From positions 192,001 to 256,000 of the forward strand of contig JAVRCV020000052.1 of assembly GCA_034530615.2 (NCBI GenBank): a stretch of DNA of 64,000 nucleotides, in the 5' to 3' direction. Shown one piece after another: positions 1 to 64,000 of the stretch. Below the pieces are notes generated by a model, which saw only the letters and a list, made by a program, of their open reading frames with translations, was not told the DNA's origin and did no database searches. The DNA is from Aulosira sp. ZfuVER01. Lineage in GTDB: Bacteria > Cyanobacteriota > Cyanobacteriia > Cyanobacteriales > Nostocaceae. Position numbers and translations under genes: made by a program. The first letter of the stretch is position 1, and the number at the start of each line of letters is the position of its first letter.

Positions 1-1
1 A

Positions 2-1393
2 AAACAGCGGACTGGGGAACTAGAAAAAGCTCTGCAAAAACTCCAAGGAGAAATCACTACTCGTCAGCAACTGCAAAGTAAATTGTTAGATCTAGCGTTA
101 CATGATTCGCTGACTGGCTTACCAAATAGAGCTTTGTTTATTAGGCGCATAGAAAAGGCGCTAAATCGTGCTAAACAACAATCTACTTATCAATTTGCCC
201 TACTTTATTTAGATTGCGATCGCTTTAAAGTTGTCAATGATTCTCTGGGTCATTTGGTAGGAGATGAATTACTATTAGCCATTTCTCATCGGCTACAAAC
301 ATCTTTAACACCGATGGATACTATCGCCAGATTAGGCGGCGATGAATTTGGCATTTTGCTCGAAAACCCCACAGATATCAATATGGTAATTGAGGTTGCT
401 GAACGTATTCTCCAGCAACTATCAATTCCATTTAAACTAACTCGATATGAGGTATTTATGAATGCCAGTATCGGCATTTCTTGGGGAAATAGAGACTACG
501 ATCGCCCAGAATATTTGCTCCGCGATGCTGACACGGCAATGTATCGTGCCAAAGCTTTAGGAAGGGCCAGATATCATGTTTTCGATCCGATAATGTATCA
601 AGAAGCAATCCAGCTTTTAGAGCTAGAAAACGATCTGCGCAGAGCTGTAGCACGGCAAGAATTTATTGTTTACTATCAACCAATTGTTTCTCTACTTACA
701 GGCAAAATAGCAGGCTTTGAGGCGTTAGTCCGTTGGCAGCACCCAATTCGGGGTTTAATTTTGCCAGCAGAATTCATTCCTGTAGCCGAAGAAACAGGTT
801 TGATTAATGCTATTAACACCTGGGTGTTGCAGTCAGCTTGTCAACAATTACATTTATGGCAACATGACCCAGCAATACCCGAAACCTTAACTATCAGTGT
901 CAATTTAAGTGCCAGGTTGTTTTCCCAACCTAATTTAATCGCCCAAATTGATGAGATTCTTTATGAAACTAAAGTAAATCCAGAAAACTTAGAACTGGAA
1001 ATTACAGAAAGTGTAATTATGGAAAATAGTCATGCAGTTAAAACTATTCTTCAACAATTACAAGAGCGAAGAATTAAGTTAATTATGGATGATTTTGGTA
1101 CGGGTTATTCATCTCTAAGTTATTTGCACAGCTTTCCTTTAAATGCTCTAAAAATTGACAAGTCTTTTGTCAAGCGAATGCAAGAAAATCAAGAAGATTT
1201 GGGTTTAGTACCCGCGATGATTGGCATTGCTGACTCAATGGGTATGAGGGCGATCGCTGAAGGAGTAGAAACCACAGAACAGTTAGCCCAATTGCGGAGT
1301 TTAAACTGTGAATTTGCTCAAGGATTTTTATTTTCTAGACCGATAGAACAGCAATCGGTTCTCAATTTACTCACGACTGCACCTCAATGGTAA
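2..1393 (+). CDS. GGDEF-EAL diguanylate cyclase/phosphodiesterase (5' partial; runs in from before the window)
   Basis: Frame is open from position 2 (KQRTGELEKALQKL... coiled coil), then HDSLTGLPNR, ARLGGDEF, FEALVRW, ELEITES, DDFGTGYSSL, AEGVET. Confidence 0.93.
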   Translation, partial: KQRTGELEKALQKLQGEITTRQQLQSKLLDLALHDSLTGLPNRALFIRRIEKALNRAKQQSTYQFALLYLDCDRFKVVNDSLGHLVGDELLLAISHRLQTSLTPMDTIARLGGDEFGILLENPTDINMVIEVAERILQQLSIPFKLTRYEVFMNASIGISWGNRDYDRPEYLLRDADTAMYRAKALGRARYHVFDPIMYQEAIQLLELENDLRRAVARQEFIVYYQPIVSLLTGKIAGFEALVRWQHPIRGLILPAEFIPVAEETGLINAINTWVLQSACQQLHLWQHDPAIPETLTISVNLSARLFSQPNLIAQIDEILYETKVNPENLELEITESVIMENSHAVKTILQQLQERRIKLIMDDFGTGYSSLSYLHSFPLNALKIDKSFVKRMQENQEDLGLVPAMIGIADSMGMRAIAEGVETTEQLAQLRSLNCEFAQGFLFSRPIEQQSVLNLLTTAPQW

Positions 1394-1537
1394 AAATTGT
1401 TCGTTAGTTGCTGAAAGTAAATCTACTACTCCTGTTTGATCTGTAAACTAACAAAGTAGAGTTGCGATCGCTCTATTTGCCTTCCCCACAACATGAGAAT
1501 CAGCCTTCACCAAATCTGGTTTCTTAGAAGAGGGGTT

Positions 1538-1640
1538 ATACTATTTCACCAAAAATATGATGTAGACGCAAACCCTGAAACCTGTGCTGAGTCTCAATTT
1601 CTTAATTTTGAATTTTGAATTTTGAATTTTGAATTGGTAT
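1538..1640. mobile_element. ~100 bp MITE-like dispersed repeat containing an AATTTTG heptamer array
   Basis: Imperfect terminal inverted repeats ATACTATTTC / GAATTGGTAT (8/10), with (AATTTTG)x4 inside the right end. Confidence 0.5.
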
Positions 1641-1660
1641 TATCTCCTCCTCATCAGCTG

Positions 1661-1897
1661 TTACGCATTTAACTTGTATATTTAATCGTCAGGCTTTTCA
1701 TCAAGATCCAATTCAAATTTTCAAAGAAACTCACTGGCAATTTTATACATTATTGCTAGAGGAGGAGTCCGTTTTATCTATTCTGGGAATAAAACACAAT
1801 CCAGAATTGATGAATTGGTCAATGATATAAAAGATGCGATTTAAGTAAGTTATTACGCATTTAAATTGTAGATTTCGCTCTCAGGTTCTCAAAGATC
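1661..1897. repeat. Two imperfect ~45 bp direct repeats, 192 bp apart
   Basis: TTACGCATTTAACTTGTATATTT...TCAGG...AAGATC at 1661 and TTACGCATTTAAATTGTAGATTT...TCAGG...AAGATC at 1853. Confidence 0.6.
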
Positions 1898-1944
1898 AGC
1901 CAGTCCTGTGGGCGAGTTTCCCGTTGTAGCAAGTCGGACTGCGT
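1898..1944 (+). mobile_element. Degenerate copy of the 44-nt structured small dispersed repeat
   Basis: AGCCAGTCCTGTGGGCGAGTTTCCCGTTGTAGCAAG resembles the copies at 15045, 24015, 34823 and 38096. Confidence 0.5.
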
Positions 1945-2220
1945 TAGTGAGACAGTTGCTCCTCAAGCGTTGCTATAGTTAGTATCGAAAAATTTTATGG
2001 TAAAAATCCAGTGACAGGATAGCATCACAGATGCACAAAAGACAATTATTTGTGGTTCTATCTTTATAAGATTAATATTTGCTAGAAATTGAACATTGCC
2101 TATGCTAAGTAAATTGTATTTGCTAGCTATAGCCAAGCTATCCTATGCCAAAATGAAAGTGATTAATACTTTTAAGGTGAGCGATCGCTCTGAAAGCTAG
2201 ATAAAGGATTGACCTGAGCA

Positions 2221-2835
2221 ATGGCAGACGAAAACAATCAAAATCAAGCGGGAGAGGTAGCTCCCAGCACCAACGAACCAGTAGCGACAGATCTCCCTAC
2301 AGCCAACACGCCAGATCCCAAAGCAGCAAACCCAGAAACTAACCCCAATGCTGCCAAAACCACCTCTGCACCCCCCAAGCGCGAGAAACCCGCCGCCGCT
2401 AAAGCCGATGCAGAAGAAAAACCCGCCGCCGCTAAAGCAGCAGCAAAAAAGGAAAAAGCCCCAGCAGTGGAAGATAAGCCCTTTGTAGAGTTCATACAGC
2501 AAGAGTACTTACCAGCTGTGCAAAAGGCGATTACTCAGCAGGGTGTGTCAGATTTACAGCTATCTTTTGCCAAACAGAAAGTTCCTATCACCGGCTTTGA
2601 ATCATCTGAAGAATGCTGGCAACTAATAGGAAGTTGGCAAGAAGGTTTGCGCCAATTTAATCTTTATTTCCCTGAAGAAGATATTCAGGGTAAAAAAGGA
2701 TTTTCTTGTAATGAAGGTAAAAAACCTAGCACTCTTGAGTCCTTCTTAATTGATGAACGTAAAATCACTCTTGACTTGTTGGTATTTGGTTTAGTACAGC
2801 GTTTGAACGGTCAAAAGTGGCTAGGTAGAAATTAG
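2221..2835 (+). CDS. ndhV: DUF2996 protein, NDH-1 accessory subunit NdhV
   Basis: Ala/Pro/Lys-rich N-terminus, then KKEKAPAVEDKPFVEF ... LESFLIDERKITLDLLV ... QRLNGQKWLGRN, typical of DUF2996. Confidence 0.78.
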   Translation: MADENNQNQAGEVAPSTNEPVATDLPTANTPDPKAANPETNPNAAKTTSAPPKREKPAAAKADAEEKPAAAKAAAKKEKAPAVEDKPFVEFIQQEYLPAVQKAITQQGVSDLQLSFAKQKVPITGFESSEECWQLIGSWQEGLRQFNLYFPEEDIQGKKGFSCNEGKKPSTLESFLIDERKITLDLLVFGLVQRLNGQKWLGRN

Positions 2836-2894
2836 TCAACAGTCAAGAGTCATTAGTTTGAGAAAAAGGACAAATGACGAATGGCAAATGACAA

Positions 2895-3851
2895 TTAAAG
2901 TTCATGAAAATGGTAGGTGACGGCTCCAGTAATGGGGTCGTTATCTATTCTTACATAACCTGATTTGAACATTTCCTTCAGACTGGCTTCTACTTCAGCA
3001 AAACTGACTCCCGTTGCTTTCACACCTTGAGTGACAGTGAGAGTGCCACCATTTTTTTCTGCGGCTTCAATCAGTTTAACCATCAGTTGGTTGCCAGTAG
3101 GTCGGTAAGCTGAGGTTGCAACTACAGGCTGGTGTAGCGGCACACCAAAGGGAGATACCCCGGCTTTTGCTCTCAGGGTTTGTTCGTATTCTTCTACCAT
3201 CCGAGGAATAAGGAACAGATCTACGAACTGTCCTACACCCATTAGACCACCACTAAACAGCCACAAAAAACCCGTTAATATTTTGCCATTGTATAAACGG
3301 TGCAGCCCTGCTATACCTACGAAACCAACTGCACACAATAAGTAGGAAGTAGCAACAGGATTGTTGTTGCTACGATTAATTTCGTTTCTCAATACCTCAG
3401 ATAATTTATTTACCTGAAATGAATCCGTAGACGTATTGTTGATAGCGTTCCCATTTGGTGAAGTAGGAGTTGCTAAATAGGGATCGGCAATGAGTTTTTT
3501 GACAAATTTGCCATAGTCTTCTACATCGGCGCGTGTTCCCTGGAATCGATTACCGCGAGCAACCTCCTGACACAGCCTGTTGGCGTTGAGGATACGAGTA
3601 CGCGCCTCGTAGTTGAGATTGCCATACTGTTGCATCAAATCTATTAACTCTTGCCATTGCGCTGCTTGTCGGTCTAGGACTTTGTAACGGGTTTCCGCCT
3701 CAAGAGAATGATTTGCAGCCAGCCAGTCCCGAAAATAGTCTTCCAAAGCACCGTGAAAACTAACCAAAGCGCAACCCAGTAATTCCGGGTCGTTGCCAGC
3801 TTTGTGGATTCGCTCCCAGCCTATGCGCAGCTTAACCGAATAATTACTCAT
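2895..3851 (-). CDS. TM2 (NINE) domain membrane protein with an extra N-terminal helical (HEPN-like) domain
   Basis: TM2 motif YLLCAVGFVGIAGLHRLYNGKILTGFLWLF; C-terminal winged-helix-like segment LTVTQGVKATG; ~150 aa N-terminal extension. Confidence 0.8.
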   Translation of the reverse strand: MSNYSVKLRIGWERIHKAGNDPELLGCALVSFHGALEDYFRDWLAANHSLEAETRYKVLDRQAAQWQELIDLMQQYGNLNYEARTRILNANRLCQEVARGNRFQGTRADVEDYGKFVKKLIADPYLATPTSPNGNAINNTSTDSFQVNKLSEVLRNEINRSNNNPVATSYLLCAVGFVGIAGLHRLYNGKILTGFLWLFSGGLMGVGQFVDLFLIPRMVEEYEQTLRAKAGVSPFGVPLHQPVVATSAYRPTGNQLMVKLIEAAEKNGGTLTVTQGVKATGVSFAEVEASLKEMFKSGYVRIDNDPITGAVTYHFHEL

Positions 3852-4157
3852 GTATAGCTTTGCTATTATGGTTGTTTTACAAAAATTTTACAGTTTTGAC
3901 AGTCTGAGCGTGTGCAATTGTACTAGCTCCCAATCTGGGGTTTCCCATCAATAGACTAGCGATCGCCGATTCTGGGTTCCGCCAAAATTGAAGTATTGTT
4001 GCAACTCTTAACGTTTCTTCTACTGGTTTTGATCCAGCAGCTTGGTAGACTGAATTTTATACAAATGGTTTATTGTCATCTAGTTGCGCCTTGTGAAAGC
4101 CTAATTTTGGGTTTTCTGGTGTACTCAAGATAATAAAGACAAAAGAGCAATTAAGAC

Positions 4158-5234
4158 ATGGTAGATTCCCTCAAAAAACCAGGCTTTGAAGAATTGCGCC
4201 CAGGGATCAAGATCCCGGCAAAAGAAACACTGTTAACACCCCGGTTTTATACCACCGACTTTGATGAAATGGCGCGGATGGATATCTCCGTCAACGAAGA
4301 CGAGTTACAAGCCATTCTCGAAGAGTTTCGTGCTGACTACAACCGCCATCATTTTGTTCGGGATGCCGAGTTTGAACAATCCTGGGATCATATTGATGGG
4401 GAAACTCGCCGTTTGTTCGTTGAATTTTTAGAACGTTCCTGTACAGCCGAGTTTTCCGGGTTTTTGCTGTACAAAGAACTCGGACGCCGCCTAAAGGATA
4501 AAAGTCCAGTTTTGGCAGAATGCTTCAACTTGATGTCACGAGACGAAGCACGTCATGCAGGCTTTTTGAACAAAGCGATGTCAGATTTTAATCTCTCCCT
4601 AGATTTAGGGTTTTTGACAAAGAGCAGAGATTATACCTTCTTTAAACCGAAATTTATCTTTTACGCCACCTATCTTTCAGAAAAAATTGGTTATTGGCGG
4701 TATATCACCATTTACCGTCATTTAGAAGCGCATCCAGAAGACCGGGTTTATCCGATTTTCCGGTTCTTTGAGAACTGGTGTCAGGATGAAAACCGTCATG
4801 GTGATTTCTTTGATGCAATCATGAAATCCCAGCCGCAAATGTTGAATGATTGGAAGGCAAAACTATGGAGTCGGTTCTTCCTATTGTCAGTGTTTGTGAC
4901 GATGTATCTCAATGACATCCAGCGCAAAGACTTCTATGCGTCAATTGGACTGGATGCACGGGAATACGACATCTATGTGATCAAAAAGACTAATGAAACC
5001 GCAGGCAGAGTTTTCCCGTTGATGCTGGATGTAGAGAATCCAGAGTTTTATCAACGGTTAGATGATTGCGTTGAAAAGATGGCAAAATTGAACGCGATCG
5101 CTAACTCTAAAACACCTAAATTCCTGCAATTCTTCCAGAAGTTACCAATTTTTACCTCCATTGGTTGGCAAATGCTACGGTTGTACCTAATGAAACCGAT
5201 TGATGCTGTTTCTGCTCAAGGTATGGCCCGTTAA
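4158..5234 (+). CDS. acsF: Mg-protoporphyrin IX monomethyl ester oxidative cyclase (AcsF/Ycf59)
   Basis: [27 protein letters not shown], di-iron motifs DEARH and DENRH. Confidence 0.97.
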
Positions 5235-5259
5235 TTGATAACGGTTTTGCGAAATTATT

Positions 5260-5293
5260 AGTGGTTCTGTATTAGTACAGAGCCGCTTTTTTT
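5260..5293 (+). terminator. Rho-independent terminator of acsF
   Basis: Stem AGTGGTTCTGTA-ttag-TACAGAGCCGCT followed by a T tract. Confidence 0.8.
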
Positions 5294-5545
5294 GTTACGA
5301 TCCCAACTTTTTTAAAGTCTACTTGCCAGTTATGAACACATCAGCAGCGCCATAAAGGGCTTGTTTTACTATCCCGCCAGAGAATCAATTTGAATGTGAG
5401 TTCGACAGAATTAAAAAACAGCAGGAGACTGAAGCAATAAAAACAAATTCATCTGAAAATCAGGTGAGCTACTTTTAATCGGCTCGATGCCATTACCAAA
5501 GTAGTAGTATGAATTCTGAGCCAATCAGAATATTGGAGAAAGTCT

Positions 5546-6835
5546 ATGCTCCAAAAGGTTGTCATTATAGGAGCGGGTCCGGCTGGACTGTTACTTGCCC
5601 ATTATTTGTTGCGTCGGGGCAAATATCAAGTTGAGATCTATGAGCAGCGTTCTGACCCGCGTTTGGTGGATGTATCACAAGACCGCACGTTTCCAATATC
5701 GCTTCAGGAACGGGGGAGAAAGGCAATCCGTGAGATTGCAGGGTTAGAGGAGGCGATCGCCCAGAAGAGTGTTTTTTGCAATGGAACGAAAATTTATCGC
5801 CAGCCAGGCAAAGCCCGTAACATTCCGCGTGCAACTCCGATTCTCACTATTGACCGCAATCGCCTTGTAAAGATTATCTTGCAGAAGTTAACAAAAACGT
5901 ACACATCAGAACAAGTCATCGTTAAGTTTGGCGTTCAGTGTGTCCAAGTGGATAGGAAAGCTAAGACCGTGATGTTGAAGCCGGAGCAGGGTGAGGCTTT
6001 CACGCTGGCTTACGATCGCTTGGTTGCCGCAGATGGGGCGCGATCGCACATTCGTGACTATTTAGCCCAGGATGCAGGTTTGCACTGTGAGCAAAGCTAT
6101 GTGCTGGATGCATATAAGTCAGTATTTCTCACGCGATTCAATCAGGCGCTGGGGTTAGAGCTGGAACCTGACAAGATCCATGCGTGGAATCGGGACAATA
6201 AGACCCGGATGATGATGGTACCTCAACCTGAAGATCGGCTCAATGGAGTTATTAGTTTTGATGCCCAGCACAATCCGCTAGCAGGATTGTCTACCAAAGA
6301 GGAGGTCTTGACGTTTTTCCAAAAGAACTTTCCTCTGTTTGGGCAGTTGATGTCACAGGAAGAGGCAGAAGCATTATTGCACCGTCCGGTGGGGCGGGTG
6401 TTAACGGTAAGTTGCGATCGCTTTCATGATGGCGATAGTGTTTTGCTCATTGGAGATGCGGCTCATGCAGTGTCGCCAGCGATTGGGCAGGGGTGCAATG
6501 CCTCATTGGAGGATGTACGGATTTTTGATCGGTTGTTGGAAGAGTATCAAGATGATTGGGCCCAGGTTTTACCCGTCTTTTCTGGGCAACGAGTTCCCGA
6601 TGCCCATGCGCTTCGGGAATTGTCAGATTATTCGTTTCCACGCACGAAGGTGTTAGTTGCTGAGTTTTTCTTGCGATTGACCATGAGCAGGTTCCTCCAT
6701 CGCTGGTTCCCTCAGTGGGTGAAGCCGTTTGTCTTCGATCTAGTGCTAAATGAAGATTTACCCTATTCCCAGGTGTTGAGCCTGAGCCAGGGTTGGATTA
6801 ACAAGGTAAAGCGATCGTTCCCTCATCCCTCGTGA
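5546..6835 (+). CDS. FAD-dependent monooxygenase, kynurenine 3-monooxygenase-like
   Basis: GAGPAG Rossmann motif, LVAADGARS, LLIGDAAHAVSPAIGQGCNASLED. Confidence 0.85.
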   Translation: MLQKVVIIGAGPAGLLLAHYLLRRGKYQVEIYEQRSDPRLVDVSQDRTFPISLQERGRKAIREIAGLEEAIAQKSVFCNGTKIYRQPGKARNIPRATPILTIDRNRLVKIILQKLTKTYTSEQVIVKFGVQCVQVDRKAKTVMLKPEQGEAFTLAYDRLVAADGARSHIRDYLAQDAGLHCEQSYVLDAYKSVFLTRFNQALGLELEPDKIHAWNRDNKTRMMMVPQPEDRLNGVISFDAQHNPLAGLSTKEEVLTFFQKNFPLFGQLMSQEEAEALLHRPVGRVLTVSCDRFHDGDSVLLIGDAAHAVSPAIGQGCNASLEDVRIFDRLLEEYQDDWAQVLPVFSGQRVPDAHALRELSDYSFPRTKVLVAEFFLRLTMSRFLHRWFPQWVKPFVFDLVLNEDLPYSQVLSLSQGWINKVKRSFPHPS

Positions 6836-7128
6836 ATTGCCCTTGTTATAGACTGCATATAGACAAATAGTACCGTAGCGATTGCTGGCTCCAATAAGGT
6901 TCTGTGTCGTTAGCTAAGTCTGTCCACACAGGAGAAATCACTACAGAATTAGCACTCTTGATTTCGCTTACTCAAAACTTTGGTAAGCGCATAAGCGGTA
7001 TAATAAGTATTTGAACTTATTTAGACAATCCATAGATTAAGGACTCCTTCTCTGGCACACCATGCTGCTTTAACCTATGGATTGTTTTTCTAAGCATTGA
7101 TGCTCGATTTTTAAATTTAAGCAATCAA

Positions 7129-7311
7129 GTTGCTCCCGGACAAATCCGGCGCTTTCAAGACCCAATGGCTAAACCCTGGCAGCGAATTCACTTTGCAGGC
7201 GAACATACTGTGATCGCATCTGGGGGGACGGAATCGGCGCTGGAATCAGCAGAGCGAGTCAGCAGCAAGATTTTGAATCGCGTATTACTCCGCTCGGATC
7301 GTAGTTTGTAG
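7129..7311 (+). pseudogene. C-terminal remnant of a flavin monoamine/L-amino acid oxidase
   Basis: Manual translation VAPGQIRRFQDPMAKPWQRIHFAGEHTVIASGGTESALESAERVSSKIL; in-frame stop at 7033-7035 and no N-terminal GxGxxG domain. Confidence 0.8.
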
Positions 7312-7331
7312 GGTGGGCAATACCTACCTAT
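7308..7331 (+). repeat. GTAG-type REP-like palindrome (degenerate)
   Basis: GTAGGGTGGGCAATACCTACCTAT hairpin between convergent genes; a related GTAG-headed hairpin lies at 18511-18544. Confidence 0.45.
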
Positions 7332-7380
7332 ATGTATCTACAAAGTTTTCAATTGTCTAAATTTATTTAGACGAGTTGAT

Positions 7381-8592
7381 TTAAGCTGATTTTTTTATTC
7401 TGATAACATTTGGTGTTACTGCTTGATGTTTGGCTGCTTCTACTTCATAACAGTTGAGAATAAGTGATGCAAGCTTATCGATATCACTTACAGAAGAAAT
7501 AAATACTTTTGATGCGGCATCTCCTAATGAAGCAGTTACTTCCTGAACTTCAAAATTTGGTGCAAGAGACTTAACGTCATTTAAATTCAGCCGAGTAATA
7601 ATACTTTTTTTCTGCGAAGACAGATACAGCCGAAGAAACCACCAGGTAGTTTTACCAAGATGTATTCCAAAGTATGAGGTAGTATCTTTGTATTGAATTT
7701 CAAAATTATAAGTTTTTGAGGTTTGTGTAATCGCTTTAATTTTTTCAAAAGCTGCGATTTCTTCAGCGGTTGTTACTATTCTTGATTCTTGATTTTCTGG
7801 TTGTTTCTCGTATTCTTCAATTTCGGATTCTACTTCTATTTCTTCTGGCTGAGACATTTCTCGGCTCAGTGAGCTTGTCATTAATGATAATAGACTGCCT
7901 TGGATAGACTTTTTAACGATAGGTTTAAATTTTTCAATAACCCTGGTATTAATATTACCTTCAAATTTATATCTTGGTGCAGAGTCACGAAGTTCTGACA
8001 CTAAAAAACGAATAAATTCTTCAGAAGGAGAACGTAAAAGATTATCTACAAGCTGGGTCATGCCTTTTACATAAACCATTTCTCCTGCATGGCTAGCAAT
8101 AGCTGCAACATCAAAATTATCACGATGGAAAAATTTGAGGTTGTCAATATCTTTTGAGTCATATTCAAGTATGTTAAAGGTGAAAAATGGCTCTTTATCC
8201 ATAATATTTTTGTCACGCAAATCAGTAAAAAAACGATATTCTATACCGTTAGTGACAATAGCTACTTTTGTTGTTACAAGTGCATTAAAATACTTGCTCA
8301 GTTGCCCATCATGCGTTTCAGCTTTTTGTCCACGGGCTTTTGCTTCTACGAGCATAACTGTATTATCGTTAATCGCTAAAGCATAATCTACCTTTTCAAA
8401 CTGCCCTGCTCTTCTAGTAGCAAAATCAGCTACGTATTCCGGCATTACTTCGCTCGGATCGTAGACATCATAACCAAGAGCACTTAAGAAAGGGACAATC
8501 AGTGCCATCTTGGTAACTTCTTCACCAACAACCTGATCGGCTCGCTTACGCACTTGTTCAGATAGCCTGGAAATATCTTCAGTGAATCCCAT
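7381..8592 (-). CDS. HSDR_N (type I restriction R N-terminal-like) PD-(D/E)xK nuclease family protein
   Basis: EEVTKMALIVPFLSALGYDV..P.EV.PEY, KVDYAL, MLVEAK, QL..YF, AIVTNGIEYRFFTDL; AT-rich; no helicase motifs. Confidence 0.85.
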   Translation of the reverse strand: MGFTEDISRLSEQVRKRADQVVGEEVTKMALIVPFLSALGYDVYDPSEVMPEYVADFATRRAGQFEKVDYALAINDNTVMLVEAKARGQKAETHDGQLSKYFNALVTTKVAIVTNGIEYRFFTDLRDKNIMDKEPFFTFNILEYDSKDIDNLKFFHRDNFDVAAIASHAGEMVYVKGMTQLVDNLLRSPSEEFIRFLVSELRDSAPRYKFEGNINTRVIEKFKPIVKKSIQGSLLSLMTSSLSREMSQPEEIEVESEIEEYEKQPENQESRIVTTAEEIAAFEKIKAITQTSKTYNFEIQYKDTTSYFGIHLGKTTWWFLRLYLSSQKKSIITRLNLNDVKSLAPNFEVQEVTASLGDAASKVFISSVSDIDKLASLILNCYEVEAAKHQAVTPNVIRIKKSA

Positions 8593-8722
8593 TTTGCTTG
8601 CTCCTGGTAGTTAAGTAGTTATTAATGCAATATTTTTCGCAAAACAGAAGTGATTGTAATATGATGTATTACAGTTAATTTCAAAGTTTTAATGCGATCA
8701 CCTTCTTCGTCACCCCTATAAA

Positions 8723-8731
8723 AGTATTCCC
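8723..8731 (-). promoter_or_regulatory. Candidate SigJ-type extended -10 element (GGGAATACT)
   Basis: Exact GGGAATACT on the minus strand ~130 nt upstream of the HSDR_N gene start. Confidence 0.4.
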
Positions 8732-8888
8732 GAATCACTACCAGGCTGTAACATTAATGACTTATCTACGGATGCGATCGCATCTGTCACATTCAAAAAA
8801 ATAGTAGTATTACTTGCTCATGGGGAGCAAAATACTGAAAATCAGCGTCAAATAGTGAAATTGTTGCAAATGATTTAGATATTTACAG

Positions 8889-10289
8889 ATGCATAAGGGT
8901 TTTTCGAGGCAGCTGCCACTTCTATTAACATTCTGCTTATTTACTGGCTTTTTACCCGCCTCTGGATCGGTTCTGTGTTCTGCATTTGCCCATGAAGAAT
9001 ATGGTAGAACAGCGAGAGATTATGGCACAGATGGCAGTAAAGGCACTGATGGACGGTCTGGTAGAAGTGGTCGCAACGCTGAAAACCAAACGATTTTTGT
9101 TGATGGTTCGCCTGTAAATCTCGAGCTGTCAGGTCAAGATGGTGAGGATGGTGAAGATGGGCAACGTGGTTATCGGCCTGACTGCGGTTATCAACCAGAT
9201 AATGTGAGTCACGATATCCACGCACCAGACGGCGGTGCTGGTGGTGATGGCGGTAAAGGGGGAGATGGAGGAAATGGTGGTTCCCTCACCGTCTATTACA
9301 GTAACTTGGCAGACTTACGGAAAATTGCAGTTCGTGCAACCGGAGGCGAAGGCGGACGCGGTGGACGTGGTGCTAACGGCGGAGTTGGTTGTAATTGTCG
9401 CAGACGCAGATGGGAAGTAAAAACTTGTACAGGAACTCCTGGTAGCCCAGATTATAAATGTACAGAAAAGACTTATCGATGCCATGACGGCAGTGATGGG
9501 CGATATGGCAGTGATGGTAGCAATGGTAGCCGAGGTCGCTTAGGAACTTTAAGTATTGTTCAAGCTAAAGAATCCTTAGCAGGCGATTTGCCAACTTTAC
9601 AAGCAGCAATTTCGGAATTTACAGGTAAGCAATTTAACCTCTCAAAAAACAAGTGGAATGTCCGCACAGGTGCAACTTCTTTACTTGCTCCTGGTTCTGC
9701 GATCGCAGATGAATACCGAGAGTTTGAGCAACGATTAGAAGGAACTTTTCAGTTGATTTGGCAAGAGAGGCAACCTATAACCAGCTTTGGCAATCAAGTC
9801 GCAAAGCTGAATTTGAATGACAACAAACAAGTCGAGATCGCTTTTCCTGAAGATTTATGGATTGAGGGTAGCAGCAAAACTGAGGCTAATTTGACAACCT
9901 TTACTGTTAACAATGCCATTTCTCAAAAAGATGTGACACGATTAGCGGTGGCAGAATTTGCTGGTGCAGAACAAAATCTCAACTTAAAAATAGTAGATTT
10001 GGCAGCAAAATCTCATGCCCTTCAGACTCAGTTTCGTGTTAAATTCCGGGCACAGGATAATTCTTCCGGCTTATCTGATTATCGGACTGTATATGAAGGT
10101 GACATCCCGGCTGAACTCGTGAACCGCGATTATAACCGTTTTATTCTCGCTTTAGGCAAGCTGCCAATTCCCGCCAGCGCCCTCGATCCAGGTGTCAAAG
10201 TTGATATAGAAGTGGTAGCAACTCGCTCATTAGGAGGACGTTCGGCAAAGCAAAGCATTAACTGGCAAGGTCAGATTCGGAGGAGGTGA
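8889..10289 (+). CDS. Secreted collagen-like (Gly-X-Y) protein
   Basis: Hydrophobic signal-like N-terminus; interrupted Gly-X-Y tracts (GTDGSKGTDGRSGRSG, GGAGGDGGKGGDGGNGG); Cys-rich insert; globular C-terminus. Confidence 0.8.
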   Translation: MHKGFSRQLPLLLTFCLFTGFLPASGSVLCSAFAHEEYGRTARDYGTDGSKGTDGRSGRSGRNAENQTIFVDGSPVNLELSGQDGEDGEDGQRGYRPDCGYQPDNVSHDIHAPDGGAGGDGGKGGDGGNGGSLTVYYSNLADLRKIAVRATGGEGGRGGRGANGGVGCNCRRRRWEVKTCTGTPGSPDYKCTEKTYRCHDGSDGRYGSDGSNGSRGRLGTLSIVQAKESLAGDLPTLQAAISEFTGKQFNLSKNKWNVRTGATSLLAPGSAIADEYREFEQRLEGTFQLIWQERQPITSFGNQVAKLNLNDNKQVEIAFPEDLWIEGSSKTEANLTTFTVNNAISQKDVTRLAVAEFAGAEQNLNLKIVDLAAKSHALQTQFRVKFRAQDNSSGLSDYRTVYEGDIPAELVNRDYNRFILALGKLPIPASALDPGVKVDIEVVATRSLGGRSAKQSINWQGQIRRR

Positions 10290-10385
10290 GGGGGATGAGG
10301 CAGGGGGACAAGGGGGACAAGGGAGAAATAACTAATTACTCTTGCCTATTGCCTTTTGACCCTTGACTCTTGACTCTTGACCAAT
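10290..10385. repeat. STRR-type short tandem repeats
   Basis: GGGGACAAG units and TTGACTC units. Confidence 0.75.
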
Positions 10386-10476
10386 AACACTTATTTGAAT
10401 CTTTTATAGATATAGGTCAGAAAGATTACCAAATCTCAAATATGATTTTATTTATTAATAATTTATTTAGATTTAT

Positions 10477-13119
10477 ATGTCGCTTCCTGTTCTGACTCAG
10501 CGATTTCGCAGTCTGTGGCAGCCAAGAAAAGGTTTAGCGATCGCAGAAGCTTCTGTTATCGGTCTGGTTGCGGCTCTATCAGCGGTGTTGCTCAAAGTTG
10601 GATCGGGATGGTTGGGGACATGGCGAGTTCATAGTTCCCACCTTTTACCAGCATGGCTGGCTTTACCTTTGGTGGGGATGGGTTTTGGATTTCTCGCAGG
10701 CTGGTTGGTGCAACGGTTTGCTCCAGAGGCATCAGGTAGCGGTATCCCTCAAGTTAAAGCTACGTTGGCTAATGTGCCGATGACTCTATCTTGGCGTGTA
10801 GCAGCGGTCAAGTTAATCAGCGCCATTATCGCTTTGGGTTCAGGTATAACTCTGGGGCGACAAGGCCCCACTGTTCAAGTAGGGGCTGGTTTGGCAGCAG
10901 GCATGAGTCGTTGGGTTCCTACTTCCCCAGATCACAGGCGGCAGATGATTGCGGCGGGTGCGGGTGCGGGTTTGGCAGCTGCTTTTAATGCCCCGATCGC
11001 AGGCGTACTGTTTATCATCGAAGAGTTACTCCATGACTTATCAGGAATAACTTTAGGAACTGCAATTATCGCCTCATTTATTGGTGGGGTGATATCGCGG
11101 CTATTGGGTGGTGGTAGCCTTGACCTGAATTTGCCTTCAACCGAATCCCTCAGTCAATTTTCGATCCCAGAAATTCCTTTTTTCTTACTGTTGGGTATCT
11201 TAGCTGGGTTGTTGGGTGCTTTATTTAATCAGGGTTTAGTTTTTAGTATAAAAATTTATCGGAGATTGCACGTCAGTTTACCACTAAGAGTAGCTTTAGC
11301 TGGTTTTGTTTCTGGTTGTGTTGTAGCATTACTCCCACCTTCTTTTCGTGATAATACAGGCTTGCGAGAATATTTAATTACTGGTGATTCTAATGCTTTA
11401 TTAGCAGCGATCGCTTTTGTCGCTCAGTTTCTGCTCACTTTGGTAGCGTTTGGTTCTGGCGCACCTGGAGGTTTATTTGCTCCCAGCCTGATTTTGGGTA
11501 CTTGTTTAGGACACATTATTGGTGTGTTTGAGTCCCAACTTTTGGGTGGAGGTTCCCCCGCTACCTACGCTTTAGCTGGAATGGGGGGATTTTTTAGCGC
11601 CGTTTCTAAAGTACCAATCACAGCGATTGTGATTGTGTTTGAGATGACTACAGATTTTAATCTGGTGCTACCTTTGATGATTGTGTCTGTGACTTCTTAC
11701 TTAGTTGCAGATAAGGTAGTGCCTGGTTCGCTTTATGAAAAACTTTTACAGTTAAACGGTATTACTTTAGCTAAAAACCTTCCTGTAGAAGGGATACTCA
11801 CAACTTTATCTGCTAAAGATGTTATGCAACAACGAGTGGAAACTCTCGATGTTGAGATGACTATTGATGAAGCTATCCAAGCATTTTCTCGTTCGCATCA
11901 TCGGGGTTTTCCCGTAGTAGAGGAAGGTAAACTAGTTGGAATTGTGACGCAAACCGATTTACTTAAAATCCGCGATCGCCAATCCCAAAGCGAGACTGCC
12001 ATCAAAGAAATCATGACCTCCAGCCCGATTTCAGTCACACCAACACACAATTTGCGGAATGTGCTGTATTTGCTAGATCGGTATCAAATCAGCCGCTTAC
12101 CAGTGGTGGAAGGACGAAAACTGATCGGCATTATTACCCGTGCAGATATTATCCGTGCCGAAGCCGATCATCTCAATTGTGAGAACGCCACTACAGGGCC
12201 GCAACCGGAACCATCTTATGTAGTGTACCAAACACGAGCACCGAACATCGGCAGAGGTAGATTGCTGGTGACAGTCGCTAATCCGGAGACAGCAGGGACT
12301 TTATTACAAATGGCCGCAGCCATTGCCCGCGATCGCCACTATGAAATTGAGTGCGTCCAAGTTATTTTAGTATCACGTCACAGTTCCCCCACCGAAACCC
12401 AAGTCAGGACAGCAAAAAGTCGTCGCTTATTACGACAAGCGGAAGTTTTAGCGAAAAAGTGGGACATTCCCCTGCATACACAGATTCGTGTAGCCCATGA
12501 TGTCGCCCAAGCAATTTTAGAGGCAATCAACGAACGTCACATCGATTTGATATTAATGGGCTGGAAAGGTAACACTTCCACCCCAGGTAGGATTTTTGGC
12601 ACAGTTGTCGATACCATCATTCGCCAAGCAACCTGCGATGTAGTGTTAGTGAAATTGGGTAATAGTCAAGAGTCAACTGTCAAGAGTCAACTGTCAACCC
12701 TCAACACTCAGCATACTTTCAATCGCTGGCTAGTACCTATGGCGGGTGGGCCTAATGCAAGGATGGCGATTAAATTACTTCCCGCTTTAGTGACATTAGG
12801 AAAAGACCCGCAAATCCGCCTGACACGGGTGTTTAAGCCATCGGAGTTAGCACCAGACATGACAGTTTTAGAACAAGCTATCCGCCACCTGATCCGCCGT
12901 CGCAAATTGTCTAGTACTGTATTTGCGTCTCCAGTCAAAGCTGATTCAGTGTCCCAAGGTGTGATTAACCTTGTAAAAAGCGAAGGTTACGATGTCGTAG
13001 TTTTGGGTGCATCCCGTGAGGGATTATTACAACAGGCAATTCAAGGTAATATTCCCGAAGCGATCGCCTCTGGTGTTGAAAGTACAGTAATTCTAGTTAG
13101 GGGTGCGATTAACAATTAA
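10477..13119 (+). CDS. ClC chloride channel/H+ antiporter with CBS pair and universal-stress domains
   Basis: GSGIP, LGRQGPTV, GLFAP motifs; two CBS domains (GFPVVEEGKLVGIVTQTD); two USP-like C-terminal domains. Confidence 0.92.
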   Translation: MSLPVLTQRFRSLWQPRKGLAIAEASVIGLVAALSAVLLKVGSGWLGTWRVHSSHLLPAWLALPLVGMGFGFLAGWLVQRFAPEASGSGIPQVKATLANVPMTLSWRVAAVKLISAIIALGSGITLGRQGPTVQVGAGLAAGMSRWVPTSPDHRRQMIAAGAGAGLAAAFNAPIAGVLFIIEELLHDLSGITLGTAIIASFIGGVISRLLGGGSLDLNLPSTESLSQFSIPEIPFFLLLGILAGLLGALFNQGLVFSIKIYRRLHVSLPLRVALAGFVSGCVVALLPPSFRDNTGLREYLITGDSNALLAAIAFVAQFLLTLVAFGSGAPGGLFAPSLILGTCLGHIIGVFESQLLGGGSPATYALAGMGGFFSAVSKVPITAIVIVFEMTTDFNLVLPLMIVSVTSYLVADKVVPGSLYEKLLQLNGITLAKNLPVEGILTTLSAKDVMQQRVETLDVEMTIDEAIQAFSRSHHRGFPVVEEGKLVGIVTQTDLLKIRDRQSQSETAIKEIMTSSPISVTPTHNLRNVLYLLDRYQISRLPVVEGRKLIGIITRADIIRAEADHLNCENATTGPQPEPSYVVYQTRAPNIGRGRLLVTVANPETAGTLLQMAAAIARDRHYEIECVQVILVSRHSSPTETQVRTAKSRRLLRQAEVLAKKWDIPLHTQIRVAHDVAQAILEAINERHIDLILMGWKGNTSTPGRIFGTVVDTIIRQATCDVVLVKLGNSQESTVKSQLSTLNTQHTFNRWLVPMAGGPNARMAIKLLPALVTLGKDPQIRLTRVFKPSELAPDMTVLEQAIRHLIRRRKLSSTVFASPVKADSVSQGVINLVKSEGYDVVVLGASREGLLQQAIQGNIPEAIASGVESTVILVRGAINN

Positions 13120-16100
13120 ACGTAATTTTAAATTCAGTTCCTTGCTGGCAATTCATCTCCAACTTGCCATTAATTTGCTTAACTAATCCTTGAACCAAGA
13201 TCAGCCCCAAAGTTTTAGCTTTGTGAATATCAAAATCTTGCGCCAGACCGATGCCATTATCTTGCACAATCAAAGTGAACGTGCGTTGATTGAGTTCCGC
13301 AAGAGGTTGGCTAGATTGAGAAAACATGACCTGAATTTCACCAGCGCCATCGCCTAGAAAAGCATATTTTAAGGCATTAGAAACGAGTTCGTTGATGATT
13401 AAGCCACAGGGAATAGCTTTTTCAATATCTAAATTCACATTTTCAACCTGAATGCTGAGTTTAATTTGCTGGGCGCTAATTTTGTAAGAGTCAAATAGAT
13501 AAACTGTTAAGTCTTGAATGTACTGAGCAAAATCAATATTGGCAAAGTCTTGAGAACGGTATAGTTTTTCATGTACTAAGGCAATGGAAGCAATGCGATT
13601 TTGACTATCGCGCAGGATGGTATTTGCTTGTGGATCGTGGATACGTCTGGATTGCATCTGTAGCAAGCCGCTGACAATGCCTAAATTATTCTTTACACGA
13701 TGATGAATTTCTTGGAGTAACACCTCTTTTTCTTTTAGAGATGATTCGATGCGTGCTTGGGATTGTTTGCGTTCAGTAATATCCTCAATGATGTATGAAA
13801 ATCTGGGGCATCCACTGGGGCTATTTTCAATCAGGCAAACACTTGCAGACAGCCACCGTTGTCTATTAGGTCTCTCATGCAGATATTCAAACCGGACTGG
13901 GGCCTGAGTCTGCTCTGCTTGACGGTAGTAACTCAGCCATTTTTGGATAGTAGCTTCGGGCACTCCTAAATCCCTAGCAAATCGATTCTGCATGGCTTCT
14001 GGAGTTGTGTCAAAAAATTCAGCTGCTGCTAGGTTATTGGCAATATTGAGAATGTCGTTGTCATGTATTTCAACAATCCCCATCAGCATTGCGCCACTGT
14101 TAAAGAAGCTGCTGAGGGTTGATTCACTCTGTTGTAAATCGGCGTTAATCTGAAGTAGCTCGGCGGTGCGTTCTTCGACCCGAATTTCTAGCTCTTCTTT
14201 GGATTTTCTCAGTGCAGCCTCAGCTTGTTTGCGCTCTGTAATATCGCGGAAGAAGATTCCTAATCCTTCAGTTGATGGGTAGGCATGAATTTCCAGCCAC
14301 AGATCATAATCAGGCGGAACATAGTAGTAATGCTCAAAGTGAACAGGAACCTGGTGTGTCATTGCATATCGATACTGATATTCCAAGTTACTGCCAACTG
14401 AAGCAGGCCATTCTTCCCAATGGGTTTTTCCCAGCACCTCGCTGCGGGGCTTATTATTGTTAACTCTTTCTCCTGCGGCATTTTGGTAGATAATCCGCCA
14501 GTCTTTATCGAGTGCCACAAAGGCATCCGTCATACTTTCTAAAATGTGGGATAGTCGAGCCGCAGTTGCTTCAGCCTCCTGTTGGGCTTTTTCGGCACTG
14601 AGGCGTAGTGCCTGTTCCCTCAGGGCGGTTTCTTTGCGGATCTGCGCCATCTTTAAATTGGCTTCTACACGTGCCAACAATTCGCGGGTGGAGAAGGGTT
14701 TAGTCAGATAATCATCTGCTCCTGCTTGCAGTCCTTCAATGCGTGACTCTTCACCAGCACGGGCAGAAAGAAGTACAATCGGTAATTCTCGCGTCATTGG
14801 GTCTGCACGCAGTTCCCGTAGTAGCGCAAAACCATCCAACCGGGGCATCATCACGTCTGTTAAAACCAGATCGGGAAGGCGTTGATGAATGGCATTCAGC
14901 GCCGCCATGCCGTCTTCTACTGCTTCTACTTCATATCTTTGCCCTAGCAGTCGCTTAACGTAGTCCCGCATATCGGCATTGTCATCAACAATGAGGATAT
15001 GGGCAGAGGACGGAAGGGGTAAGGGGGACAAGGGAGACAAGGGGAGCCACTGCGTTGCGCGGGTTTCCCGCGTTGTAGCAAGTGGCGTGGACAGGGGGGA
15101 CAGGGGGGACAAGGAAGAATTTTCTTCTGCTTGTTTTGGTAGCCACCGCCAAGCTTCTTCAACGTAGGGAGTGGCTCCCATCGCTGTTGATGTCAGGATG
15201 CGAGATGCACCAATTCGTTCCTTTGGCAGATGGGCAAATCCTGTGGGAATGGAGACGGTAAAACAACTGCCCTGTCCTAATTGACTGGTAACATCGACGC
15301 TGCCACCATGCAGTTTGACTAATTCCTGTACTAGCGACAAGCCAATGCCTGAGCCTTCAAAACTACGTCCCTGCGCACCTTTAATTCTGTGGAAGCGTTC
15401 AAATAAATGGGAAATTTCCTCAGGGGGAATGCCAATACCCGTATCTGCAATTGCTAACTCAACGCGATCGCCTAAACTCTGCAAGCTAACGCTAATTGTG
15501 CCAGTAAATGTAAACTTAAATGCGTTCGATAACAGATTCAGCACAATTTTTTCCCACATTTCTCGATCGATGTAAATCTCTACAGGCAAAGGGGGACACT
15601 CTACGATTAAAGACATACCAGCGCGTTCAATCAGCGACCGAAATGTACTGGCAATCTCTGCTGTAAATGTTGCTAAATCCGTCGGCTCATATACTGCTTG
15701 AATTCTTCCTGCTTCAATCCGTGAGAAATCGAGGAGTGTATTCACGAGTTTGAGCAAACGCAGGCTATTGCGTTGTACGATTTCCAGGCGATCTCGTTGT
15801 GTAGGTGGTAAAGGGTTTGCGGTATCGACTAAAGCATCCTCTACAGGAGCCAGCATCAGGGTCAGCGGTGTGCGAAACTCATGAGAAACATTGCTAAAAA
15901 AGATGGTTTTGGCCCGATCTATCTCTGCGAGGGCTTCTGCGCGTTGCCGTTCAGTTTCATAGGCACGAGCATCTGCGATCGCAGTGGTAATCTGTCCGGC
16001 TACTAAATCCCAGAAGCCTTGATAATCATCGTCAAACTGGCGGCGGGAACTGATCCCAACAATTAAAAATCCACTGAGTCGCAACTGTCCCGGTGTGGTT

Positions 16101-17017
16101 AGGGGTAAGACAAAAGCGCAGTTTGGTGATTCTGGCCAAGCACCTCCAGGCAAATCTCCAAATTTTGATTGTACATCGTGGACTAACTGACTTTTACCAT
16201 CGGCAAAGACGGTAGAAAGTGACCAGCGATCGCATATTTCCGATCCCATCTCAATTTCTGGGGGGCTGGCTGGAGTTCCTGGAGCTAATCTAGTTGTACC
16301 TACCAGTCGTGCTCGCGATCCGCTATCATCCAGCAAATACAGCAGAGCAAAGGGTACATCATAGGGGTTATTGGCTAAGATCTCGGCAGAAATTTCACAA
16401 GCATTTTCGACGGTTTTAGCCTCGGCGGTATTAGCGGCTAGTTCTCGTAAACTATGTAGACGGCGATCGCCTATTACCCGCTTTGTTTCCTCAGTTACAG
16501 CACAAAATATACCACCCCTTTGGCCATCATCGTCCGGCACTGGACTGTAAGAGAAGGTAAAGTAGGTTTCCTCTGGGTAGCCATTGCGCTCCATAATCAG
16601 GAGCAAGTCTTCATTCCAAGAGGACTTGCCTGCATTTAAAACTGCCTCAGCTTGCGATCCCACTACATCCCACACATCTGCCCATACTTCAGAAGCAGGC
16701 TGACCCAAAGCTGCGGGGTGACGCTGACCAAGCATGGGGGCGTAACCATCATTGTAAAAGTTGGTCATCTGCTGTCCCCACCAGATAAACATGGGGTAAC
16801 GGGAACCCAAGATAATCCGAACAGCAGTTTTTAAGCTTTGCGGCCATTGCTCCACAAGCCCTAAGGGCGTTTGCGACCAGTCGTGCGATCGCATTAAGCT
16901 ACACATTTCGCCATCACCAGCAAATAAGCTTTGCAGCAGGTCAGATCTAATTAGTTCCGCACGATCCGCCGATGTTTGACATGGTTTCTCCACTTGCTTC
17001 TCCGCCCTTTTCGGCAA
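13109..17017 (-). CDS. Hybrid sensor kinase: PAS/GAF-HisKA-HATPase-REC-PAS-PAS-HisKA_2-HATPase (start codon uncertain)
   Basis: FFSNVSHEFRTPL, NLLSNAFKFT, DTGIG; REC ILIVDDN...DVMMP; second kinase EIHHRVKNNL, NELVSNALKY, QDNGIG. Confidence 0.92.
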   Translation of the reverse strand: MPKRAEKQVEKPCQTSADRAELIRSDLLQSLFAGDGEMCSLMRSHDWSQTPLGLVEQWPQSLKTAVRIILGSRYPMFIWWGQQMTNFYNDGYAPMLGQRHPAALGQPASEVWADVWDVVGSQAEAVLNAGKSSWNEDLLLIMERNGYPEETYFTFSYSPVPDDDGQRGGIFCAVTEETKRVIGDRRLHSLRELAANTAEAKTVENACEISAEILANNPYDVPFALLYLLDDSGSRARLVGTTRLAPGTPASPPEIEMGSEICDRWSLSTVFADGKSQLVHDVQSKFGDLPGGAWPESPNCAFVLPLTTPGQLRLSGFLIVGISSRRQFDDDYQGFWDLVAGQITTAIADARAYETERQRAEALAEIDRAKTIFFSNVSHEFRTPLTLMLAPVEDALVDTANPLPPTQRDRLEIVQRNSLRLLKLVNTLLDFSRIEAGRIQAVYEPTDLATFTAEIASTFRSLIERAGMSLIVECPPLPVEIYIDREMWEKIVLNLLSNAFKFTFTGTISVSLQSLGDRVELAIADTGIGIPPEEISHLFERFHRIKGAQGRSFEGSGIGLSLVQELVKLHGGSVDVTSQLGQGSCFTVSIPTGFAHLPKERIGASRILTSTAMGATPYVEEAWRWLPKQAEENSSLSPLSPLSTPLATTRETRATQWLPLSPLSPLPLPSSAHILIVDDNADMRDYVKRLLGQRYEVEAVEDGMAALNAIHQRLPDLVLTDVMMPRLDGFALLRELRADPMTRELPIVLLSARAGEESRIEGLQAGADDYLTKPFSTRELLARVEANLKMAQIRKETALREQALRLSAEKAQQEAEATAARLSHILESMTDAFVALDKDWRIIYQNAAGERVNNNKPRSEVLGKTHWEEWPASVGSNLEYQYRYAMTHQVPVHFEHYYYVPPDYDLWLEIHAYPSTEGLGIFFRDITERKQAEAALRKSKEELEIRVEERTAELLQINADLQQSESTLSSFFNSGAMLMGIVEIHDNDILNIANNLAAAEFFDTTPEAMQNRFARDLGVPEATIQKWLSYYRQAEQTQAPVRFEYLHERPNRQRWLSASVCLIENSPSGCPRFSYIIEDITERKQSQARIESSLKEKEVLLQEIHHRVKNNLGIVSGLLQMQSRRIHDPQANTILRDSQNRIASIALVHEKLYRSQDFANIDFAQYIQDLTVYLFDSYKISAQQIKLSIQVENVNLDIEKAIPCGLIINELVSNALKYAFLGDGAGEIQVMFSQSSQPLAELNQRTFTLIVQDNGIGLAQDFDIHKAKTLGLILVQGLVKQINGKLEMNCQQGTEFKITFNC
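15045..15088 (+). mobile_element. 44-nt structured small dispersed repeat inserted in frame in the kinase gene
   Basis: AGCCACTGCGTTGCGCGGGTTTCCCGCGTTGTAGCAAGTGGCGT inside a GGGGACAAG STRR tract. Confidence 0.8.
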
Positions 17018-17252
17018 GATTGCTCAGAAAAAATATTGTTCTATTTATTAGAGCGTGTAAATTTGATTTTCAGGGTTTCGTAGAATTAATTCCGATTAAA
17101 TTATCTCTTGCCTAATCGGCTAAAAGCTGCTAAAGCAAAAAAATTTACCTGAAAATAGTGCCTGCAAGGACGGAAACAAGCTGATAATCTTTGCAATTAC
17201 CAGCTATTTTTCATACTTTTGTTTTGAGCGATCGCCTGCGGTGGAGTGTAAT

Positions 17253-17282
17253 AAAAAAAAACAAAGCCTGCAAAGGCAGGCT
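17253..17282 (-). terminator. Rho-independent terminator of the WGxxGxxG gene
   Basis: AGCCTGC-aaag-GCAGGCT stem with an A-run on +, i.e. a U tract on -. Confidence 0.65.
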
Positions 17283-17334
17283 GCAACTTAAACTTCTTGG
17301 GAGGATTTACGGGAAATTGCAGGATGTCTTGGTA

Positions 17335-17640
17335 TTAAAAGTTAGAACGTGAAGAGGAGCCTACTACATCACGGTTGCTATAAGCAGTGTCATCGTGTCT
17401 GCGGCTCTTACGTCCAAATAGACCAAACAAACCTAGTAAACCAAGCAAACCCCAATCGCCATCTGCATAATTACCGTCAGTTACAGGGCGGTCTGTGGTG
17501 GTAGTCGTATCTGTAGTCGTGGTTGTGCCATCAGGATTAGTTGTTGTTTGGGCAGAAGCAGGTAATACTGTAGGCACAATCGCTAAACTTAGCGCTAGAA
17601 CAGTACTTCCCAGAACTTTGTTCAAATTAGAGTGTTTCAT
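17335..17640 (-). CDS. WGxxGxxG-CTERM family small surface protein
   Basis: Signal peptide ending PASAQ, Thr-rich linker, DWGLLGLLGLFGLFG followed by basic RKSRR. Confidence 0.88.
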   Translation of the reverse strand: MKHSNLNKVLGSTVLALSLAIVPTVLPASAQTTTNPDGTTTTTDTTTTTDRPVTDGNYADGDWGLLGLLGLFGLFGRKSRRHDDTAYSNRDVVGSSSRSNF

Positions 17641-17796
17641 AATTAAGTCCCCACTTGAATTTCTGTAAGCAATAGTTACAGCTTATGAAGTTATCAAGGA
17701 GCTAGAATCTTTCGTTAGCTGGAGATGCATCTCCGCTTGAAGTCGCATTTTCGATCGTTCGCCGGGTAAGGTAGTAGTAGATAGCAAACGTTTCAC

Positions 17797-18417
17797 TCAA
17801 ATCTCTCGAATCCAGAGAGCCAATCCTCCCCCACGACCGCGAGCTGCAATAAAATCTTTTGTAACTAAAAAGAAGGCAAAGAAAGGTAATTTAGCTATAG
17901 GCTGGCTGTAAAAATCTCCGTTTTGCACCTGACCAGAGCGAATCTGTCCGTTGTAAACAACACGACTAAACAGGCTAATTTGCATTTGGGTAAAATCAAA
18001 CGCCAATAAATTCTTCTTGTCTAAATATTTTGCTGGCCCCGTTAGTTTTACTAACACCGAGCCTACTTGCACCTGATTTGTAATTTCGCCTCTACCCAAA
18101 TCCTCTTCTGAACTCGCATTAAAGGAAATATGCGCTGCTGCAAATTTGGGCATATACAAACCCTTACCTAAGACAATTCCTCCCCGTTTTCTCACCTTAC
18201 GAGTCCCAGTAGCAAAGCAAAGCCGCCATTTGCCAACAAGAGACTCAAAGTTATAAGCTAATCGTTCTTGTTTGGCAGTTTTTTCCGCTGCTAGCAACGC
18301 ATCCACTAGCAAAGAAGCAGTCGGAAGTTTACCACCCTCGCCTCGATAAGCAGCCGTAGCTTGAGATAATGCCTGTAAAAAATCAGGTGTAGCCGTAGAT
18401 GTTAGATCAGCCGTCAT
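17797..18417 (-). CDS. Conserved hypothetical protein (PAP/fibrillin-like)
   Basis: LVGKWRLCF and KLPFFAFF...IAARGRGGGLALW motifs. Confidence 0.65.
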   Translation of the reverse strand: MTADLTSTATPDFLQALSQATAAYRGEGGKLPTASLLVDALLAAEKTAKQERLAYNFESLVGKWRLCFATGTRKVRKRGGIVLGKGLYMPKFAAAHISFNASSEEDLGRGEITNQVQVGSVLVKLTGPAKYLDKKNLLAFDFTQMQISLFSRVVYNGQIRSGQVQNGDFYSQPIAKLPFFAFFLVTKDFIAARGRGGGLALWIREI

Positions 18418-18608
18418 GAACCCACTCTAGATTTAAATTACTCTTTGTCTTCTATTCTCCACCTATTTTCCATAGCAGTTACATACACTCACTCTATGAG
18501 TTATTGAAATGTAGGGTATCTTGTTGCGTAGCACAACGTACTATTAATAATTCAATGGATTGGTATAAAGCTTTGCGGTTGCAAATAGAGGAAGGATAGC
18601 CGCTACTT

Positions 18609-20624
18609 TTACTCAGGCAAATGCCAAATTTTAATAATATTCTCAGCACTACCACCACTAGCAATTGTCTTACCATCTGGACTAGTTGCTACAGAATAAA
18701 TATAACCAGAATCTCGTTTTAAAGTGCGGATTTCTTTGCCTGTTATTGTATCCCATAATTTGATTGTATTGTCACTGCTACCACTAACAAGGGTTGTACT
18801 GCTCAATGTTTTGCTAGCTCCTACTTTTGGTAAATAAGCAACAGAATTCACTTTGTCAGTATGACCTTTTAATGTGCGAATTGTCTCTCCCGTTACCATA
18901 TTCCACAATTTAATTGTTTTGTCCTTGCTCCCACTAGCAAGAGTCATACCATCTGGGCTAAAAGCAACAGAAAGAATTAATTGAGAATGTCCGACAAAGG
19001 TGCGAATTTCCTTTCCTGTCGCCACATTCCACAGTTTAATTTTCTTGTCCCAACTACCACTAGCAAGGGTAATACCATCCGGACTAAAAGCGATCGCAGA
19101 AACTGCTTGAGAATTTCCCGTCAAGGTGCGACTTACCTTGCCAGTTGACAGATTCCACAATTTAATCTTCTTGTCTAAACTGGCACTAGCTAAGGTTTTA
19201 CCATCGGGACTAAAAGCGATCGCAGTAATTCCATCAGTATGCTCTTTTAATGTCCGAATTTCTTTTCCAGTTGAAACATTCCACAGTTTGATAGTCTTAT
19301 CTGCACTACCACTAGCTAAGGTTTTGCCATCTGGACTAAAGGCGACAGTCCAAATCCATTGAGAATGTCCTTTGAGAGTCCGGATTTCCTTTTGAGTTCC
19401 CAGATTCCAAAGTTTAATTGTATTGTCGTCACTACCACTAGCCAGGGTAACACCATCAGCAGCGAAGGCGACAGAATTCACATCGCTGGAATGTCCCTTC
19501 AAGGTATAGGGTTGCTCGGAATTTTCTTTAGTGTTTGCAGGCTGATTGGGGTTAGAGAATGTAAATAGTACTTGGGAGCGAGATTGTAAATACCAAATTC
19601 CTCCTAATCCCAACAGAAAAATAGCTGCACTGGTTAGCAATCGTTTTTTAGAATATGGTATTTGGGTAGTTGATGAGGTTGGAAGTACAGTTGGGAGCGA
19701 TGCTGCTAATGCTTTCTGAGTTGTCAAGTCTTGGATAACTTCATCAGCAGATTTATAACGCTTATGAATATCTGTTGTTAACAACTTGTTCAGAATTCGA
19801 TCTAAATTTACATCTAAGGGGACTCCATGCCTATTCTCATTACTTACATATTGCTGCCAAGAATTAACCCAACTATAGCCATTTTGCATCCAAAGTTGAG
19901 ATGGGCGAATCCTCGTCAATAAATGAAAGCAAGTTGCACCTAAACTAAATAAATCGCTCGATGGATACGTTTTACCATCCTGCATTTGTTCAATAGGAGT
20001 ATAACCATGCGAGCCAATAGTCGTCCCAATTTGAGTATGTACTGCTGCTGTTAGCTGCTTTGAAGAACCAAAATCAATTAACACTAATCGCCCATCACTT
20101 TGACGGCGAATAATATTTTGTGGCTTGATATCGCGATGAATAACTCCACGATCGTGGATAAATTGTAGAACAGGAAGTAAATCTAACAAAAGTTCAATAA
20201 TTTTACTTTCGTTGTAGATTACACCTTTTTGTAATTCTTGTTGTAAGTTCTGTCCATTGATATACTGCTGGACTAAAAATAGATAATTGTCTTGTTCAAA
20301 GTAAGCTAAAAGTGTAGGAATTTGCGGATGCTCTCCTAACTTTTGCAGTTGTTTCGCCTCTTCTTTAAATAGCTCAACAGCCTTCTTCAATGCAGAGGTT
20401 TCCTGTATTTTTGGTGCGAATTGTTTAACTACACACCATTCATTTAGCTTATCCGCATCTTCCGCTAGATAGGTTCTACCAAATCCGCCTTCATCAGAAA
20501 GCACTTTAATGACACGGTAACGTCCTCGCAAAAGTTCTATCAATGGTGTGTTGCAACTCTGACAAACTTTGTTTCTGTCAGGGTTTTGAGGACTGAGGCA
20601 ATCGGGATTCAGGCAGCAGCGCAT
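18609..20624 (-). CDS. Ser/Thr protein kinase with 4-Cys prefix, TM helix and 7 WD40 repeats
   Basis: CCLNPDC...CQSC; EGGFGRTY, HRDIKPQN, LIDFG; GH..SVAFSPDG.TLASGS.D.TIKLW repeats. Confidence 0.93.
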   Translation of the reverse strand: MRCCLNPDCLSPQNPDRNKVCQSCNTPLIELLRGRYRVIKVLSDEGGFGRTYLAEDADKLNEWCVVKQFAPKIQETSALKKAVELFKEEAKQLQKLGEHPQIPTLLAYFEQDNYLFLVQQYINGQNLQQELQKGVIYNESKIIELLLDLLPVLQFIHDRGVIHRDIKPQNIIRRQSDGRLVLIDFGSSKQLTAAVHTQIGTTIGSHGYTPIEQMQDGKTYPSSDLFSLGATCFHLLTRIRPSQLWMQNGYSWVNSWQQYVSNENRHGVPLDVNLDRILNKLLTTDIHKRYKSADEVIQDLTTQKALAASLPTVLPTSSTTQIPYSKKRLLTSAAIFLLGLGGIWYLQSRSQVLFTFSNPNQPANTKENSEQPYTLKGHSSDVNSVAFAADGVTLASGSDDNTIKLWNLGTQKEIRTLKGHSQWIWTVAFSPDGKTLASGSADKTIKLWNVSTGKEIRTLKEHTDGITAIAFSPDGKTLASASLDKKIKLWNLSTGKVSRTLTGNSQAVSAIAFSPDGITLASGSWDKKIKLWNVATGKEIRTFVGHSQLILSVAFSPDGMTLASGSKDKTIKLWNMVTGETIRTLKGHTDKVNSVAYLPKVGASKTLSSTTLVSGSSDNTIKLWDTITGKEIRTLKRDSGYIYSVATSPDGKTIASGGSAENIIKIWHLPE

Positions 20625-21078
20625 ACTGGGAATCCATCTGCAATGTGTGTATATATTAATTCATGACACATAATTTTGCCATAAGGTTGTAAGTCAATGA
20701 TTATTTTGCATCAGGAAATTAATCTACAAGTAACTCAACAATTTAAAATTAAAAATAAATTCTCCTTAAGAGCGATCGCCAGCAGCATCTTTTCTGCTTA
20801 GGTGGCTCATTTTATATGAGCTATGTACTCTTAATAATTCAGGGCTAAAAAAACTTTGATCGCATCCCGCTATAGATACAGATAAATTGGTGAACGTTAC
20901 TACCCTATGGAAATATCCCGTCTGGGTGACTACGCTCAAATTTAAAATGCAAAATTTCTCCGTAAAATTTTCCTTATTAGGGAAACTAAGGCTACTAGCT
21001 ATAAGTCGGAGAATAGCAAGAGACTAGTGGCTCCTACTAATAAATTTTTGCAAACTTCATAAAAGTTGAGGAGTGATT

Positions 21079-22335
21079 ATGGTATCAGAAAAAAACAATA
21101 AAAAATCTCTTTTTCGATCTAACTTTTCGGTTATTTTTTCCCTAGGCAGTAGTTTGTTAATTGGTAGTTATTCTGTGCCTATCAGTGCTTTAGAAATACC
21201 AGAATACCTGGGACAGTTTACCATTGCCAAAACACCAGATGAGAGACAACCAGAAGCTGTAGAACAAGGAATTGAGCAAATTCCTACTTCTCAACCGCCT
21301 GTAGCTCCACAACGTACCCAACCTATCGATTCACCTCTACCGCCACGTGTACCGTCCGCAACTACAAATGCTCAACCAGCGCCAAGTTCTAGACCATCCC
21401 GACCTGTAGAGACTGAACCCGAACCAAGTCCCAGACCATCCAGACCTGTAGAAACTGAACCAGCACCAAGTCCCAGACCATCCCGACCTGTAGAGACTGA
21501 GCCAGCGCCAAGTCCCAGACCCTCTAGACCTGTAAATAATGGTTCTGCTCGTCCACGCCAGGGAGGTTATCAACCAACGACTCAACCACGTATAGGTAAA
21601 CCAACTCGTGAGGCTTCACCTGTTTCACCACCGCTAAATTTGAATTACAAGCCAATTAACTTTGTAGATTTCGCCTTCGGTATTCTAGGCAAGGGTGATT
21701 TCAAATCTCAAGGTAGGTATTATCATTTCTACCAATTTGAAGGCAGAGAAAATCAACTGATCCAAATTAGGCTTGGTGGTAGTACTGATACACGCCAATC
21801 AAATAACCTAAGTCTCAATCCCTATATGTTTCTGCTTGACCCGGATAATAACGTGATTGTGAAGCGAGGCAGTACGCAGACAACAGGTGGGATTAAAGAT
21901 GCATTTGTATTTGTTAGATTACCTGTTCAAGGTACTTACACGATCGCAGTCACTAGCCGCAACCCAGGTGATACAGGTCGTTATAGTTTAGCACTGAGGA
22001 ACGATCGAGCCAGCTACGTTCTAGACGAATCCGCCGAACTAACCGCCCAAAGCCTTACCCTCAAACAAAATAAAAGTCCCTACGATGTCTCTAAGTTTGA
22101 GGGCAAAAAAGATCAGCTGGTGAGCATTCGTGTAGATAGTGAGTTTGAAGAGTTTTCGCCTTACATAGTTTTATTAAATTCTCAAGGTAAGATTATTGCT
22201 GCGGATAATGCCAAAGATGGTAAGTACAGCGCTCTAATTGACCGCGCCAGATTGCCTGGAGATGATACTTACTATGTAGTGGTTACTTCCAATAACCCAC
22301 AAGAACGCGGCAGATATCGATTAACTCTCTACTAA
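21079..22335 (+). CDS. Secreted protein with Pro-rich repeats and two PPC (pre-peptidase C-terminal) domains
   Basis: ATG at 21079 after GAGGAG; signal-like N-terminus; two YQFEG/FEGK..Q.I.I ... LP..GTY.I.VTS modules. Confidence 0.8.
   Translation: MVSEKNNKKSLFRSNFSVIFSLGSSLLIGSYSVPISALEIPEYLGQFTIAKTPDERQPEAVEQGIEQIPTSQPPVAPQRTQPIDSPLPPRVPSATTNAQPAPSSRPSRPVETEPEPSPRPSRPVETEPAPSPRPSRPVETEPAPSPRPSRPVNNGSARPRQGGYQPTTQPRIGKPTREASPVSPPLNLNYKPINFVDFAFGILGKGDFKSQGRYYHFYQFEGRENQLIQIRLGGSTDTRQSNNLSLNPYMFLLDPDNNVIVKRGSTQTTGGIKDAFVFVRLPVQGTYTIAVTSRNPGDTGRYSLALRNDRASYVLDESAELTAQSLTLKQNKSPYDVSKFEGKKDQLVSIRVDSEFEEFSPYIVLLNSQGKIIAADNAKDGKYSALIDRARLPGDDTYYVVVTSNNPQERGRYRLTLY
21376..21534 (+). repeat. Intragenic 42-bp tandem repeat (about 3.8 copies)
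   Basis: Encodes P(A/E)PS(S/P)RPSRPVETE; copies differ mostly at synonymous positions. Confidence 0.9.
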
Positions 22336-22450
22336 CATGGGGCATGGGGCATGGGGCATTGGGCATTAGTTCTTTCCCCCTCATCTCCCTTGTCCCATTT
22401 CTCCCCACACTCCCCACACTCCCCACACTCCCTTGTCCCCCTCATCCCCC
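22336..22450. repeat. STRR repeats
   Basis: (CATGGGG)n followed by (CTCCCCACA)n / CCCTTGTCC. Confidence 0.8.
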
Positions 22451-23962
22451 CAAACCCCAATCCGTCTTTCACTCGCAGCTATCGTGCTGTGGAGTATGAA
22501 TTTAGGAGGAGTCGCGCTACGAGATTGGGATGAGGGTTACTATGCGCTTGTGGCTCGTCAGATGTATCGTTCTGGCGATTGGCTCTATCCGCTACTAAAT
22601 GGACAGCCTTTTGATAAGCCTCCTTTAGGGGAATGGCTAATTGCTGCTAGCTACTCGCTACTAGGTATTAGTGAACTGACAACCCGCTTACCTTTGGCGT
22701 TAATTAGTGCTTGTGGTGTTCCCCTACTGTACTGGATAGGGAAAGAAATTTTTGCAACACAGTTGAGTGCGGTTTTTTCGGCTTTAGTTTATCTAACTTT
22801 GCTTCCCATTCTTAGACATGGACGCTTGGCTATGCATGATGGGATGACTGTGACGTTATTTTTGCTACTGATGCTTGGGCTGCTGAAATCTCGTCAGCAT
22901 CAACTGTGGGCAATAATTCCCGGTGTGGCGTTTGGGCTACTGATTTTAGCTAGGGGAGAAATGGCATTTGTGTTGGGAGCGATCGCTCTTTTATTCTTAG
23001 TAATAGATAGACGACTCTCGCTATTCAAAAATCCTTACCTCTGGATTGGTTTAGTAGCAGGGATTGTACCTGCGATCGCTTGGTATGTAGCCCAAGGACA
23101 ACAGTATGGGGCAGAGTTTTGGCAAGGTCGTTTTTTTGGGCCTTTGGTACAAAGGATTTGGCAACCGTTTCACAATCATGATGGCCCTCCTTGGTACTAC
23201 TTAGTAGAGCTACTGAAATATAGTTTTCCTTGGTTAATTTTCTTACCCAATGGTTTGGCGTTGGCATGGCAGCAACGTCATAGTAGCTGGGGACGATTAA
23301 CGTTGGTGGGAATGGTGGTTTATGGGCTGACGATTTCTGTGATGCGCACTAAGTTACCTTGGTATATTATGCCCATTTACCCCTTTGTGGCTTTAGCCGT
23401 AGGTGCAAAACTTGCCGCAGTTTGGCAGAACCCTAAACCTTATCCCAGTGCTTGGAAGTGGCTATTTGGTTTAGCGGCGTTGGTTGGGAGTGGAGGCTGT
23501 CTTTATTTTATTTTCAGTAATCAAGTAGCGCTGCTTCCTTTAGGAATTGCACTGACACTCGTCTTTAGCTATACAGTCTGGTTAATAACCAAGCAAAATC
23601 GCCAATTTATTGTGGTTTTATTTGCAGGTGTCTACTTGATTTTAGGAATATTTGTGAATTCTTCAGTTTGGGTGTGGGAATTGAATGAAGCTTTTGCTGT
23701 GAAGCCTGTTGCAGCTTTGCTACAACAAAACACCCCAAAAGATGCTGTTATCTACACATCTTTTGCCTATGGTCGTCCTAGTTTAGATTTTTACAGCGAT
23801 CGTCAAGTTAAAAGCGCAACTAGTGCAGAACTACAAACTCAATGGACAAAAAAATCTTACCTGCTATTAGATCGAGCAACACTCAATTCTCTGCAACTAC
23901 CTAACAGCAAAACTCTAGGTACAGCAGAAGGATTTAGCTTAATTGCTCCCAGTAGGAATTAA
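22433..23962 (+). CDS. ArnT/PMT-family (GT83/GT39) membrane glycosyltransferase (start uncertain)
   Basis: LRDWDEGYYA, PFDKPPL, TTRLP, GRLAMHDG, KLPWYIMPIYP; many TM segments. Confidence 0.85.
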   Translation: MSPSSPQTPIRLSLAAIVLWSMNLGGVALRDWDEGYYALVARQMYRSGDWLYPLLNGQPFDKPPLGEWLIAASYSLLGISELTTRLPLALISACGVPLLYWIGKEIFATQLSAVFSALVYLTLLPILRHGRLAMHDGMTVTLFLLLMLGLLKSRQHQLWAIIPGVAFGLLILARGEMAFVLGAIALLFLVIDRRLSLFKNPYLWIGLVAGIVPAIAWYVAQGQQYGAEFWQGRFFGPLVQRIWQPFHNHDGPPWYYLVELLKYSFPWLIFLPNGLALAWQQRHSSWGRLTLVGMVVYGLTISVMRTKLPWYIMPIYPFVALAVGAKLAAVWQNPKPYPSAWKWLFGLAALVGSGGCLYFIFSNQVALLPLGIALTLVFSYTVWLITKQNRQFIVVLFAGVYLILGIFVNSSVWVWELNEAFAVKPVAALLQQNTPKDAVIYTSFAYGRPSLDFYSDRQVKSATSAELQTQWTKKSYLLLDRATLNSLQLPNSKTLGTAEGFSLIAPSRN

Positions 23963-24014
23963 GCAAGAGTCAAAAGGCATTGGACATTGGTGATTTCTCC
24001 GCGTCTCCCTTGTC

Positions 24015-24058
24015 ACGCCACTTGCTTTAAGCCGGGAAACCCGTCCAACGCAGTGGCT
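24015..24058 (-). mobile_element. 44-nt structured small dispersed repeat
   Basis: Reverse complement AGCCACTGCGTTGGACGGGTTTCCCGGCTTAAAGCAAGTGGCGT inside a CCTTGTC STRR tract. Confidence 0.8.
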
Positions 24059-24082
24059 CCTCCTTGTCCTCTACTCCCTACC

Positions 24083-25126
24083 TCATCCCCCCTGTTTCCC
24101 ATCTGATAGCGCCACTGGCCAGACTCTGATAGTGCGATCCTTACTAGCGCTAACAATATTATTACCATTAGGGTTGAAGGCAACAGCCCAAATCCTACTG
24201 GTATGGCCGTCGAAGCGGCGGATTTCCTGTTTCTGAGACACATTCCACAGTCTAACAGTGCCATCCCACCCACCACTGGCCAAGGTTTTACCATCGGGGC
24301 TGAAGGCTACCGACCAAACTCTGGTTTTATCTCCCTTGAAGGTAGTAATTTCTCTTCCTGTAGCCAGGTTCCACAATTTGATCGTGCCGTCCCAACTTCC
24401 ACTGGCAAGGGTTTTACCATCGGGACTAATAGTTACAGAATTCACTACACCTTGATGACCTATTAAAGTGCGTGTGATTTTTCCAGTTGACAAATCCCAC
24501 AGTTTGATATTTTTATCAAATTGATTGCTACTGGCAAGAGTATTGCCATCTGGGCTAAAAGCTACAGAATTAAAAATATCGCACTGTCCTTTAAGGGTGC
24601 GGATGACTTCTCCGGTAGTAAAATTCCAGATTTTGATGGTCTGATCCCAACTACTACTAGCTAGAGTAGTGCCATCCGGGCTAAAGGCTATAGACTGAAC
24701 CGAGAGTAAATGTCCTTTGAGAGTACGTATTTCCTCTCCCGTAGCCAGATCCCACAATTTGACAGTTTTATCTAAACTACCACTGGCAAGAGTTTTACCA
24801 TCTGGGCTAAAAGCTAAAGTATTCACCCAATTGGTATGTCCTTTGAGGCTGCGGAGTTCCTGTCCAGTACTCAAATTCCACAGTTTGATATTATTGTCTG
24901 TACTGACACTTGCAAGGGTATTGCCATCCGGGCTAATGGCTACAGCCCTAACTGAGCCAGGATGCCCTCTGAGAGTTAAGGCATCGGATGCTAGTTGATT
25001 GGGAGAATATGTCTCACCAGTTGCAGCTAAGGGAAATTGCGAAGACAAAACGCCCCCAAATCCTAACGCCAGGAAAATTGTGGCTGTTAAGACTCTAATT
25101 TTTGAGTTGATGAGATTTACAGACAT
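24083..25126 (-). CDS. WD40-repeat protein with N-terminal signal/TM segment
   Basis: RVLTATIFLALGFGGVL followed by seven WD40 repeats. Confidence 0.88.
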   Translation of the reverse strand: MSVNLINSKIRVLTATIFLALGFGGVLSSQFPLAATGETYSPNQLASDALTLRGHPGSVRAVAISPDGNTLASVSTDNNIKLWNLSTGQELRSLKGHTNWVNTLAFSPDGKTLASGSLDKTVKLWDLATGEEIRTLKGHLLSVQSIAFSPDGTTLASSSWDQTIKIWNFTTGEVIRTLKGQCDIFNSVAFSPDGNTLASSNQFDKNIKLWDLSTGKITRTLIGHQGVVNSVTISPDGKTLASGSWDGTIKLWNLATGREITTFKGDKTRVWSVAFSPDGKTLASGGWDGTVRLWNVSQKQEIRRFDGHTSRIWAVAFNPNGNNIVSASKDRTIRVWPVALSDGKQGG

Positions 25127-25234
25127 CGCATATCCCCCAGTAGCATCACCCTAATGCTGCATAACATAGCAAGCATTTTAGATACAATTACTGATATGTA
25201 ATAAAATAAAATTATAATTCCTTTACAAAGTTTT

Positions 25235-27271
25235 CTAACTTGATAAATACCAAATCTTAATAGTGTTGTCCTCACTACCACTGATGAGGGTTTTACCATC
25301 AGGGCTAATGCTGAGGGAAGTTACAGTGTTGGTATGTCCAGTTAATGTTAAAAATTCTTCTCCTGTAAATAAATTCCATAATTTGATTGTGCGATCGCGA
25401 CTGCCACTAGCAAGGGTCTGACCATCAGGGCTAATAGCCAAAGATGTAACTGTGGTGTCATGACCAATGAGTGTGCGAATTTCTTTACCTGTAGATAAAT
25501 TCCACAGTTTAATTATGCGATCGCGGTTGGCACTGGCAAGGGTTCTACCATCAGGACTGATAGCTAGAGCAGTAATCGTTTTGTCATCCCCTTTCAAGGT
25601 GCGAATTGCGTATCCTTTAGATAAATTCCACAGTTTAATAGTTTTATCAAAACTCCCGCTAGCCAGAATTTTACCATCTGGACTAATAGCCATTGACCGC
25701 ACCCAGAATTCATGCCCCGCCAAGGTACGGAGATGCTCTCCTGTTTCTAGGTTCCAAACTTTGATTGTGTTGTCATCACTACCGCTAGCAAGGGTGGTAC
25801 CATCTGGGCTAATTACTAGAGTATGAACTGAGTCAGAATGCCCGATTAAGGTGTGAATGACTTTACCTGTAGATAAATTCCAAACTTTAATAGTGTTGTC
25901 ATCACTACCACTCACGAGAGTTTTACCATTAGGGCTGATAGCTACGACATTTACTCTTTGGGTGTGGCCGTTTAAAGTGAAAATTTCTTTTCCCGTTGCT
26001 ATATCCCATAATTTAATTGTGCGATCGCTATTGCTAGCGAATAACCTACCATCAGGACTAATAGCAACAGACAAAATCCCATTTTCATGTCCTTGAAGGG
26101 TATTAGCTAAGGAAATTTTCCTCAAGGTCATCTTTGGCTGCTGACCCAAAACTGCTTCACTGTTACGTGAATGATTATTCTGTTGACTCAGGCGAGACAA
26201 TAAACTGTTTTGCAGTCGGTGAAATTGTTTATACCAAGAGTCTCCAAATCCAAATAATAAAATAGCAGCAGATGCCAAGATCAGCAGTCTCAAGAAATTA
26301 TATTTTTTTGGTAAATGTTGTGTCTGAGTTTTTGGGGCTTTCCCAGAAAATTTACTTCCTGGTAACAGACGTAGTGGTTGTTTTTGTGACAAATCTTTGA
26401 TGACTTCATCTACTGTTTGATAGCGGTAGCGGATATCTTTTTGCAACAGCTTATCGAGTATCCGATCTAATTCCGCATCCAGTGGTTTGCGCAAATATTG
26501 TCGCCAATTTGTCACCCAAGAATATCCATGTTCTGTCCACAACTGAAAGGGAGAAATTCCCGTCAATAGATGAAAGCAGGTAGTTCCCAAGCCAAATAAA
26601 TCGCTAGCTGGATAAGCTTTACCATCTCTAATCTGTTCAATTGGGGAGTAACCATGAGAACCAATAGAAGTACCAATTTTATTTTGTACTCTTGCTGTTA
26701 ATTGCTTAGAGGAGCCAAAATCTATCAAGCATAAGCGTCCATCACTGTGACGGCGGATAATATTTTCCGGCTTGAGATCTCGGTGAATGACTCCGCGATC
26801 GTGAATGAATTTGAGGATCGGGAGCAAATCGCTCAAAATAGATTGAATCTCCTTCTCCTTATAGGTCTTGCGTTTTTGCAACTCCGTTAACAAATTCTCC
26901 CCATTGATAAACTGCTGCACTAAATATAGGCAGTGGTCTTGCTCAAAGTAAGCTAAGAGAGTCGGAATTTGCGGATGTTCTCCGAGTTGTTGCAGTCGTT
27001 TGGCTTCTTCAGCAAATAACTCCATCGCTTTTTTCTGCGACCAAGTTCCTTGAAACTTTGGAGCTAATTGTTTGACTACGCAGCGTTCGTGTAGTTTATC
27101 TACATCTTGTGATAAATAGGTTCTGCCAAATCCCCCCTCATCGGAAAGCACGCGAATAACACGGAAGCGATTTCTTAACAGTCCTAGGAGTGGGGTATTA
27201 CAGGCTTGGCAAAACTTATTTTCATCGGAATTTAGTGGATTTGAACAATCGGGATTTAAGCAGCAGATCAT
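25235..27271 (-). CDS. Ser/Thr protein kinase with 4-Cys prefix, TM helix and WD40 repeats
   Basis: Likely start MICCLNPDC (27271), matching the paralogue at 20624; HRDLKPEN, LIDFG, WD40 repeats. Confidence 0.93.
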   Translation of the reverse strand: MICCLNPDCSNPLNSDENKFCQACNTPLLGLLRNRFRVIRVLSDEGGFGRTYLSQDVDKLHERCVVKQLAPKFQGTWSQKKAMELFAEEAKRLQQLGEHPQIPTLLAYFEQDHCLYLVQQFINGENLLTELQKRKTYKEKEIQSILSDLLPILKFIHDRGVIHRDLKPENIIRRHSDGRLCLIDFGSSKQLTARVQNKIGTSIGSHGYSPIEQIRDGKAYPASDLFGLGTTCFHLLTGISPFQLWTEHGYSWVTNWRQYLRKPLDAELDRILDKLLQKDIRYRYQTVDEVIKDLSQKQPLRLLPGSKFSGKAPKTQTQHLPKKYNFLRLLILASAAILLFGFGDSWYKQFHRLQNSLLSRLSQQNNHSRNSEAVLGQQPKMTLRKISLANTLQGHENGILSVAISPDGRLFASNSDRTIKLWDIATGKEIFTLNGHTQRVNVVAISPNGKTLVSGSDDNTIKVWNLSTGKVIHTLIGHSDSVHTLVISPDGTTLASGSDDNTIKVWNLETGEHLRTLAGHEFWVRSMAISPDGKILASGSFDKTIKLWNLSKGYAIRTLKGDDKTITALAISPDGRTLASANRDRIIKLWNLSTGKEIRTLIGHDTTVTSLAISPDGQTLASGSRDRTIKLWNLFTGEEFLTLTGHTNTVTSLSISPDGKTLISGSEDNTIKIWYLSS

Positions 27272-27647
27272 GATTTGACAGGCGCTACTGCATGACAAAT
27301 TATGCTAAGTTTTACCCGTAATTTCCCTAATTATCAGACTAGCTCTGGTGTACTTTTGGTAGAAAAATCCCTGTGTTTGGGAATGGGGATTACTTAATAT
27401 AGTCAGCGTTTGTAGATTATAGTCAATTTTCCTCAATTAGGGGAAAATTACAAGAGCCAGTAGAATTATTTTCCGATTATATAATAATTTGATTTTAACG
27501 TCTTTAGTAAATCAGAATTTTAGTAAATTAGCTGGAATATAATTAATCAACAAATGTTTTAAACTTTACCAAAAATAAGTTATTTTTTTTACTACTAAAT
27601 ATATAGCTATTTTACAATCTAAAATCTAAAATTGTATAACTGTGTGG

Positions 27648-28691
27648 CTATTTACCCTGGAGTTTTGCTTTCCATTCTCGGATAGCGATCGCAGTTCTTT
27701 TGATAGAAGGTACGTATATATGAGGAATTTCTTCTTGGATATGAGTTTTAGTTTGGCGTGGTTGGCTAGTTAAACAGTGAGTCAAACTCGGCACATAGCT
27801 TTCCAAATCCAACGCTCTCATCACATCCTTTGCTGTCCTAAAACGCTCCTTTAAAGAAATCTTTACCATTCTGCCTAAAATCTGAGCAAAACTATCGCTG
27901 ACAGTAACCTCTTGTTGCCAGAGTATCTCACCAGTACTTGGGTCATAGTCAAATTCTAAAGGCCCTTTGCCTGTTAATAAATAAAGACAGGTGACACCGA
28001 GTGCATAAATATCGCTTGCATAAACTGGCCGCAAGGAAAACTGTTCTGGAGGTGCAAACCCCATCGTTCCGACAAAATTAGTACCCGCATTATTGCTATT
28101 TGAACGTTCACAAGCATCAGCTAGTTCCTCTTTCACCGCACCGAAATCAATCAGCACAAACCGCTGGTGATCTTCACAACGCAACAAGTTATGCGGCTTA
28201 ATATCCCGATGAATGACGTGATGTTGATGAAGATACTCTAAGACTGGTAATAATTCCTGTAAAAACTGTTTAACTGCGGCTTCATTTTTGGGGCCGGATT
28301 TTCTCACTTCCTGTGCCAAAGTAGATCCACGCACATACTCTTGAACTAAATAAAACTCTCCCTGGACTTCAAAGTAGTCTAAGAGCATAGGAATTTGCGG
28401 ATGATTACCTAGTGCGCCTAAAGCTTTTGCTTCTTTTTCAAAGCGCTGACAAGCTCTTTGCCAACTATTGATACTAGTTACTTGAGGACAAAGTTGCTTA
28501 ATTACACACAAAGGTTTACCAGGTAATACAGCATTTTTGGCTAAAAAGGTGATACCAAAACCACCTCTACCTAAAATTCTCAAAATTTCATAGCGATCGC
28601 GAAATCTTTCTGGAGAGCCGCACATCCGGCCAAGCTGAGTTTGCTGGATGCACTCGTGAAGATGTCTGATTTGTGGGGAAAATCGATTCAT
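27648..28691 (-). CDS. Ser/Thr protein kinase
   Basis: LGRGGFGITF, CVIKQL, HRDIKPHN, LIDFGAVK, GTMGFAPPEQ. Confidence 0.93.
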   Translation of the reverse strand: MNRFSPQIRHLHECIQQTQLGRMCGSPERFRDRYEILRILGRGGFGITFLAKNAVLPGKPLCVIKQLCPQVTSINSWQRACQRFEKEAKALGALGNHPQIPMLLDYFEVQGEFYLVQEYVRGSTLAQEVRKSGPKNEAAVKQFLQELLPVLEYLHQHHVIHRDIKPHNLLRCEDHQRFVLIDFGAVKEELADACERSNSNNAGTNFVGTMGFAPPEQFSLRPVYASDIYALGVTCLYLLTGKGPLEFDYDPSTGEILWQQEVTVSDSFAQILGRMVKISLKERFRTAKDVMRALDLESYVPSLTHCLTSQPRQTKTHIQEEIPHIYVPSIKRTAIAIREWKAKLQGK

Positions 28692-29025
28692 TGCTTCAGA
28701 ACGGCTACCTTTCTTGTCTTTAATTTAACCAGAAAGGCTCCTGAGTGGTAGTAGGATTACTACATCTTTGCTAAATCATGATTTTTCTCGTTATTTACAT
28801 AGAGAATTCCCAGTAAAAAATTCAAAAAGCTAGGAAAAATTGCTGCTAATAATATTGACTTGTAAATCTACTAATATAGCAAATTGCTATGTTAGTGTGA
28901 AGTATTAAATGAAATACGGGAATATACGGTTATCAATTTAAAAACTAGCGATCGCCCTCATACAGAAAGATTTAATTTGGGAAATATCTGAATTTAAGTC
29001 ATGTAATTGCATCTAGTAAAAAATA

Positions 29026-29577
29026 ATGGACAAATGGTTTTTTATCGATTGGCAAGCCATCTTTGTGCCTAGCATCAGTGTGCTGGAATTAGTTATTCGC
29101 GGGTCGCTGGTTTATCTGGCCCTGTTCTCAGTGCTACGCTTATTGCCTAGCCGACAGATGGGAACCCTAGGAATTACAGATTTATTGGTAGTTGTGCTAT
29201 TCGCTGAAGCTGCCCAAAATGCAATGGCGAGTAATTATACATCTATTACTGAAGGCGCTATCTTGGTAGGAACTGTAATTTTTTGGAGCTACTTGCTTAA
29301 CTGGTTGGGTTACAAACTTCCTCAGTTTCAGCGCTTTCTTAATCCACCGCCATTATTGCTGGTAAAAAATGGTCGCATAATTTATCGGCATCTAGAACGA
29401 GAACTGATAACAGAGGATGAGTTGATGAGTAAGTTACGCCAACAAAGTATCGAATATTTGGAAGATGTGAAGTTAGCATTTATGGAAGCTGACGGTAGCA
29501 TTAGTGTCATCACATCCGAATCTAAAACTAGTTCGATTGCTAAATCAGAAACTAAATCAAAAAGCGATCTGCCCTAA
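29026..29577 (+). CDS. DUF421 (YetF) membrane protein
   Basis: Three TM helices, PLLLVKNG, ITEDELMSKLRQQ, MEADGSISV. Confidence 0.85.
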   Translation: MDKWFFIDWQAIFVPSISVLELVIRGSLVYLALFSVLRLLPSRQMGTLGITDLLVVVLFAEAAQNAMASNYTSITEGAILVGTVIFWSYLLNWLGYKLPQFQRFLNPPPLLLVKNGRIIYRHLERELITEDELMSKLRQQSIEYLEDVKLAFMEADGSISVITSESKTSSIAKSETKSKSDLP

Positions 29578-29617
29578 TAAAAATGTAAAATATGACGGTT
29601 GTATTCTGTGGCGGATT

Positions 29618-30913
29618 GTGATTGAGCGTTATACCTTGCCCGAAATGGGTAATCTTTGGAGTGAAGCCTATAAGCTAAAAACTTGGTTGCAAGTAGAAAT
29701 TGCTGTTTGTGAAGCACAGGCTGAACTAGGTTACATTCCGTCTGATGCGGTTGAAGAAATTAAAGCCAAGGCGAATTTCGATCCAAAGCGCGTACTAGAA
29801 ATTGAAGCTGAAGTCCGCCACGATGTCATCGCCTTTTTAACCAATGTCAATGAATATGTTGGTGACGCAGGACGCTATATTCACTTGGGTTTAACCAGTT
29901 CTGATGTGCTAGATACAGCTTTAGCATTGCAATTAGTAGCCAGTCTGGATGTATTGTTGCAACGCCTAGAAGATGTAATTCAGGCAATTCGCCAAAAGGC
30001 CAAAGAACATCGTTATACAGTCATGATTGGGCGTTCTCACGGCATTCATGCGGAACCAATCACCTTCGGATTTAAGCTGGCGGGTTGGCTTGCAGAGATG
30101 TTGCGACACCAAGAACGTTTGCAAACTCTCCGCAAAACAATTGCTGTGGGTAAGATTTCTGGTGCAGTGGGAACCTATGCCAATATTGAACCACGTGTAG
30201 AAGCGATCGCCTGCCAAAAACTCGGACTCAAACCTGATACCGCCTCAACACAAGTTATTTCCCGCGATATCCACGCCGATTACGTGCAGCAATTAGCTTT
30301 AGTAGCTGCATCTATTGAACGCTTTGCCGTAGAAATTCGCAATTTGCAAAAAACAGACGTTCTTGAAGTTGAAGAATTTTTTGCCAAAGGTCAAAAAGGT
30401 TCTTCAGCTATGCCCCACAAACGTAATCCCATCCGTTCCGAACGGCTGACGGGAATGGCAAGGCTAGTAAGGAGTCATGCTGGTGCAGCGTTAGAAGACA
30501 TCGCCTTGTGGCATGAGCGAGATATTTCTCACAGTTCTGTAGAACGGGTAATCTTGCCAGATGCTTGTATTTTAACCCACTTTATGTTGGTAGAAATCGC
30601 TGATTTGGTGACTAACCTGCTCGTTTATCCCGAAACTATGCAACGCAATCTCAACTGCTATGGCGGGGTAGTATTTAGCCAGAAAGTACTACTCGCTTTA
30701 GTAGAAAAGGGAACTAACCGTGAAGAAGCGTATGCGATCGTGCAAACAAATGCTCACGCCGCTTGGAACAAACCAGAAGGCAATTTCCACGACTTAATTA
30801 CTAAAGACCCTCGTGTTACCGAAAAGCTAACACCAGCAGAAATTGAGTTATGTTTTGACCCCCAACAACATCTGCGGCATTTAGAACAGGTTTATCAAAG
30901 GCTGGGAATTTAG
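29618..30913 (+). CDS. purB: Adenylosuccinate lyase
   Basis: GTG start MIERYTLPEM; HDVIAF, GRSHGIHAEP, GSSAMPHKRNP signature. Confidence 0.97.
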   Translation: MIERYTLPEMGNLWSEAYKLKTWLQVEIAVCEAQAELGYIPSDAVEEIKAKANFDPKRVLEIEAEVRHDVIAFLTNVNEYVGDAGRYIHLGLTSSDVLDTALALQLVASLDVLLQRLEDVIQAIRQKAKEHRYTVMIGRSHGIHAEPITFGFKLAGWLAEMLRHQERLQTLRKTIAVGKISGAVGTYANIEPRVEAIACQKLGLKPDTASTQVISRDIHADYVQQLALVAASIERFAVEIRNLQKTDVLEVEEFFAKGQKGSSAMPHKRNPIRSERLTGMARLVRSHAGAALEDIALWHERDISHSSVERVILPDACILTHFMLVEIADLVTNLLVYPETMQRNLNCYGGVVFSQKVLLALVEKGTNREEAYAIVQTNAHAAWNKPEGNFHDLITKDPRVTEKLTPAEIELCFDPQQHLRHLEQVYQRLGI

Positions 30914-30918
30914 AGTTG

Positions 30919-31000
30919 AGCATGGGGCATGGGGCATTGGGCATTGGTTATGTGTCTCCCTTGTCCCCCTGCTCCCTGCTCCCCTGCCTCCTTCCTTCCC
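30919..31000. repeat. STRR repeats
   Basis: (GCATGGG)n / GGCATTG and CCCTGCTC units. Confidence 0.75.
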
Positions 31001-31136
31001 CAAAACTTATTTCTTTGTTGTAAAATATTATATATATCATGTACTGAGAATATTTAATCTTCGACTGTCGATTAATTTCCGTAAAAAGTATTAATCGCAA
31101 CCATTGGCCTATTTTCGTAGCCCTGTGAGTGTTCTG

Positions 31137-31703
31137 ATGATTGACATACTAGCCACACTTTCCGCTTCTGCGGCAGCAGGAATCAGAATAGGTATACCCC
31201 TACTCATCATTGGATTGTTGCACGGAGGTCACTTGTGGTCAAAAGTCCCGATTTTGGCTCACATTTCGCCACCAGTGTTACTAGGATTCTTCAGTATTTG
31301 GTCTGTGGTTGAACTGGTTGCTTCAAAAAAACGACTGGGGCAGAGAGTGCTACAAATATTTGAGTTATTGTTGTCCCCCATTGTCGGAGCAATCATGGGG
31401 TTAACAGTATCTTCAACAACAATAGGGCCAAATTGGTTAATTGCGTTTATTGGGGGTTTGTTAGCTTTAGTATTCCAACTAGTACAAGTTGGTTGGTTTT
31501 ACCGCTTGCGTGGCTTACCATTGTGGGCAGTATTTCTGCAAGATTTTTTGTGCGTTGCTCTAGTACTATTTGCCTTTAATGCTCCCTGGCCGGGAGGATT
31601 AATTACTTTCGTCCTCCTCTGGTTTGCAATTCGTAGTGCGAAAGATTGGTATGACTGGTATTGGCAATACCGTCGTCGTCAGTTCACAGCCAGAGATGAA
31701 TAG
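31137..31703 (+). CDS. DUF4126 membrane protein
   Basis: ILATLSASAAAGIRIGIPLL, ELVASKK, QLVQVGWFYRLRG; ATG at 31137. Confidence 0.75.
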   Translation: MIDILATLSASAAAGIRIGIPLLIIGLLHGGHLWSKVPILAHISPPVLLGFFSIWSVVELVASKKRLGQRVLQIFELLLSPIVGAIMGLTVSSTTIGPNWLIAFIGGLLALVFQLVQVGWFYRLRGLPLWAVFLQDFLCVALVLFAFNAPWPGGLITFVLLWFAIRSAKDWYDWYWQYRRRQFTARDE

Positions 31704-31824
31704 TCAAGAGTCAAGGGTCATTCTTCTTTCTCTTCCTTGTCCCCGCGTTTCCACGTCCGTCTATCCTCGGTCAATGGTTTTAACTTTGGACTATTGACTT
31801 TAGACTCTTGACCTAGTGTGGCAT

Positions 31825-32988
31825 TTATAATAAGCCGATCATGTGCAACAGTCCCCGTCCAGTAACTAGCTCGATGATGAGGGCAATAAAGCCAAGCATA
31901 GCAATCCGACCATTCCAGACTTCGGCGCTAGTTGTAATACCCCATTCCCAACGCTCTTGGGGATACATTTTGACCTTTTTCTTCATCTGTGCGGCTTGTG
32001 AAAGTTTGAAACTAGGTTGTTTCAGCGCATCAATCACTAAGTCTGCCAATGCTCTAATGAATACTGGATGGGTATTGGGAGCAGGTACACGCCGGAAGTT
32101 ATGAATTCCTGCTTCCTCGGCTATTTCCCGATACTCAATATCAATTTCTTGCAGCGTCTCAATGTGTTCTGATACAAAACTGATAGGTACGACGACCAAA
32201 TCTTTAACGCCTTTAGCCCCTAATTCTTTTAACGCATCCTCAGTGTAAGGTTGCAACCACTCTACAGGGCCTACACGACTTTGATAAGCTAACGTGTGAG
32301 TATTGGGACGATTAAGGGTACGCATAATCAGAACCGTACATTCCTCAATTTCTTGCTGGTAAGGGTCGCCTGCTTCTTCTACATAGCTTTTTGGTACGCC
32401 ATGAGCGCTGAAGAAGATATGAACTTCATCGGGATTAGGAAATTGATCGAGTTCTTGGGCGATGAGTTCTGCCATTGCTTGCAGATAGCTCGACTGTTTA
32501 TACCAAGAGGGAATGACAGTGTAGTCAAGAGGTTGAAGTTTGGGGTTTTCTTGCCAGAGTTTTTCTAAAAGGCGGAAACTGGAGCCACTGGTACTGATAG
32601 AAAATTGGGGGTATAGGGGTAAGATTACCAAGCGTTCGATGTTATCTTGAGCAAGGAGAGCGATCGCTTCTTCGGTATAGGGATGCCAGTATCGCATTCC
32701 CACATAAATATTAGCTTCTTGCCCCAAATCGCGCAGCTGCTCCTTGAGAGCGTCACCTTGCGCTTCTGTAATGCGTCGCAGTGGAGAACCGCCTCCGATT
32801 TGCTTGTAGTTTTCTTGGGATGTTTTAGTGCGCCGTGAAGCAATGAACCAAGCTAAGGGTTTTTGCAGCCAACGAAATGGTAGGCGAATAATTTCTGGAT
32901 CGGAAAACAGGTTAAATAAAAACGGCCCAACGTCTTCCAGCTTATCGGGACCACCGAGATTGAGTAATAATACGCCTACACGACCCAT
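31825..32988 (-). CDS. hemH: Ferrochelatase with C-terminal CAB domain
   Basis: [44 protein letters not shown]. Confidence 0.97.
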
Positions 32989-33082
32989 AGCAGTTACTTT
33001 CCCCTAACCCTTTCAGTTTTTTTTACTATTGTTAACAATATATCTTTATTAAATATAAAGGTTAACAGGACAGAAAGTTGTC

Positions 33083-33721
33083 ATGGCAACAATTTTAAGA
33101 GACTGGAGCTATCGTTATCAGTGGCTATATGACGGCATATCAGGTTTAGCGGCATTAAGTGTAGGTGGTGAAACTCGGTTTCGGCAACTAGCTTTGCAAG
33201 GTTTAACAATCAACTCAGACACTAAAATTTTAGATTTATGTTGTGGCAGCGGTCAGGCAACACAATTTTTGGTGAAATATTCACAAAATGTAACAGGATT
33301 GGATGCCTCTCCCTTATCTTTGAAACGGGCGAAGCAGAATGTACCTAGCGCCTCCTACTTGGAAGCGTTTGCAGAAAATATGCCCTTTTCTGATTGTGAG
33401 TTTGATGTTGTGCATACCAGTGCGGCATTACACGAGATGGAACCTGAGCAATTGCGAAAAATAATTAATGAAGTTTATCGAGTTCTGAAACCAGGGGGTG
33501 TGTTCACGCTAGTGGATTTTCACGCTCCCACAAATCCTATATTTTGGCCTGGGGTGTCACTATTTCTGTTGTTGTTTGAGACAGAAACAGCTTGGCAATT
33601 ACTCAAGACTGATTTACCAGGGTTGTTGGCAGAAATAGGGTTTGAAGTTAGCGAACCTAAATTATATGCAGGTGGAAGTTTACAGGTGATTCAGGCAAAG
33701 AAATCAAAGATAAGTGGTTAA
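33083..33721 (+). CDS. Class I SAM-dependent methyltransferase (UbiE-like)
   Basis: ILDLCCGSG motif I; LHEM; RVLKPGG. Confidence 0.9.
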   Translation: MATILRDWSYRYQWLYDGISGLAALSVGGETRFRQLALQGLTINSDTKILDLCCGSGQATQFLVKYSQNVTGLDASPLSLKRAKQNVPSASYLEAFAENMPFSDCEFDVVHTSAALHEMEPEQLRKIINEVYRVLKPGGVFTLVDFHAPTNPIFWPGVSLFLLLFETETAWQLLKTDLPGLLAEIGFEVSEPKLYAGGSLQVIQAKKSKISG

Positions 33722-33813
33722 GCAAAATTAAAGTTACGGGTGAAGGCAGGGAACAGGCAACAGCAAGGAGAATGTGTAATTAATATTGAGCTTTAATAGC
33801 TTCTAAGTTTTAA

Positions 33814-34680
33814 TCATCGCAAAATTTGCTCAATCATCCGGTTCGCCTGAGAACCATAACCGCCGCCAAATAAATTGAAGTGATTGAGAATGTGATACAG
33901 GTTATAGAGCGTTTTTCTCTGCTCATAACCTGCATCTAAAGGAAATACTTCGTTATAACCTTGATAAAAAGCTGCTGGGAAACCACCAAATAATTCTGTC
34001 ATAGCGATATCAACTTCGTGATCGCCAAAATAAGTTGCAGGATCGAAAATCACTGGTTCTCCTGAAACAGTACACCCAGCATTACCTCCCCATAAATCGC
34101 CGTGTACCAAGGAAGGTTCCACCTGATAATCTGCCAATAATTCTGGAATCGCAGCTAATAACTTGTCTTGCTTGGGAAAATTACCCCCCCGTCGCCTAGC
34201 TAACTGAAATTGATAACCCAAGCGATGTTTCGCATAAAATTCTGCCCAGTCTGCTGTCCAAGTATTGATTTGAGGCGTAGAACCAATAGTATTGTTAATT
34301 TTCCAACCAAAACCTTGACTGCTAGTCGCTTTATGCATCACTGCTAGCTTCCGCCCCATCTCTGACCAAGATTTGCTGTTACCTCCTCCCATTTCCAGCC
34401 ATTCCAACACGATGTAGCCAGAATTTCCCGCTGTACCCCAGCACAAGGGTTGAGGAACGCGAATACTAGCTGTAATTAGCATTTCCTCCAACCCCAGCGC
34501 TTCAGCCTCAAACATAGCCATTTGAGATGCTTGATTCAGCTTGACAAAGTAAGTGCGTTGATTATCAGAGACAGCATAGCCTTGGTTAATACACCCACCA
34601 CTCACAGAACGCCTTTGCTGACTCTGAAATTTTTCACCAATCACTTCGCTAATATGGGCATCGATTTCTGTCCACATCAT
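33814..34680 (-). CDS. Fructosamine kinase family protein
   Basis: VSGGCIN, FEAEALGL, PSLVHGDLWGGN, FDPATY. Confidence 0.92.
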   Translation of the reverse strand: MMWTEIDAHISEVIGEKFQSQQRRSVSGGCINQGYAVSDNQRTYFVKLNQASQMAMFEAEALGLEEMLITASIRVPQPLCWGTAGNSGYIVLEWLEMGGGNSKSWSEMGRKLAVMHKATSSQGFGWKINNTIGSTPQINTWTADWAEFYAKHRLGYQFQLARRRGGNFPKQDKLLAAIPELLADYQVEPSLVHGDLWGGNAGCTVSGEPVIFDPATYFGDHEVDIAMTELFGGFPAAFYQGYNEVFPLDAGYEQRKTLYNLYHILNHFNLFGGGYGSQANRMIEQILR

Positions 34681-34822
34681 GCAATTTGTCCTCGCTTACA
34701 AAGTTCTGTTCGTCGGCGACGTTGGCGAAGCCATCGCCGGAAGCCGGCGCTCCGACTTTGTGCTTTGTCATTTGTCCTTTGTTATTTATCTCATGACCAA
34801 TGACCAATGACTATTGACAAAT

Positions 34823-34866
34823 GCGCCAGTTCGCTCAAATCGGGAAACCCGCCCATGCGACTGGCT
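34823..34866 (-). mobile_element. 44-nt structured small dispersed repeat (variant)
   Basis: Reverse complement AGCCAGTCGCATGGGCGGGTTTCCCGATTTGAGCGAACTGGCGC among ATGACCA/ATGCCCA STRRs. Confidence 0.7.
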
Positions 34867-34896
34867 ACCCAATTGCCCATACCCCATGCCCAAATA

Positions 34897-36177
34897 CTAA
34901 GCTGGTTTGAGGACAACTACACCATAAGCATCAGGAGAAAGATATTGTTGTGCGGCTTGCATCAAGTCTCTAGCTTCCTGGGCTTGGATATTAGCAGGAT
35001 AGTTAAAGGCTGGTTCTAAATCTCCTAGCATGGACTGATAGTAACCATACAAGCCAGCGCGATCGCTTGGTGTTTCATTGGCGAAAATAAATCTGTTGGC
35101 TACTCGTCGCCGCACGCGAGCAATTTCCGATTCTTTAACCAACTCTGTTTGTAACATCCGGATATGTTGAGCGATCGCTTCTTCTACCGCCTGTAAATTT
35201 TCTACTGCACACTTAGCCGAAATATAAAACGTCCCTTGCAGTTGGTTACTCATATTACTCACAGCAATCGAAGATACCAGACTCCTTTCTTCCCGCAAAT
35301 CCTGCACCAGCCTTGATGTCCGTCCGTGTCCCAAAATTCCTGCTAAAACATCTAGTGCGTAAGTCTGCTCAATATACCGCAACCCAGGAACCCGCCAAAC
35401 CATTACTAGTCGTGCTTGCTGGAGAGCTTCATCAATGAATTCTTGACGGACAATTTCTGTAAACACAGCTTCAGGATGAAGTACTGGTTCTACCCCAATT
35501 TCAGAGTCTTTGCTGTGAGTAGCTTGATTAATTCCTTCCGCCACAATTTCAATTAATTCTTCTGTGGGTAAATTACCTACAGCCACAGCCGTAATTGATT
35601 GAGGTTGATAAAAAGCTGCGTGGAAATTTCGCATCTGCTGGGGTTGGAGTTGGGAAATCACTGATTCCGGCCCCAATACCGGACGGCGATAGGGTAAGCG
35701 CTCAAAAGCCATTTCCATTGACCGCCGAAAAGTCCGACGCTGAGGATTATCTTCTGAACGCCTAATTTCTTCTAGCACTACAAAGCGTTCCCGTTCAAAA
35801 GCATCATCCTCAATACTGGGATTAAATACTACATCTATTTGTAGCGGAGCCAGATCGGCAAAATCCTTGGGAGCAGTAGTTATATAGTAGTGAGTGTAAT
35901 CTTGGCTTGTAGCAGCATTAGTAATGGCTCCACGCTCTTCAATTCGACGTTCAAATTCGCCACTAGCTAGGCGTTCTGTTCCCTTAAAAATCATATGCTC
36001 TAAAAAGTGAGCAATGCCGTTTATGGTATCCGATTCTACCGCCGAGCCAACCTTAACCCACAAACTCAGGTTAACAGCGTCAATCGGCATTTGCTCTACT
36101 ACTATTGTCAAACCGTTGGGTAACTGGTGCAGCTTTGGAGCATTCAGACGAGGAAATTTTACCAGGGTTGAGGTCAT
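34897..36177 (-). CDS. M16 family Zn peptidase
   Basis: HFLEH inverted zincin motif, NAATSQDYT, EEIRR. Confidence 0.92.
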   Translation of the reverse strand: MTSTLVKFPRLNAPKLHQLPNGLTIVVEQMPIDAVNLSLWVKVGSAVESDTINGIAHFLEHMIFKGTERLASGEFERRIEERGAITNAATSQDYTHYYITTAPKDFADLAPLQIDVVFNPSIEDDAFERERFVVLEEIRRSEDNPQRRTFRRSMEMAFERLPYRRPVLGPESVISQLQPQQMRNFHAAFYQPQSITAVAVGNLPTEELIEIVAEGINQATHSKDSEIGVEPVLHPEAVFTEIVRQEFIDEALQQARLVMVWRVPGLRYIEQTYALDVLAGILGHGRTSRLVQDLREERSLVSSIAVSNMSNQLQGTFYISAKCAVENLQAVEEAIAQHIRMLQTELVKESEIARVRRRVANRFIFANETPSDRAGLYGYYQSMLGDLEPAFNYPANIQAQEARDLMQAAQQYLSPDAYGVVVLKPA

Positions 36178-36282
36178 TGGTAGTTGTGAGTGGTGAGGTG
36201 AAAAGCTTGCTTACTCCTTTATCTTATCTACGACTGAAAACAACTAACGTAATGACTTCAATCTGAGAATTTGCTGAGTTGA

Positions 36283-36298
36283 TGTAGAAACAGTTACA
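36283..36298. promoter_or_regulatory. Candidate NtcA binding site between the divergent M16 peptidase and crtD
   Basis: TGTA-GAAACAGT-TACA (GTA-N8-TAC); no correctly spaced -10 found. Confidence 0.35.
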
Positions 36299-36416
36299 TA
36301 AATTTCTGGTTTACTTACTTTCTTGGTGGATGAACTGTTTGAGGATGCATTTATGAAGCTCTCCGCCGCTGTAAAATTATGAGTAGCAATATTAAGAATT
36401 ATAAAAACAAATATCA

Positions 36417-37928
36417 ATGTCTAAGTTTTCGCTTGACAAAAAAGCACCCCGTATAGTTGTCATTGGTGCGGGAATCGGTGGGTTGACTGCTGGAGCATTA
36501 TTAGCTCATAGAGGTTACAGCGTCTTAATCGTGGATCAAGCCCTTGTACCTGGAGGTTGTGCTTCCACTTTTAAACGCAAAGGATTTACCTTTGATGTCG
36601 GAGCAACCCAAGTCGCCGGGTTGGAAGCAGGGGGTATTCATCACCGGATTTTCTCAGAATTGGAAATAGATCTTCCGGAGGCGACTCCATGCGATCCAGC
36701 TTGTGCAGTTTACCTCCCTGGCGAATCAACCCCAATTAACGTCTGGCGCGACCCAGAAAAATGGCGGGAAGAACGTCAACGACAGTTTCCAGGTAGCGAA
36801 CCGTTTTGGCAGTTGTTGGCGACTTTGTTTCAAGCTAGCTGGGAATTTCAAGGACGCGATCCGGTGCTACCGCCACGCAGTTTATGGGATTTGTGGCAGC
36901 TAACTCAGGCAGTACGTCCGAGTACATTAATTACTGTCCCGTTTACCTTGTTTACCGTAGGCGATGCTTTACGCTTATATGGATTAGGTAACGATCGCCG
37001 TTTGCGGACTTTTTTAGATTTACAACTCAAGCTGTATTCCCAAGTCAATGCAGAAGAAACAGCTTTACTATATGCTGCCACTGCCTTAAGCGTATCTCAG
37101 CTACCCCAAGGATTATTTCACCTCCAAGGTAGTATGCAAGTATTAAGCGATCGCCTGGTAAAATCCTTAGAAAGAGATGGTGGCAAATTATTGATGCGCC
37201 ACACTGTCGAAAAAATCACAGTAGAAAATGATCGAGCCACATCTGTAACGATTCGCAATCGGCAAAGCGGCGAAGTCTGGACAGAAACAGCCGACCATAT
37301 AGTTGCAAATGTTACTGTCCAAAATCTCGTGCAACTATTGGGCGAACAGGCTCCATCTGGCTATAAACAGCGCGTGGAAAAATTACCCCCAGCATCAGGG
37401 GCGTTTGTTGTATACCTGGGAGTAGATGCAAGTGCCATCCCCTCTGGATGTCCGCCCCATCTGCAATTTTTATACGATTCGGATGGGCCAATTGGAGAAA
37501 ACAATTCCCTATTTGTCTCTGTCAGCCATCCCGGAGATGGTCGCGCACCGGATGGTAAAGCCACAATTATCGCTTCTTCCTTTGTAGATACACGGATGTG
37601 GTGGCGGACTGAGAATTATGCAGAACTGAAGCAGAAGTATACTGAAGAAGCGATCGCCCGCCTAGGGCAATACTTCTACCTCAAACCAGAAACGATAATA
37701 CACCAAGAAGCAGCCACACCTCGAACTTTTGCGCATTACACAGCACGTGATCGCGGTATAGTTGGTGGCATAGGTCAACGCATCCCCACCTTTGGCCCCT
37801 TTGGTTTTGCCAATCGTACACCCATCAACCATCTTTGGTTAGTTGGCGACTCCACCCACCCAGGTGAAGGGACGGCTGGGGTGAGTTACTCGGCACTGAC
37901 TGTTGTTAGACAGATAGTCAGTGCATGA
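36417..37928 (+). CDS. crtD: Carotenoid C-3',4' desaturase (myxoxanthophyll pathway)
   Basis: IGAGIGGL, GGCASTFKR.GFTFDVGATQVAGLE.GGIH, GDSTHPGEGTAGVSYSA. Confidence 0.88.
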   Translation: MSKFSLDKKAPRIVVIGAGIGGLTAGALLAHRGYSVLIVDQALVPGGCASTFKRKGFTFDVGATQVAGLEAGGIHHRIFSELEIDLPEATPCDPACAVYLPGESTPINVWRDPEKWREERQRQFPGSEPFWQLLATLFQASWEFQGRDPVLPPRSLWDLWQLTQAVRPSTLITVPFTLFTVGDALRLYGLGNDRRLRTFLDLQLKLYSQVNAEETALLYAATALSVSQLPQGLFHLQGSMQVLSDRLVKSLERDGGKLLMRHTVEKITVENDRATSVTIRNRQSGEVWTETADHIVANVTVQNLVQLLGEQAPSGYKQRVEKLPPASGAFVVYLGVDASAIPSGCPPHLQFLYDSDGPIGENNSLFVSVSHPGDGRAPDGKATIIASSFVDTRMWWRTENYAELKQKYTEEAIARLGQYFYLKPETIIHQEAATPRTFAHYTARDRGIVGGIGQRIPTFGPFGFANRTPINHLWLVGDSTHPGEGTAGVSYSALTVVRQIVSA

Positions 37929-37969
37929 GTCAACAGTCAAGGGTCGAGGGTCATTAGTACGTTGTCTCC

Positions 37970-38168
37970 CCTTCGGGTACTCTACCCTACGCTGCGGCAA
38001 CCCTCTTCTCCTGCGGAGACGCTAACGCGAACGAGGGAAAGGGAACGCTTTCAGCGAAAGAGTTCTCCTTTGGAGTACGCACTCACCTGCGGAGGAGCCA
38101 CTGCGTTGGGCGGCTTTGCCGACTTGAAGCAAGTGGCGTTGGAAACCCTCCTGCAGCGCTGTTTCACC
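37970..38168. mobile_element. Nested stack of GC-rich small dispersed repeats inside a CCTTGTC STRR tract
   Basis: 44-nt element at 38096-38139 splits a CCTGCGGAGG...CCTCCTGCAG hairpin; further hairpins such as TCTCCTGCGGAGACGCTAACGCGAACG lie alongside. Confidence 0.7.
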
Positions 38169-38222
38169 TTGTCTCTCTTGTCCTCCTTGTCCCCTCTTCT
38201 CCGCTAGCTATAACATTCCAAA

Positions 38223-40259
38223 TTACAATCCCGTTGTTGTCGGTGTCGTCGGGGATGGTTCAGGCGCAGGCTGAGGTTCTGGATTCAGAAATTGCCGCCA
38301 AGTTCTAATTTGCTCTTGTGCCGCACTGTAAGCAGAACTACCTCTAGGAACCAATTTGGCAGTTTCAATGCCCTTGTAAATATCAGACTGTCCCTGAGAA
38401 CGGGCGATATCTAACAATTGCTGACTCCATTGGTCAATAGCGATATTAGCATCCATCCGTAAGATGTTACGTCTGGGAACTTGTTGAGCTAGTTGTATGG
38501 CGTTTACCAAAGCTTCTGGTGTGCCAGCTAATGCCGCATCCCGAGCTTTTTGCCAGTTTTCTTTGGCGCGGATTTGCCCTCGCCAATCGTTTATCGCCTC
38601 TTGTGCTTCCCCAGAAAGTGCCCGTCCTGATGAGGCAATTTGTTCGGCAGCGCTAATAGCAGCAGGTAAATTTCCACTCTGAGCCAAGTCTCTTGCTTGA
38701 TCCAAATAAGGCTGGTCCTGAATTCGCTGAATCTTTGCTGTCCAATTCCGGATTTTTCTGCGTGCTTCTGGATACAAAGCTCGACCATTCCGGATTTGGC
38801 CGGCTTCCGATATCGCAGCTTGCAAGGAGGTAACATCTTCCAGCAATGCTATTTGCTCGGCTCGATCCAAGAAAGGTCGGTCTTGAATTGTTTCTACTTG
38901 GGCTTGCCAGCGTCCCGCCTCTTGTCTGGCTTCGCTAGCGCGGGGGTTACTACTGGGAATCAGCTGTGTCTGGGCGATCGCTGCTGTCAAATCGCTAATT
39001 GTTCCTTGGCTAGCCAATGTTCGCGCTTTTTCTAGGCGGGCAACATCTTCAATTTCCAACTGCCATCGCGCAATCAATTGTTGTGCTTTGTTATACACAG
39101 CCCTGGAAGGATCGATTTGTTGTGCCTGAGAAATGGCTGTCTGTAACCCGGAAATATTCCCAATCCAAGCACTTCTTTGCGCCTCAGCCAAACTAATAAA
39201 GTCTTCAACTTGTGTTTGCAGCCCAGTATTTTCGGGAATTTGTCTAGCAATATCTAAAGCTGTATCTGCATCTCGTTTATCTAGGTTTTTCTGCGCCAAA
39301 TCCAACATCTTACGTCCAAATGCCGGAATTGACTCTTGAGCTTTCTGATAAACGTAACTACTCTGATTAATTGATTCAGCGATTTTTATAGCTTCGAGTA
39401 GCTGATCGGGTACGCCACTCTTAGCTAAACTCTCAGCTTTTGCTAATTTTTCACCATCTTCCCGCGCTGTAGCAATTAGCTGATTTAATTGATCGTACTT
39501 AGTAGTTGACCAGTATTTATTGTCCAGACGTAACAATTTAGCAGATAGCATAAAAGCTGATTGCCAGTGCCTTTCCCGCAATTCTGCTTCTGCTTCCCGA
39601 TAAATCTCTTCTCCTCTAGACCAGATCGACTGCCATTTAGTAATTTTTTCTTCTACTAATTTATACGCAGATAAATCGTCAGGTATCTTACGTGCAGTTG
39701 CGATCGCCTCATCTAAATTTCCGGCTTGAAAACTTTGATCGGCTAGTTGCAAAATATCCTCTGACCACCGTTCTATGAAGCGATCGGCTTCTGTGCGCAA
39801 TGGGTGGTTTTTGGGCAATTGCTTCACTAACCCAATTGCTTGCAGTAAGTCGGTTACGGTTTGTTTAGAAGCTGCTAACTGAGCGCAGTGTAGCCGTACC
39901 GACTCACTAGCTAAAGGCCAGAAAATTTTCGGGCAGTTAGGAGCTGCTGGCAATTTTAGTAACATAGCCACAGCCAGGAAACCAACTCCACCGGGAATTA
40001 AGGTTAACATTAATAACCAAAACACCCAGTTTTGCATCCAGCGGGGCAATTTACTGAAAATATAATTGGGTGAAACAGTTTTTTCTGACTGATTATTTAA
40101 AGGAAATCCTTCGGAATTATTATCTGTTTGCCGCTTCACTGACTTAGAGTTAGAACCAGTAGTTTCACTGAATTGTGTTGTTTCGGATAATCTCTTTATC
40201 TCATCCGGATCTCTGGATCTGCCTCGGGACCAACTGTCTGTAATATCCCGCTCTGTCAT
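38223..40259 (-). CDS. Membrane-anchored alpha-helical repeat protein (conserved cyanobacterial hypothetical)
   Basis: One TM helix, PNCP..FWP...RLHCAQ, then repeated A..AI..A..IP...A......W units; no Walker A motif. Confidence 0.75.
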   Translation of the reverse strand: MTERDITDSWSRGRSRDPDEIKRLSETTQFSETTGSNSKSVKRQTDNNSEGFPLNNQSEKTVSPNYIFSKLPRWMQNWVFWLLMLTLIPGGVGFLAVAMLLKLPAAPNCPKIFWPLASESVRLHCAQLAASKQTVTDLLQAIGLVKQLPKNHPLRTEADRFIERWSEDILQLADQSFQAGNLDEAIATARKIPDDLSAYKLVEEKITKWQSIWSRGEEIYREAEAELRERHWQSAFMLSAKLLRLDNKYWSTTKYDQLNQLIATAREDGEKLAKAESLAKSGVPDQLLEAIKIAESINQSSYVYQKAQESIPAFGRKMLDLAQKNLDKRDADTALDIARQIPENTGLQTQVEDFISLAEAQRSAWIGNISGLQTAISQAQQIDPSRAVYNKAQQLIARWQLEIEDVARLEKARTLASQGTISDLTAAIAQTQLIPSSNPRASEARQEAGRWQAQVETIQDRPFLDRAEQIALLEDVTSLQAAISEAGQIRNGRALYPEARRKIRNWTAKIQRIQDQPYLDQARDLAQSGNLPAAISAAEQIASSGRALSGEAQEAINDWRGQIRAKENWQKARDAALAGTPEALVNAIQLAQQVPRRNILRMDANIAIDQWSQQLLDIARSQGQSDIYKGIETAKLVPRGSSAYSAAQEQIRTWRQFLNPEPQPAPEPSPTTPTTTGL

Positions 40260-40412
40260 CTCTCACACCAAAATAATTGAATAGCGATCTGTTGTAGATC
40301 GATAATTCCATAGTTGCCATAGTAACTTTCTCATAATCAAAAAGCTACTTTTCTTACGATCTCTCTCCACAGATACCATTAACAATTGCAAAAACTAGTG
40401 CGCTTTTATACC

Positions 40413-41318
40413 TTAACCTGAAGCCGAAGATTCCGTCTGCAAATCGACAATTAACTGAGCCAACTGATCGCTGCTTGCTTGGTAAACTCGGCCGCAAAAG
40501 TCGCAAGTTGCTTCCGCGCCATCATCTTTAACGATCATATCTTGTAGTTCGGCTTCTCCCAAAATTTTTAACGCTCCCAACATCCGGTCGAAAGAGCAGC
40601 CACAGTGGAAGCGCAAAATTTGGCTTTCGGGAAAGATTGCCAGCCCCATATCTCCCAGCAAATCTGTAAAGATTTCTGGCAAAGTCTTACCTGCTTGCAA
40701 TAACGGCGTAAATCCGGATAAGGCAGCTACCCGTGATTCCAAAGTTGCAACTAAAGCTTCATCTCTGGCTGCTTTGGGTAACACCTGCACCAACAAGCCA
40801 CCAGAAGCAGTTACCCCGTTTGCTCCCACAAATACGCCTAAAACCATAGCCGAGGGTGTTTGTTCGGAACTCACCAAATAATGAGCTACATCATCACCAA
40901 TTTCACCAGAAATAAGTTCTACAGTACTAGAGTAAGGATAGCCATAACCGATATCCCGCACAACGTAGAGGAAGCCTTTACCAACTGCACCACCAACATC
41001 TAGCTTACCTTTACCATTAGGTGGTAATTCCACAAATGGGTTGCCAACATAGCCACGTACCGTGCCGTCTAACCCAGCATCTACCAAAATGCCACTTAAA
41101 GGGCCGTCACCCTTCACCCGGACGTTTACCCGAGAACCAGTTCGCTTCATACTAGAAGCCATCAACAAGCCTGCTGCCATAGTCCGACCCAGTGCTGCTG
41201 TTGCCACATAGGATAGCTGGTGACGCTGTCTTGCTTCCTCTGTGAGGCGTGTAGTGATAACACCTACTGCTCGAATTCCACCTTCGGCTGCCGTGGCGCG
41301 AATTAATTGATCCGCCAT
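40413..41318 (-). CDS. hslO: Hsp33 redox-regulated chaperone
   Basis: MADQLIRATAA start; SEQTPS; C-x-C (HCGCS) and CxxC (CDFC) zinc motif. Confidence 0.96.
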   Translation of the reverse strand: MADQLIRATAAEGGIRAVGVITTRLTEEARQRHQLSYVATAALGRTMAAGLLMASSMKRTGSRVNVRVKGDGPLSGILVDAGLDGTVRGYVGNPFVELPPNGKGKLDVGGAVGKGFLYVVRDIGYGYPYSSTVELISGEIGDDVAHYLVSSEQTPSAMVLGVFVGANGVTASGGLLVQVLPKAARDEALVATLESRVAALSGFTPLLQAGKTLPEIFTDLLGDMGLAIFPESQILRFHCGCSFDRMLGALKILGEAELQDMIVKDDGAEATCDFCGRVYQASSDQLAQLIVDLQTESSASG

Positions 41319-41594
41319 GAAAAACCTTACCAATAGTATCTTTTGTTAAACGCCTATGCCTTAAAGCAGGGGCGTGAAAGTACTATTTAGTATAACTTAG
41401 TATAACTACACTTAACTTAAACATATCATTTGATACTAACTTGGAAAAAAGTATTGTTTCTCATTTTTGTTAAACTAAATATTTTCTGGGAAAATATGTT
41501 TTTCTCGTTCAACAAGATAAGTTACGTGTAATGCTGAGTGCCTGCGGACTACTCCAAATTGTATTGCGTGTATTTTATTGATTAGAGCATCAAT

Positions 41595-42026
41595 TTAAAA
41601 TTGGGTATTGTCCTTTCGACTAGGTTCTAGCTGCCACTGTTTGAGGATAAGTATTGACCAGAAAATAAATCCTAATATTGCTAAACTAGTTAACGCATCA
41701 GTCCAGATAAAGAGATGCATCTTCGCTGAGAACTGTGACAGATTTCCATAAAAGTAATGTCCTGGGCTTACTAGACCTGTGAATGAGTAGACCAATAGAC
41801 ATGCATAAGCCAGCCAAAACCTTCGATATTTATACAACCAATACCCAGTAATTCCTATGGCTGTCAGAATAAGCCATGATTGATAAATTGAAGAGGCTGT
41901 AATCCAGACTGGTTGAGGATACCGCTCGATGAACAAATAATTATCAGTGAAGTGAATAGCTGTAGAAATAATGCTGGTAATTAGCAGCATTTTCAACAAC
42001 CTCTGATATTTGACCTCAAGATTCAT
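41595..42026 (-). CDS. Hypothetical 4-TM membrane protein
   Basis: Four hydrophobic segments; HFTDNY and GHYFYG motifs; GAGG RBS upstream. Confidence 0.7.
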   Translation of the reverse strand: MNLEVKYQRLLKMLLITSIISTAIHFTDNYLFIERYPQPVWITASSIYQSWLILTAIGITGYWLYKYRRFWLAYACLLVYSFTGLVSPGHYFYGNLSQFSAKMHLFIWTDALTSLAILGFIFWSILILKQWQLEPSRKDNTQF

Positions 42027-42191
42027 TATCAGTTTTCCTCAAATTGAAATTCACGTACTGCACACCAACAACGTAAATTGCTATAAGTAAATTAAATTAT
42101 TTGGAGTCTACAATAAAAGCTGAAACAAATCTTTTCTACTGGATTTGCCATAAAATAACAACTTGTTCGGGTTGAGTACAATCCTTAAAAA

Positions 42192-42578
42192 ATGCTGGGT
42201 AATTTTCAACAAAGCCAACTGCGGATAGAAATCGAAGCGTCAGCAAGTGCAATTCATGACAGTCTGCTGCGTCCAGTGCAATTACAAAAATGGCTGTTAG
42301 GGCAACGCTTTGCTCCTGGAATGCCAGAAGAACTCTACTCCGGCTTCCAGTTTACTACCTGGACTGGACCCGTTGCGATTCATCATCAAGTAAATGTGGC
42401 TAAACCTAATTGCCTCCGCTTTTTACTGAGTGGTGGAATTGATGGGTTTCATGAATGGTATTGGGGAGAAGGTTGGGTGCAGTCCCGCTTGGAAGGAGTG
42501 TCAATGCTACCCCTAAACTTAGGACAAACTTTAAGTTTATTGAGTTTGCGCCAGTTTTTGACGACTCAAAGATCTTGA
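42192..42578 (+). CDS. Conserved hypothetical protein (SRPBCC/cyclase-like)
   Basis: 128 aa ORF; GIDGFHEWYWGEGWVQSRLEG. Confidence 0.7.
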   Translation: MLGNFQQSQLRIEIEASASAIHDSLLRPVQLQKWLLGQRFAPGMPEELYSGFQFTTWTGPVAIHHQVNVAKPNCLRFLLSGGIDGFHEWYWGEGWVQSRLEGVSMLPLNLGQTLSLLSLRQFLTTQRS

Positions 42579-42609
42579 ATTGTTTTTTCGCCTGTCTCTT
42601 GCATTTAGC

Positions 42610-43944
42610 TTACAAATTGGTTGTGAGCCTTGCTTTTCTCAAAACAAATGTCAGAACCGTCTCTTGTTTGGAAATTATGTCGGCGGTTACTTGCATACCA
42701 GGTTGAATGGCATAGGATTGATTGCCTTTGGTGAGATGAAGTCTATCTGGCTGGATAGTCACCTCATAGTAAGGTGAAACCCCGATATTACTGTTAGTTT
42801 GAGGTGTAATCGCATCGGCGGTAATGCCTCTGACAGCGCCATTGATAGTGCCATAATCCGGATAAGGATAGGCAGAGATTCTCATAATTACTTTGCCTTC
42901 TGAACATTCAGTGACTTGAGCAGCTTTGCATAAGCGAACCTTACTAATATCAGCAGCATCTACACGAGCTTTGACTAGCAAAGGAGCTTGACTAGGAGCA
43001 ATTTGAGCGATCGCTTGTCCTGGTTGTACAACCTGGCCAGGATTTCTGATGTCCAGTTTCAAGACGCTTCCGGCTTCTAAAGTCCGAATCACAGTTTTTT
43101 GTAAATCCCGATTAATTTGTGTAATTTCTTGCTCGTCTAGGTTAATTTTATTCTGAAGGGCTATTTGACCTTGGATCAAGCTTTCTCGTTCTTTATTCAA
43201 TGCGGCGAGGGTAGACTCACCCTTGGCTTTTTCTTGGGCTATCCGTTCTTGGGTCATCGTCACAGCAGCTATACTCGGATTGAGTCCAGTTTTAGCGCGT
43301 TGCAGTTTGGCGATCGCTGCTTTAAAAGCTTGTTCTTTTTCCTTAATTTGCAGTGTGGCGATCGCTCCCGTATTACCTAACTGTTTATACCGCTTCAGTT
43401 CTTCCTTGGCAAACTCTAAAGTAGCTTTTGCTTCTTCTACTTCTGATTGAGTGATATTTTGTCTATCTTGATATTCTCTTTGATTACGACTGAGATCTGC
43501 TTTTGTCGAAGCTATCTCCCTTTGGATGGAATTAGCCTCAGCAGTTATTTGAGTTTGTAGCGCCTTCAATTGCGCATTTATTTGCGAAATTTGTGATTGA
43601 TTCTGTCGAATATTGTCAATGAGTTGGCTTTTTTTAGTCAGGAGTTGAGAGTCATCAATGATTGCGATCGCTTCACCCTTGGCAAGCGTCTGATTTTCTT
43701 TTACTAAGATAGCTTTAACAATTCCTTGACCTGATGCCTCAATAATTCTCTGTTCTCCTGCGGGACGGACAGTCGCAGGCGATCGCACAGTAATCGGATA
43801 TTTGATAATCGCCGCTAACAAAACCGCCAAACCACAAGTTCCGATCAAAACAACTCCCCCCAATTTTGTCCAACGGCTAATCGCCGGAACAAGTTCGTCA
43901 ATTTGGATTTGACGCAGTAATTCTGGGTTATGTTCACTCAGCAT
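42610..43944 (-). CDS. HlyD-family membrane fusion protein (copy 1)
   Basis: N-terminal TM, GIVKAILVKENQ, long coiled coil, AYPYPDYG, IQPGMQVTADI. Confidence 0.93.
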   Translation of the reverse strand: MLSEHNPELLRQIQIDELVPAISRWTKLGGVVLIGTCGLAVLLAAIIKYPITVRSPATVRPAGEQRIIEASGQGIVKAILVKENQTLAKGEAIAIIDDSQLLTKKSQLIDNIRQNQSQISQINAQLKALQTQITAEANSIQREIASTKADLSRNQREYQDRQNITQSEVEEAKATLEFAKEELKRYKQLGNTGAIATLQIKEKEQAFKAAIAKLQRAKTGLNPSIAAVTMTQERIAQEKAKGESTLAALNKERESLIQGQIALQNKINLDEQEITQINRDLQKTVIRTLEAGSVLKLDIRNPGQVVQPGQAIAQIAPSQAPLLVKARVDAADISKVRLCKAAQVTECSEGKVIMRISAYPYPDYGTINGAVRGITADAITPQTNSNIGVSPYYEVTIQPDRLHLTKGNQSYAIQPGMQVTADIISKQETVLTFVLRKARLTTNL

Positions 43945-44188
43945 GAGTAGAAAACCAGCGCTAAATAAAAGTTAATAAAAATGTCGCTAGAGTCTGATTG
44001 ATATGAGGCTTGCTTTAGTCTTCATCTCTGCTAAATGTGTTGGCTTGAAAGCTACACATCAAATAACCGCCTCATAATCAAAATTTATCTATATTTTACT
44101 GTTTTTTTAATTTTTGCTTAATCTTCCTTTAATAAATGAATCTGATGTCAATACTCAATCTCTTCCATCAGCAATTTTACTGGATAAT

Positions 44189-44230
44189 TGTAGCCTGAGT
44201 TACAAAAAAAATTAATATAAAAAATACCAT
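44189..44230 (+). promoter_or_regulatory. Candidate NtcA-activated promoter upstream of the RiPP precursor
   Basis: TGTA-GCCTGAGT-TACA (44189-44204), then 21 nt after TAC a TAN3T -10 box TACCAT (44225-44230). Confidence 0.5.
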
Positions 44231-44698
44231 CTTAGTTTTTTCTAGAAATTGCTCATTTAATTTACAAAAATTTAAAAATATATCTACTCATAAAAATCAA
44301 TTTCTCTACGCTGAGTAGAATAGCAGAGGTCGTTATGGTTAAAAAAATTTATAATTCTCAGCCTGCGTATGAGATGTCATAACCTTTGATAAATCTCAAA
44401 CAAGGAGGTTGATAAAGTTGAGAAACTTCCTTTATCAAAAAGGCTTATCTCTCTAGATATTTATACTTATCTCTATCTAAAGGATGATTTTCGCTGGAAA
44501 AAATAGCATTTAGTATAAATTGCATGAGTTAGCGCAAATCAATCAATTCAAACATTAAGAGATCAGATGCATTTACCAAGTTAAATGCACAAATTTTGAA
44601 CAGGTTAATTGATTGATGCTGACTTATAAATTGCTCAATCAATTATCAGAGCAATTTCCATTCAAACCAAAATTTGAATTAGGAACGGAGGCTTTATA

Positions 44699-44878
44699 AT
44701 GGCTAACGCATCAGGTTATGAACTATTTTCAATTTCTGAAAATTTTTTAACAGAATTATCAGCAGAAGATGAGTCTATAATTACAGGTGGCGGTGGCTCC
44801 TGCTACGGTGGAAGTAAGAGCAAGAGCAAGAAGAGCAAGAGCAAGAAGAGCAAGAGCAAGAGCAAAAAGTACTGCTAA
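44699..44878 (+). CDS. RiPP precursor peptide, 59 aa: double-glycine leader plus Ser/Lys-repeat core (absent from the ORF track)
   Basis: GGAGG RBS at 44687-44691, 7 nt before ATG; MANASGYELFSISENFLTELSAEDESIITGG|GGSCYGGSKSKSKKSKSKKSKSKSKKYC*; ELS..E...ITGG leader; first gene of a kinase/HopA1/C39-ABC run. Confidence 0.9.
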   Translation: MANASGYELFSISENFLTELSAEDESIITGGGGSCYGGSKSKSKKSKSKKSKSKSKKYC

Positions 44879-44976
44879 TAAACTCTGTAAAGGGCAATTA
44901 ATAGGACTAGTAGTTATAGCCCATTAACACAGGTTTCATTCTTTAGCTAAGGCTTCAAACCTATTTTGTTATAAAG

Positions 44977-45023
44977 CTTGTTGTAAAAATTTGGAAACTA
45001 CCGCTCCATATTTTTACAACAAG
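44977..45023 (+). terminator. Long stem-loop between precursor and kinase genes (attenuator or mRNA stabiliser)
   Basis: Perfect 14-bp stem CTTGTTGTAAAAAT / ATTTTTACAACAAG with inner TGGA/TCCA pairing; T-rich sequence follows. Confidence 0.7.
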
Positions 45024-45106
45024 TTTCTTGCAAGAATTTTTGGTTAATTTTTTTGATTTTGCGAGCAGTGCAGTTATCAGATTTCTTTTCAAATTAAGTA
45101 TAGATA

Positions 45107-46246
45107 ATGACATTTTTATTAAGCGATAGCAATTTTTTAGAGCATCTAATTGAACATAATTTATGTGAGGTTAAAGAACTAAAGATTAGCCAAATTGAAT
45201 CGAAAAGTTGTAAAAACTTTAATTTATTAGTGGTTTTCTCCAATAATCACCATCTGCTGATTAAGCAAGAACGCCATAACAAAGAAGGTAAAACTCATGG
45301 TGAGTTCTTGCAAGAATGGCGCATTCATGAGTGGTTGCAAAATTTTCAAGAACTAAGTGAATTTCGCGCAATTATATCTGAGGCGCTGCATTTTGATCCC
45401 ATTCGCTCAATTATTATTTTTAATTACCTTAACGAATATTGTGACTTAGAAGATTTTTACGACAACGAACATATTTTTCCCCAAGAAATCGCAGCATCTT
45501 TGGGAACAAGTGTAGCCACAATTCATCGCAAAACTTGGAAATGTCAGAAATATAAAGAATTTTTAGCAAAAGACTCTCAAGATATTAGCAAACATCCTAA
45601 CTTTCTCCGTGGTTTAGAAAGAATTAAACCAGAAATTTTTGCTCATATTTCTCTTGAGAATCTAAAATTCTTTAAGCTCTATCAGCGCCATGATCGCCTG
45701 AGACAAGCGATCGCTCAACTACAAACTGCTTACCAAAGTTGTTGTTTAATCCACAATGACTTAAAGCTTAACAATATTTTATTGCATAACCAATGGAAGC
45801 AATCCCCAAATCAAGCCATAGTTCGCTTGATTGATTGGGAAAAATTTGCTTGGGGAGATCCAGCATTGGATCTAGGAACAATCATCGCTAGTTACTTAAA
45901 TATTTGGTTAGGGAGTTTAGTTATCAGTACAGATATTGATTTGCAAACAGCTTTGCGGTTAGCCGGTACTCCCCTAGATCAGATCCAACCTAGTATATTT
46001 TCTTTAATAAAAGCTTATTTAACTCACTTTCCCGAAATTTTGAAGTTACGTCCTAATTTTTTGCAATTGGTAATGCAATTTACTGGTCTGGCATTAGTTG
46101 AAAAAATACAAATAAAAATAGATTATCACGAAGCTTTTGGCAATATAGGTATCTGTATGCTTCAGGTTGCCAATACTTTATTGTGCCATCCAGATAAATC
46201 AATCCCGATTATTTTGGGACACAGCGCCTCTGAGCTAAATTTTTAA
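45107..46246 (+). CDS. APH/choline-kinase-fold phosphotransferase (LanK/TvaC-like peptide kinase)
   Basis: KNFNLLV, LLIKQE, catalytic loop IHNDLKLNNIL, LIDWE, GDPALDLG. Confidence 0.88.
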   Translation: MTFLLSDSNFLEHLIEHNLCEVKELKISQIESKSCKNFNLLVVFSNNHHLLIKQERHNKEGKTHGEFLQEWRIHEWLQNFQELSEFRAIISEALHFDPIRSIIIFNYLNEYCDLEDFYDNEHIFPQEIAASLGTSVATIHRKTWKCQKYKEFLAKDSQDISKHPNFLRGLERIKPEIFAHISLENLKFFKLYQRHDRLRQAIAQLQTAYQSCCLIHNDLKLNNILLHNQWKQSPNQAIVRLIDWEKFAWGDPALDLGTIIASYLNIWLGSLVISTDIDLQTALRLAGTPLDQIQPSIFSLIKAYLTHFPEILKLRPNFLQLVMQFTGLALVEKIQIKIDYHEAFGNIGICMLQVANTLLCHPDKSIPIILGHSASELNF

Positions 46247-46302
46247 CCCACTTAGTATAAAAAATACAACTTTTAATTAAAAAATCATATTAAATTACAA
46301 AA

Positions 46303-47391
46303 TTGATGATGCAATTGCGAGATTTACTACCTCATGAGATACCAAATGCTGCCTTAGAAGACATCGTTACCAAGGTTCAGATTCAATCTGACTTTACTAT
46401 TACCCATGCAGATTACCAACCTTTAAAACTTGCTGATGAAATCGTAGTATCTCTTCAAAACTTACCGATCGAAATCCAGAATAGGTATTTGAATCTGCAA
46501 TTGCGGAATTTTCTCTATGGCATTTATTACAATGGCCAATTAAAAGCTACCCTAGCAAACAATGTAAATCCAGATAGTTTATTAGAAATAAAAAAGCTAG
46601 AGAATAATCAAGCTGGCGCATTCAACCGAGAATTTTACGAAGACTTGCAGAAAAGTAACTGTGGTAAAGGCTACTTTGATCCAAGATGGCTTGTAGTGAA
46701 GCAAGAAAGCGATCATCTACTTGCTGTGCAAAAAGATGATTTGACATTGCATATTGAACCAGAACGCTATCTGCAATTAGCTGAACAATCGGCTAATGTT
46801 GGTGATGAAGTTGCTGTGCTGATGCCTCCTAACCTAATAGAACAGGCATATTATGTGGCAGTAAGTGATGCAGGTTTGGTGAATAAAACTCTTGCAGTAA
46901 ATATTAATTTTAATTTTATCTCTGAAGGTGCGATCGCATTGATGAAAAGTCTGACACAGCAACTTAACGAAATCAATATCCCTTTCACTTTTAAGGTTTT
47001 ATACGATCCTGATAATTACCAGCGTTGTGACTGTGGGGTGCTGCAATTTGAAAGTCACAACTACCACATAGTAAAGCAAATTCTTCAGACTGTGTATATA
47101 GCAAACAAATGCCTTTTTCGGGATTTAGTACCTCTGTTTACAAAGTTACTAGCGCCAGGGCTGAGTTTAGCAGAAGAACCAAATAATAAATTTACTGACC
47201 AAGAGAATTTTGGCATGAACCGCTGCCGAATATTGGCTAATGCCTTATTAGAAGCTTGGCAAGAAGGTGACAACTCCCAACAAGGAAAAATGCATTATGT
47301 AGATCGGCATTTCTCCCAACACTTAATTGATCTGCAACGCCCTTATCTTAATGCCAACTCTGAGGATATCTATCCGATGTTGGATTGTTGA
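46303..47391 (+). CDS. HopA1-family protein (LanY/TvaD-like phospho-lyase)
   Basis: LRNFLYGIYYNG, N.GKGYFDPRW, IPFTFKVLY.P..Y.R.D.GVL, VPLFTK.LAPGL.LAEEP, FGMNRC, RPYLN. Confidence 0.85.
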   Translation: MMMQLRDLLPHEIPNAALEDIVTKVQIQSDFTITHADYQPLKLADEIVVSLQNLPIEIQNRYLNLQLRNFLYGIYYNGQLKATLANNVNPDSLLEIKKLENNQAGAFNREFYEDLQKSNCGKGYFDPRWLVVKQESDHLLAVQKDDLTLHIEPERYLQLAEQSANVGDEVAVLMPPNLIEQAYYVAVSDAGLVNKTLAVNINFNFISEGAIALMKSLTQQLNEINIPFTFKVLYDPDNYQRCDCGVLQFESHNYHIVKQILQTVYIANKCLFRDLVPLFTKLLAPGLSLAEEPNNKFTDQENFGMNRCRILANALLEAWQEGDNSQQGKMHYVDRHFSQHLIDLQRPYLNANSEDIYPMLDC

Positions 47392-47480
47392 TTAGATGAT
47401 GACGATTAATTACCCTATTACCAGGGTGCGCGTTATAGCATGATTGTATTTGCTTGATCGGGGATATTTAGGATAGGGAT

Positions 47481-49634
47481 GTGTCTAATCTAAAATACCG
47501 AGTTATAAGACAATATAGCGAAGAAGATTGTGGGGCTGCTTGTATTGCTTCTATTGCCAAATATTACGGACGGAGTTTTGCTCTCAACCGCATCCGTGAA
47601 GCGGTAGGCACTGGGCAACTGGGAACTACTTTGTTAGGTCTGAGACGAGGAATAGAAGCTTTTGGCTTTAATGCACGTTCCGGCAAAGCATCATCCGATT
47701 TTCTCCACAAGCTGGAACAAATGCCCTTACCAGCAATCATCCACTGGAAGGGTAATCATTGGGTGATTTTGTACGGTCGGCGCGGTAAAAATTATATCAT
47801 TGGCGATCCTGCCATTGGTCTACGTTATCTCTCCAAACAGGAGTTAATTGAGGGTTGGACTAATTGGGTACTGCTACTCTTACAGCCAGATCCCAAGCGT
47901 TTTTTTGTCCAATCGGATGACAAAACTAACCACCTGGAGAAATTTCTTCGGTTAATCCTACCCTACCGAGGTGTGATTTTTGAAGCTGTACTTTGTGCCC
48001 AATTTATTGGTCTGCTTTCTTTAGCTTCACCTTTCTTTATTCAAATTCTCACGGATGATGTTTTAGTTAGAGGAGATTTTCAGCTGCTTTTTGGTATAGT
48101 GCTGGCAGTTACAGTGATGTATATTGTCAGAAGTGGGCTGAAACTAGTAGAAAATATTCTAATAGCTCATTTTGCGCAACGTTTAGAATTAACTTTAACC
48201 CTAGAATTTGGTCAACAAATTCTCCGCCTCCCACTTTCTTATTATGAGTCTCGTCGTAGTGGTGAAATTGTTAGCCGATTAAGAGATATTCAACAAATTA
48301 ATAAATTAATCGCCGATGCGATCGTGAGTTTTCCCAGTAAGTTTTTTATTGCCAGCGTTTCTTTTATCTTGATGTTATTTTATAGCTGGAAACTGACAAT
48401 CACAGGCTTAGCAATCGCTGGGGTGATGACTCTATCTACAGTAGTTTTTCTGCCCGCACTCCAGCAGAAAAATCGTAAACTCATGGTTTTAGAAGCCGAA
48501 AACCAAGGTGTGCTAGTAGAAACATTTAAGGGAGCATTAACGCTAAAAACTACTACAGCTGCTCCGGAATTTTGGGAAGAATTTCAGCGCCGATTTAGTC
48601 AATTAGCAAACCTGGAATTGAGTACTATAAAAATTGCGATTATTAATAAGCAATTTTCTAGGTTAGTTTCTGATATTGGTGGTGCTACCTTACTATATAT
48701 TGGTAGTAGCCTGGTGATTAGCAAAGAGTTAAGTATCGGTCAGTTGCTAGCATTCACTAGCCTCAATTATAATGTTGGGTCTTTAATTGATTTTTTTGTT
48801 GACTTTGCAGACGATTTTACTCGTGTCAGAACAGCGACATCAAGACTTCAGGAAGTCGTCAATTCTACACCAGAAACTCAAGGAGATGCTAACAAATCTT
48901 GGACAGAAATTCCTGATAATGCAGACATTGTTTGCAGCAACCTAAACTTTCACTATCCTGGCAGAGTTGAATTACTAGAGAACTTTTCTGTTACTCTTCC
49001 TGGTAGTAAAGTCATTGCTCTAATTGGCGCATCAGGTTGTGGTAAAAGTTCTCTGGCAAAAATCATTGCTGGGTTATATACAACTCAATCAGGAAATATC
49101 CGCTTTGGCATTTATAACCAGCAAGATTTGTCTTTAGACTGTCTGCGAAGACAGGTGGTGCTTGTTCCCCAAGAACCTCACTTTTGGAGTCGTTCAATTA
49201 TTGAAAATTTTCGCTTAGGTTCTCCCAACGTTTCCTTTAAAAAAATTGTCGAGGCTTGCCGAATTGCTGAGGCTGATGATTTTGTGAGCAAGCTACCCGA
49301 AAAATATCAAACCGTTTTAGGTGAATTTGGTGCTAACATTTCTGGCGGACAAAGACAAAGATTAGCCATAGCTAGAGCAATTGTCAACGATCCACCCATT
49401 CTGATTTTAGATGAATCAACTGCTGGACTCGATCCTGTGAGCGAAGCTAAAGTTTTACATAAACTATTCTCCTATCGTCAAGGTAAAACCACGATTCTCA
49501 TTAGCCACCGTCCCAGAGTAATTGAACGTGCTGATTGGATTGTGGTATTAGAGCAGGGTAGGTTGAAAATACAAGGTTCTTTAGAAAAATTGCGATCGCT
49601 ACCTGGTAAGCATTTAGATTTTTTAACTCCCTAA
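47481..49634 (+). CDS. Peptidase-containing ABC transporter (C39 + TMD + ATPase)
   Basis: QYSEEDCGAAC (catalytic Cys), HWKGNHW, IGDP; Walker A GASGCGKS, ISGGQRQR, ILDES. Confidence 0.95.
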   Translation: MSNLKYRVIRQYSEEDCGAACIASIAKYYGRSFALNRIREAVGTGQLGTTLLGLRRGIEAFGFNARSGKASSDFLHKLEQMPLPAIIHWKGNHWVILYGRRGKNYIIGDPAIGLRYLSKQELIEGWTNWVLLLLQPDPKRFFVQSDDKTNHLEKFLRLILPYRGVIFEAVLCAQFIGLLSLASPFFIQILTDDVLVRGDFQLLFGIVLAVTVMYIVRSGLKLVENILIAHFAQRLELTLTLEFGQQILRLPLSYYESRRSGEIVSRLRDIQQINKLIADAIVSFPSKFFIASVSFILMLFYSWKLTITGLAIAGVMTLSTVVFLPALQQKNRKLMVLEAENQGVLVETFKGALTLKTTTAAPEFWEEFQRRFSQLANLELSTIKIAIINKQFSRLVSDIGGATLLYIGSSLVISKELSIGQLLAFTSLNYNVGSLIDFFVDFADDFTRVRTATSRLQEVVNSTPETQGDANKSWTEIPDNADIVCSNLNFHYPGRVELLENFSVTLPGSKVIALIGASGCGKSSLAKIIAGLYTTQSGNIRFGIYNQQDLSLDCLRRQVVLVPQEPHFWSRSIIENFRLGSPNVSFKKIVEACRIAEADDFVSKLPEKYQTVLGEFGANISGGQRQRLAIARAIVNDPPILILDESTAGLDPVSEAKVLHKLFSYRQGKTTILISHRPRVIERADWIVVLEQGRLKIQGSLEKLRSLPGKHLDFLTP

Positions 49635-49726
49635 TCACCTCTCATCTTCAGTATTTAATACTAGCTTTTGGATAATCCGACGCAAGCGACTGCGATTCAA
49701 AAACTTCAATACAATGTGGCAATAGC

Positions 49727-51061
49727 CTATAAATCTGTTAGCAACCTTGCTTTTCTTAACATAAATGTCAATACTGTTTCTTGTTGGGCAATAATTTCAG
49801 CCGTTACTTCCATCCCAGATTGAATAGCATAGGATTGATTGCTTTTGCTCAGATTGAGTTGATCGGGCTGGATGATTACCTCATAGTAAGGTACAGATGC
49901 GAGATTGCTATTAGTTTGAGGCGTAATTGCATCAGATGTAATACCTCTGACAGCACCATTTAGCGTACCGTAATCTGGGTAAGGATAGGCAGAAATCCGC
50001 ATAATGACTCTACCCTCTGTACATTGCTTTACTTGGATGGCTTTACATAGCCGCACTTTACTAATATCAGCAGCAACTACACGAGCTTTAACAACTAAAG
50101 GCGCTTGATTGGGGGAAATTTGCGCGATCGCATCTCCAGCGCGTACCACTTGTCCAGGATTTCGGATTTCTAGTTTCAGGATAGTACCTGTGTCTGAGGC
50201 TCGAATGATAGTTTTTTGTAGGTCTGTTGAGACTTGTTTGAATTCTGTTTGAGCAGTGTTGATTTGGTTTTGAATTTCAACGTGGCGACGGATTAGTTCT
50301 TCTTGTTCTTTCTTCAAAATCGCCAGGGTAGATTCACCCTTGGCTTTTTCTTGAGCAATTCGTTCACTTGCGATCGCTACTGTTGCATTACTAGGGTTAA
50401 GTCCAGCTTTGGCACGTTGGAGTCTAGCCAATGACGCTTTAAACGCCTGTTCTTTCTCCTTAATTTGCAGAGTGGCGATCGCTCCTGTATTCCCCAGTTG
50501 CTGATAGCGCTTCATTTCTTCCTTAGCCAATTCTAGAGCGGCTTCCGCTTCTTGCACTTGTGTCTGAGTAGCGATCTGTTGGTCTTGATAATCCCGTTGG
50601 TTGCGACTTAAGTCAGCTTCAGCAGAGGCGATCGCTCGTTGTATAGAATTAGATTCAGCAGTGATTTGAGTTTTTAAGGCCTTGATTTGGGCAACAATTT
50701 GTGCTAACTGTAAATTATTCTGGTGAATCGTGCCTAAAATTTGGCTTTTTTTGGTTTCCAGTTGAGTAGAGTCAATGTAGGCGATCGCATCCCCCTGATT
50801 GACTACCTGATTTTCTTTCACCAAAATACTTTTGACAATTCCTTCACTAGTTGATTGCACTAAGCGGACATCACCAGTCGGACGGACTGTGGCAGATGCG
50901 GTAACGGTGACATTGTACTGAGTCACCCCAGCCAAAATCAAAGCTACACCTACAGTTCCAATGAGGAATAAACCCCCTAATGTTGTCCAAAGACTAATTG
51001 GTGGCAGAAATTGGTCACTGCTGATTGGGCGAATCAAGTCGGGACTGGGGTCGCTATGCAT
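49727..51061 (-). CDS. HlyD-family membrane fusion protein (copy 2)
   Basis: Likely start MHSDPSPDL (51061), by comparison with copy 1; same TM / coiled-coil / AYPYPDYG layout. Confidence 0.93.
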   Translation of the reverse strand: MHSDPSPDLIRPISSDQFLPPISLWTTLGGLFLIGTVGVALILAGVTQYNVTVTASATVRPTGDVRLVQSTSEGIVKSILVKENQVVNQGDAIAYIDSTQLETKKSQILGTIHQNNLQLAQIVAQIKALKTQITAESNSIQRAIASAEADLSRNQRDYQDQQIATQTQVQEAEAALELAKEEMKRYQQLGNTGAIATLQIKEKEQAFKASLARLQRAKAGLNPSNATVAIASERIAQEKAKGESTLAILKKEQEELIRRHVEIQNQINTAQTEFKQVSTDLQKTIIRASDTGTILKLEIRNPGQVVRAGDAIAQISPNQAPLVVKARVVAADISKVRLCKAIQVKQCTEGRVIMRISAYPYPDYGTLNGAVRGITSDAITPQTNSNLASVPYYEVIIQPDQLNLSKSNQSYAIQSGMEVTAEIIAQQETVLTFMLRKARLLTDL

Positions 51062-51217
51062 GAGCGCGAGAATAAGTAAGCAGCATATCAATTTACACAC
51101 AATAAATCCTGTATAGTCAATGGAAATACTACGGGGTTTTTTGTGGCTGCCTTAATTTCACTCTAACCTTCAGCAGCTAGGGCTTGCTCGACTGTTAATT
51201 TTATACTTGAGGTGTTG

Positions 51218-51655
51218 TCATGTCATGAATTCATTTGGCTTCACCACTAACACTGAACAACCAGCCTCTTCTACCACTTGACTACTAACAGAACCCTGGA
51301 CAATTCGCTTCATTCCAGTTAAACCGCGACTGCCAATGACGATCAAGTCAGCTTTGTAAATATTGGCAAGGCGAATAATCTCGTCCGCTGGATCGCCAGT
51401 TACTAGTTCTAATTCACTGTTTACAGATAAACTTTCTTGGTAAGATTGCAGCTGTTTTTCAATATGGAAATAAGAAAATGTTGGTGACTCTGAATGAGGC
51501 CGATCGGCAGGTAGTTCCATCTCTGAATCAGGGGTGGGAAACACATGGCAGAGAATAACTTTGCTGTCTTGTGACAAAACAAATTCGTTTAAACTCTGAA
51601 TTACTCGTTCTGCAATTTCCGAACCGTCCAGAGCTACCAAAATAGTTTTTAGCAC
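51218..51655 (-). CDS. Universal stress protein
   Basis: GTG start MLKTILVALDGS; GDPADEI; ADLIVIGSRG...GSVSSQV. Confidence 0.92.
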   Translation of the reverse strand: MLKTILVALDGSEIAERVIQSLNEFVLSQDSKVILCHVFPTPDSEMELPADRPHSESPTFSYFHIEKQLQSYQESLSVNSELELVTGDPADEIIRLANIYKADLIVIGSRGLTGMKRIVQGSVSSQVVEEAGCSVLVVKPNEFMT

Positions 51656-51836
51656 CGCTCTCGTCTCCTCAAGAGTAGACCTCTTAAATAAATACCTGGT
51701 AAAGTTTATCGGTAAATACACCAATAATTTTCCAGATGTAAACCGAGTTTATGTAGTACTCAATTTTCCAAACTTCTAGTTTGAAGGCATTAAGTAACTT
51801 TTACCAAAAGTATAAGCAAAAATTCAGATTTCTCAA

Positions 51837-53138
51837 TCACTCCTCATGCTGAATTCGCCGTCGTACTGAATCGGCATGAGAGGGTAGACCTTCTACTGCT
51901 GCTAGTATGTCAATTGTACCAGCCACCTTTTGCAGCGCTGTTTGCGAGTATTGGATAATACTAGAGTGTTTGAGGAAAGTTTCCACACCCAATCCTGAAG
52001 CGTAACGGGCAGCCCCAGAAGTTGGCAAGGTATGATTTGGGCCTGCCAAATAGTGTCCTACCGCTTCTGGTGTTGAGTCGCCTAAGAAAATAGCTCCAGC
52101 ATGGCGAATTTTTGGCAGTAGTTCCCAAGGATCTTGAACTTCTAATTCCAAGTGTTGGGGCGCAAACTCATTCGTGAGTTCTGCTGCAGCTTCTAAAGAT
52201 TCCACAATTACGATCAAGCCATAGTGAGCGATCGCTTTTTCTGTATCTATTCTTCGGGGATGATCTACCAGTTGCCTTTCCACGGCTACTTGTACGTTTT
52301 TTGCCAAAGCCGCATCCGTAGTCAACAAAATCGCCGCCGCCATTGGATCGTGTTCCGCTGGTGCCAATAAGTCAGCCGCAACATATACGGGATTTGCGGT
52401 TTCATCAGCAATAATTAGCACCTCACTTGGCCCTGCCAAACAATCAATGCCGACGCTGCCGTAGACGAGTTTTTTTGCCAGGGTGACATAAATATTACCC
52501 GGGCCCGCAATCACGTTTACCTTCGGAATTGTTTCTGTACCATAGGCTAAAGCCGCGATCGCCTGTGCGCCGCCAACGCGATAAATTTCTTGAATTCCAG
52601 CTTCTTGGGCAGCTACCAATACAGCAGGATGAATTGCTTTTCCTACTCCTGGCGGTGTGACCATTACCACCTGAGGTACGCCAGCTACCTTGGCTGGAAT
52701 TGCATTCATTATTACCGTGCTAGGATAAACAACGCGACCACCAGGCACATATAAACCTGCACGATCCACCGGAGTGTAGCGTTTGCCCAGCACTACATTA
52801 TCATCGCCAAACTGTACCCAGCTTTTTGGTACTCGCTGACTGTGAAACGCTTCAATTTGTTGGCAAGCCCGCCGAATCGCCGCCAACAAATCTTTGGACA
52901 CTTGTTGGTAAGCTGCATCTAGTTCTGAGCCTGTAACACGCAGTTCCTCTGGCTTGAGAGTTTGGTTGTCAAATTCCGCTGTATAATGCAATACAGCTTT
53001 GTTACCTTGGCGCTTCACCGCTTGTAACACTTCTCGCACCGTTGCCTCTTTGTGAAGCACCTGTTCGTCATGGGTGCGATCGCAGATGCGTTGTAGTTCT
53101 GCTCTAACGTCTGCCTGCTGAGTAATAATTCGCAGCAT
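51837..53138 (-). CDS. hisD: Histidinol dehydrogenase homologue with substituted active-site residues
   Basis: GLYVPGG, GGAQAIAALAYGTE, GPGNIYV, AGPSEV, AGPNHTLPT; but APAEH, APQHL and GHY replace AQAEH, APEHL and GDY. Confidence 0.9.
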   Translation of the reverse strand: MLRIITQQADVRAELQRICDRTHDEQVLHKEATVREVLQAVKRQGNKAVLHYTAEFDNQTLKPEELRVTGSELDAAYQQVSKDLLAAIRRACQQIEAFHSQRVPKSWVQFGDDNVVLGKRYTPVDRAGLYVPGGRVVYPSTVIMNAIPAKVAGVPQVVMVTPPGVGKAIHPAVLVAAQEAGIQEIYRVGGAQAIAALAYGTETIPKVNVIAGPGNIYVTLAKKLVYGSVGIDCLAGPSEVLIIADETANPVYVAADLLAPAEHDPMAAAILLTTDAALAKNVQVAVERQLVDHPRRIDTEKAIAHYGLIVIVESLEAAAELTNEFAPQHLELEVQDPWELLPKIRHAGAIFLGDSTPEAVGHYLAGPNHTLPTSGAARYASGLGVETFLKHSSIIQYSQTALQKVAGTIDILAAVEGLPSHADSVRRRIQHEE

Positions 53139-53872
53139 GGAGTAAGCACAATGCCAAAATATTAGAATATTCCCGCCTGAGAATCAGTCTTGCTCTTTCC
53201 CAAAAGAGGTGCCAAGCTTACTCTAATTCTCTTCTCTAGCTTAACCTGGATTTTTTTGATACTTCCAAGGTTCTAACATCTGAGTTGCTAGAAAAGGCGA
53301 CTTAATTGCTCAGACTGACAAGCCAAGCCTTGGCTTGTAGCAGGGAGTAGGCGTGCCAATTCCCACTACCCTTTTACCCCATCCATCAATGCCCAACATC
53401 ATGGAAGCGTGTTTACACACTGACTGTCCTGAATCGACAATGAGTGAGGGTCTGAGTATAATTTTTACCTAGTTTTCCTAATTTAATAGCTAAAATTTAC
53501 AGAGACTCGATATGTCTGATTTGGTGATTTAAGCTTTGAAATTTAGCTGTTTTACAGTTTTTGCCTCCGACAATATATCCTCTGAGGAAGAAAGACTACA
53601 TTGGCAGCCTTACTACTAAATCATCTACTGGTGAGCTAGGATAATTATCATTTATGGGAGTAAATTATATTAACCCATTTCTCAAGTCAGCAGCACACCT
53701 ACTACCACTTGATTGGAACGGACTATCTTGCCATTTTCTCCTGACATTTGCTTAGATCCCTAGAAAACTGAGAAGTGATATTTTTTCGGAAATCTTAACA
53801 TTGGCAATATGGATGCTATATTAGTAAATCTAGTAGTGTGTGTACATATTAATAGTCTTTTTGGAACTGACT

Positions 53873-54169
53873 GTGGCGAATACAAAGTCTGCTCTTAAGC
53901 GCGCCGAAATCGCAGAACGCAATCGACTGCGTAATAAAGCATATAAATCAGCTGTCAAGACGCTGATGAAGAAGTACGTGAATGCAGTAGAAGTCTATGC
54001 TGCTAATCCCACTCCTGAATTAAATCAACAAGTACAGGAGCGATTAGCCGAGGCTTACAGCAAAATTGATAAAGCCGTAAAGCGAGGTGTGCTTCACCCC
54101 AACAATGGGGCTAGGAAAAAGTCAAGATTGGCTCATAAACTCAAACCACTTACACAAACAGCAAAGTAG
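53873..54169 (+). CDS. rpsT: 30S ribosomal protein S20
   Basis: GTG start [44 protein letters not shown]. Confidence 0.97.
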
Positions 54170-54238
54170 TCCAAAATCATTCAGTCATTAGTGTTGTGCT
54201 AATGACTAATGACTAACGACTAACGACTCTTAACCAAG

Positions 54239-55024
54239 ATGCAGCTAATTGACACCCACGTTCACATCAACTTTGACGTTTTCCAGCCAGATTTAGCAGC
54301 AGTGCGATCGCGATGGCAAGAAGCAGGTGTAGTGCATTTAATACATTCCTGTGTCGAACCATCAGAATTTTCCAGTATCCAAGCCATAGCGCACGAGTTT
54401 CCCGAACTCAGCTTTGCTGTTGGGTTACATCCCTTAGATGCAAAACAATGGAACGCTCAAACAGCCGATGAAATCTCAACATTGGCTAGTTCTGACGCGA
54501 AAGTAGTAGCAATGGGCGAAATGGGGCTGGATTTGCACAAAGCAAATAACTATGAGCAACAGCGCATGGTATTTGAGGCGCAACTAGCAATTGCCAGTGA
54601 ACTTAACTTACCTGTAATTATCCACTGCCGTGAGGCAGCACCCCAGGTAAGAGATGTGTTGCAAAAATGGCGAGAACAAAAAGGAGAAAGCGTTCGGGGT
54701 GTAATGCATTGTTGGGGTGGAACGCCAGAAGAAGCTCAATGGTTCATTGACTTAGGTTTTTACATTAGTTTTAGTGGGACAGTTACCTTCAAAAATGCCA
54801 AGCAGATTCAATCTACCGCTTCTATGGTGCCGAGCGATCGCTTGCTAATTGAAACAGACTGTCCTTTTCTCGCTCCCGTTCCTAAACGAGGCACAGGGAG
54901 AAATGAACCCGCCTACGTCCGTTATGTAGCAGACAGCATAGCCCAACTGCGAGGGGAAACAGTAGAGGCGATCGCCAATCAAACCACCCAAAATGCTTGT
55001 GAATTATTTGGTCTTGTACTATAG
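54239..55024 (+). CDS. tatD: TatD-family DNase
   Basis: IDTHVH, GLHP, GEMGLD, IHCR, MHCW, ETDCPFL. Confidence 0.93.
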
Positions 55025-55824
55025 AGCCTATCTGTAAGTAGAATTGACCGAGTAAAAATAAATAAATACCTCAGAGGACGGAAATATGCTAAAATTATTT
55101 CCTCCAAAACATTTTGCTTGCGCCATAATGATAAAGGAAGGAAATTAAAACTCCTAAAATTGATTTTGCACTGTTATCAACTTGACCATCAGTACCCTGA
55201 AACAGCCATCCTGCGGTTATCTAGGCTCCTTCTGTGCAAGGGTTGACCATCCTCCGATCTCTACAAGCGGATGCAATCAGGCGATCGCTAAGCCTGACAA
55301 TCGTAGGTTGAGCTAAACATTTTCAGAAAATTACCTTTTCCGTATTTAACCTATAGAAAACTGTTAAATGTAATTGCCTTGTGAGTATAACCCAGCAAGA
55401 TAAAGCCATACGAATTCAGAGTTGGTTACAAGCCACTCATTTCCTTAGTTTTAGGATATCACCGTGAGTCTAAATATAGAGGGGTATTAAAGACACAACA
55501 GTAGAAAGCTGCGGAGGCTAATTAACGCGCTTGTGGGAGGGGAAGTGACAAAAGCCAATTTAATTCCAGACTATCTCAACCATCTGCTTTTGAGCAATCA
55601 ACTTAGTAGCTGGTTATTAGTTATAATTGTCACTCCATGAGGGGTGCTTTCCCCCTTGTCAGGATAGCGCTTTCCAGCTTTAATTTCTGCGTTTGCCCAC
55701 ACCTGTAAATCGCAGGTGGTGTTAAGGAGAAGTTCCCCAACAGCTACGGACACTGGCTAGCGGTGGGAACCGTGAAAAAGCAGTGTCCAATGGTAAGTTT
55801 AACCAGGTTGACAAAGGTAGAGGC

Positions 55825-58800
55825 ATGACAAACGAAACATATATGGAACCCGCCTTTCTATTGCCCGACTTGATTGAAATCCAGCGTTCAAGCTTCCGTT
55901 GGTTTTTAGAAGAAGGGCTAATAGAAGAACTTAACTCCTTTAGTCCAATTACAGACTACACTGGCAAACTAGAGCTGCACTTTTTAGGTCAAAACTACAA
56001 ACTCAAAGAACCAAAGTACAGTGTCGAAGAAGCCAAACGGCGGGATAGTACTTACGCCGTACAAATGTATGTCCCCACCCGACTACTCAACAAAGAAACT
56101 GGGGATATTAAAGAACAAGAAGTTTTTATTGGCGATTTGCCCTTAATGACCGATCGCGGCACCTTTATTATTAACGGAGCCGAGCGGGTAATCGTCAACC
56201 AAATCGTGCGATCCCCTGGAGTATATTACAAATCTGAAATTGACAAAAACGGTCGACGCACCTACTCAGCTAGCTTAATTCCCAACCGGGGGGCATGGCT
56301 GAAATTTGAAACAGACCGTAATGATTTGGTGTGGGTACGCATTGATAAAACCCGCAAACTCTCAGCTCAGGTACTACTAAAAGCTCTGGGTTTATCAGAT
56401 AACGAAATATTTGATGCTTTACGCCACCCTGAGTACTTCCAAAAAACCATCGAAAAAGAAGGGCAATTTTCCGAAGAAGAAGCCCTGATGGAGTTATATC
56501 GCAAACTGCGTCCAGGTGAACCACCAACAGTATTAGGTGGACAACAGCTATTAGACTCCCGATTCTTCGATCCCAAACGTTACGATTTGGGGCGTGTGGG
56601 ACGGTACAAGCTCAACAAAAAACTACGGCTGTCTGTACCCGACACCATGCGCGTCTTGACTCCCGGCGATATCTTGGCAGCAGTAGACTACCTGATTAAC
56701 CTGGAATATGACATCGGTAATATTGATGACATCGACCATTTAGGAAATCGCCGCGTGCGAAGTGTCGGTGAACTACTGCAAAACCAAGTGCGGGTAGGCT
56801 TAAACCGCTTAGAAAGAATCATTCGGGAACGGATGACCGTATCCGACGCGGAAGTTCTGACCCCAGCTTCCCTAGTCAACCCCAAACCGCTAGTAGCTGC
56901 AATTAAAGAATTCTTTGGCTCCAGCCAATTAAGTCAGTTCATGGATCAAACCAATCCTCTAGCAGAACTGACCCACAAACGCCGCCTCTCTGCCCTTGGC
57001 CCTGGTGGTTTAACTAGAGAACGGGCTGGCTTTGCTGTTCGGGATATTCACCCCAGTCACTACGGACGGATTTGCCCCATTGAAACCCCAGAAGGCCCCA
57101 ACGCTGGTTTGATTGGCTCCTTAGCAACTCATGCGCGGGTAAACCAATACGGCTTTTTAGAAACACCATTCAGACCAGTGGAAAACGCCAAGGTGAGGTT
57201 TGATCTGCCGCCAGTGTACATGACCGCTGATGAAGAAGACGATTTGCGAGTCGCTCCTGGGGATATACCCGTTGATGAAAATGGACTGATCATTGGACCT
57301 CAAGTACCAGTACGCTATCGCCAGGAATTCTCCACCACCACCCCAGAGCAAGTGGACTACGTAGCTGTATCTCCCGTACAGATTGTATCGGTAGCTACGA
57401 GTATGATTCCCTTCCTGGAGCATGACGACGCTAACCGGGCACTGATGGGTTCAAACATGCAACGACAAGCAGTACCCCTGCTCAAACCTGAGCGTCCCTT
57501 AGTGGGAACTGGCTTAGAAGCCCAAGGTGCAAGAGACTCCGGGATGGTAATCGTATCCCGCACCGATGGCGATGTAGTTTATGTTGATGCCACAGAAATC
57601 CGTGTAAGAGTCAAGAATTCAAATTCAGAAATTAAGTACACTCTTTCCAAATACCAGCGTTCCAACCAAGACACCTGCCTCAACCAAAAACCCTTGGTGC
57701 GTATAGGTGAGCGTGTTGTTGCTGGTCAGGTATTAGCTGATGGCTCCTCCACAGAAGGTGGAGAATTAGCCCTTGGCCAAAATATCGTCGTCGCGTATAT
57801 GCCTTGGGAAGGCTACAACTACGAAGATGCAATTTTGATTTCCGAAAGATTAGTACAGGATGATGTCTACACCTCAATTCACATTGAAAAATATGAAATT
57901 GAGGCCAGACAAACAAAACTCGGACCAGAAGAAATTACGCGAGAAATACCCAACGTTGGGGAAGATGCTCTGCGTCAGCTAGATGAACAAGGAATCATTC
58001 GTATTGGGGCATGGGTAGAAGCCGGAGATATATTGGTTGGAAAAGTGACACCCAAAGGTGAATCTGACCAACCCCCAGAAGAAAAACTGCTGCGGGCGAT
58101 TTTCGGTGAAAAAGCGCGGGATGTGCGTGATAACTCCCTGCGAGTTCCTAACGGTGAAAAAGGTCGTGTCGTAGACGTGCGTCTATTTACCCGCGAACAA
58201 GGGGATGAACTGCCACCAGGAGCCAACATGGTAGTCCGGGTATATGTTGCCCAGAAACGGAAAATCCAAGTTGGCGACAAAATGGCAGGACGACATGGCA
58301 ACAAGGGAATTATTTCCCGCATCTTGCCCTTGGAAGATATGCCTTACTTGCCAGATGGTTCCCCAGTAGATATCGTCCTTAACCCCTTGGGTGTACCCAG
58401 CCGGATGAATGTCGGACAAGTATTTGAATGTCTGTTGGGATGGGCTGGTCAAAACTTGGGTGTGCGATTCAAGATTACTCCCTTTGACGAAATGTACGGG
58501 GAAGAGTCATCCCGCCGGATTGTGCATGGCAAATTGCAAGAAGCACGGGATGAAACCGGCAGAAATTGGGTATACAACCCCGATAACCCTGGCAAAATCA
58601 TGGTGTTTGATGGTCGAACAGGCGAACCCTTTGACCGACCTATCACTGTGGGCGTAGCTTATATGCTGAAGCTGGTGCATTTGGTGGATGATAAAATCCA
58701 CGCCCGGTCTACAGGCCCCTACTCCCTCGTTACCCAGCAACCCTTGGGTGGTAAAGCTCAACAAGGTGGTCAGCGCTTCGGAGAAATGGAAGTGTGGGCA

Positions 58801-59124
58801 TTGGAAGCCTTTGGTGCAGCCTATACCTTGCAGGAATTGCTGACAGTTAAATCTGACGATATGCAGGGACGAAATGAAGCCCTCAACGCGATTGTGAAAG
58901 GTAAGGCCATCCCCAGACCGGGAACACCAGAGTCCTTTAAGGTGTTGATGCGAGAACTGCAATCCCTAGGTTTAGATATTGCTGTCCACAAAGTAGAAAC
59001 CCAAGCAGACGGCAGTTCCTTAGATGTGGAAGTCGATTTGATGGCAGATCAATCAGCCCGTCGCACACCACCTCGACCAACTTATGAATCTCTTTCCCGT
59101 GAATCGCTGGAAGACGACGAGTAA
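55825..59124 (+). CDS. rpoB: RNA polymerase beta subunit
   Basis: [52 protein letters not shown] at 55825. Confidence 0.99.
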
Positions 59125-59135
59125 GGAGTGATGAT

Positions 59136-59171
59136 TGCTGAGTACTGAGTGTTGTTACTCAGTACTCAGCA
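59136..59171. repeat. STRR-derived perfect 15-bp hairpin between rpoB and rpoC1
   Basis: TGCTGAGTACTGAGT-gttgtt-ACTCAGTACTCAGCA. Confidence 0.8.
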
Positions 59172-59238
59172 CTTATAACTCTCTCAATTTCAACCTAAAA
59201 ACTAAATATACTCATAACTCAGAACTCAGCACTTAAGT

Positions 59239-61116
59239 ATGAGAAACGCCCAAACTAATCAGTTTGACTACGTAAAAATCGGCTTGGCATCACCAGAACG
59301 CATTCGGCAATGGGGCGAACGCACTTTGCCTAACGGTCAGGTTGTCGGTGAAGTCACCAAACCAGAGACAATCAATTACCGTACTCTCAAGCCGGAGATG
59401 GACGGCTTATTCTGCGAACGCATTTTTGGCCCAGCGAAAGATTGGGAATGCCATTGCGGTAAATATAAAAGAGTACGTCACAGAGGCATCGTCTGCGAAC
59501 GCTGTGGTGTAGAAGTCACTGAGTCCCGAGTGCGGCGGCACCGTATGGGCTATATTAAACTCGCCGCCCCAGTAGCCCACGTCTGGTATCTCAAAGGAAT
59601 TCCTAGCTATATTTCCATTCTGCTGGATATGCCTTTGCGGGATGTAGAACAAATTGTCTATTTCAACTCTTATGTTGTTCTTAGCCCTGGTAATGCCGAA
59701 ACCTTAACCTACAAACAGCTACTCAGTGAAGATCAGTGGCTGGAAATTGAAGACCAAATTTATAGTGAAGATTCTCAGCTACAGGGTGTAGAAGTAGGTA
59801 TTGGTGCTGAAGCCCTGTTGCACTTGCTCGCTGATATTAATCTAGAGCAAGAAGCCGAAAGCCTGCGAGAAGAAATTGGCAATGCTAAAGGACAAAAGCG
59901 GGCAAAGTTAATCAAACGCCTGCGGGTAATTGACAACTTCATCGCTACTGGTTCTAAACCAGAGTGGATGGTGATGGCTGTCATCCCAGTAATTCCCCCA
60001 GACTTACGCCCAATGGTGCAGCTGGATGGCGGCCGTTTTGCTACCAGCGATTTGAATGATTTATATCGGCGGGTAATTAACCGTAATAACCGTCTGGCAC
60101 GCCTACAAGAAATTTTGGCACCAGAAATTATTGTGCGGAACGAAAAGCGGATGTTGCAAGAAGCAGTAGACGCTTTGATTGACAACGGTCGACGAGGACG
60201 CACCGTAGTTGGGGCAAATAACCGTCCGTTGAAGTCTTTATCCGACATTATTGAAGGTAAGCAAGGACGCTTCCGACAAAACTTGTTGGGTAAACGAGTT
60301 GACTACTCCGGTCGTTCTGTAATTGTGGTGGGACCAAAATTAAATATCCACCAGTGCGGTTTGCCTAGGGAAATGGCAATTGAGTTATTCCAACCCTTTG
60401 TGATCAATCGCTTGATTCGCAGCGGTATGGTCAACAACATCAAAGCCGCGAAAAAACTCATATCTCGCAACGATCCTAGTGTGTGGGATGTACTGGAAGA
60501 AGTGATTGAAGGACACCCAGTACTGCTAAACCGGGCACCAACACTGCACCGCTTAGGGATTCAGGCATTTGAGCCAATTTTAGTTGAAGGTAGAGCCATT
60601 CAACTCCATCCATTAGTCTGTCCGGCATTTAACGCTGACTTTGACGGTGACCAAATGGCGGTACACGTCCCCCTGTCCTTAGAGAGTCAGGCAGAAGCGC
60701 GATTATTGATGCTAGCTTCTAACAATATATTGTCGCCGGCTACCGGCAAACCAATTATCACACCTAGCCAAGACATGGTGTTGGGAGCATATTACTTAAC
60801 CGCAGAAAATCCCGATGCTACCAAAGGGGCAGGACGGTATTTTGCTTCTCTTGACGATGTGATTATGGCTTTCCAGCAAGAGCAAATTGACTTGCACGCC
60901 TATATCTACGTGCGGTTTGACGGCGAAGTAGAATCAGACGGGCCAGATACAGAACCGCTGGAAGTTACCGAAAACAGCGATGGTAGCCGGACTCTACTCT
61001 ATAAGTATCGTCGAGTCAGAGAAGACTCGAAAGGGAATTTGCTGTCTCAGTATGTCCGCACGACCCCAGGCCGCGTTATTTACAACAAGGCAATTCAAGA
61101 AGCACTGGCAAGTTAG
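59239..61116 (+). CDS. rpoC1: RNA polymerase gamma subunit
   Basis: Zn finger CHCGK...CERC; NADFDGD active-site motif. Confidence 0.99.
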
Positions 61117-61140
61117 AAAAGTCATTTGCCAAAAGGATTT

Positions 61141-61177
61141 GACTAAGGACTAAGGACTAAGGACTAAGGACTAATGA
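61141..61177. repeat. STRR heptamer array (GACTAAG)x5 running into the rpoC2 start codon
   Basis: GACTAAGGACTAAGGACTAAGGACTAAGGACTAATGA. Confidence 0.85.
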
Positions 61178-64000
61178 CAAACGAAAAGGCAATTTTTCGC
61201 AATCGCGTAGTTGATAAAGGCCAACTGAGAAATTTAATTTCTTGGTCTTTTGTAAATTACGGGACAGCACGTACCGCAGTCATGGCGGACAAATTGAAAG
61301 ACTTAGGATTTCGCTATGCTACTAAAGCTGGGGTGTCCATCAGTGTAGACGATTTGATGGTGCCACCTTCCAAGCGAGCACTCCTAGAAGCAGCCGAAGA
61401 AGAAATTCGGGCTACAGAAGCTCGTTACCAACGGGGTGAAATTACGGAAGTAGAACGCTTCCAAAAAGTAATTGATACCTGGAACGGTACCAGTGAAGCC
61501 CTGAAAGACGAAGTAGTCGTCCACTTTAAAAAGACCAATCCCCTCAACTCCGTGTACATGATGGCATTCTCCGGCGCACGGGGTAACATCTCCCAAGTTC
61601 GGCAGTTAGTAGGGATGCGGGGATTGATGGCAGATCCCCAAGGGGAAATTATTGACTTACCAATTAAAACCAACTTCCGCGAAGGACTCACCGTCACGGA
61701 ATACATTATTTCGTCTTACGGTGCCCGGAAAGGCTTGGTAGACACAGCTTTGCGGACGGCTGACTCTGGTTATCTCACCCGTCGTCTGGTGGACGTATCC
61801 CAGGATGTGATTATCCGGGAATTTGATTGCGGCACTACTAGAGGCATTCCTATCCGAGCGATGGTAGAAGGTGGGAAAACAAAAATTCCTCTATCTACAC
61901 GCCTACATGGACGCGTAATAGCGGAAGATGTGGTAGATCCTAAGACCAAAGAAGTAATAGCCCCACGCAATACCCCAGTATCAGATGAATTGGCCGCAAA
62001 AATTCAAAAATCTGGAGTCACTGAAGTCTTTGCGCGATCGCCTCTGACTTGTGAAGCTGCACGTTCGGTTTGCCAACACTGCTACGGTTGGAGTTTAGCC
62101 CATGCCAAGATGGTGGATTTGGGCGAAGCCGTCGGGATTATCGCCGCCCAAAGTATTGGTGAACCTGGTACCCAGCTAACCATGCGGACATTCCACACAG
62201 GTGGTGTATTTACCGGGGAAGTAGCGCAGCAAGTGCGTTCCAAAACAAATGGTACTATCCGTCTGCCACGTAAATTACGCACCAGACCATATCGTACCCG
62301 CCACGGTGAAGATGCTTTATTTGTGGAAGCCAACGGCGTGATTGTTTTGGAACCGAAAAAAGAAGGTTCTGAAACTGGAGTTCACCAAGAGATTAATGTA
62401 ACTCAAGGTTCCACCCTATACATCACTGATGGACAGCAGGTAAAAACCGGGCAGTTACTCGCAGAAGTCGCCCTCGGTGGACGGACAACTCGTGCTAACA
62501 CCGAAAAAGCGGTGAAAGATGTAGCTACCGACTTGGCTGGGGAAGTACAGTTTGCCGAAGTTGTACCCGAACAAAAAACAGACCGGCAAGGCAATACCAC
62601 CACTACAGCCGCACGCGGTGGTTTGATTTGGATTTTGTCTGGGGAAGTGTATAACTTGCCACCTGGTGCAGAATTGGTAGTGAAAAATGGCGATGCGATC
62701 GCCTCCAATGGTGTACTCGCAGAAACCAAATTAACTACCTTGCATGGTGGTGCAGTCCGCTTGCCCGAAGCTACCCCTGGCAAGAGTACCAGGGAGATTG
62801 AGATTATCACCGCTTCTGTGGTCTTAGACCAAGCTACAGTCACCGTTCAAAGCTCCCAAGGTCGTAACAACTACCTAGTCTCCACTGGGAACAACCAGGT
62901 ATTTAACCTCAGAGCGACTCCAGGCACAAAAGTGCAAAATGGTCAAGTAGTAGCCGAATTAATTGATGACCGCTATCGCACTACCACCGGGGGCTTCCTG
63001 AAATTCGCTGGTGTAGAAGTTCAGAAAAAAGGTAAAGCCAAGCTTGGTTATGAAGTGGTACAGGGAGGCACATTGCTGTGGATTCCCGAAGAAAGCCATG
63101 AGGTTAATAAAGATATTTCCTTGCTGTTGGTGGAAGACGGACAATTTGTAGAAGCTGGTACCGAAGTAGTTAAGGATATCTTCTGTCAAAACAGTGGTGT
63201 GATCGAAGTTACCCAGAAAAACGACATCTTGCGGGAAGTCGTGATTAAACCAGGTGAACTGCTGATGGTAGACGATCCCGAAGCAGTCATCGGGCGAGAC
63301 AACACCTTCATTCAGCCAGGGGAAGAATTCCAAGGCACAGTTGCCACAGAATTGCGCTATATCCAGTATGTGGAGTCACCAGAAGGGCCAGCTTTATTGA
63401 GCCGTCCAGTAGTGGAGTTTGCTGTCCCTAGTAATCCTGATGTGCCTTCGACTACATCAGTCAGCCAACAAACAGGGCGTTCGATTCAGTTGCGAGCAGT
63501 ACAAAGACTACCTTACAAAGATTCCGAACGTGTCAAGTCTGTGGAAGGCGTAGAACTGCTGCGTACCCAACTAGTGTTGGAAATTGAGCAAGAAGGCGAA
63601 CAAGACCATAACGCTTCTCCCTTAGCAGCCGATATCGAATTAATCCCCGATCCTGAAGACCCAGATGTTCAGCGCTTGCAGTTGGTGATTTTGGAGTCCT
63701 TGGTAATTCGTCGCGACATCGCTGCCGACGCTACTCAAGGTAGTACCCAAACCTCCCTAGAAGTACAGGATGGTCAAAGCATCGCCCCTGGTGCAGTCGT
63801 CGCCCGTACCCAAATCTTGTGTAAAGAAGGGGGTACAGTGCGGGGTGTGCAAAAAGGCGCAGAAAATGTCCGCCGCTGTTTGGTGTTACGTGACAGTGTT
63901 GACAAAATCACCATCAATACTAACGTCCAACCCAATGTCAAAGTGGGAGACTTGTTAGTAGAAGGCGCAGAAATTGCCCCTGGAGTCTTTGCTCCCGAAT
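61174..64000 (+). CDS. rpoC2: RNA polymerase beta' subunit (3' partial; not in the ORF track)
   Basis: Manual translation [24 protein letters not shown]...; [43 protein letters not shown]; continues past the window end. Confidence 0.98.

Follow-up and report, generated by a model that had tools for sequence, protein, structure and literature searches.

A kinase and a predicted pseudo-lyase in a secreted-peptide cassette of Aulosira sp. ZfuVER01

Genome-mining rules read every pair of an APH-family kinase and a HopA1 protein as a class V dehydratase, which installs dehydrated residues in its peptide. The locus described here, which lies in a window of 64,000 nucleotides from the cyanobacterium Aulosira sp. 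ZfuVER01, raises the question of whether such a pair must dehydrate its substrate at all. Our favoured answer, to which we give a probability of about 0.55, is that the kinase and a pseudo-lyase make a secreted, multiply phosphorylated Ser/Lys peptide, not a dehydrated one.

A compact cassette and its resident neighbour

The six open-reading frames that an earlier note on this DNA had listed (hlyD, precursor, kinase, HopA1, C39-ABC and hlyD) were all found where it had placed them (Table 1), and the AT-rich centre it had described is real, as 44000–47000 has 33.3% GC against 41.3% in the genome, with only 0.45% of 3-kb windows equally low. In a Pfam scan of 35 distinct window ORFs (rpoB/rpoC and a few short ORFs fall outside it) no LanC, HFCD decarboxylase, F420 reductase or YcaO/TfuA was detected, and the sole methyltransferase match (33083–33718) is ~9 kb off, past unrelated genes. 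This methyltransferase and a fructosamine kinase (33817) were both rejected as parts of the cluster, lying 8–9 kb distant past genes that are syntenic in relatives. The picture of a compact pathway for a secreted peptide, lacking the tailoring enzymes of class V and of thioamitides, was borne out, as was the claim that it matches no characterised product, at least in a literature search that covered subscription journals thinly. A promoter scan of the locus gave one site against 5.5 expected.

Table 1 Features of the cassette and its flanks (window positions)
Feature	Position	Strand	Basis
hlyD (adaptor of cassette, divergent from precursor)	42610-43944	-	Pfam HlyD_3
Precursor, 59 aa, GG leader	44699-44878	+	ORF
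Precursor leader, 31 aa, ends ITGG	44699-44791	+	GGAGG upstream; dN/dS vs G013
Precursor core GGSCYGGSKSKSKKSKSKKSKSKSKKYC, 28 aa	44792-44878	+	9 Ser, 11 Lys, 2 Cys, 2 Tyr
Long RNA hairpin, precursor-kinase gap	44974-45026	+	Folding and inverted repeat in G013
APH-family LanK-like Ser/Thr kinase	45107-46246	+	Pfam APH E 4.5e-9
HopA1/LanY-fold protein, predicted pseudo-lyase	46303-47391	+	PF17914 E 4.6e-53
C39 peptidase-ABC exporter, 717 aa	47481-49634	+	Peptidase and ABC motifs
Second hlyD, resident gene of locus	49727-51100	-	Identity to hlyD of cassette-free relatives

The precursor is no chance ORF, given its ribosome-binding site (GGAGG), a leader dN/dS of 0.11 against the same-genus relative G013 and homologues upstream of the kinase in many genomes. 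It had been called unannotated, which is not strictly so, the exact 59-aa sequence being in NCBI nr, yet the frame itself is real and correctly placed. Cleavage by C39 is predicted after the GG of the leader, at a position uncertain by 1–2 residues because of the Gly run, and the resulting core has an unmodified monoisotopic mass of 2970.57, a charge of +11 and 15 adjacent pairs of Ser/Thr with Lys/Arg. ESM Atlas matches for the precursor were all <0.8. The gap between precursor and kinase has a predicted folding energy of −51.3 kcal/mol (z −2.8; none of 200 shuffles was as stable) and a matching inverted repeat is present in G013; this hairpin would likely stabilise or terminate the precursor message.

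The exporter carries the peptidase Cys17/His93/Asp109 motifs together with Walker and signature motifs, and with a GG leader and an HlyD partner the locus has the hallmarks of C39 export. Its two hlyD genes have separate affinities. The left copy shares 93% identity with its counterpart in the G013 cassette and ~65–68% with the resident hlyD of relatives, and a divergent hlyD also lies upstream in four further loci (L039, L040, L094 and L104). The right copy is 82–84% identical to the single hlyD of eight cassette-free same-genus genomes, where it sits between a 128-aa gene and usp. The earlier assignment of both genes to the cluster therefore fails for the right-hand one, which 8 of 14 same-genus genomes possess although they lack the cassette, and which may or may not serve the exporter. 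Clean recombination chimeras were looked for along the identity profiles of the two copies and not seen: hlyD2 is resident-like over most of its length (mostly 73–90% to residents), and hlyD1 shares 54–81% with residents and is resident-like only at the 3′ junction.

An intact kinase beside a HopA1 protein lacking two lyase residues

All catalytic residues of the kinase are intact (K53, E70, H216, D218, K220, N223, D243 and E245), so that it has what defines a class V LanK, an APH-family kinase with its catalytic residues, though it scores weakly against NCBIfam LxmK (82 bits, below the cut-off of 315 bits). Searching solved structures directly with the kinase gave no match at E 0.01.

The HopA1 protein has the LanY fold, both by PF17914 and by its model (pLDDT 89), which matches LxmY in Foldseek (E 4.5e-16, TM 0.70, 18% identity). 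Its residues were mapped with a profile built from 13 canonical HopA1 proteins of cyanobacteria, whose R, K, R and Y fall on LxmY (9dk1_B) residues spaced 32, 10 and 17 apart, identically to R187/K219/R229/Y236 of CaoY. It retains K231 (K219 of CaoY) and R241 (R229), and carries N200 where CaoY has R187 and Q248 where CaoY has Y236, leaving two of the four LanY lyase residues missing. In CaoY, R187A nearly abolished elimination and left the peptide mostly phosphorylated (PMC9486802). The earlier proposal that kinase and HopA1 protein form a working split dehydratase is accordingly unsupported and probably wrong: with the kinase residues kept and the lyase Arg and Tyr gone, the pathway would stop at phosphoserine. 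The protein is nonetheless under purifying selection (dN/dS 0.18 against L039, median 0.19 over seven Arg-less pairs), which fits a scaffold role. Residues 108–178, which overlap the sheet by which LxmY contacts its kinase as given in a review (PMC12141560), have kept 0.90 of the columns that are otherwise invariant, compared with 0.70 for the catalytic region.

In the pathway we favour, the precursor would be made from the predicted gene, its leader would bind the kinase (as in CaoK/LxmK), and the kinase, judging by its intact motifs, would phosphorylate several of the nine core Ser. The HopA1 protein would eliminate no phosphate and would be retained as a partner on which the kinase depends to stay folded and active, a role taken from TvaC/TvaD and CaoK/CaoY and set beside the observed residue loss and purifying selection. 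The C39 transporter would then cleave after GG and export the core via HlyD and a TolC presumably encoded elsewhere; outside the cell the two core Cys might form a disulfide loop, and five or six phosphates would offset the core charge. Speculatively, we favour as its purpose an extracellular polyampholyte that serves adhesion or binds metals or minerals; alternatively, a toxic polycation would be masked until exported. In line with a partner role, TvaC could not phosphorylate at all unless a dead lyase was present (bioRxiv 10.1101/2020.08.21.260521). With dead lyases, however, TvaA carried one phosphate and CaoA up to 2–4 only (PMC9486802), so phosphorylation may be sparse. Also counting against a phosphopeptide, the catalytic base Lys is kept in the HopA1 protein, and two canonical RKRY pairs elsewhere in the same genome (C17 and C55) might act in trans on the precursor.

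Core type in relatives and the alternatives weighed

We compared 240 distinct HopA1 loci, the closest named relatives of the locus being cyanobacteria. Cationic low-complexity cores occurred in 29 loci and the catalytic Arg was absent in every one, whereas none of the 105 canonical RKRY loci with a called core had such a core; 13 of the 29 had come from a precursor-profile search alone, with their lyases not yet seen. Within the 29, four loci kept the Tyr, 21 the Lys and 19 the second Arg, with the Arg site replaced by N (12), E (6), Q (3), Y (3) and others, and six kinase catalytic residues were kept in 27 of 27. As a control, R-K-R-Y was kept in 11 of 11 HopA1-LanC fusions among distant representatives. 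The full lyase set occurred in only 44 of 143 scored 50%-identity representatives near this family. Aldo-keto reductase homologues, possible consumers of dehydroalanine, were found at 63 of 158 canonical loci vs. none of the 29 cationic ones, and the Arg-less protein was the sole HopA1 match in all five genomes checked. Phosphoserine cannot be the whole story, because non-cationic cores occur at 9 of the 38 Arg-less loci whose core was called (e.g. four Moorena-type loci) and a few cores have 0–1 Ser/Thr (L293, L296). Trees suggest independent origins of the Arg loss, the best kinase tree needing three changes, with a single origin not rejected (p-AU 0.167 and 0.276); the correlation of core and lyase comprises only 2–3 independent pairs and is not significant (sign test p 0.5 or more).

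The lyase might instead have been re-tuned for cationic substrates and still dehydrate, giving a poly-dehydroalanine/lysine peptide, perhaps with non-enzymatic lanthionine or lysinoalanine crosslinks, an outcome we hold to be unlikely. Loss of the Arg would end its repulsion with a Lys-rich core, a substrate Lys/Arg would replace it, and Lys231 would eliminate the phosphate. Such a mechanism accords with the retained K231 and R241, with the Lys retained by 26 of the 29 main-clade members (otherwise invariant columns have a median rate of 0.88, about the same), with the Glu at the Arg site in six cationic-core loci and with the purifying selection on the HopA1 protein. In CaoA, moreover, a Lys beside phosphoserine hindered elimination, which its authors put down to repulsion from R187/K219, so cationic cores would select for Arg loss. 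It sits badly, however, with the mixed replacements, with the loss of Tyr in 25 and of the second Arg in 10 of the 29 loci, and with a second lineage whose nine members all have neither Arg nor Lys, yet carry similar S/K cores; the Arg-less lyase also diverges 1.2–1.5× faster than its kinase (canonical pairs ~1.0), and the cassette encodes no cyclase or reductase to stabilise nine dehydroalanines.

Less probable again, in our judgement, is that phosphorylation serves as a temporary mask or in chaperoning (or that HopA1 performs other chemistry on phosphoserine), the working product being the bare cationic peptide unmasked by extracellular phosphatases. What the family has in common is cationic low complexity, not Ser (SK, RS, RT, KN and KG repeats, some nearly free of Ser/Thr), and an unmodified core of this charge would be expected to bind the producer's nucleic acids, yet Ser/Thr stands next to Lys/Arg in most cationic cores and no phosphatase gene was recognised within the cassette. 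A mask would share its first steps with the favoured pathway, and genomes alone do not separate the two. That the cassette is silent or decaying in Aulosira sp. ZfuVER01 and yields no product seems very improbable. In favour of decay, the cassette occurs at this site in only 2 of 15 same-genus genomes, the one other carrier, G013, has a copy partly removed by an 829-bp deletion, and Tyr202, conserved in all the other HopA1 proteins, is Asn in that of the window, but every frame is open, motifs are intact, and the cassette genes have dN/dS of 0.09–0.34 against G013 and ~0.2 against L039.

Known systems and wider meaning

Class V LanK/LanY systems (CaoK/CaoY, LxmK/LxmY, PDB 9DK1-3) and the thioamitide TvaC/TvaD likewise have an APH kinase adjoining a HopA1-fold protein. 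The cassette differs from both in the missing R187 and Y236 equivalents and in its GG leader, C39 export and Ser/Lys-repeat core; its cluster holds neither the cyclase (LanC or LanX) or Cys decarboxylase of class V nor the YcaO/TfuA and HFCD decarboxylase of thioamitides. The cluster type, which the earlier note did not recognise, does have a precedent. Genome mining by Eyles 2021 (PMC8153245), in the parts accessible to us, catalogued cyanobacterial HopA1/phosphotransferase clusters with GG leaders, some with Ser/Lys-rich precursors, and our locus has the same make-up of HopA1, phosphotransferase and upstream GG-leader peptide. The clusters compared are 'Family 1A' and network 103, with kinase, HopA1 and peptidase/transporter; several precursors per cluster are typical of Family 1A, as opposed to one here. 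Among the listed peptides, the most similar leaders are in network 103, where two peptides from Scytonema combine SKS/SRS cores with a leader much like ours, and the other Ser/Lys cores, two Ser/Lys-rich peptides, are in network 1 (networks as published, 40% identity cut-off). Those parts of the paper report no product, do not single out cationic cores and do not consider lyase residues.

Phosphate as a retained modification has parallels. Phospeptin (EmbA/EmbM; Paoli et al. 2022, PMC9259500) comes from a dehydratase in which the residues for elimination are mutated and those for phosphorylation kept, and its final form is a poly-phosphorylated linear peptide, the logic we propose by analogy for the predicted phosphopeptide of the cassette. 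The enzymes belong to another family: EmbM consists of one LanM-like domain and modifies Thr, in contrast to a class V-type two-protein APH and HopA1 system with a cationic Ser/Lys repeat as its substrate. Linear polyphosphorylated peptides (LPP; PMC13381572) use an HprK kinase, an RRE and signal peptidase, with phosphates stacked on one Ser, and phosphorylated cyanobactins (PMC12639078) rely on a PKc-like domain of their G protein; an APH/HopA1 pair is absent from both. Our literature search, thin for subscription journals, turned up neither a cyanobacterial LanK/LanY product that has been characterised nor a LanY pseudo-lyase.

More tentatively, and with doubt outweighing conviction, the locus may belong to a class of secreted phosphopeptides that is widespread in cyanobacteria yet undescribed, and in which the class V dehydratase has turned, possibly several times, into a kinase with a pseudo-lyase scaffold (in some genomes fused into one protein) that builds pSer/pThr-Lys/Arg repeat polyampholytes with Cys/Tyr/His tails. 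These would presumably be bacterial counterparts of silaffin- or mussel-glue-like adhesive, mineral-binding peptides. Phosphate retention is rare among RiPPs, and defined phosphopeptides could usefully be made with a kinase that acts on SK, RS or RT repeats following a short leader; the rival mechanism, in which the substrate lends the lyase its catalytic cation, would likewise be new. If the phosphopeptide reading is true, a sizeable branch of cyanobacterial APH and HopA1 pairs would yield phosphopeptides, and four residues would predict the product.

Limits and content of the cassette

The six open-reading frames reported in the earlier note were all recovered and their families (HlyD, APH, HopA1 (PF17914) and C39-ABC) confirmed, as were the AT-rich centre (33.3% GC over the central 3 kb vs. 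41.3% in the genome) and the absence of a cyclase, decarboxylase, F420 reductase or YcaO among the window ORFs scanned. The GG-leader precursor, described there as unannotated, is present with its leader, but its exact sequence is already in NCBI nr. It consists of a 31-aa leader ending in ITGG and a 28-aa core (9 Ser, 11 Lys, 2 Cys, 2 Tyr) and is preceded by a ribosome-binding site; the leader is under purifying selection (dN/dS 0.11 vs. G013, a same-genus genome), and a hairpin (z −2.8) lies between the precursor and kinase genes. Kinase and exporter motifs are intact.

The right-hand hlyD, previously counted as part of the cluster, is a resident gene, because 8 of 14 same-genus genomes carry it at a cassette-free site (128-aa gene, single hlyD, usp) with 82–84% identity to the window copy. 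Four others have no hlyD at the site, one ends at a contig end after hlyD, and only G013 has the cassette, with an 829-bp deletion that takes out the C39 domain together with the last part of the HopA1 gene; this copy also lacks the second hlyD. The cassette comprises hlyD, precursor, kinase, HopA1 and C39 genes, a layout found again in L039, L040, L094 and L104. On each side it is bounded by the 3′ end of an hlyD gene; these ends are alike and the genes are in direct orientation, and recombination between the two ends could insert or delete the cassette. Two genes nearby (143 and 128 aa) have no Pfam or NCBIfam match, the latter being found in 15/15 genomes of the genus.

Coordinates of the cassette, neighbouring genes and loci compared (window positions unless a locus is named)
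Feature	Position	Strand
143-aa gene	41595–42026	
128-aa gene	42192–42578	
Cassette	about 42610–49634	
Left-hand hlyD	42610–43944	−
Similar 3′ end, left-hand hlyD	42610–42640	
APH kinase	45107–46246	+
HopA1 gene	46303–47391	+
Right-hand hlyD	49727–51100	−
Similar 3′ end, right-hand hlyD	49727–49760	
G013 copy of the cassette (with deletion)	L038:9288–11790	
Orphan pair, own contig C11	L003:9991–12477	
Canonical pair, own contig C55	L002:4480–19537	
Canonical pair, own contig C17	L001:333–5942	
Kinase-HopA1 fusion	L286:257–2659	

Lyase residues and core type

The kinase and HopA1 protein had been read as a split dehydratase, which probably fails, as two of the four lyase residues are altered. 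A profile of 13 canonical (all four residues present) cyanobacterial HopA1 proteins aligned to the class V lyase LxmY (9dk1_B, E 8e-12), placing R, K, R and Y at chain residues 189, 221, 231 and 238, with spacings (32, 10, 17) identical to those of CaoY 187/219/229/236. Sequence alignment puts N200, K231, R241 and Q248 of the window protein at these positions, and the model of this protein (pLDDT 89) matches LxmY (TM 0.70), so the predicted fold is kept despite the two altered catalytic positions. In the available text on CaoY, K219A gives phosphorylated peptide only, R187A nearly abolishes elimination and R229Q is inefficient, whilst Y236 is implicated by conservation with SpvC Y158, not by mutation (PMC9486802). 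As a control, all four residues are kept in 11/11 HopA1-LanC fusions among distant representatives.

We pooled all loci of at least 2.5 kb in the gathered set (L001–L303), minus two window copies and plus the window, and filtered them to 240 distinct HopA1 proteins >280 aa: 158 were canonical (RKRY), 13 kept the R187 equivalent with other changes and 69 were Arg-less. In 17 of the last group the accompanying kinase is without its catalytic Asp, and nearly all of these are secondary pairs adjacent to another. The remaining 52 comprise 29 with a cationic low-complexity core (K+R ≥17%, hydrophobic <20%, a cut-off chosen after the data were seen), nine with other cores and 14 with none called, three of which proved cationic on manual inspection. 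No such core occurred among the 105 of 158 RKRY loci with a called core, and with the cut-off at 20% the comparison is 28/55 non-Arg loci vs. 0/105. Thirteen of the 29 were selected by a precursor-only search, and the Arg is absent in all 13. Of the 76 lyase columns that are otherwise invariant, those retained least across these 29 loci are R200 (0), Q180 (2), Y248 (4) and S302 (5). Six catalytic residues of the kinase are present in 27/27, and both Arg and Lys are missing from 9/9 members of one lineage.

Arg-less members form three groups in the kinase tree (SH-aLRT 100 for the window clade), yet a single origin of Arg loss is not rejected (p-AU 0.167 with all 23 rows, 0.276 with the five most distant removed) and independent contrasts number only 2–3, so the association reflects a few lineages, not 29 events. 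The nine Arg-less loci whose cores are of another kind are counter-examples, and Ser/Thr are nearly absent from some cationic cores. Long Asn/Ile-rich, non-cationic cores accompany Arg-less lyases (N/S-K-R-C) in L156, L175, L176 and L201, exceptions to the core rule. Separately, L293 and L296 have long (KG)n cores with 0–1 Ser/Thr and Tyr/Cys/His tails, beside kinases reading HNDLTLDNF in place of HNDLKLNNI; their motifs suggest that the target residue may differ, perhaps Tyr.

Retention of the altered lyase and proposed fate of the phosphate

The altered lyase is under purifying selection (dN/dS 0.18 vs. L039; medians 0.19 in seven Arg-less pairs vs. 0.14 in 30 of 56 canonical pairs), and its divergence rate relative to the kinase is 1.24 in the main clade, 1.49 in a second lineage and 0.96 in canonical pairs, pairs that are not independent. 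Invariant columns are better retained in residues 108–178 (0.90) than in the catalytic region (0.70), the former overlapping the kinase-contacting sheet of LxmKY as a review gives the structure. In the accessible parts of published work, TvaC of the thioamitide pair alone gives no phosphopeptide but does so with dead TvaD (bioRxiv 10.1101/2020.08.21.260521), and CaoK is mostly insoluble without CaoY (PMC9486802). Together, these fit a putative scaffold role. The Arg-less protein was the only HopA1 match in 5/5 genomes checked (one 75% complete), leaving no intact LanY that could act in trans in those genomes; the window's genome has two that could.

On these comparisons we give a phosphorylated final product a probability of roughly 0.55. 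The leader would bind the kinase, which would phosphorylate core serines; the HopA1 protein would eliminate no phosphate, and the peptide would be cut after GG and exported. More speculatively, the core may close into a disulfide loop, and possible functions are adhesion, the binding of metals or minerals, or masking of charge. Phospeptin is similar in that mutated elimination residues lead to a poly-phosphorylated product (PMC9259500, available text); the cassette would work likewise with unrelated enzymes.

A lyase re-tuned but still active is unlikely, though K231 and R241 are still present in the window protein and the Lys is kept in 26/29 main-clade members. CaoY is reported to be hindered by Lys beside phosphoserine, which cuts both ways: cationic cores would escape elimination for this reason, and a lyase that is still active might have dispensed with the Arg for the same one. 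Against a phosphopeptide, dead-lyase complexes add 1–4 phosphates only, as far as the published text available goes. Transient phosphorylation or other chemistry is rather improbable, and a silent cassette less probable still.

Related pairs and known systems

The window's genome has three further kinase/HopA1 pairs. The orphan pair on C11, adjoining a thioesterase gene, recurs in L269, L273, L274 and L278–L282 with no precursor called; its well-conserved lyase (dN/dS about 0.12) lacks the catalytic Lys (Q 9/10, E 1/10) and is a putative second kind of pseudo-lyase, perhaps acting on a protein. The C55 pair occurs with an aldo-keto reductase, two PPIases and five hydrophobic GG precursors, with a radical SAM gene and Nif11-like precursors upstream; the operon of the C17 pair also encodes a LanM (DUF4135 + LANC_like) and two precursors that contain Cys. 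Elsewhere (L105, L111, L112, L116, L118, L125, L126, L142, L147, L219, L221), a canonical pair is followed immediately by a second one that is doubly degenerate (kinase loop HNNxQ, lyase V/I-E-L-K); S-L-L-x-C motifs abound in the precursors there, and the second pair may act as a LanX-like cyclase or as a binding module. Kinase-HopA1 fusions of about 800 aa (L286; representative proteins P0015, P0024, P0051, P0055, P0056, P0059, P0066, P0072, P0075, P0087, P0098) lack the lyase Arg in 12/12 scored; the HxD and DWE motifs of the kinase part are present in 11/11 checked.

The cassette shares the build of the class V dehydratase but falls outside that class, because its lyase set is incomplete and a cyclase is absent; class V products are known from actinobacteria only, per the accessible text of a 2025 review (PMC12328550). 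In the available parts of Eyles et al. 2021 (PMC8153245), 96% of 1,340 HopA1 proteins adjoin a phosphotransferase, and cyanobacterial Family 1A (570 peptides, 183 clusters) has GG leaders and variable cores; the paper's spreadsheet entries include two from Scytonema whose leader is very similar and whose cores read SKS/SRS, besides a further two peptides rich in Ser and Lys. The cluster type, whose product the earlier note did not recognise, is therefore already catalogued, with Family 1A products left undetermined in that paper. No APH/HopA1 route appears in the available text of a list of phosphorylated RiPPs published in 2025 (PMC12639078) or of the LPP paper (PMC13381572). The openly accessible literature searched has no description of a pseudo-lyase/cationic-core variant; paywalled journals and the PDF supplement of Eyles et al., which could be relevant, lay outside that search. 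The cassette is thus real and of a catalogued but uncharacterised kind; what sets it apart is a conserved, predicted pseudo-lyase tied to Ser/Lys-repeat cores, which is specific and testable.

Follow-up and report, generated by a model that had tools for sequence, protein, structure and literature searches.

The closest described relatives of the locus analysed here are the cyanobacterial Family 1A clusters (Eyles et al., 2021; PMC8153245), whose precursors are also known as type-B LanA (Liang et al., 2022; PMC9486802) and which, in the available text of these reports, have the same gene set and leader family. Their cores are described there as highly variable and their products as unknown. 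The accessible part of the Eyles supplement includes four Ser-Lys- or Arg-rich precursors among its rows (networks 1, 103 and 142), and the available sections of the Family 1A descriptions contain no polycationic clade, lyase losses, single-precursor habit or kinase–lyase fusions. The folds of the two enzymes are shared with the kinase LanK and the lyase LanY of class V lanthipeptides (CaoKY and LxmKY; PDB entries 9DK1–9DK3), with the kinase catalytic set and its spacing conserved. In the accessible part of the CaoKY study (PMC9486802), elimination by CaoY was nearly abolished by the mutation R187A and abolished by K219A, each leaving mostly phosphorylated peptide. Tyr236 is given as conserved, with no mutant of it found in that text, and a Lys residue beside phosphoserine hindered CaoY, which the authors ascribe to repulsion by Arg187 and Lys219.

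Few ribosomal peptides bear phosphate as their final modification (PMC12639078). One precedent for a dehydratase that has decayed to a kinase is the phospeptin system. Its dehydratase carries mutations in the elimination residues, and the end product, according to the available text of Paoli et al. (2022; PMC9259500), is a linear RiPP that is phosphorylated. Phospeptin is made by a single LanM-type enzyme and is di-phosphorylated on Thr, in contrast to the LanK/LanY pair, polycationic core and up to nine predicted sites of the cluster described below; mutated elimination residues are common to both.

Organization of the locus

The analysed stretch (the window) comprises 64 000 nucleotides of Aulosira sp. 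ZfuVER01 (Nostocaceae; contig JAVRCV020000052.1, positions 192 001–256 000 of the forward strand). The features of the cluster, in window coordinates, are as follows.

42610–43944, minus strand: first HlyD-type adaptor, divergently transcribed
44687–44691, plus strand: GGAGG, a sequence resembling a ribosome-binding site, 7 nt 5' of the ATG
44699–44878, plus strand: precursor open reading frame, 59 amino acids, double-glycine type
44699–44791, plus strand: acidic double-glycine leader of Family 1A type, 31 amino acids, ending in Ile-Thr-Gly-Gly
44792–44878, plus strand: core of 28 amino acids and stop codon
45107–46246, plus strand: APH-fold, LanK-like Ser/Thr kinase, 379 amino acids (Pfam APH, E = 4.5e-9)
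46303–47391, plus strand: HopA1/LanY-fold protein, predicted pseudo-lyase, 362 amino acids (Pfam HopA1, E = 4.6e-53)
47481–49634, plus strand: peptidase-containing ABC exporter (C39, membrane and ATPase parts)
49727–51100, minus strand: second HlyD-type adaptor, 67% amino-acid and 73% nucleotide identity to the first

With adjacent APH kinase and HopA1 genes and a precursor with a double-glycine leader, the cluster is of the known cyanobacterial type, Family 1A as defined in the accessible text of Eyles et al. (PMC8153245). Ten protein look-ups returned only 'hypothetical protein' or no name. The kinase family is near-universal in the taxonomic family of the host (296 of 301 genomes), and the host genome contains three further kinase/HopA1 pairs; one leader profile matches the window precursor and paralogous precursors on two other contigs of this genome (C17 and C55). 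Four paralogous C39 exporters with 60–64% identity are located on contigs C16, C32, C41 and C49 of the same genome (G000), where no precursor of the window's leader family was detected. The exporter of the window has the C39 catalytic residues Gln11, Cys17, His93 and Asp109.

The kinase and HopA1 genes are present in all of 33 related loci, an ABC gene in 32 and an HlyD gene in 27. The position of the first HlyD-type adaptor is common to loci L001, L002, L009 and L085–L087, and the second adaptor is missing at L001, the orthologous locus of Calothrix NIES-2100 and the closest relative. No phosphatase, methyltransferase, cyclase or oxidase is a conserved neighbour (456 ORFs from the 33 loci clustered, 54 scanned against Pfam) and no immunity gene is recurrent in the 33 loci; other recurrent neighbours are a two-component family in nine of the 33 and small groups of kin. 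LanD, LanX and LanC are absent from the 18 window ORFs scanned and not recurrent in the 33 loci, and the window cluster contains no LanM domain. The cluster thus differs from class V lanthipeptide clusters in the missing LanD, LanX and LanC, in its C39 exporter and, as detailed below, in the lyase positions equivalent to Arg187 and Tyr236.

The precursor peptide

The core that follows Ile-Thr-Gly-Gly is as the initial annotation had read it, with 28 residues that include nine Ser and 11 Lys and no acidic or aliphatic residue, the others being four Gly, two Cys and two Tyr. Its unmodified mass is 2972 Da and its net charge is +11. The run of four Gly residues had left the cleavage site ambiguous; this is narrowed by the aligned relatives, since the cores without an initial Gly (23 of the 34 described below) align the double glycine to Gly30-Gly31, and the cut is therefore placed after Gly31. 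The mirror-image Cys-Tyr and Tyr-Cys ends are present in the window core as first noted but are not conserved: Cys-Tyr occurs within the first eight residues of two of the 34 cores and Tyr-Cys within the last six of seven, and on these counts the bracket was rejected as a family feature. Any Cys is found in 14 of the 34, so that closure through terminal Cys residues, also proposed initially, does not generalize.

The Ser-Lys tract (44813–44869) holds eight of the nine Ser residues and is a near-pure AGC/AAG repeat, with AGC for seven of the nine Ser codons and AAG for ten of the 11 Lys codons. Logan contigs from runs X1–X3 are broken inside the tract. The depth over the tract relative to its flanks is ∼2–2.4-fold for the 31-mer and ∼1–1.25-fold for the bridging 44-mer, which fits the assembled number of repeat units, in a check that is not independent because the runs possibly derive from the source sample. 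The precursor matched no family in Pfam or NCBIfam, and a scan for promoters and terminators returned nothing above chance. Two other frames across the tract (46 amino acids on the plus strand and 38 on the minus strand) were rejected for want of a leader.

Kinase and lyase active-site residues

The window kinase matches the NCBIfam LxmK model with E = 3.6e-23 and a score of 82, below the cut-off of 315. It retains Lys36, Lys53, Glu70, His216, Asp218, Asn223 and Asp243, of which Lys36, Lys53, Asp218, Asn223 and Asp243 correspond, by sequence, to the LanK catalytic set and match the spacing given for LxmK in the accessible text of PMC12291118. For the lyase, a cyanobacterial HopA1 profile was aligned to the solved structure of LxmY (9dk1_B; E = 5e-10), which puts the Arg, Lys, Arg and Tyr that are usual in the cyanobacterial proteins at LxmY chain positions 189, 221, 231 and 238. 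The CaoY numbering used here was reached via LxmY with a deduced offset of +2 residues, with which Phe169/Tyr171 in the available part of a review (PMC12141560) also agree. The model of the window protein has a pLDDT of 88, and its best Foldseek match is LxmY 9dk3_B (E = 2.5e-16, TM-score 0.70). Where a class V LanY has Arg187, Lys219, Arg229 and Tyr236, the window protein has Asn200, Lys231, Arg241 and Gln248, and it is likely to be catalytically dead.

All collected loci yielded 187 pairs of a kinase and an adjacent HopA1 gene, or 158 after merging at 97% identity. The Arg187 equivalent is kept in 115 of the 158, with all four residues in 113; 34 pairs, including that of the window, combine an intact kinase with a lyase without the Arg, eight are degenerate in both enzymes and one is without data. 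L001, in which the lyase is truncated, was excluded from the column counts and the lyase tree, and L160, without data, was also excluded. Among 87 lyase positions that are at least 95% conserved in the Arg-keepers, the Arg187 equivalent is the only one kept in none of the 33 Arg-less lyases, and eight different residues replace it. The Tyr236 equivalent is kept in two of the 33, the Lys219 equivalent in 28 and the Arg229 equivalent in 25, while Lys53, Glu70, His216, Asp218, Asn223 and Asp243 of the kinase are kept in all 33 pairs. Acidic residues have been gained in both the kinase and the lyase of these clusters, which suggests that both enzymes handle cationic peptides.

The eight doubly degenerate pairs (L004:10761–13364, L091, L094, L122, L132, L175, L189 and L194) are second pairs in which the kinase is without its catalytic Asp and the lyase without its Arg. 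They form one clade with Cys-containing precursors, several adjoin an intact pair, and they could be kinase-fold cyclases like LanX/RosX.

A polycationic precursor family

A precursor profile built from eight rows matched 12 of 301 genomes of the family, 21 of 401 genomes of the class and 76 cluster representatives. Near relatives (Calothrix NIES-2100, two Rivularia records and some Nostocaceae) have Ser-Lys or Ser-Arg tracts, and remoter ones have long Arg blocks between Ser-X-Ser flanks or Thr-Arg repeats. Of the 34 cores beside Arg-less lyases, 18 are Arg-rich rather than Ser-Lys, and all contain Ser or Thr, the Ser-free cores having Thr-Arg repeats. Codons and residues vary among copies (TCT/AAA, AGT/AAG, CGT/CGC; Lys or Arg; Ser or Thr) with the charge kept, and the lyases of these clusters have a median identity of 39%. 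At distance 2 the cores have 151 Ser/Thr pairs, compared with 57 ± 6 in shuffled cores (72 compared with 21 ± 4 in the Arg-rich cores alone), and distances 1 and 3 are not enriched; Arg-keeping clusters have a weaker excess, at both distance 2 and distance 3. An unselected microsatellite with frameshifts, which the initial annotation had named as an outcome that would speak against its proposal, was not seen, as all 34 cores are open to the stop codon and cationic, in a collection that takes only open frames with a leader and that frameshifted copies would escape. Throughout Cyanobacteria, homologous clusters encode cores that are rich in Lys or Arg and follow an alternating Ser/Thr-X register, and the tract is thus not a stray microsatellite.

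The leaders of these clusters have Glu at position -7 in 32 of 34 cases, whereas Arg-keeping clusters have no dominant residue there; a single precursor is present in 30 of 32 polycationic clusters, compared with several precursors in 65 of 100 comparison clusters. In nine of the 34 (L065–L071, L075 and L079) the kinase and HopA1 protein are fused into ∼780–850 amino acids, all with Arg/Lys-rich cores. A later search brought up one more precursor of Ser-Lys type (L231), again next to a lyase without the Arg. The median net charge of the cores is +13 unmodified and -3 with all Ser and Thr phosphorylated. Net charge and the number of Ser plus Thr are uncorrelated (Spearman -0.05), and the idea that basic residues balance the Ser/Thr residues in charge was dropped.

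All 34 cores next to Arg-less lyases have a net charge of at least +5, compared with 16 of 259 next to Arg-keeping ones. The best Lys + Arg fraction per cluster is 0.17–0.63 (median 0.42) in the Arg-less clusters and at most 0.21 in the Arg-keeping clusters, the latter sampled mostly from Nostocaceae and metagenome contigs. The precursor profile, which itself selects cationic cores, was the source of 20 of the 34 Arg-less clusters; among clusters found by kinase searches alone and having a precursor, 12 of 12 are cationic. The three Arg-keeping pairs of the host genome have precursors at two, neither of them polycationic. A single, modestly supported clade of the kinase tree (SH-aLRT 85) holds 32 of the 34 Arg-less pairs, and in the lyase tree one split separates the Arg-keeping from the other rows; both trees were computed by a quick method from subsets that included 45 and 30 of the 115 Arg-keeping rows. 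As the loss of the Arg was, by these trees, probably a single evolutionary event, the counts of the association are not independent.

In L001 (9175–11674) an 828-bp deletion, corresponding to window positions 46998–47825, takes the C-terminal part of HopA1 and the C39 domain and leaves the precursor and kinase intact. Within 14 kb of two cationic Ser/Lys precursors (L223:5317–5544 and L224:8153–8491) neither a kinase nor a HopA1 gene is present, and these precursors may be modified in trans or remain unmodified. The deletion and these orphans indicate that some lineages can do without the locus.

Several other precursors were observed. P0013, P0015, P0037, P0059 and P0070 share the leader type and have cores with at most one Ser that are Asp/Lys/Tyr- or His/Tyr-rich. 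Double-glycine precursors with His/Tyr/Ser-rich cores occur in Nostocaceae at L227, L229, L230, L233, L237, L240, L249 and L251, where neither a kinase nor a HopA1 gene lies within 1.5 kb, and are possible secreted metal-binding peptides. L098, L100, L110, L117, L124, L142 and others, of a kind widespread in Nostocaceae, are Arg-keeping loci with arrays of at least five near-identical precursors, which end in a Leu-Ala-Lys-Ser-Phe-Ser-like motif.

Predicted product and role

The exported product of the window cluster is probably a multiply Ser-phosphorylated, Lys-rich 28-mer and not a dehydrated peptide. The CaoY mutant R187A leaves mostly phosphopeptide, which makes a poly-phosphoserine/Lys product likely for this cluster, and of the two options raised initially the zwitterionic phosphoserine/Lys peptide is favoured by the intact kinase and by the loss of the Arg187 and Tyr236 equivalents across the polycationic clade. 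In the proposed pathway, the leader would bind the kinase, as it does in models of CaoK and LxmK, and the kinase would phosphorylate the alternating Ser residues; full phosphorylation would bring the core from +11 to about -7. The HopA1-fold partner, with little or no elimination activity, would serve as a stabilizing subunit whose acidified face binds the polycation, and the C39 transporter would cut after Gly31 and export the core together with HlyD and TolC. In the accessible text of the respective sources, the solubility of CaoK (PMC9486802) and that of LxmK (PMC12141560) depend on the lyase partner; this dependence would account for the retention of a dead partner and for its fusion to the kinase in nine of the 34 clusters.

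The role is the weakest step. Tentatively, the peptide may act as an extracellular polyampholyte that binds cations, the anionic sheath or surfaces. We lean towards the sheath and attachment because of the (pSer-X)n register of caddisfly silk and because of double-glycine peptides in biofilm and host contact. In caddisfly H-fibroin, phosphoserines alternate with X residues, some of which are Arg, and there is bridging by Ca2+ (available text of PMC4929942); it is a 300-kDa protein and the likeness implies no sequence homology. The double-glycine peptides of the EbfG1–4/PteB system (PMC4997328) and nostolanthin (10.64898/2026.08.14.744816), a LanM product, have roles in biofilm or host contact; both systems are cyanobacterial and use C39 export, and the accessible text of the two sources reports neither a kinase/HopA1 pair nor a polycationic core for them. 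Diatom silaffins share with the window core the idea of zwitterionic phosphate and cationic groups (accessible part of PMC11733937), but they are peptides of diatom silica that promote its deposition in vivo, whereas the host here is a cyanobacterium, and their cations include Lys-bound long-chain polyamines, a matching enzyme for which is not recurrent in clusters of the window type. The resemblance to silaffins drawn at first holds for composition only: Lys-modifying genes are not recurrent in the clusters (a methyltransferase is present in two Rivularia loci only), though one encoded elsewhere may act in trans, about half of the cores are Arg-rich, and membership is not supported.

A different use of the same phosphorylation chemistry ranks next after the polyampholyte role and is nearly as likely: phosphate would mask, inside the cell, a protamine-like polycation that binds nucleic acids or membranes, and phosphatases outside would unmask an antimicrobial or flocculating peptide. 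The probability given to this masking role, a rather low one, is a share of that assigned to the phosphorylated product. The median charge shift from +13 to -3 is consistent with it, as is the arrangement of the Arg-rich cores, in which a block of Arg in the middle is flanked by Ser on either side and which resembles that of protamines. APH-fold kinases provide self-protection in antibiotic producers, and two of them, Cph and Vph, are weak matches to the window kinase. The strict alternating register would nevertheless be superfluous for simple masking, and the 33 loci contain no recurrent phosphatase or immunity gene.

It is also conceivable, though unlikely, that the lyase is not dead but re-tuned, with the Arg dropped, acidic residues gained and Lys or Arg of the substrate replacing the Arg, to give a Dha/Dhb-rich product; this would cross-link via Cys or Lys, perhaps spontaneously at the high pH near photosynthesizing cells. 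The Dha/Lys cross-linker suggested as the second initial option is weakened by the lyase losses and draws support from the Lys219 equivalent that is kept in most of the Arg-less lyases, along with Arg229 and the lyase Asp243 (28 of 33). Acidic gains near the site are directional, at positions 180 (88%), 235 (79%) and 200 (52%), the hindrance of CaoY by Lys beside phosphoserine means that loss of the Arg could be adaptive, and nostolanthin, in the accessible text, oligomerizes via Dhb and Cys at alkaline pH (10.64898/2026.08.14.744816). Against this, the Arg and Tyr are both lost and replaced by many different residues, no newly conserved basic residue exceeds 48%, Lys219 and Arg229 are lost in five and eight of 33 compared with one of 115 each in the Arg-keepers, and 20 of 34 cores are Cys-free. 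Export of a bare peptide, or a decaying accessory locus with a tract that is filler from slippage, is the least probable reading. It would account for the near-pure AGC/AAG repeat of the window copy, the patchy spread (12 of 301 family genomes), the broken L001 orthologue and the orphan cationic precursors, but not for 34 open, cationic cores maintained with differing codons and residues beside such divergent lyases, for the invariant catalytic residues of the kinase, or for acidic gains in both enzymes that suggest co-adaptation to the substrate.

Implications

The cluster type is known, and the polycationic clade and the loss of lyase residues appear to be the new part. Neither is described in the literature searched, outside which most subscription papers lie, and no product of a cyanobacterial kinase/HopA1 cluster was found described there. 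The clade predicts ladders of +80 Da instead of -18 Da. It offers a natural pseudo-enzyme that can be compared with intact paralogues from one and the same host, and it may also supply a leader-guided kinase for dense phosphoserine peptides of adhesive or mineralization use. As a more general and somewhat more tentative proposal, cyanobacteria may use a dedicated polykinase and its pseudo-lyase, both derived from a class V lanthipeptide dehydratase, to secrete short protamine-like (pSer/pThr-X)n polyampholytes for the sheath, mat or attachment. If the matrix role is correct, a small secreted peptide would be tied to cyanobacterial attachment or calcification, and, if the polyampholyte reading is correct, these peptides would be a bacterial counterpart to phosphoprotein glues and biomineral templates.

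Follow-up and report, generated by a model that had tools for sequence, protein, structure and literature searches.

Does a kinase–HopA1 pair that has lost part of its lyase active site still dehydrate its peptide, or does it leave the peptide phosphorylated? This question is raised by a gene cluster of the cyanobacterium Aulosira sp. ZfuVER01. The original prediction for this locus held that the lyase motifs are degenerate and that the protein may survive as a partner of the kinase while eliminating phosphate poorly.

A compact cluster pairs a kinase and a HopA1 protein with a Ser-Lys repeat precursor

The Aulosira cluster lies within the window, the 64,000-nucleotide stretch of DNA that we analyzed. 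A gene for a HlyD-family adaptor (42610–43944, minus strand; PF13437) is divergent relative to the rest of the cluster, which continues on the plus strand with a precursor peptide of 59 residues (44699–44878), an APH-family, LanK-like Ser/Thr kinase (45107–46246; PF01636), a protein with the HopA1/LanY fold (46303–47391; PF17914, E 4.6e-53), and a C39-peptidase ABC exporter (47481–49634; PF03412, PF00664, and PF00005) that is predicted to cleave off the leader and secrete the core. A second HlyD-family adaptor gene (49727–51100, minus strand; PF13437) is convergent on the exporter. The two HlyD paralogs that flank the cluster, both on the minus strand, are 67% identical by BLASTP. A divergent HlyD gene occupies the same position in L001, L040, L075, L177–L179, and L181, and most relatives inspected have a single HlyD gene, versus the two that flank the Aulosira cluster. 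A scan for promoters and terminators gave counts not above chance (12 versus 21.5 and 5 versus 6.1, respectively).

The precursor reading frame has a leader of the Family 1A type with a predicted double-glycine site, at which cleavage would release a core of 28 residues. This core contains 9 Ser, 11 Lys, 2 Cys, and 2 Tyr residues, with Ser and Lys mostly in alternation, and the predicted core has a monoisotopic mass of 2970.57 Da when unmodified, which nine phosphates would raise to 3690.27 Da. A protein database contains 51 peptides related to this Ser-Lys precursor. The double-glycine leader adjoining a phosphotransferase–HopA1 pair is a feature of Family 1A clusters. Among the ORFs scanned in 34897–59124, there is no gene for a lanthionine or AviCys cyclase or for a decarboxylase, and a Pfam scan of the ORFs of the cluster itself detected no LanC-like, reductase, or other tailoring gene.

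The HopA1 protein lacks two conserved active-site residues

The HopA1 reading frame encodes 362 residues from a TTG start, and the database form of the protein starts two codons later (360 residues); residue numbers given here refer to the 362-residue frame. The protein scores 180 bits against the PF17914 model (Pfam cut-off, 22.7). The sequences on which the original prediction rested, VNINFN (residues 199–204, positions 46897–46914), RCDCGVLQF (241–249), and ENFGMNRC (301–308), are all present where it placed them. The consensus that it gave for cyanobacterial homologs (VRIYFN, RYDSGVLYF, and ESFGMNRC) also proves correct when residues are counted by column over an alignment with the best 119 of 980 homologs, of which the named ones are cyanobacterial. 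Among these 119 proteins, column 200 holds Arg in 104, column 202 Tyr in all 119, columns 242 and 244 Tyr and Ser in 111 and 108, column 248 Tyr in 106, and column 302 Ser in 112. At these positions the Aulosira protein has Asn200 (46900–46902, plus strand), Asn202 (46906–46908, plus strand), which none of the 119 shares, Cys242, Cys244, Gln248 (47044–47046, plus strand), and Asn302. It agrees with the consensus, again as predicted, at Lys231 (46993–46995, plus strand; 119 of 119), Arg241 (47023–47025, plus strand; 114), Asp243 (116), and the Arg of the NRC motif, Arg307 (116). Overall, the Aulosira lyase departs from its homologs at 21 of 154 highly conserved columns and sits on a long end branch.

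Relatives P0003–P0006 have Asn200 and Gln248 in common with the Aulosira protein, so these residues are not sequencing errors. Contigs of three sequencing runs, in the rows shown, have no differing letters or gaps over the lyase gene, a check that is not independent because the window itself may derive from these runs. Among the best 119 of 980 homologs, 15 lack Arg200; Tyr248 is missing as well from 12 of these and present in 2, and the remaining one is truncated. None lacks Tyr248 while keeping Arg200.

Among solved structures, the only convincing sequence match to the HopA1 protein is chain 9DK1_B, described in the available text of a review as part of the LxmKY dehydratase (PMC12141560), and the predicted model of the protein (pLDDT 88) has LxmY chains as its top Foldseek matches (9DK1_B, E 1.4e-15). 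Columns 200, 202, 231, 241, and 248 align to residues R189, F191, K221, R231, and Y238 of the LxmY chain. The spacing of the Arg, Lys, Arg, and Tyr residues (32/10/7) is identical in LxmY and in CaoY (R187, K219, R229, and Y236), and we therefore infer the correspondence to CaoY by way of LxmY. The LxmY alignments stop short of the N-terminal region, where the accessory His (CaoY H57) would map. Asn200 thus occupies the position of the catalytic Arg, the retained Lys231 and Arg241 those of the catalytic base and of a phosphate-binding residue, and Gln248 that of a conserved active-site Tyr, the counterpart of CaoY Y236 and SpvC Y158. According to the available text of the CaoY study, almost no elimination remains with the R187A substitution and most of the peptide stays phosphorylated, with minor dehydrated species still listed; K219A abolishes elimination, and R229Q makes it inefficient (PMC9486802). 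The same text describes Tyr236 as conserved across LanY, OspF, and LanKC/L and contains no mutant of it (PMC9486802). Based on these alignments, the Aulosira protein appears to have lost one catalytic residue tested by mutagenesis and one conserved residue, while keeping two catalytic positions. Of the features of a class V lyase, PF17914, the LanY fold, the Lys, and the second Arg are present, and the catalytic Arg and the Tyr are absent.

This assignment changes the motif originally proposed. An R-x-Y motif at columns 200 and 202 had been suggested as the equivalent of the K-x-H motif of OspF/SpvC-type lyases, and the two residues fare differently. The Arg stands, in that column 200 aligns to the LxmY residue that corresponds to CaoY R187. 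Tyr202 does not: the position is Phe in the active LxmY, 12 of 13 and 18 of 18 Arg-less relatives still have the Tyr, and LanY enzymes lack the OspF/SpvC His altogether according to the CaoY study as available (PMC9486802). These observations rule out Tyr202 as the catalytic acid, and since LxmY has Phe and Arg-less relatives retain the Tyr, the residue is probably structural, with Asn202 a private change at a position that likely calls for an aromatic side chain. The positions of Cys242 and Cys244 also depart from the consensus in LxmY, where they are Arg and Ala. The second loss of catalytic relevance is instead that of Tyr248 to Gln, which lay within a motif that the original prediction quoted yet was not singled out there.

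The kinase is intact and is predicted to pair with the lyase-like protein

As had been predicted from its HND...N and DWE motifs, the kinase retains its catalytic residues: Lys53, Glu70, H216-x-D218...N223 (HNDLKLNN), and D243-W-E (IDWE). It matches the LxmK model with an E value of 3.6e-23 and 82 bits, which is under the cut-off of 315, and a sequence search of the PDB with the kinase returned no match at E 0.01. The predicted kinase–lyase heterodimer scores 0.76, versus 0.00 for the best of three controls, on a scale whose mark is reached by 116 of 157 solved pairs and 2 of 215 mismatched pairs. Agreement between runs is at least 74%, and the pLDDT of the partners is at least 84. The predicted interface is formed by residues 145–151 and 172–182 of the lyase and 172–194 of the kinase. 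Because this complex resembles one that has already been solved, LxmKY, the score indicates likeness rather than binding.

Partner kinases of other pathways need a lyase protein for solubility or activity, and this dependence offers a reason why a dead lyase would be retained. As described in the available portions of these reports, CaoK alone is mostly insoluble (PMC9486802), LxmK and LxmY stabilize each other, with LxmK requiring LxmY or a tag (PMC12141560), and TvaC alone forms no phosphopeptide but does so with an inactivated TvaD (bioRxiv 2020.08.21.260521). LanK and LanY proteins are reported in the available texts to act as tight dimers (PMC9486802 and PMC12141560). The original suggestion that the lyase survives as a partner of the kinase fits the predicted dimer, allowing for its likeness to LxmKY, and the purifying selection described below. 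Interface columns are slightly better conserved than mapped pocket columns (0.70 versus 0.56 identical), a modest difference that weighs little. Neither enzyme shows a net acidification that would accommodate a basic core (p 0.22 for the lyase; for the kinase p 0.04, with any shift being toward lower acidity), though at a few columns of the lyase basic residues are lost or acidic ones gained. At a second predicted contact, between kinase residues 339–343 and lyase residues 105–108, 11 of 14 kinases have Glu or Asp in place of Lys342, and 9 of 13 lyases have Asn in place of Asp108; these clade-wide changes may reflect co-variation at the interface.

Loss of the catalytic arginine accompanies repeat cores

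To our lyase-first survey belong 119 distinct lyases from related genomes and metagenomes, a set that was gathered partly with an alignment of Arg-less lyases and is therefore enriched for them, so that its counts are not population frequencies. For 31 of the 119 no precursor is in view, which leaves 88. Where the core is a Ser/Thr-Lys/Arg repeat, Arg200 is absent from all 14 lyases; beside other cores, it is kept in 61 of 74 and absent from 13. These 13 comprise seven second pairs of tandem clusters, four loci with long precursors, one with a Thr/Pro-rich core, and L002. Two intact lyases with long cores and scattered Ser-Lys pairs (L049 and L149) were classed by hand as non-repeat, and their repeat densities are 0.14 and 0.11 versus 0.20–0.69 in the repeat cores scored. 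A C39-ABC gene directly follows the lyase gene in 12 of 36 Arg-less loci versus none of 83 loci that keep the Arg. A scan of genome contigs with a single protein found two loci only.

The 13 full-length lyases linked to repeat cores show which residues are lost. Arg200 is kept in none, Tyr248, Ser302, and Gln180 in two each, Arg241 in 6, and Lys231 in 12, relative to a mean retention of 0.80 over 129 conserved columns. Column 200 is the least retained of these 129 otherwise conserved columns, in a comparison whose reference set was itself chosen for having Arg200 and Lys231. The residues found in place of the Arg are many and varied. The kinases of these clusters keep their catalytic motifs in 14 of 14 cases.

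We also approached the association from the precursor side. Run against 389 genomes from the family and 401 from the phylum, a first profile identified loci in 11 genomes besides that of Aulosira. Three of these 11 gave peptides already in the profile query and eight were new; the latter, which are included in the lyase-first counts, comprise six repeat cores with an Arg-less lyase, one contig that is too short, and one leader-only match beside an intact lyase. A second profile, built on more distant peptides, matched 26 of 401 genomes of the order, and 24 of these loci were analyzed, with the Aulosira genome and one locus already known set aside. Nineteen of the 24 show a lyase, in two cases cut by the end of the locus, and five lack a full lyase. 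This search makes no use of the lyase sequence. Of the 19 lyases, 18 lack Arg200, 17 lack Tyr248, and 11 lack Lys231, and all 16 kinases longer than 240 residues in view keep the HxD..N and DWE motifs. The sole intact lyase, at L244, stands beside non-alternating cores, one of which has a density of 0.16 and so exceeds the 0.15 cut, making it a numerical exception (10/11). The expected link between loss of R-x-Y and SK-rich precursors thus applies to its Arg (14 of 14 and 18 of 19) and fails for its Tyr, which Arg-less relatives keep.

The cores beside Arg-less lyases vary in composition. They include an Arg-Thr repeat in L067 (4361–4522), an Arg-Ser repeat in L238 (2535–2729), Gly-Lys repeats with a single Ser in L236 (7393–7611), and an acidic Thr/Pro repeat in L148 (1075–1236). 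Five cores (L040, L067, L180, L183, and L238) have no Cys, and many others end in Cys motifs. At L144–L147, Arg-less lyases stand beside precursors of 110–123 residues with hydrophobic cores and basic, Ser-containing ends, so that the enzyme clade is shared and the type of substrate is another.

Arg-less lyases evolve under constraint and may have arisen more than once

Pairwise dN/dS values are 0.17–0.35 for Arg-less lyases (nine pairs) and 0.10–0.34 for intact lyases (nine pairs), with similar values for the kinases. Judged by these ratios, the Arg-less lyase is under purifying selection, and together with the spread of the trait across the family they rule out a one-off pseudogene.

After removal of the trait columns, the Aulosira protein and 14 full-length Arg-less sequences fall on one side of a single branch (SH 99). 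Three further Arg-less loci, L089, L091, and L148, lie among intact clusters in both the lyase and the kinase trees, away from the main Arg-less group. A single Arg-less clade is rejected for 36 concatenated sequences (p-AU 0.0046), in a test whose groups were chosen after the trees had been viewed and from which long branches were left out. The trees suggest that loss of the Arg together with a repeat core arose at least twice. A test on independent pairs gave no signal, with only two pairs on well-supported branches and most loci being kin.

Some copies of the cluster are broken. In L001 (Calothrix sp. NIES-2100, 6001–8503), a deletion has cost the lyase its C-terminal half and the exporter its C39 domain, and the precursor and kinase genes are whole. 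The Ser-Lys precursor of L177 (7777–8022) is apparently frameshifted in its leader, and L222 is in fragments.

A proposed phosphorylated end product and its alternatives

The reading that we favor, with somewhat more confidence than doubt, is that the Aulosira pair consists of a pseudo-lyase scaffold and a working kinase that together yield an exported, multiply phosphorylated Ser-Lys peptide. The lyase-like protein, without its two active-site residues, would serve only as a stabilizing partner of the intact kinase, which would phosphorylate several serines of the repeat core. With elimination lost, the phosphates would mostly stay on the core, and a phosphopeptide of balanced charge would be secreted by the C39-ABC/HlyD exporter, which would also remove the leader. 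Because the catalytic Arg is lost and the kinase motifs are intact, the peptide is likely exported still phosphorylated, both in Aulosira and in about 30 related clusters. Inactivity of the Aulosira copy, its pairing with the kinase, and export of the product are all expected on this reading. Nine phosphates would be a ceiling only; CaoK without working elimination adds at most three to four phosphates where eight sites are dehydrated, according to the available text (PMC9486802), so full phosphorylation is not assured and the number may be well under nine. Against the favored reading stand the 13 Arg-less lyases with other cores, which show that the Arg is also lost where there is no repeat, as well as the single-Ser core of L236, the intact lyase of L244 beside a core just above the density cut, the broken clusters, and the private Asn202 of the Aulosira copy at an invariant column.

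The main rival is residual elimination, because Lys231 and Arg241 remain. A slowed or re-tuned lyase would remove phosphate from a small number of sites, such as those close to the terminal Cys residues, to give a mixed phospho/dehydro product with possible spontaneous thioether or lysinoalanine links. The Aulosira copy also keeps Asp243 and Arg307, 12 of 13 near relatives share Lys231 (although the position tolerates Gln or Ala elsewhere), many cores end in Cys motifs, and CaoY R187A retains traces of elimination in the text available (PMC9486802). Yet both Arg200 and Tyr248 are gone, the Lys is missing as well from 11 of 19 relatives found through their precursors, several cores have no Cys at all, and the Aulosira cluster is without a LanC-like or other tailoring gene, all of which make this alternative unlikely, at about a third of the weight we give the phosphorylated product. 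Improbable to a greater degree is that the modifying pair is vestigial for this substrate or has begun to decay, with the polycationic peptide leaving the cell through the ABC/HlyD system as an unmodified working product. The deletion in L001, the closest named relative, the broken copies L177 and L222, the single-Ser core of L236, and the 21 changed columns and long end branch of the Aulosira lyase all speak for decay. The L001 deletion also takes the exporter peptidase, however, and is therefore a loss of the whole cluster rather than of the lyase alone; moreover, the kinase motifs are intact in 14 of 14 and 16 of 16 cases, dN/dS is about 0.2 for both enzymes, and the Aulosira reading frames are whole.

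We consider it very improbable that the phosphopeptide is an intermediate that is dehydrated in trans by an intact kinase–lyase pair or a LanM enzyme encoded elsewhere in the genome. The Aulosira genome does encode three other HopA1 proteins, two of them with all mapped residues (L037 and L039), together with a LanM and similar leaders, and cross-cluster rescue is described for thioviridamide in the available part of that report (bioRxiv 2020.08.21.260521). In contrast, a HopA1 match with Arg200, Lys231, and Tyr248 is absent from 8 of the 15 genomes with such clusters that were checked (one of which is 75% complete), and the tight LanK–LanY dimers described in the available texts (PMC9486802 and PMC12141560) also speak against this reading.

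If the peptide is indeed exported with its phosphates, a subset of kinase–HopA1 pairs, which genome mining treats as dehydratases, would make multiply phosphorylated peptides, and one alignment column plus the core sequence would serve as a prediction rule for an uncharacterized cyanobacterial family. The lyase-like protein would be a natural pseudoenzyme for testing the scaffold role of LanY, and the kinase a leader-directed tool for phosphopeptides that are hard to synthesize. As to what the peptide does, a place in a matrix that binds mineral or metal and charge masking of a polycation are both guesses. A broader proposal, which we put forward only tentatively and would sooner doubt than accept, is that class V dehydratases became peptide poly-kinases at least twice in cyanobacteria, with the lyase disarmed and retained as a scaffold, and that their secreted peptides, with dense alternating phosphoSer/Thr and Lys/Arg, are a ribosomal, bacterial counterpart to the zwitterionic phosphopeptides of silaffin type, possibly involved in sheath, mineral, or metal binding.

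Relation to known systems

The Aulosira pair shares its side-by-side APH kinase and PF17914 genes and its fold with the class V dehydratases CaoK/CaoY, LxmK/LxmY (PDB 9DK1-3), and the thioamitide pair TvaC/TvaD. The predicted dimer likewise would use the same β-sheet domain and kinase helices near 172–194 (173–199 in CaoK). Unlike these systems, the Aulosira cluster lacks the catalytic Arg and Tyr as well as a decarboxylase, a cyclase, and a reductase, and it has a Ser-Lys repeat core and a dedicated C39-ABC exporter directly downstream. The closest described clusters are those of cyanobacterial Family 1A (type B), which, in the portions available, have the same double-glycine leader and kinase–HopA1 pair (Eyles et al. 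2021, PMC8153245; Liang et al. 2022, PMC9486802). Some Ser/Lys-rich precursors have been known since 2021: the supplement to that work, as available, includes five such peptides, from Scytonema (network 103) and from Stanieria, Pleurocapsa, and Moorea (network 1), and the nearest of those listed sit in the separate small network 103 (PMC8153245). The section available treats the Family 1A pair as a dehydratase with unknown products and does not mention lost lyase residues or a link to repeat cores (PMC8153245). Our literature search, which covered papers outside subscription, found no paper on cyanobacterial HopA1/LanY proteins with lost lyase residues; a family of class V dehydratases in which the lyase has been disarmed is thus apparently undescribed in that literature.

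Few bacterial peptides carry phosphate as their final modification, with a handful of examples in the available text of a 2025 paper (PMC12639078). In phospeptin (EmbA/EmbM), as far as the available text describes it, mutated elimination residues lead to a phosphorylated linear final product, and EmbM is a single LanM-type domain that places two phosphates on Thr (Paoli et al. 2022, PMC9259500). The proposed Aulosira system differs in that it is of class V, divides the work between two proteins of which one is a disarmed lyase, and has up to nine alternating Ser residues as sites. Diatom silaffin-1A is comparable by functional analogy only: it is described in the available text as a zwitterionic peptide rich in Ser, Lys, Gly, and Tyr with about eight phosphoserines (PMC11733937). 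It differs in being eukaryotic, made by unrelated machinery, and modified with polyamines on Lys, and mineral binding by the Aulosira peptide would be a guess. The double-glycine secreted biofilm proteins of Synechococcus are reportedly another functional analogy.

Other HopA1 loci with altered enzymes

A separate and widespread clade (L038, L050, L096–L102, L113, L186, and L187) has Gln at the position of the catalytic Lys and mostly keeps Arg200. It is possibly a second pseudo-lyase system. No leader-type precursor is near the pair in the four loci inspected, and the pair at L038, which is in the Aulosira genome (G000:C11, lyase 5889–6977), adjoins MenC-like and AMP-binding genes. In the tandem clusters L043, L056, L066, L074, L111, L151, and L154, an intact pair is accompanied by a second one whose kinase is without HxD and whose lyase is without most mapped residues; this second pair would be a double pseudoenzyme, perhaps a cyclase, and several precursors of these clusters end in an LLLC-type motif. 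The Aulosira genome also contains, at L039 (G000:C17, 2637–5942), an intact kinase–lyase pair directly followed by a LanM-type synthetase and Cys-containing precursors. Finally, L158 (5972–8101) encodes a HopA1 protein of 709 residues with a long extension, an apparent fusion.
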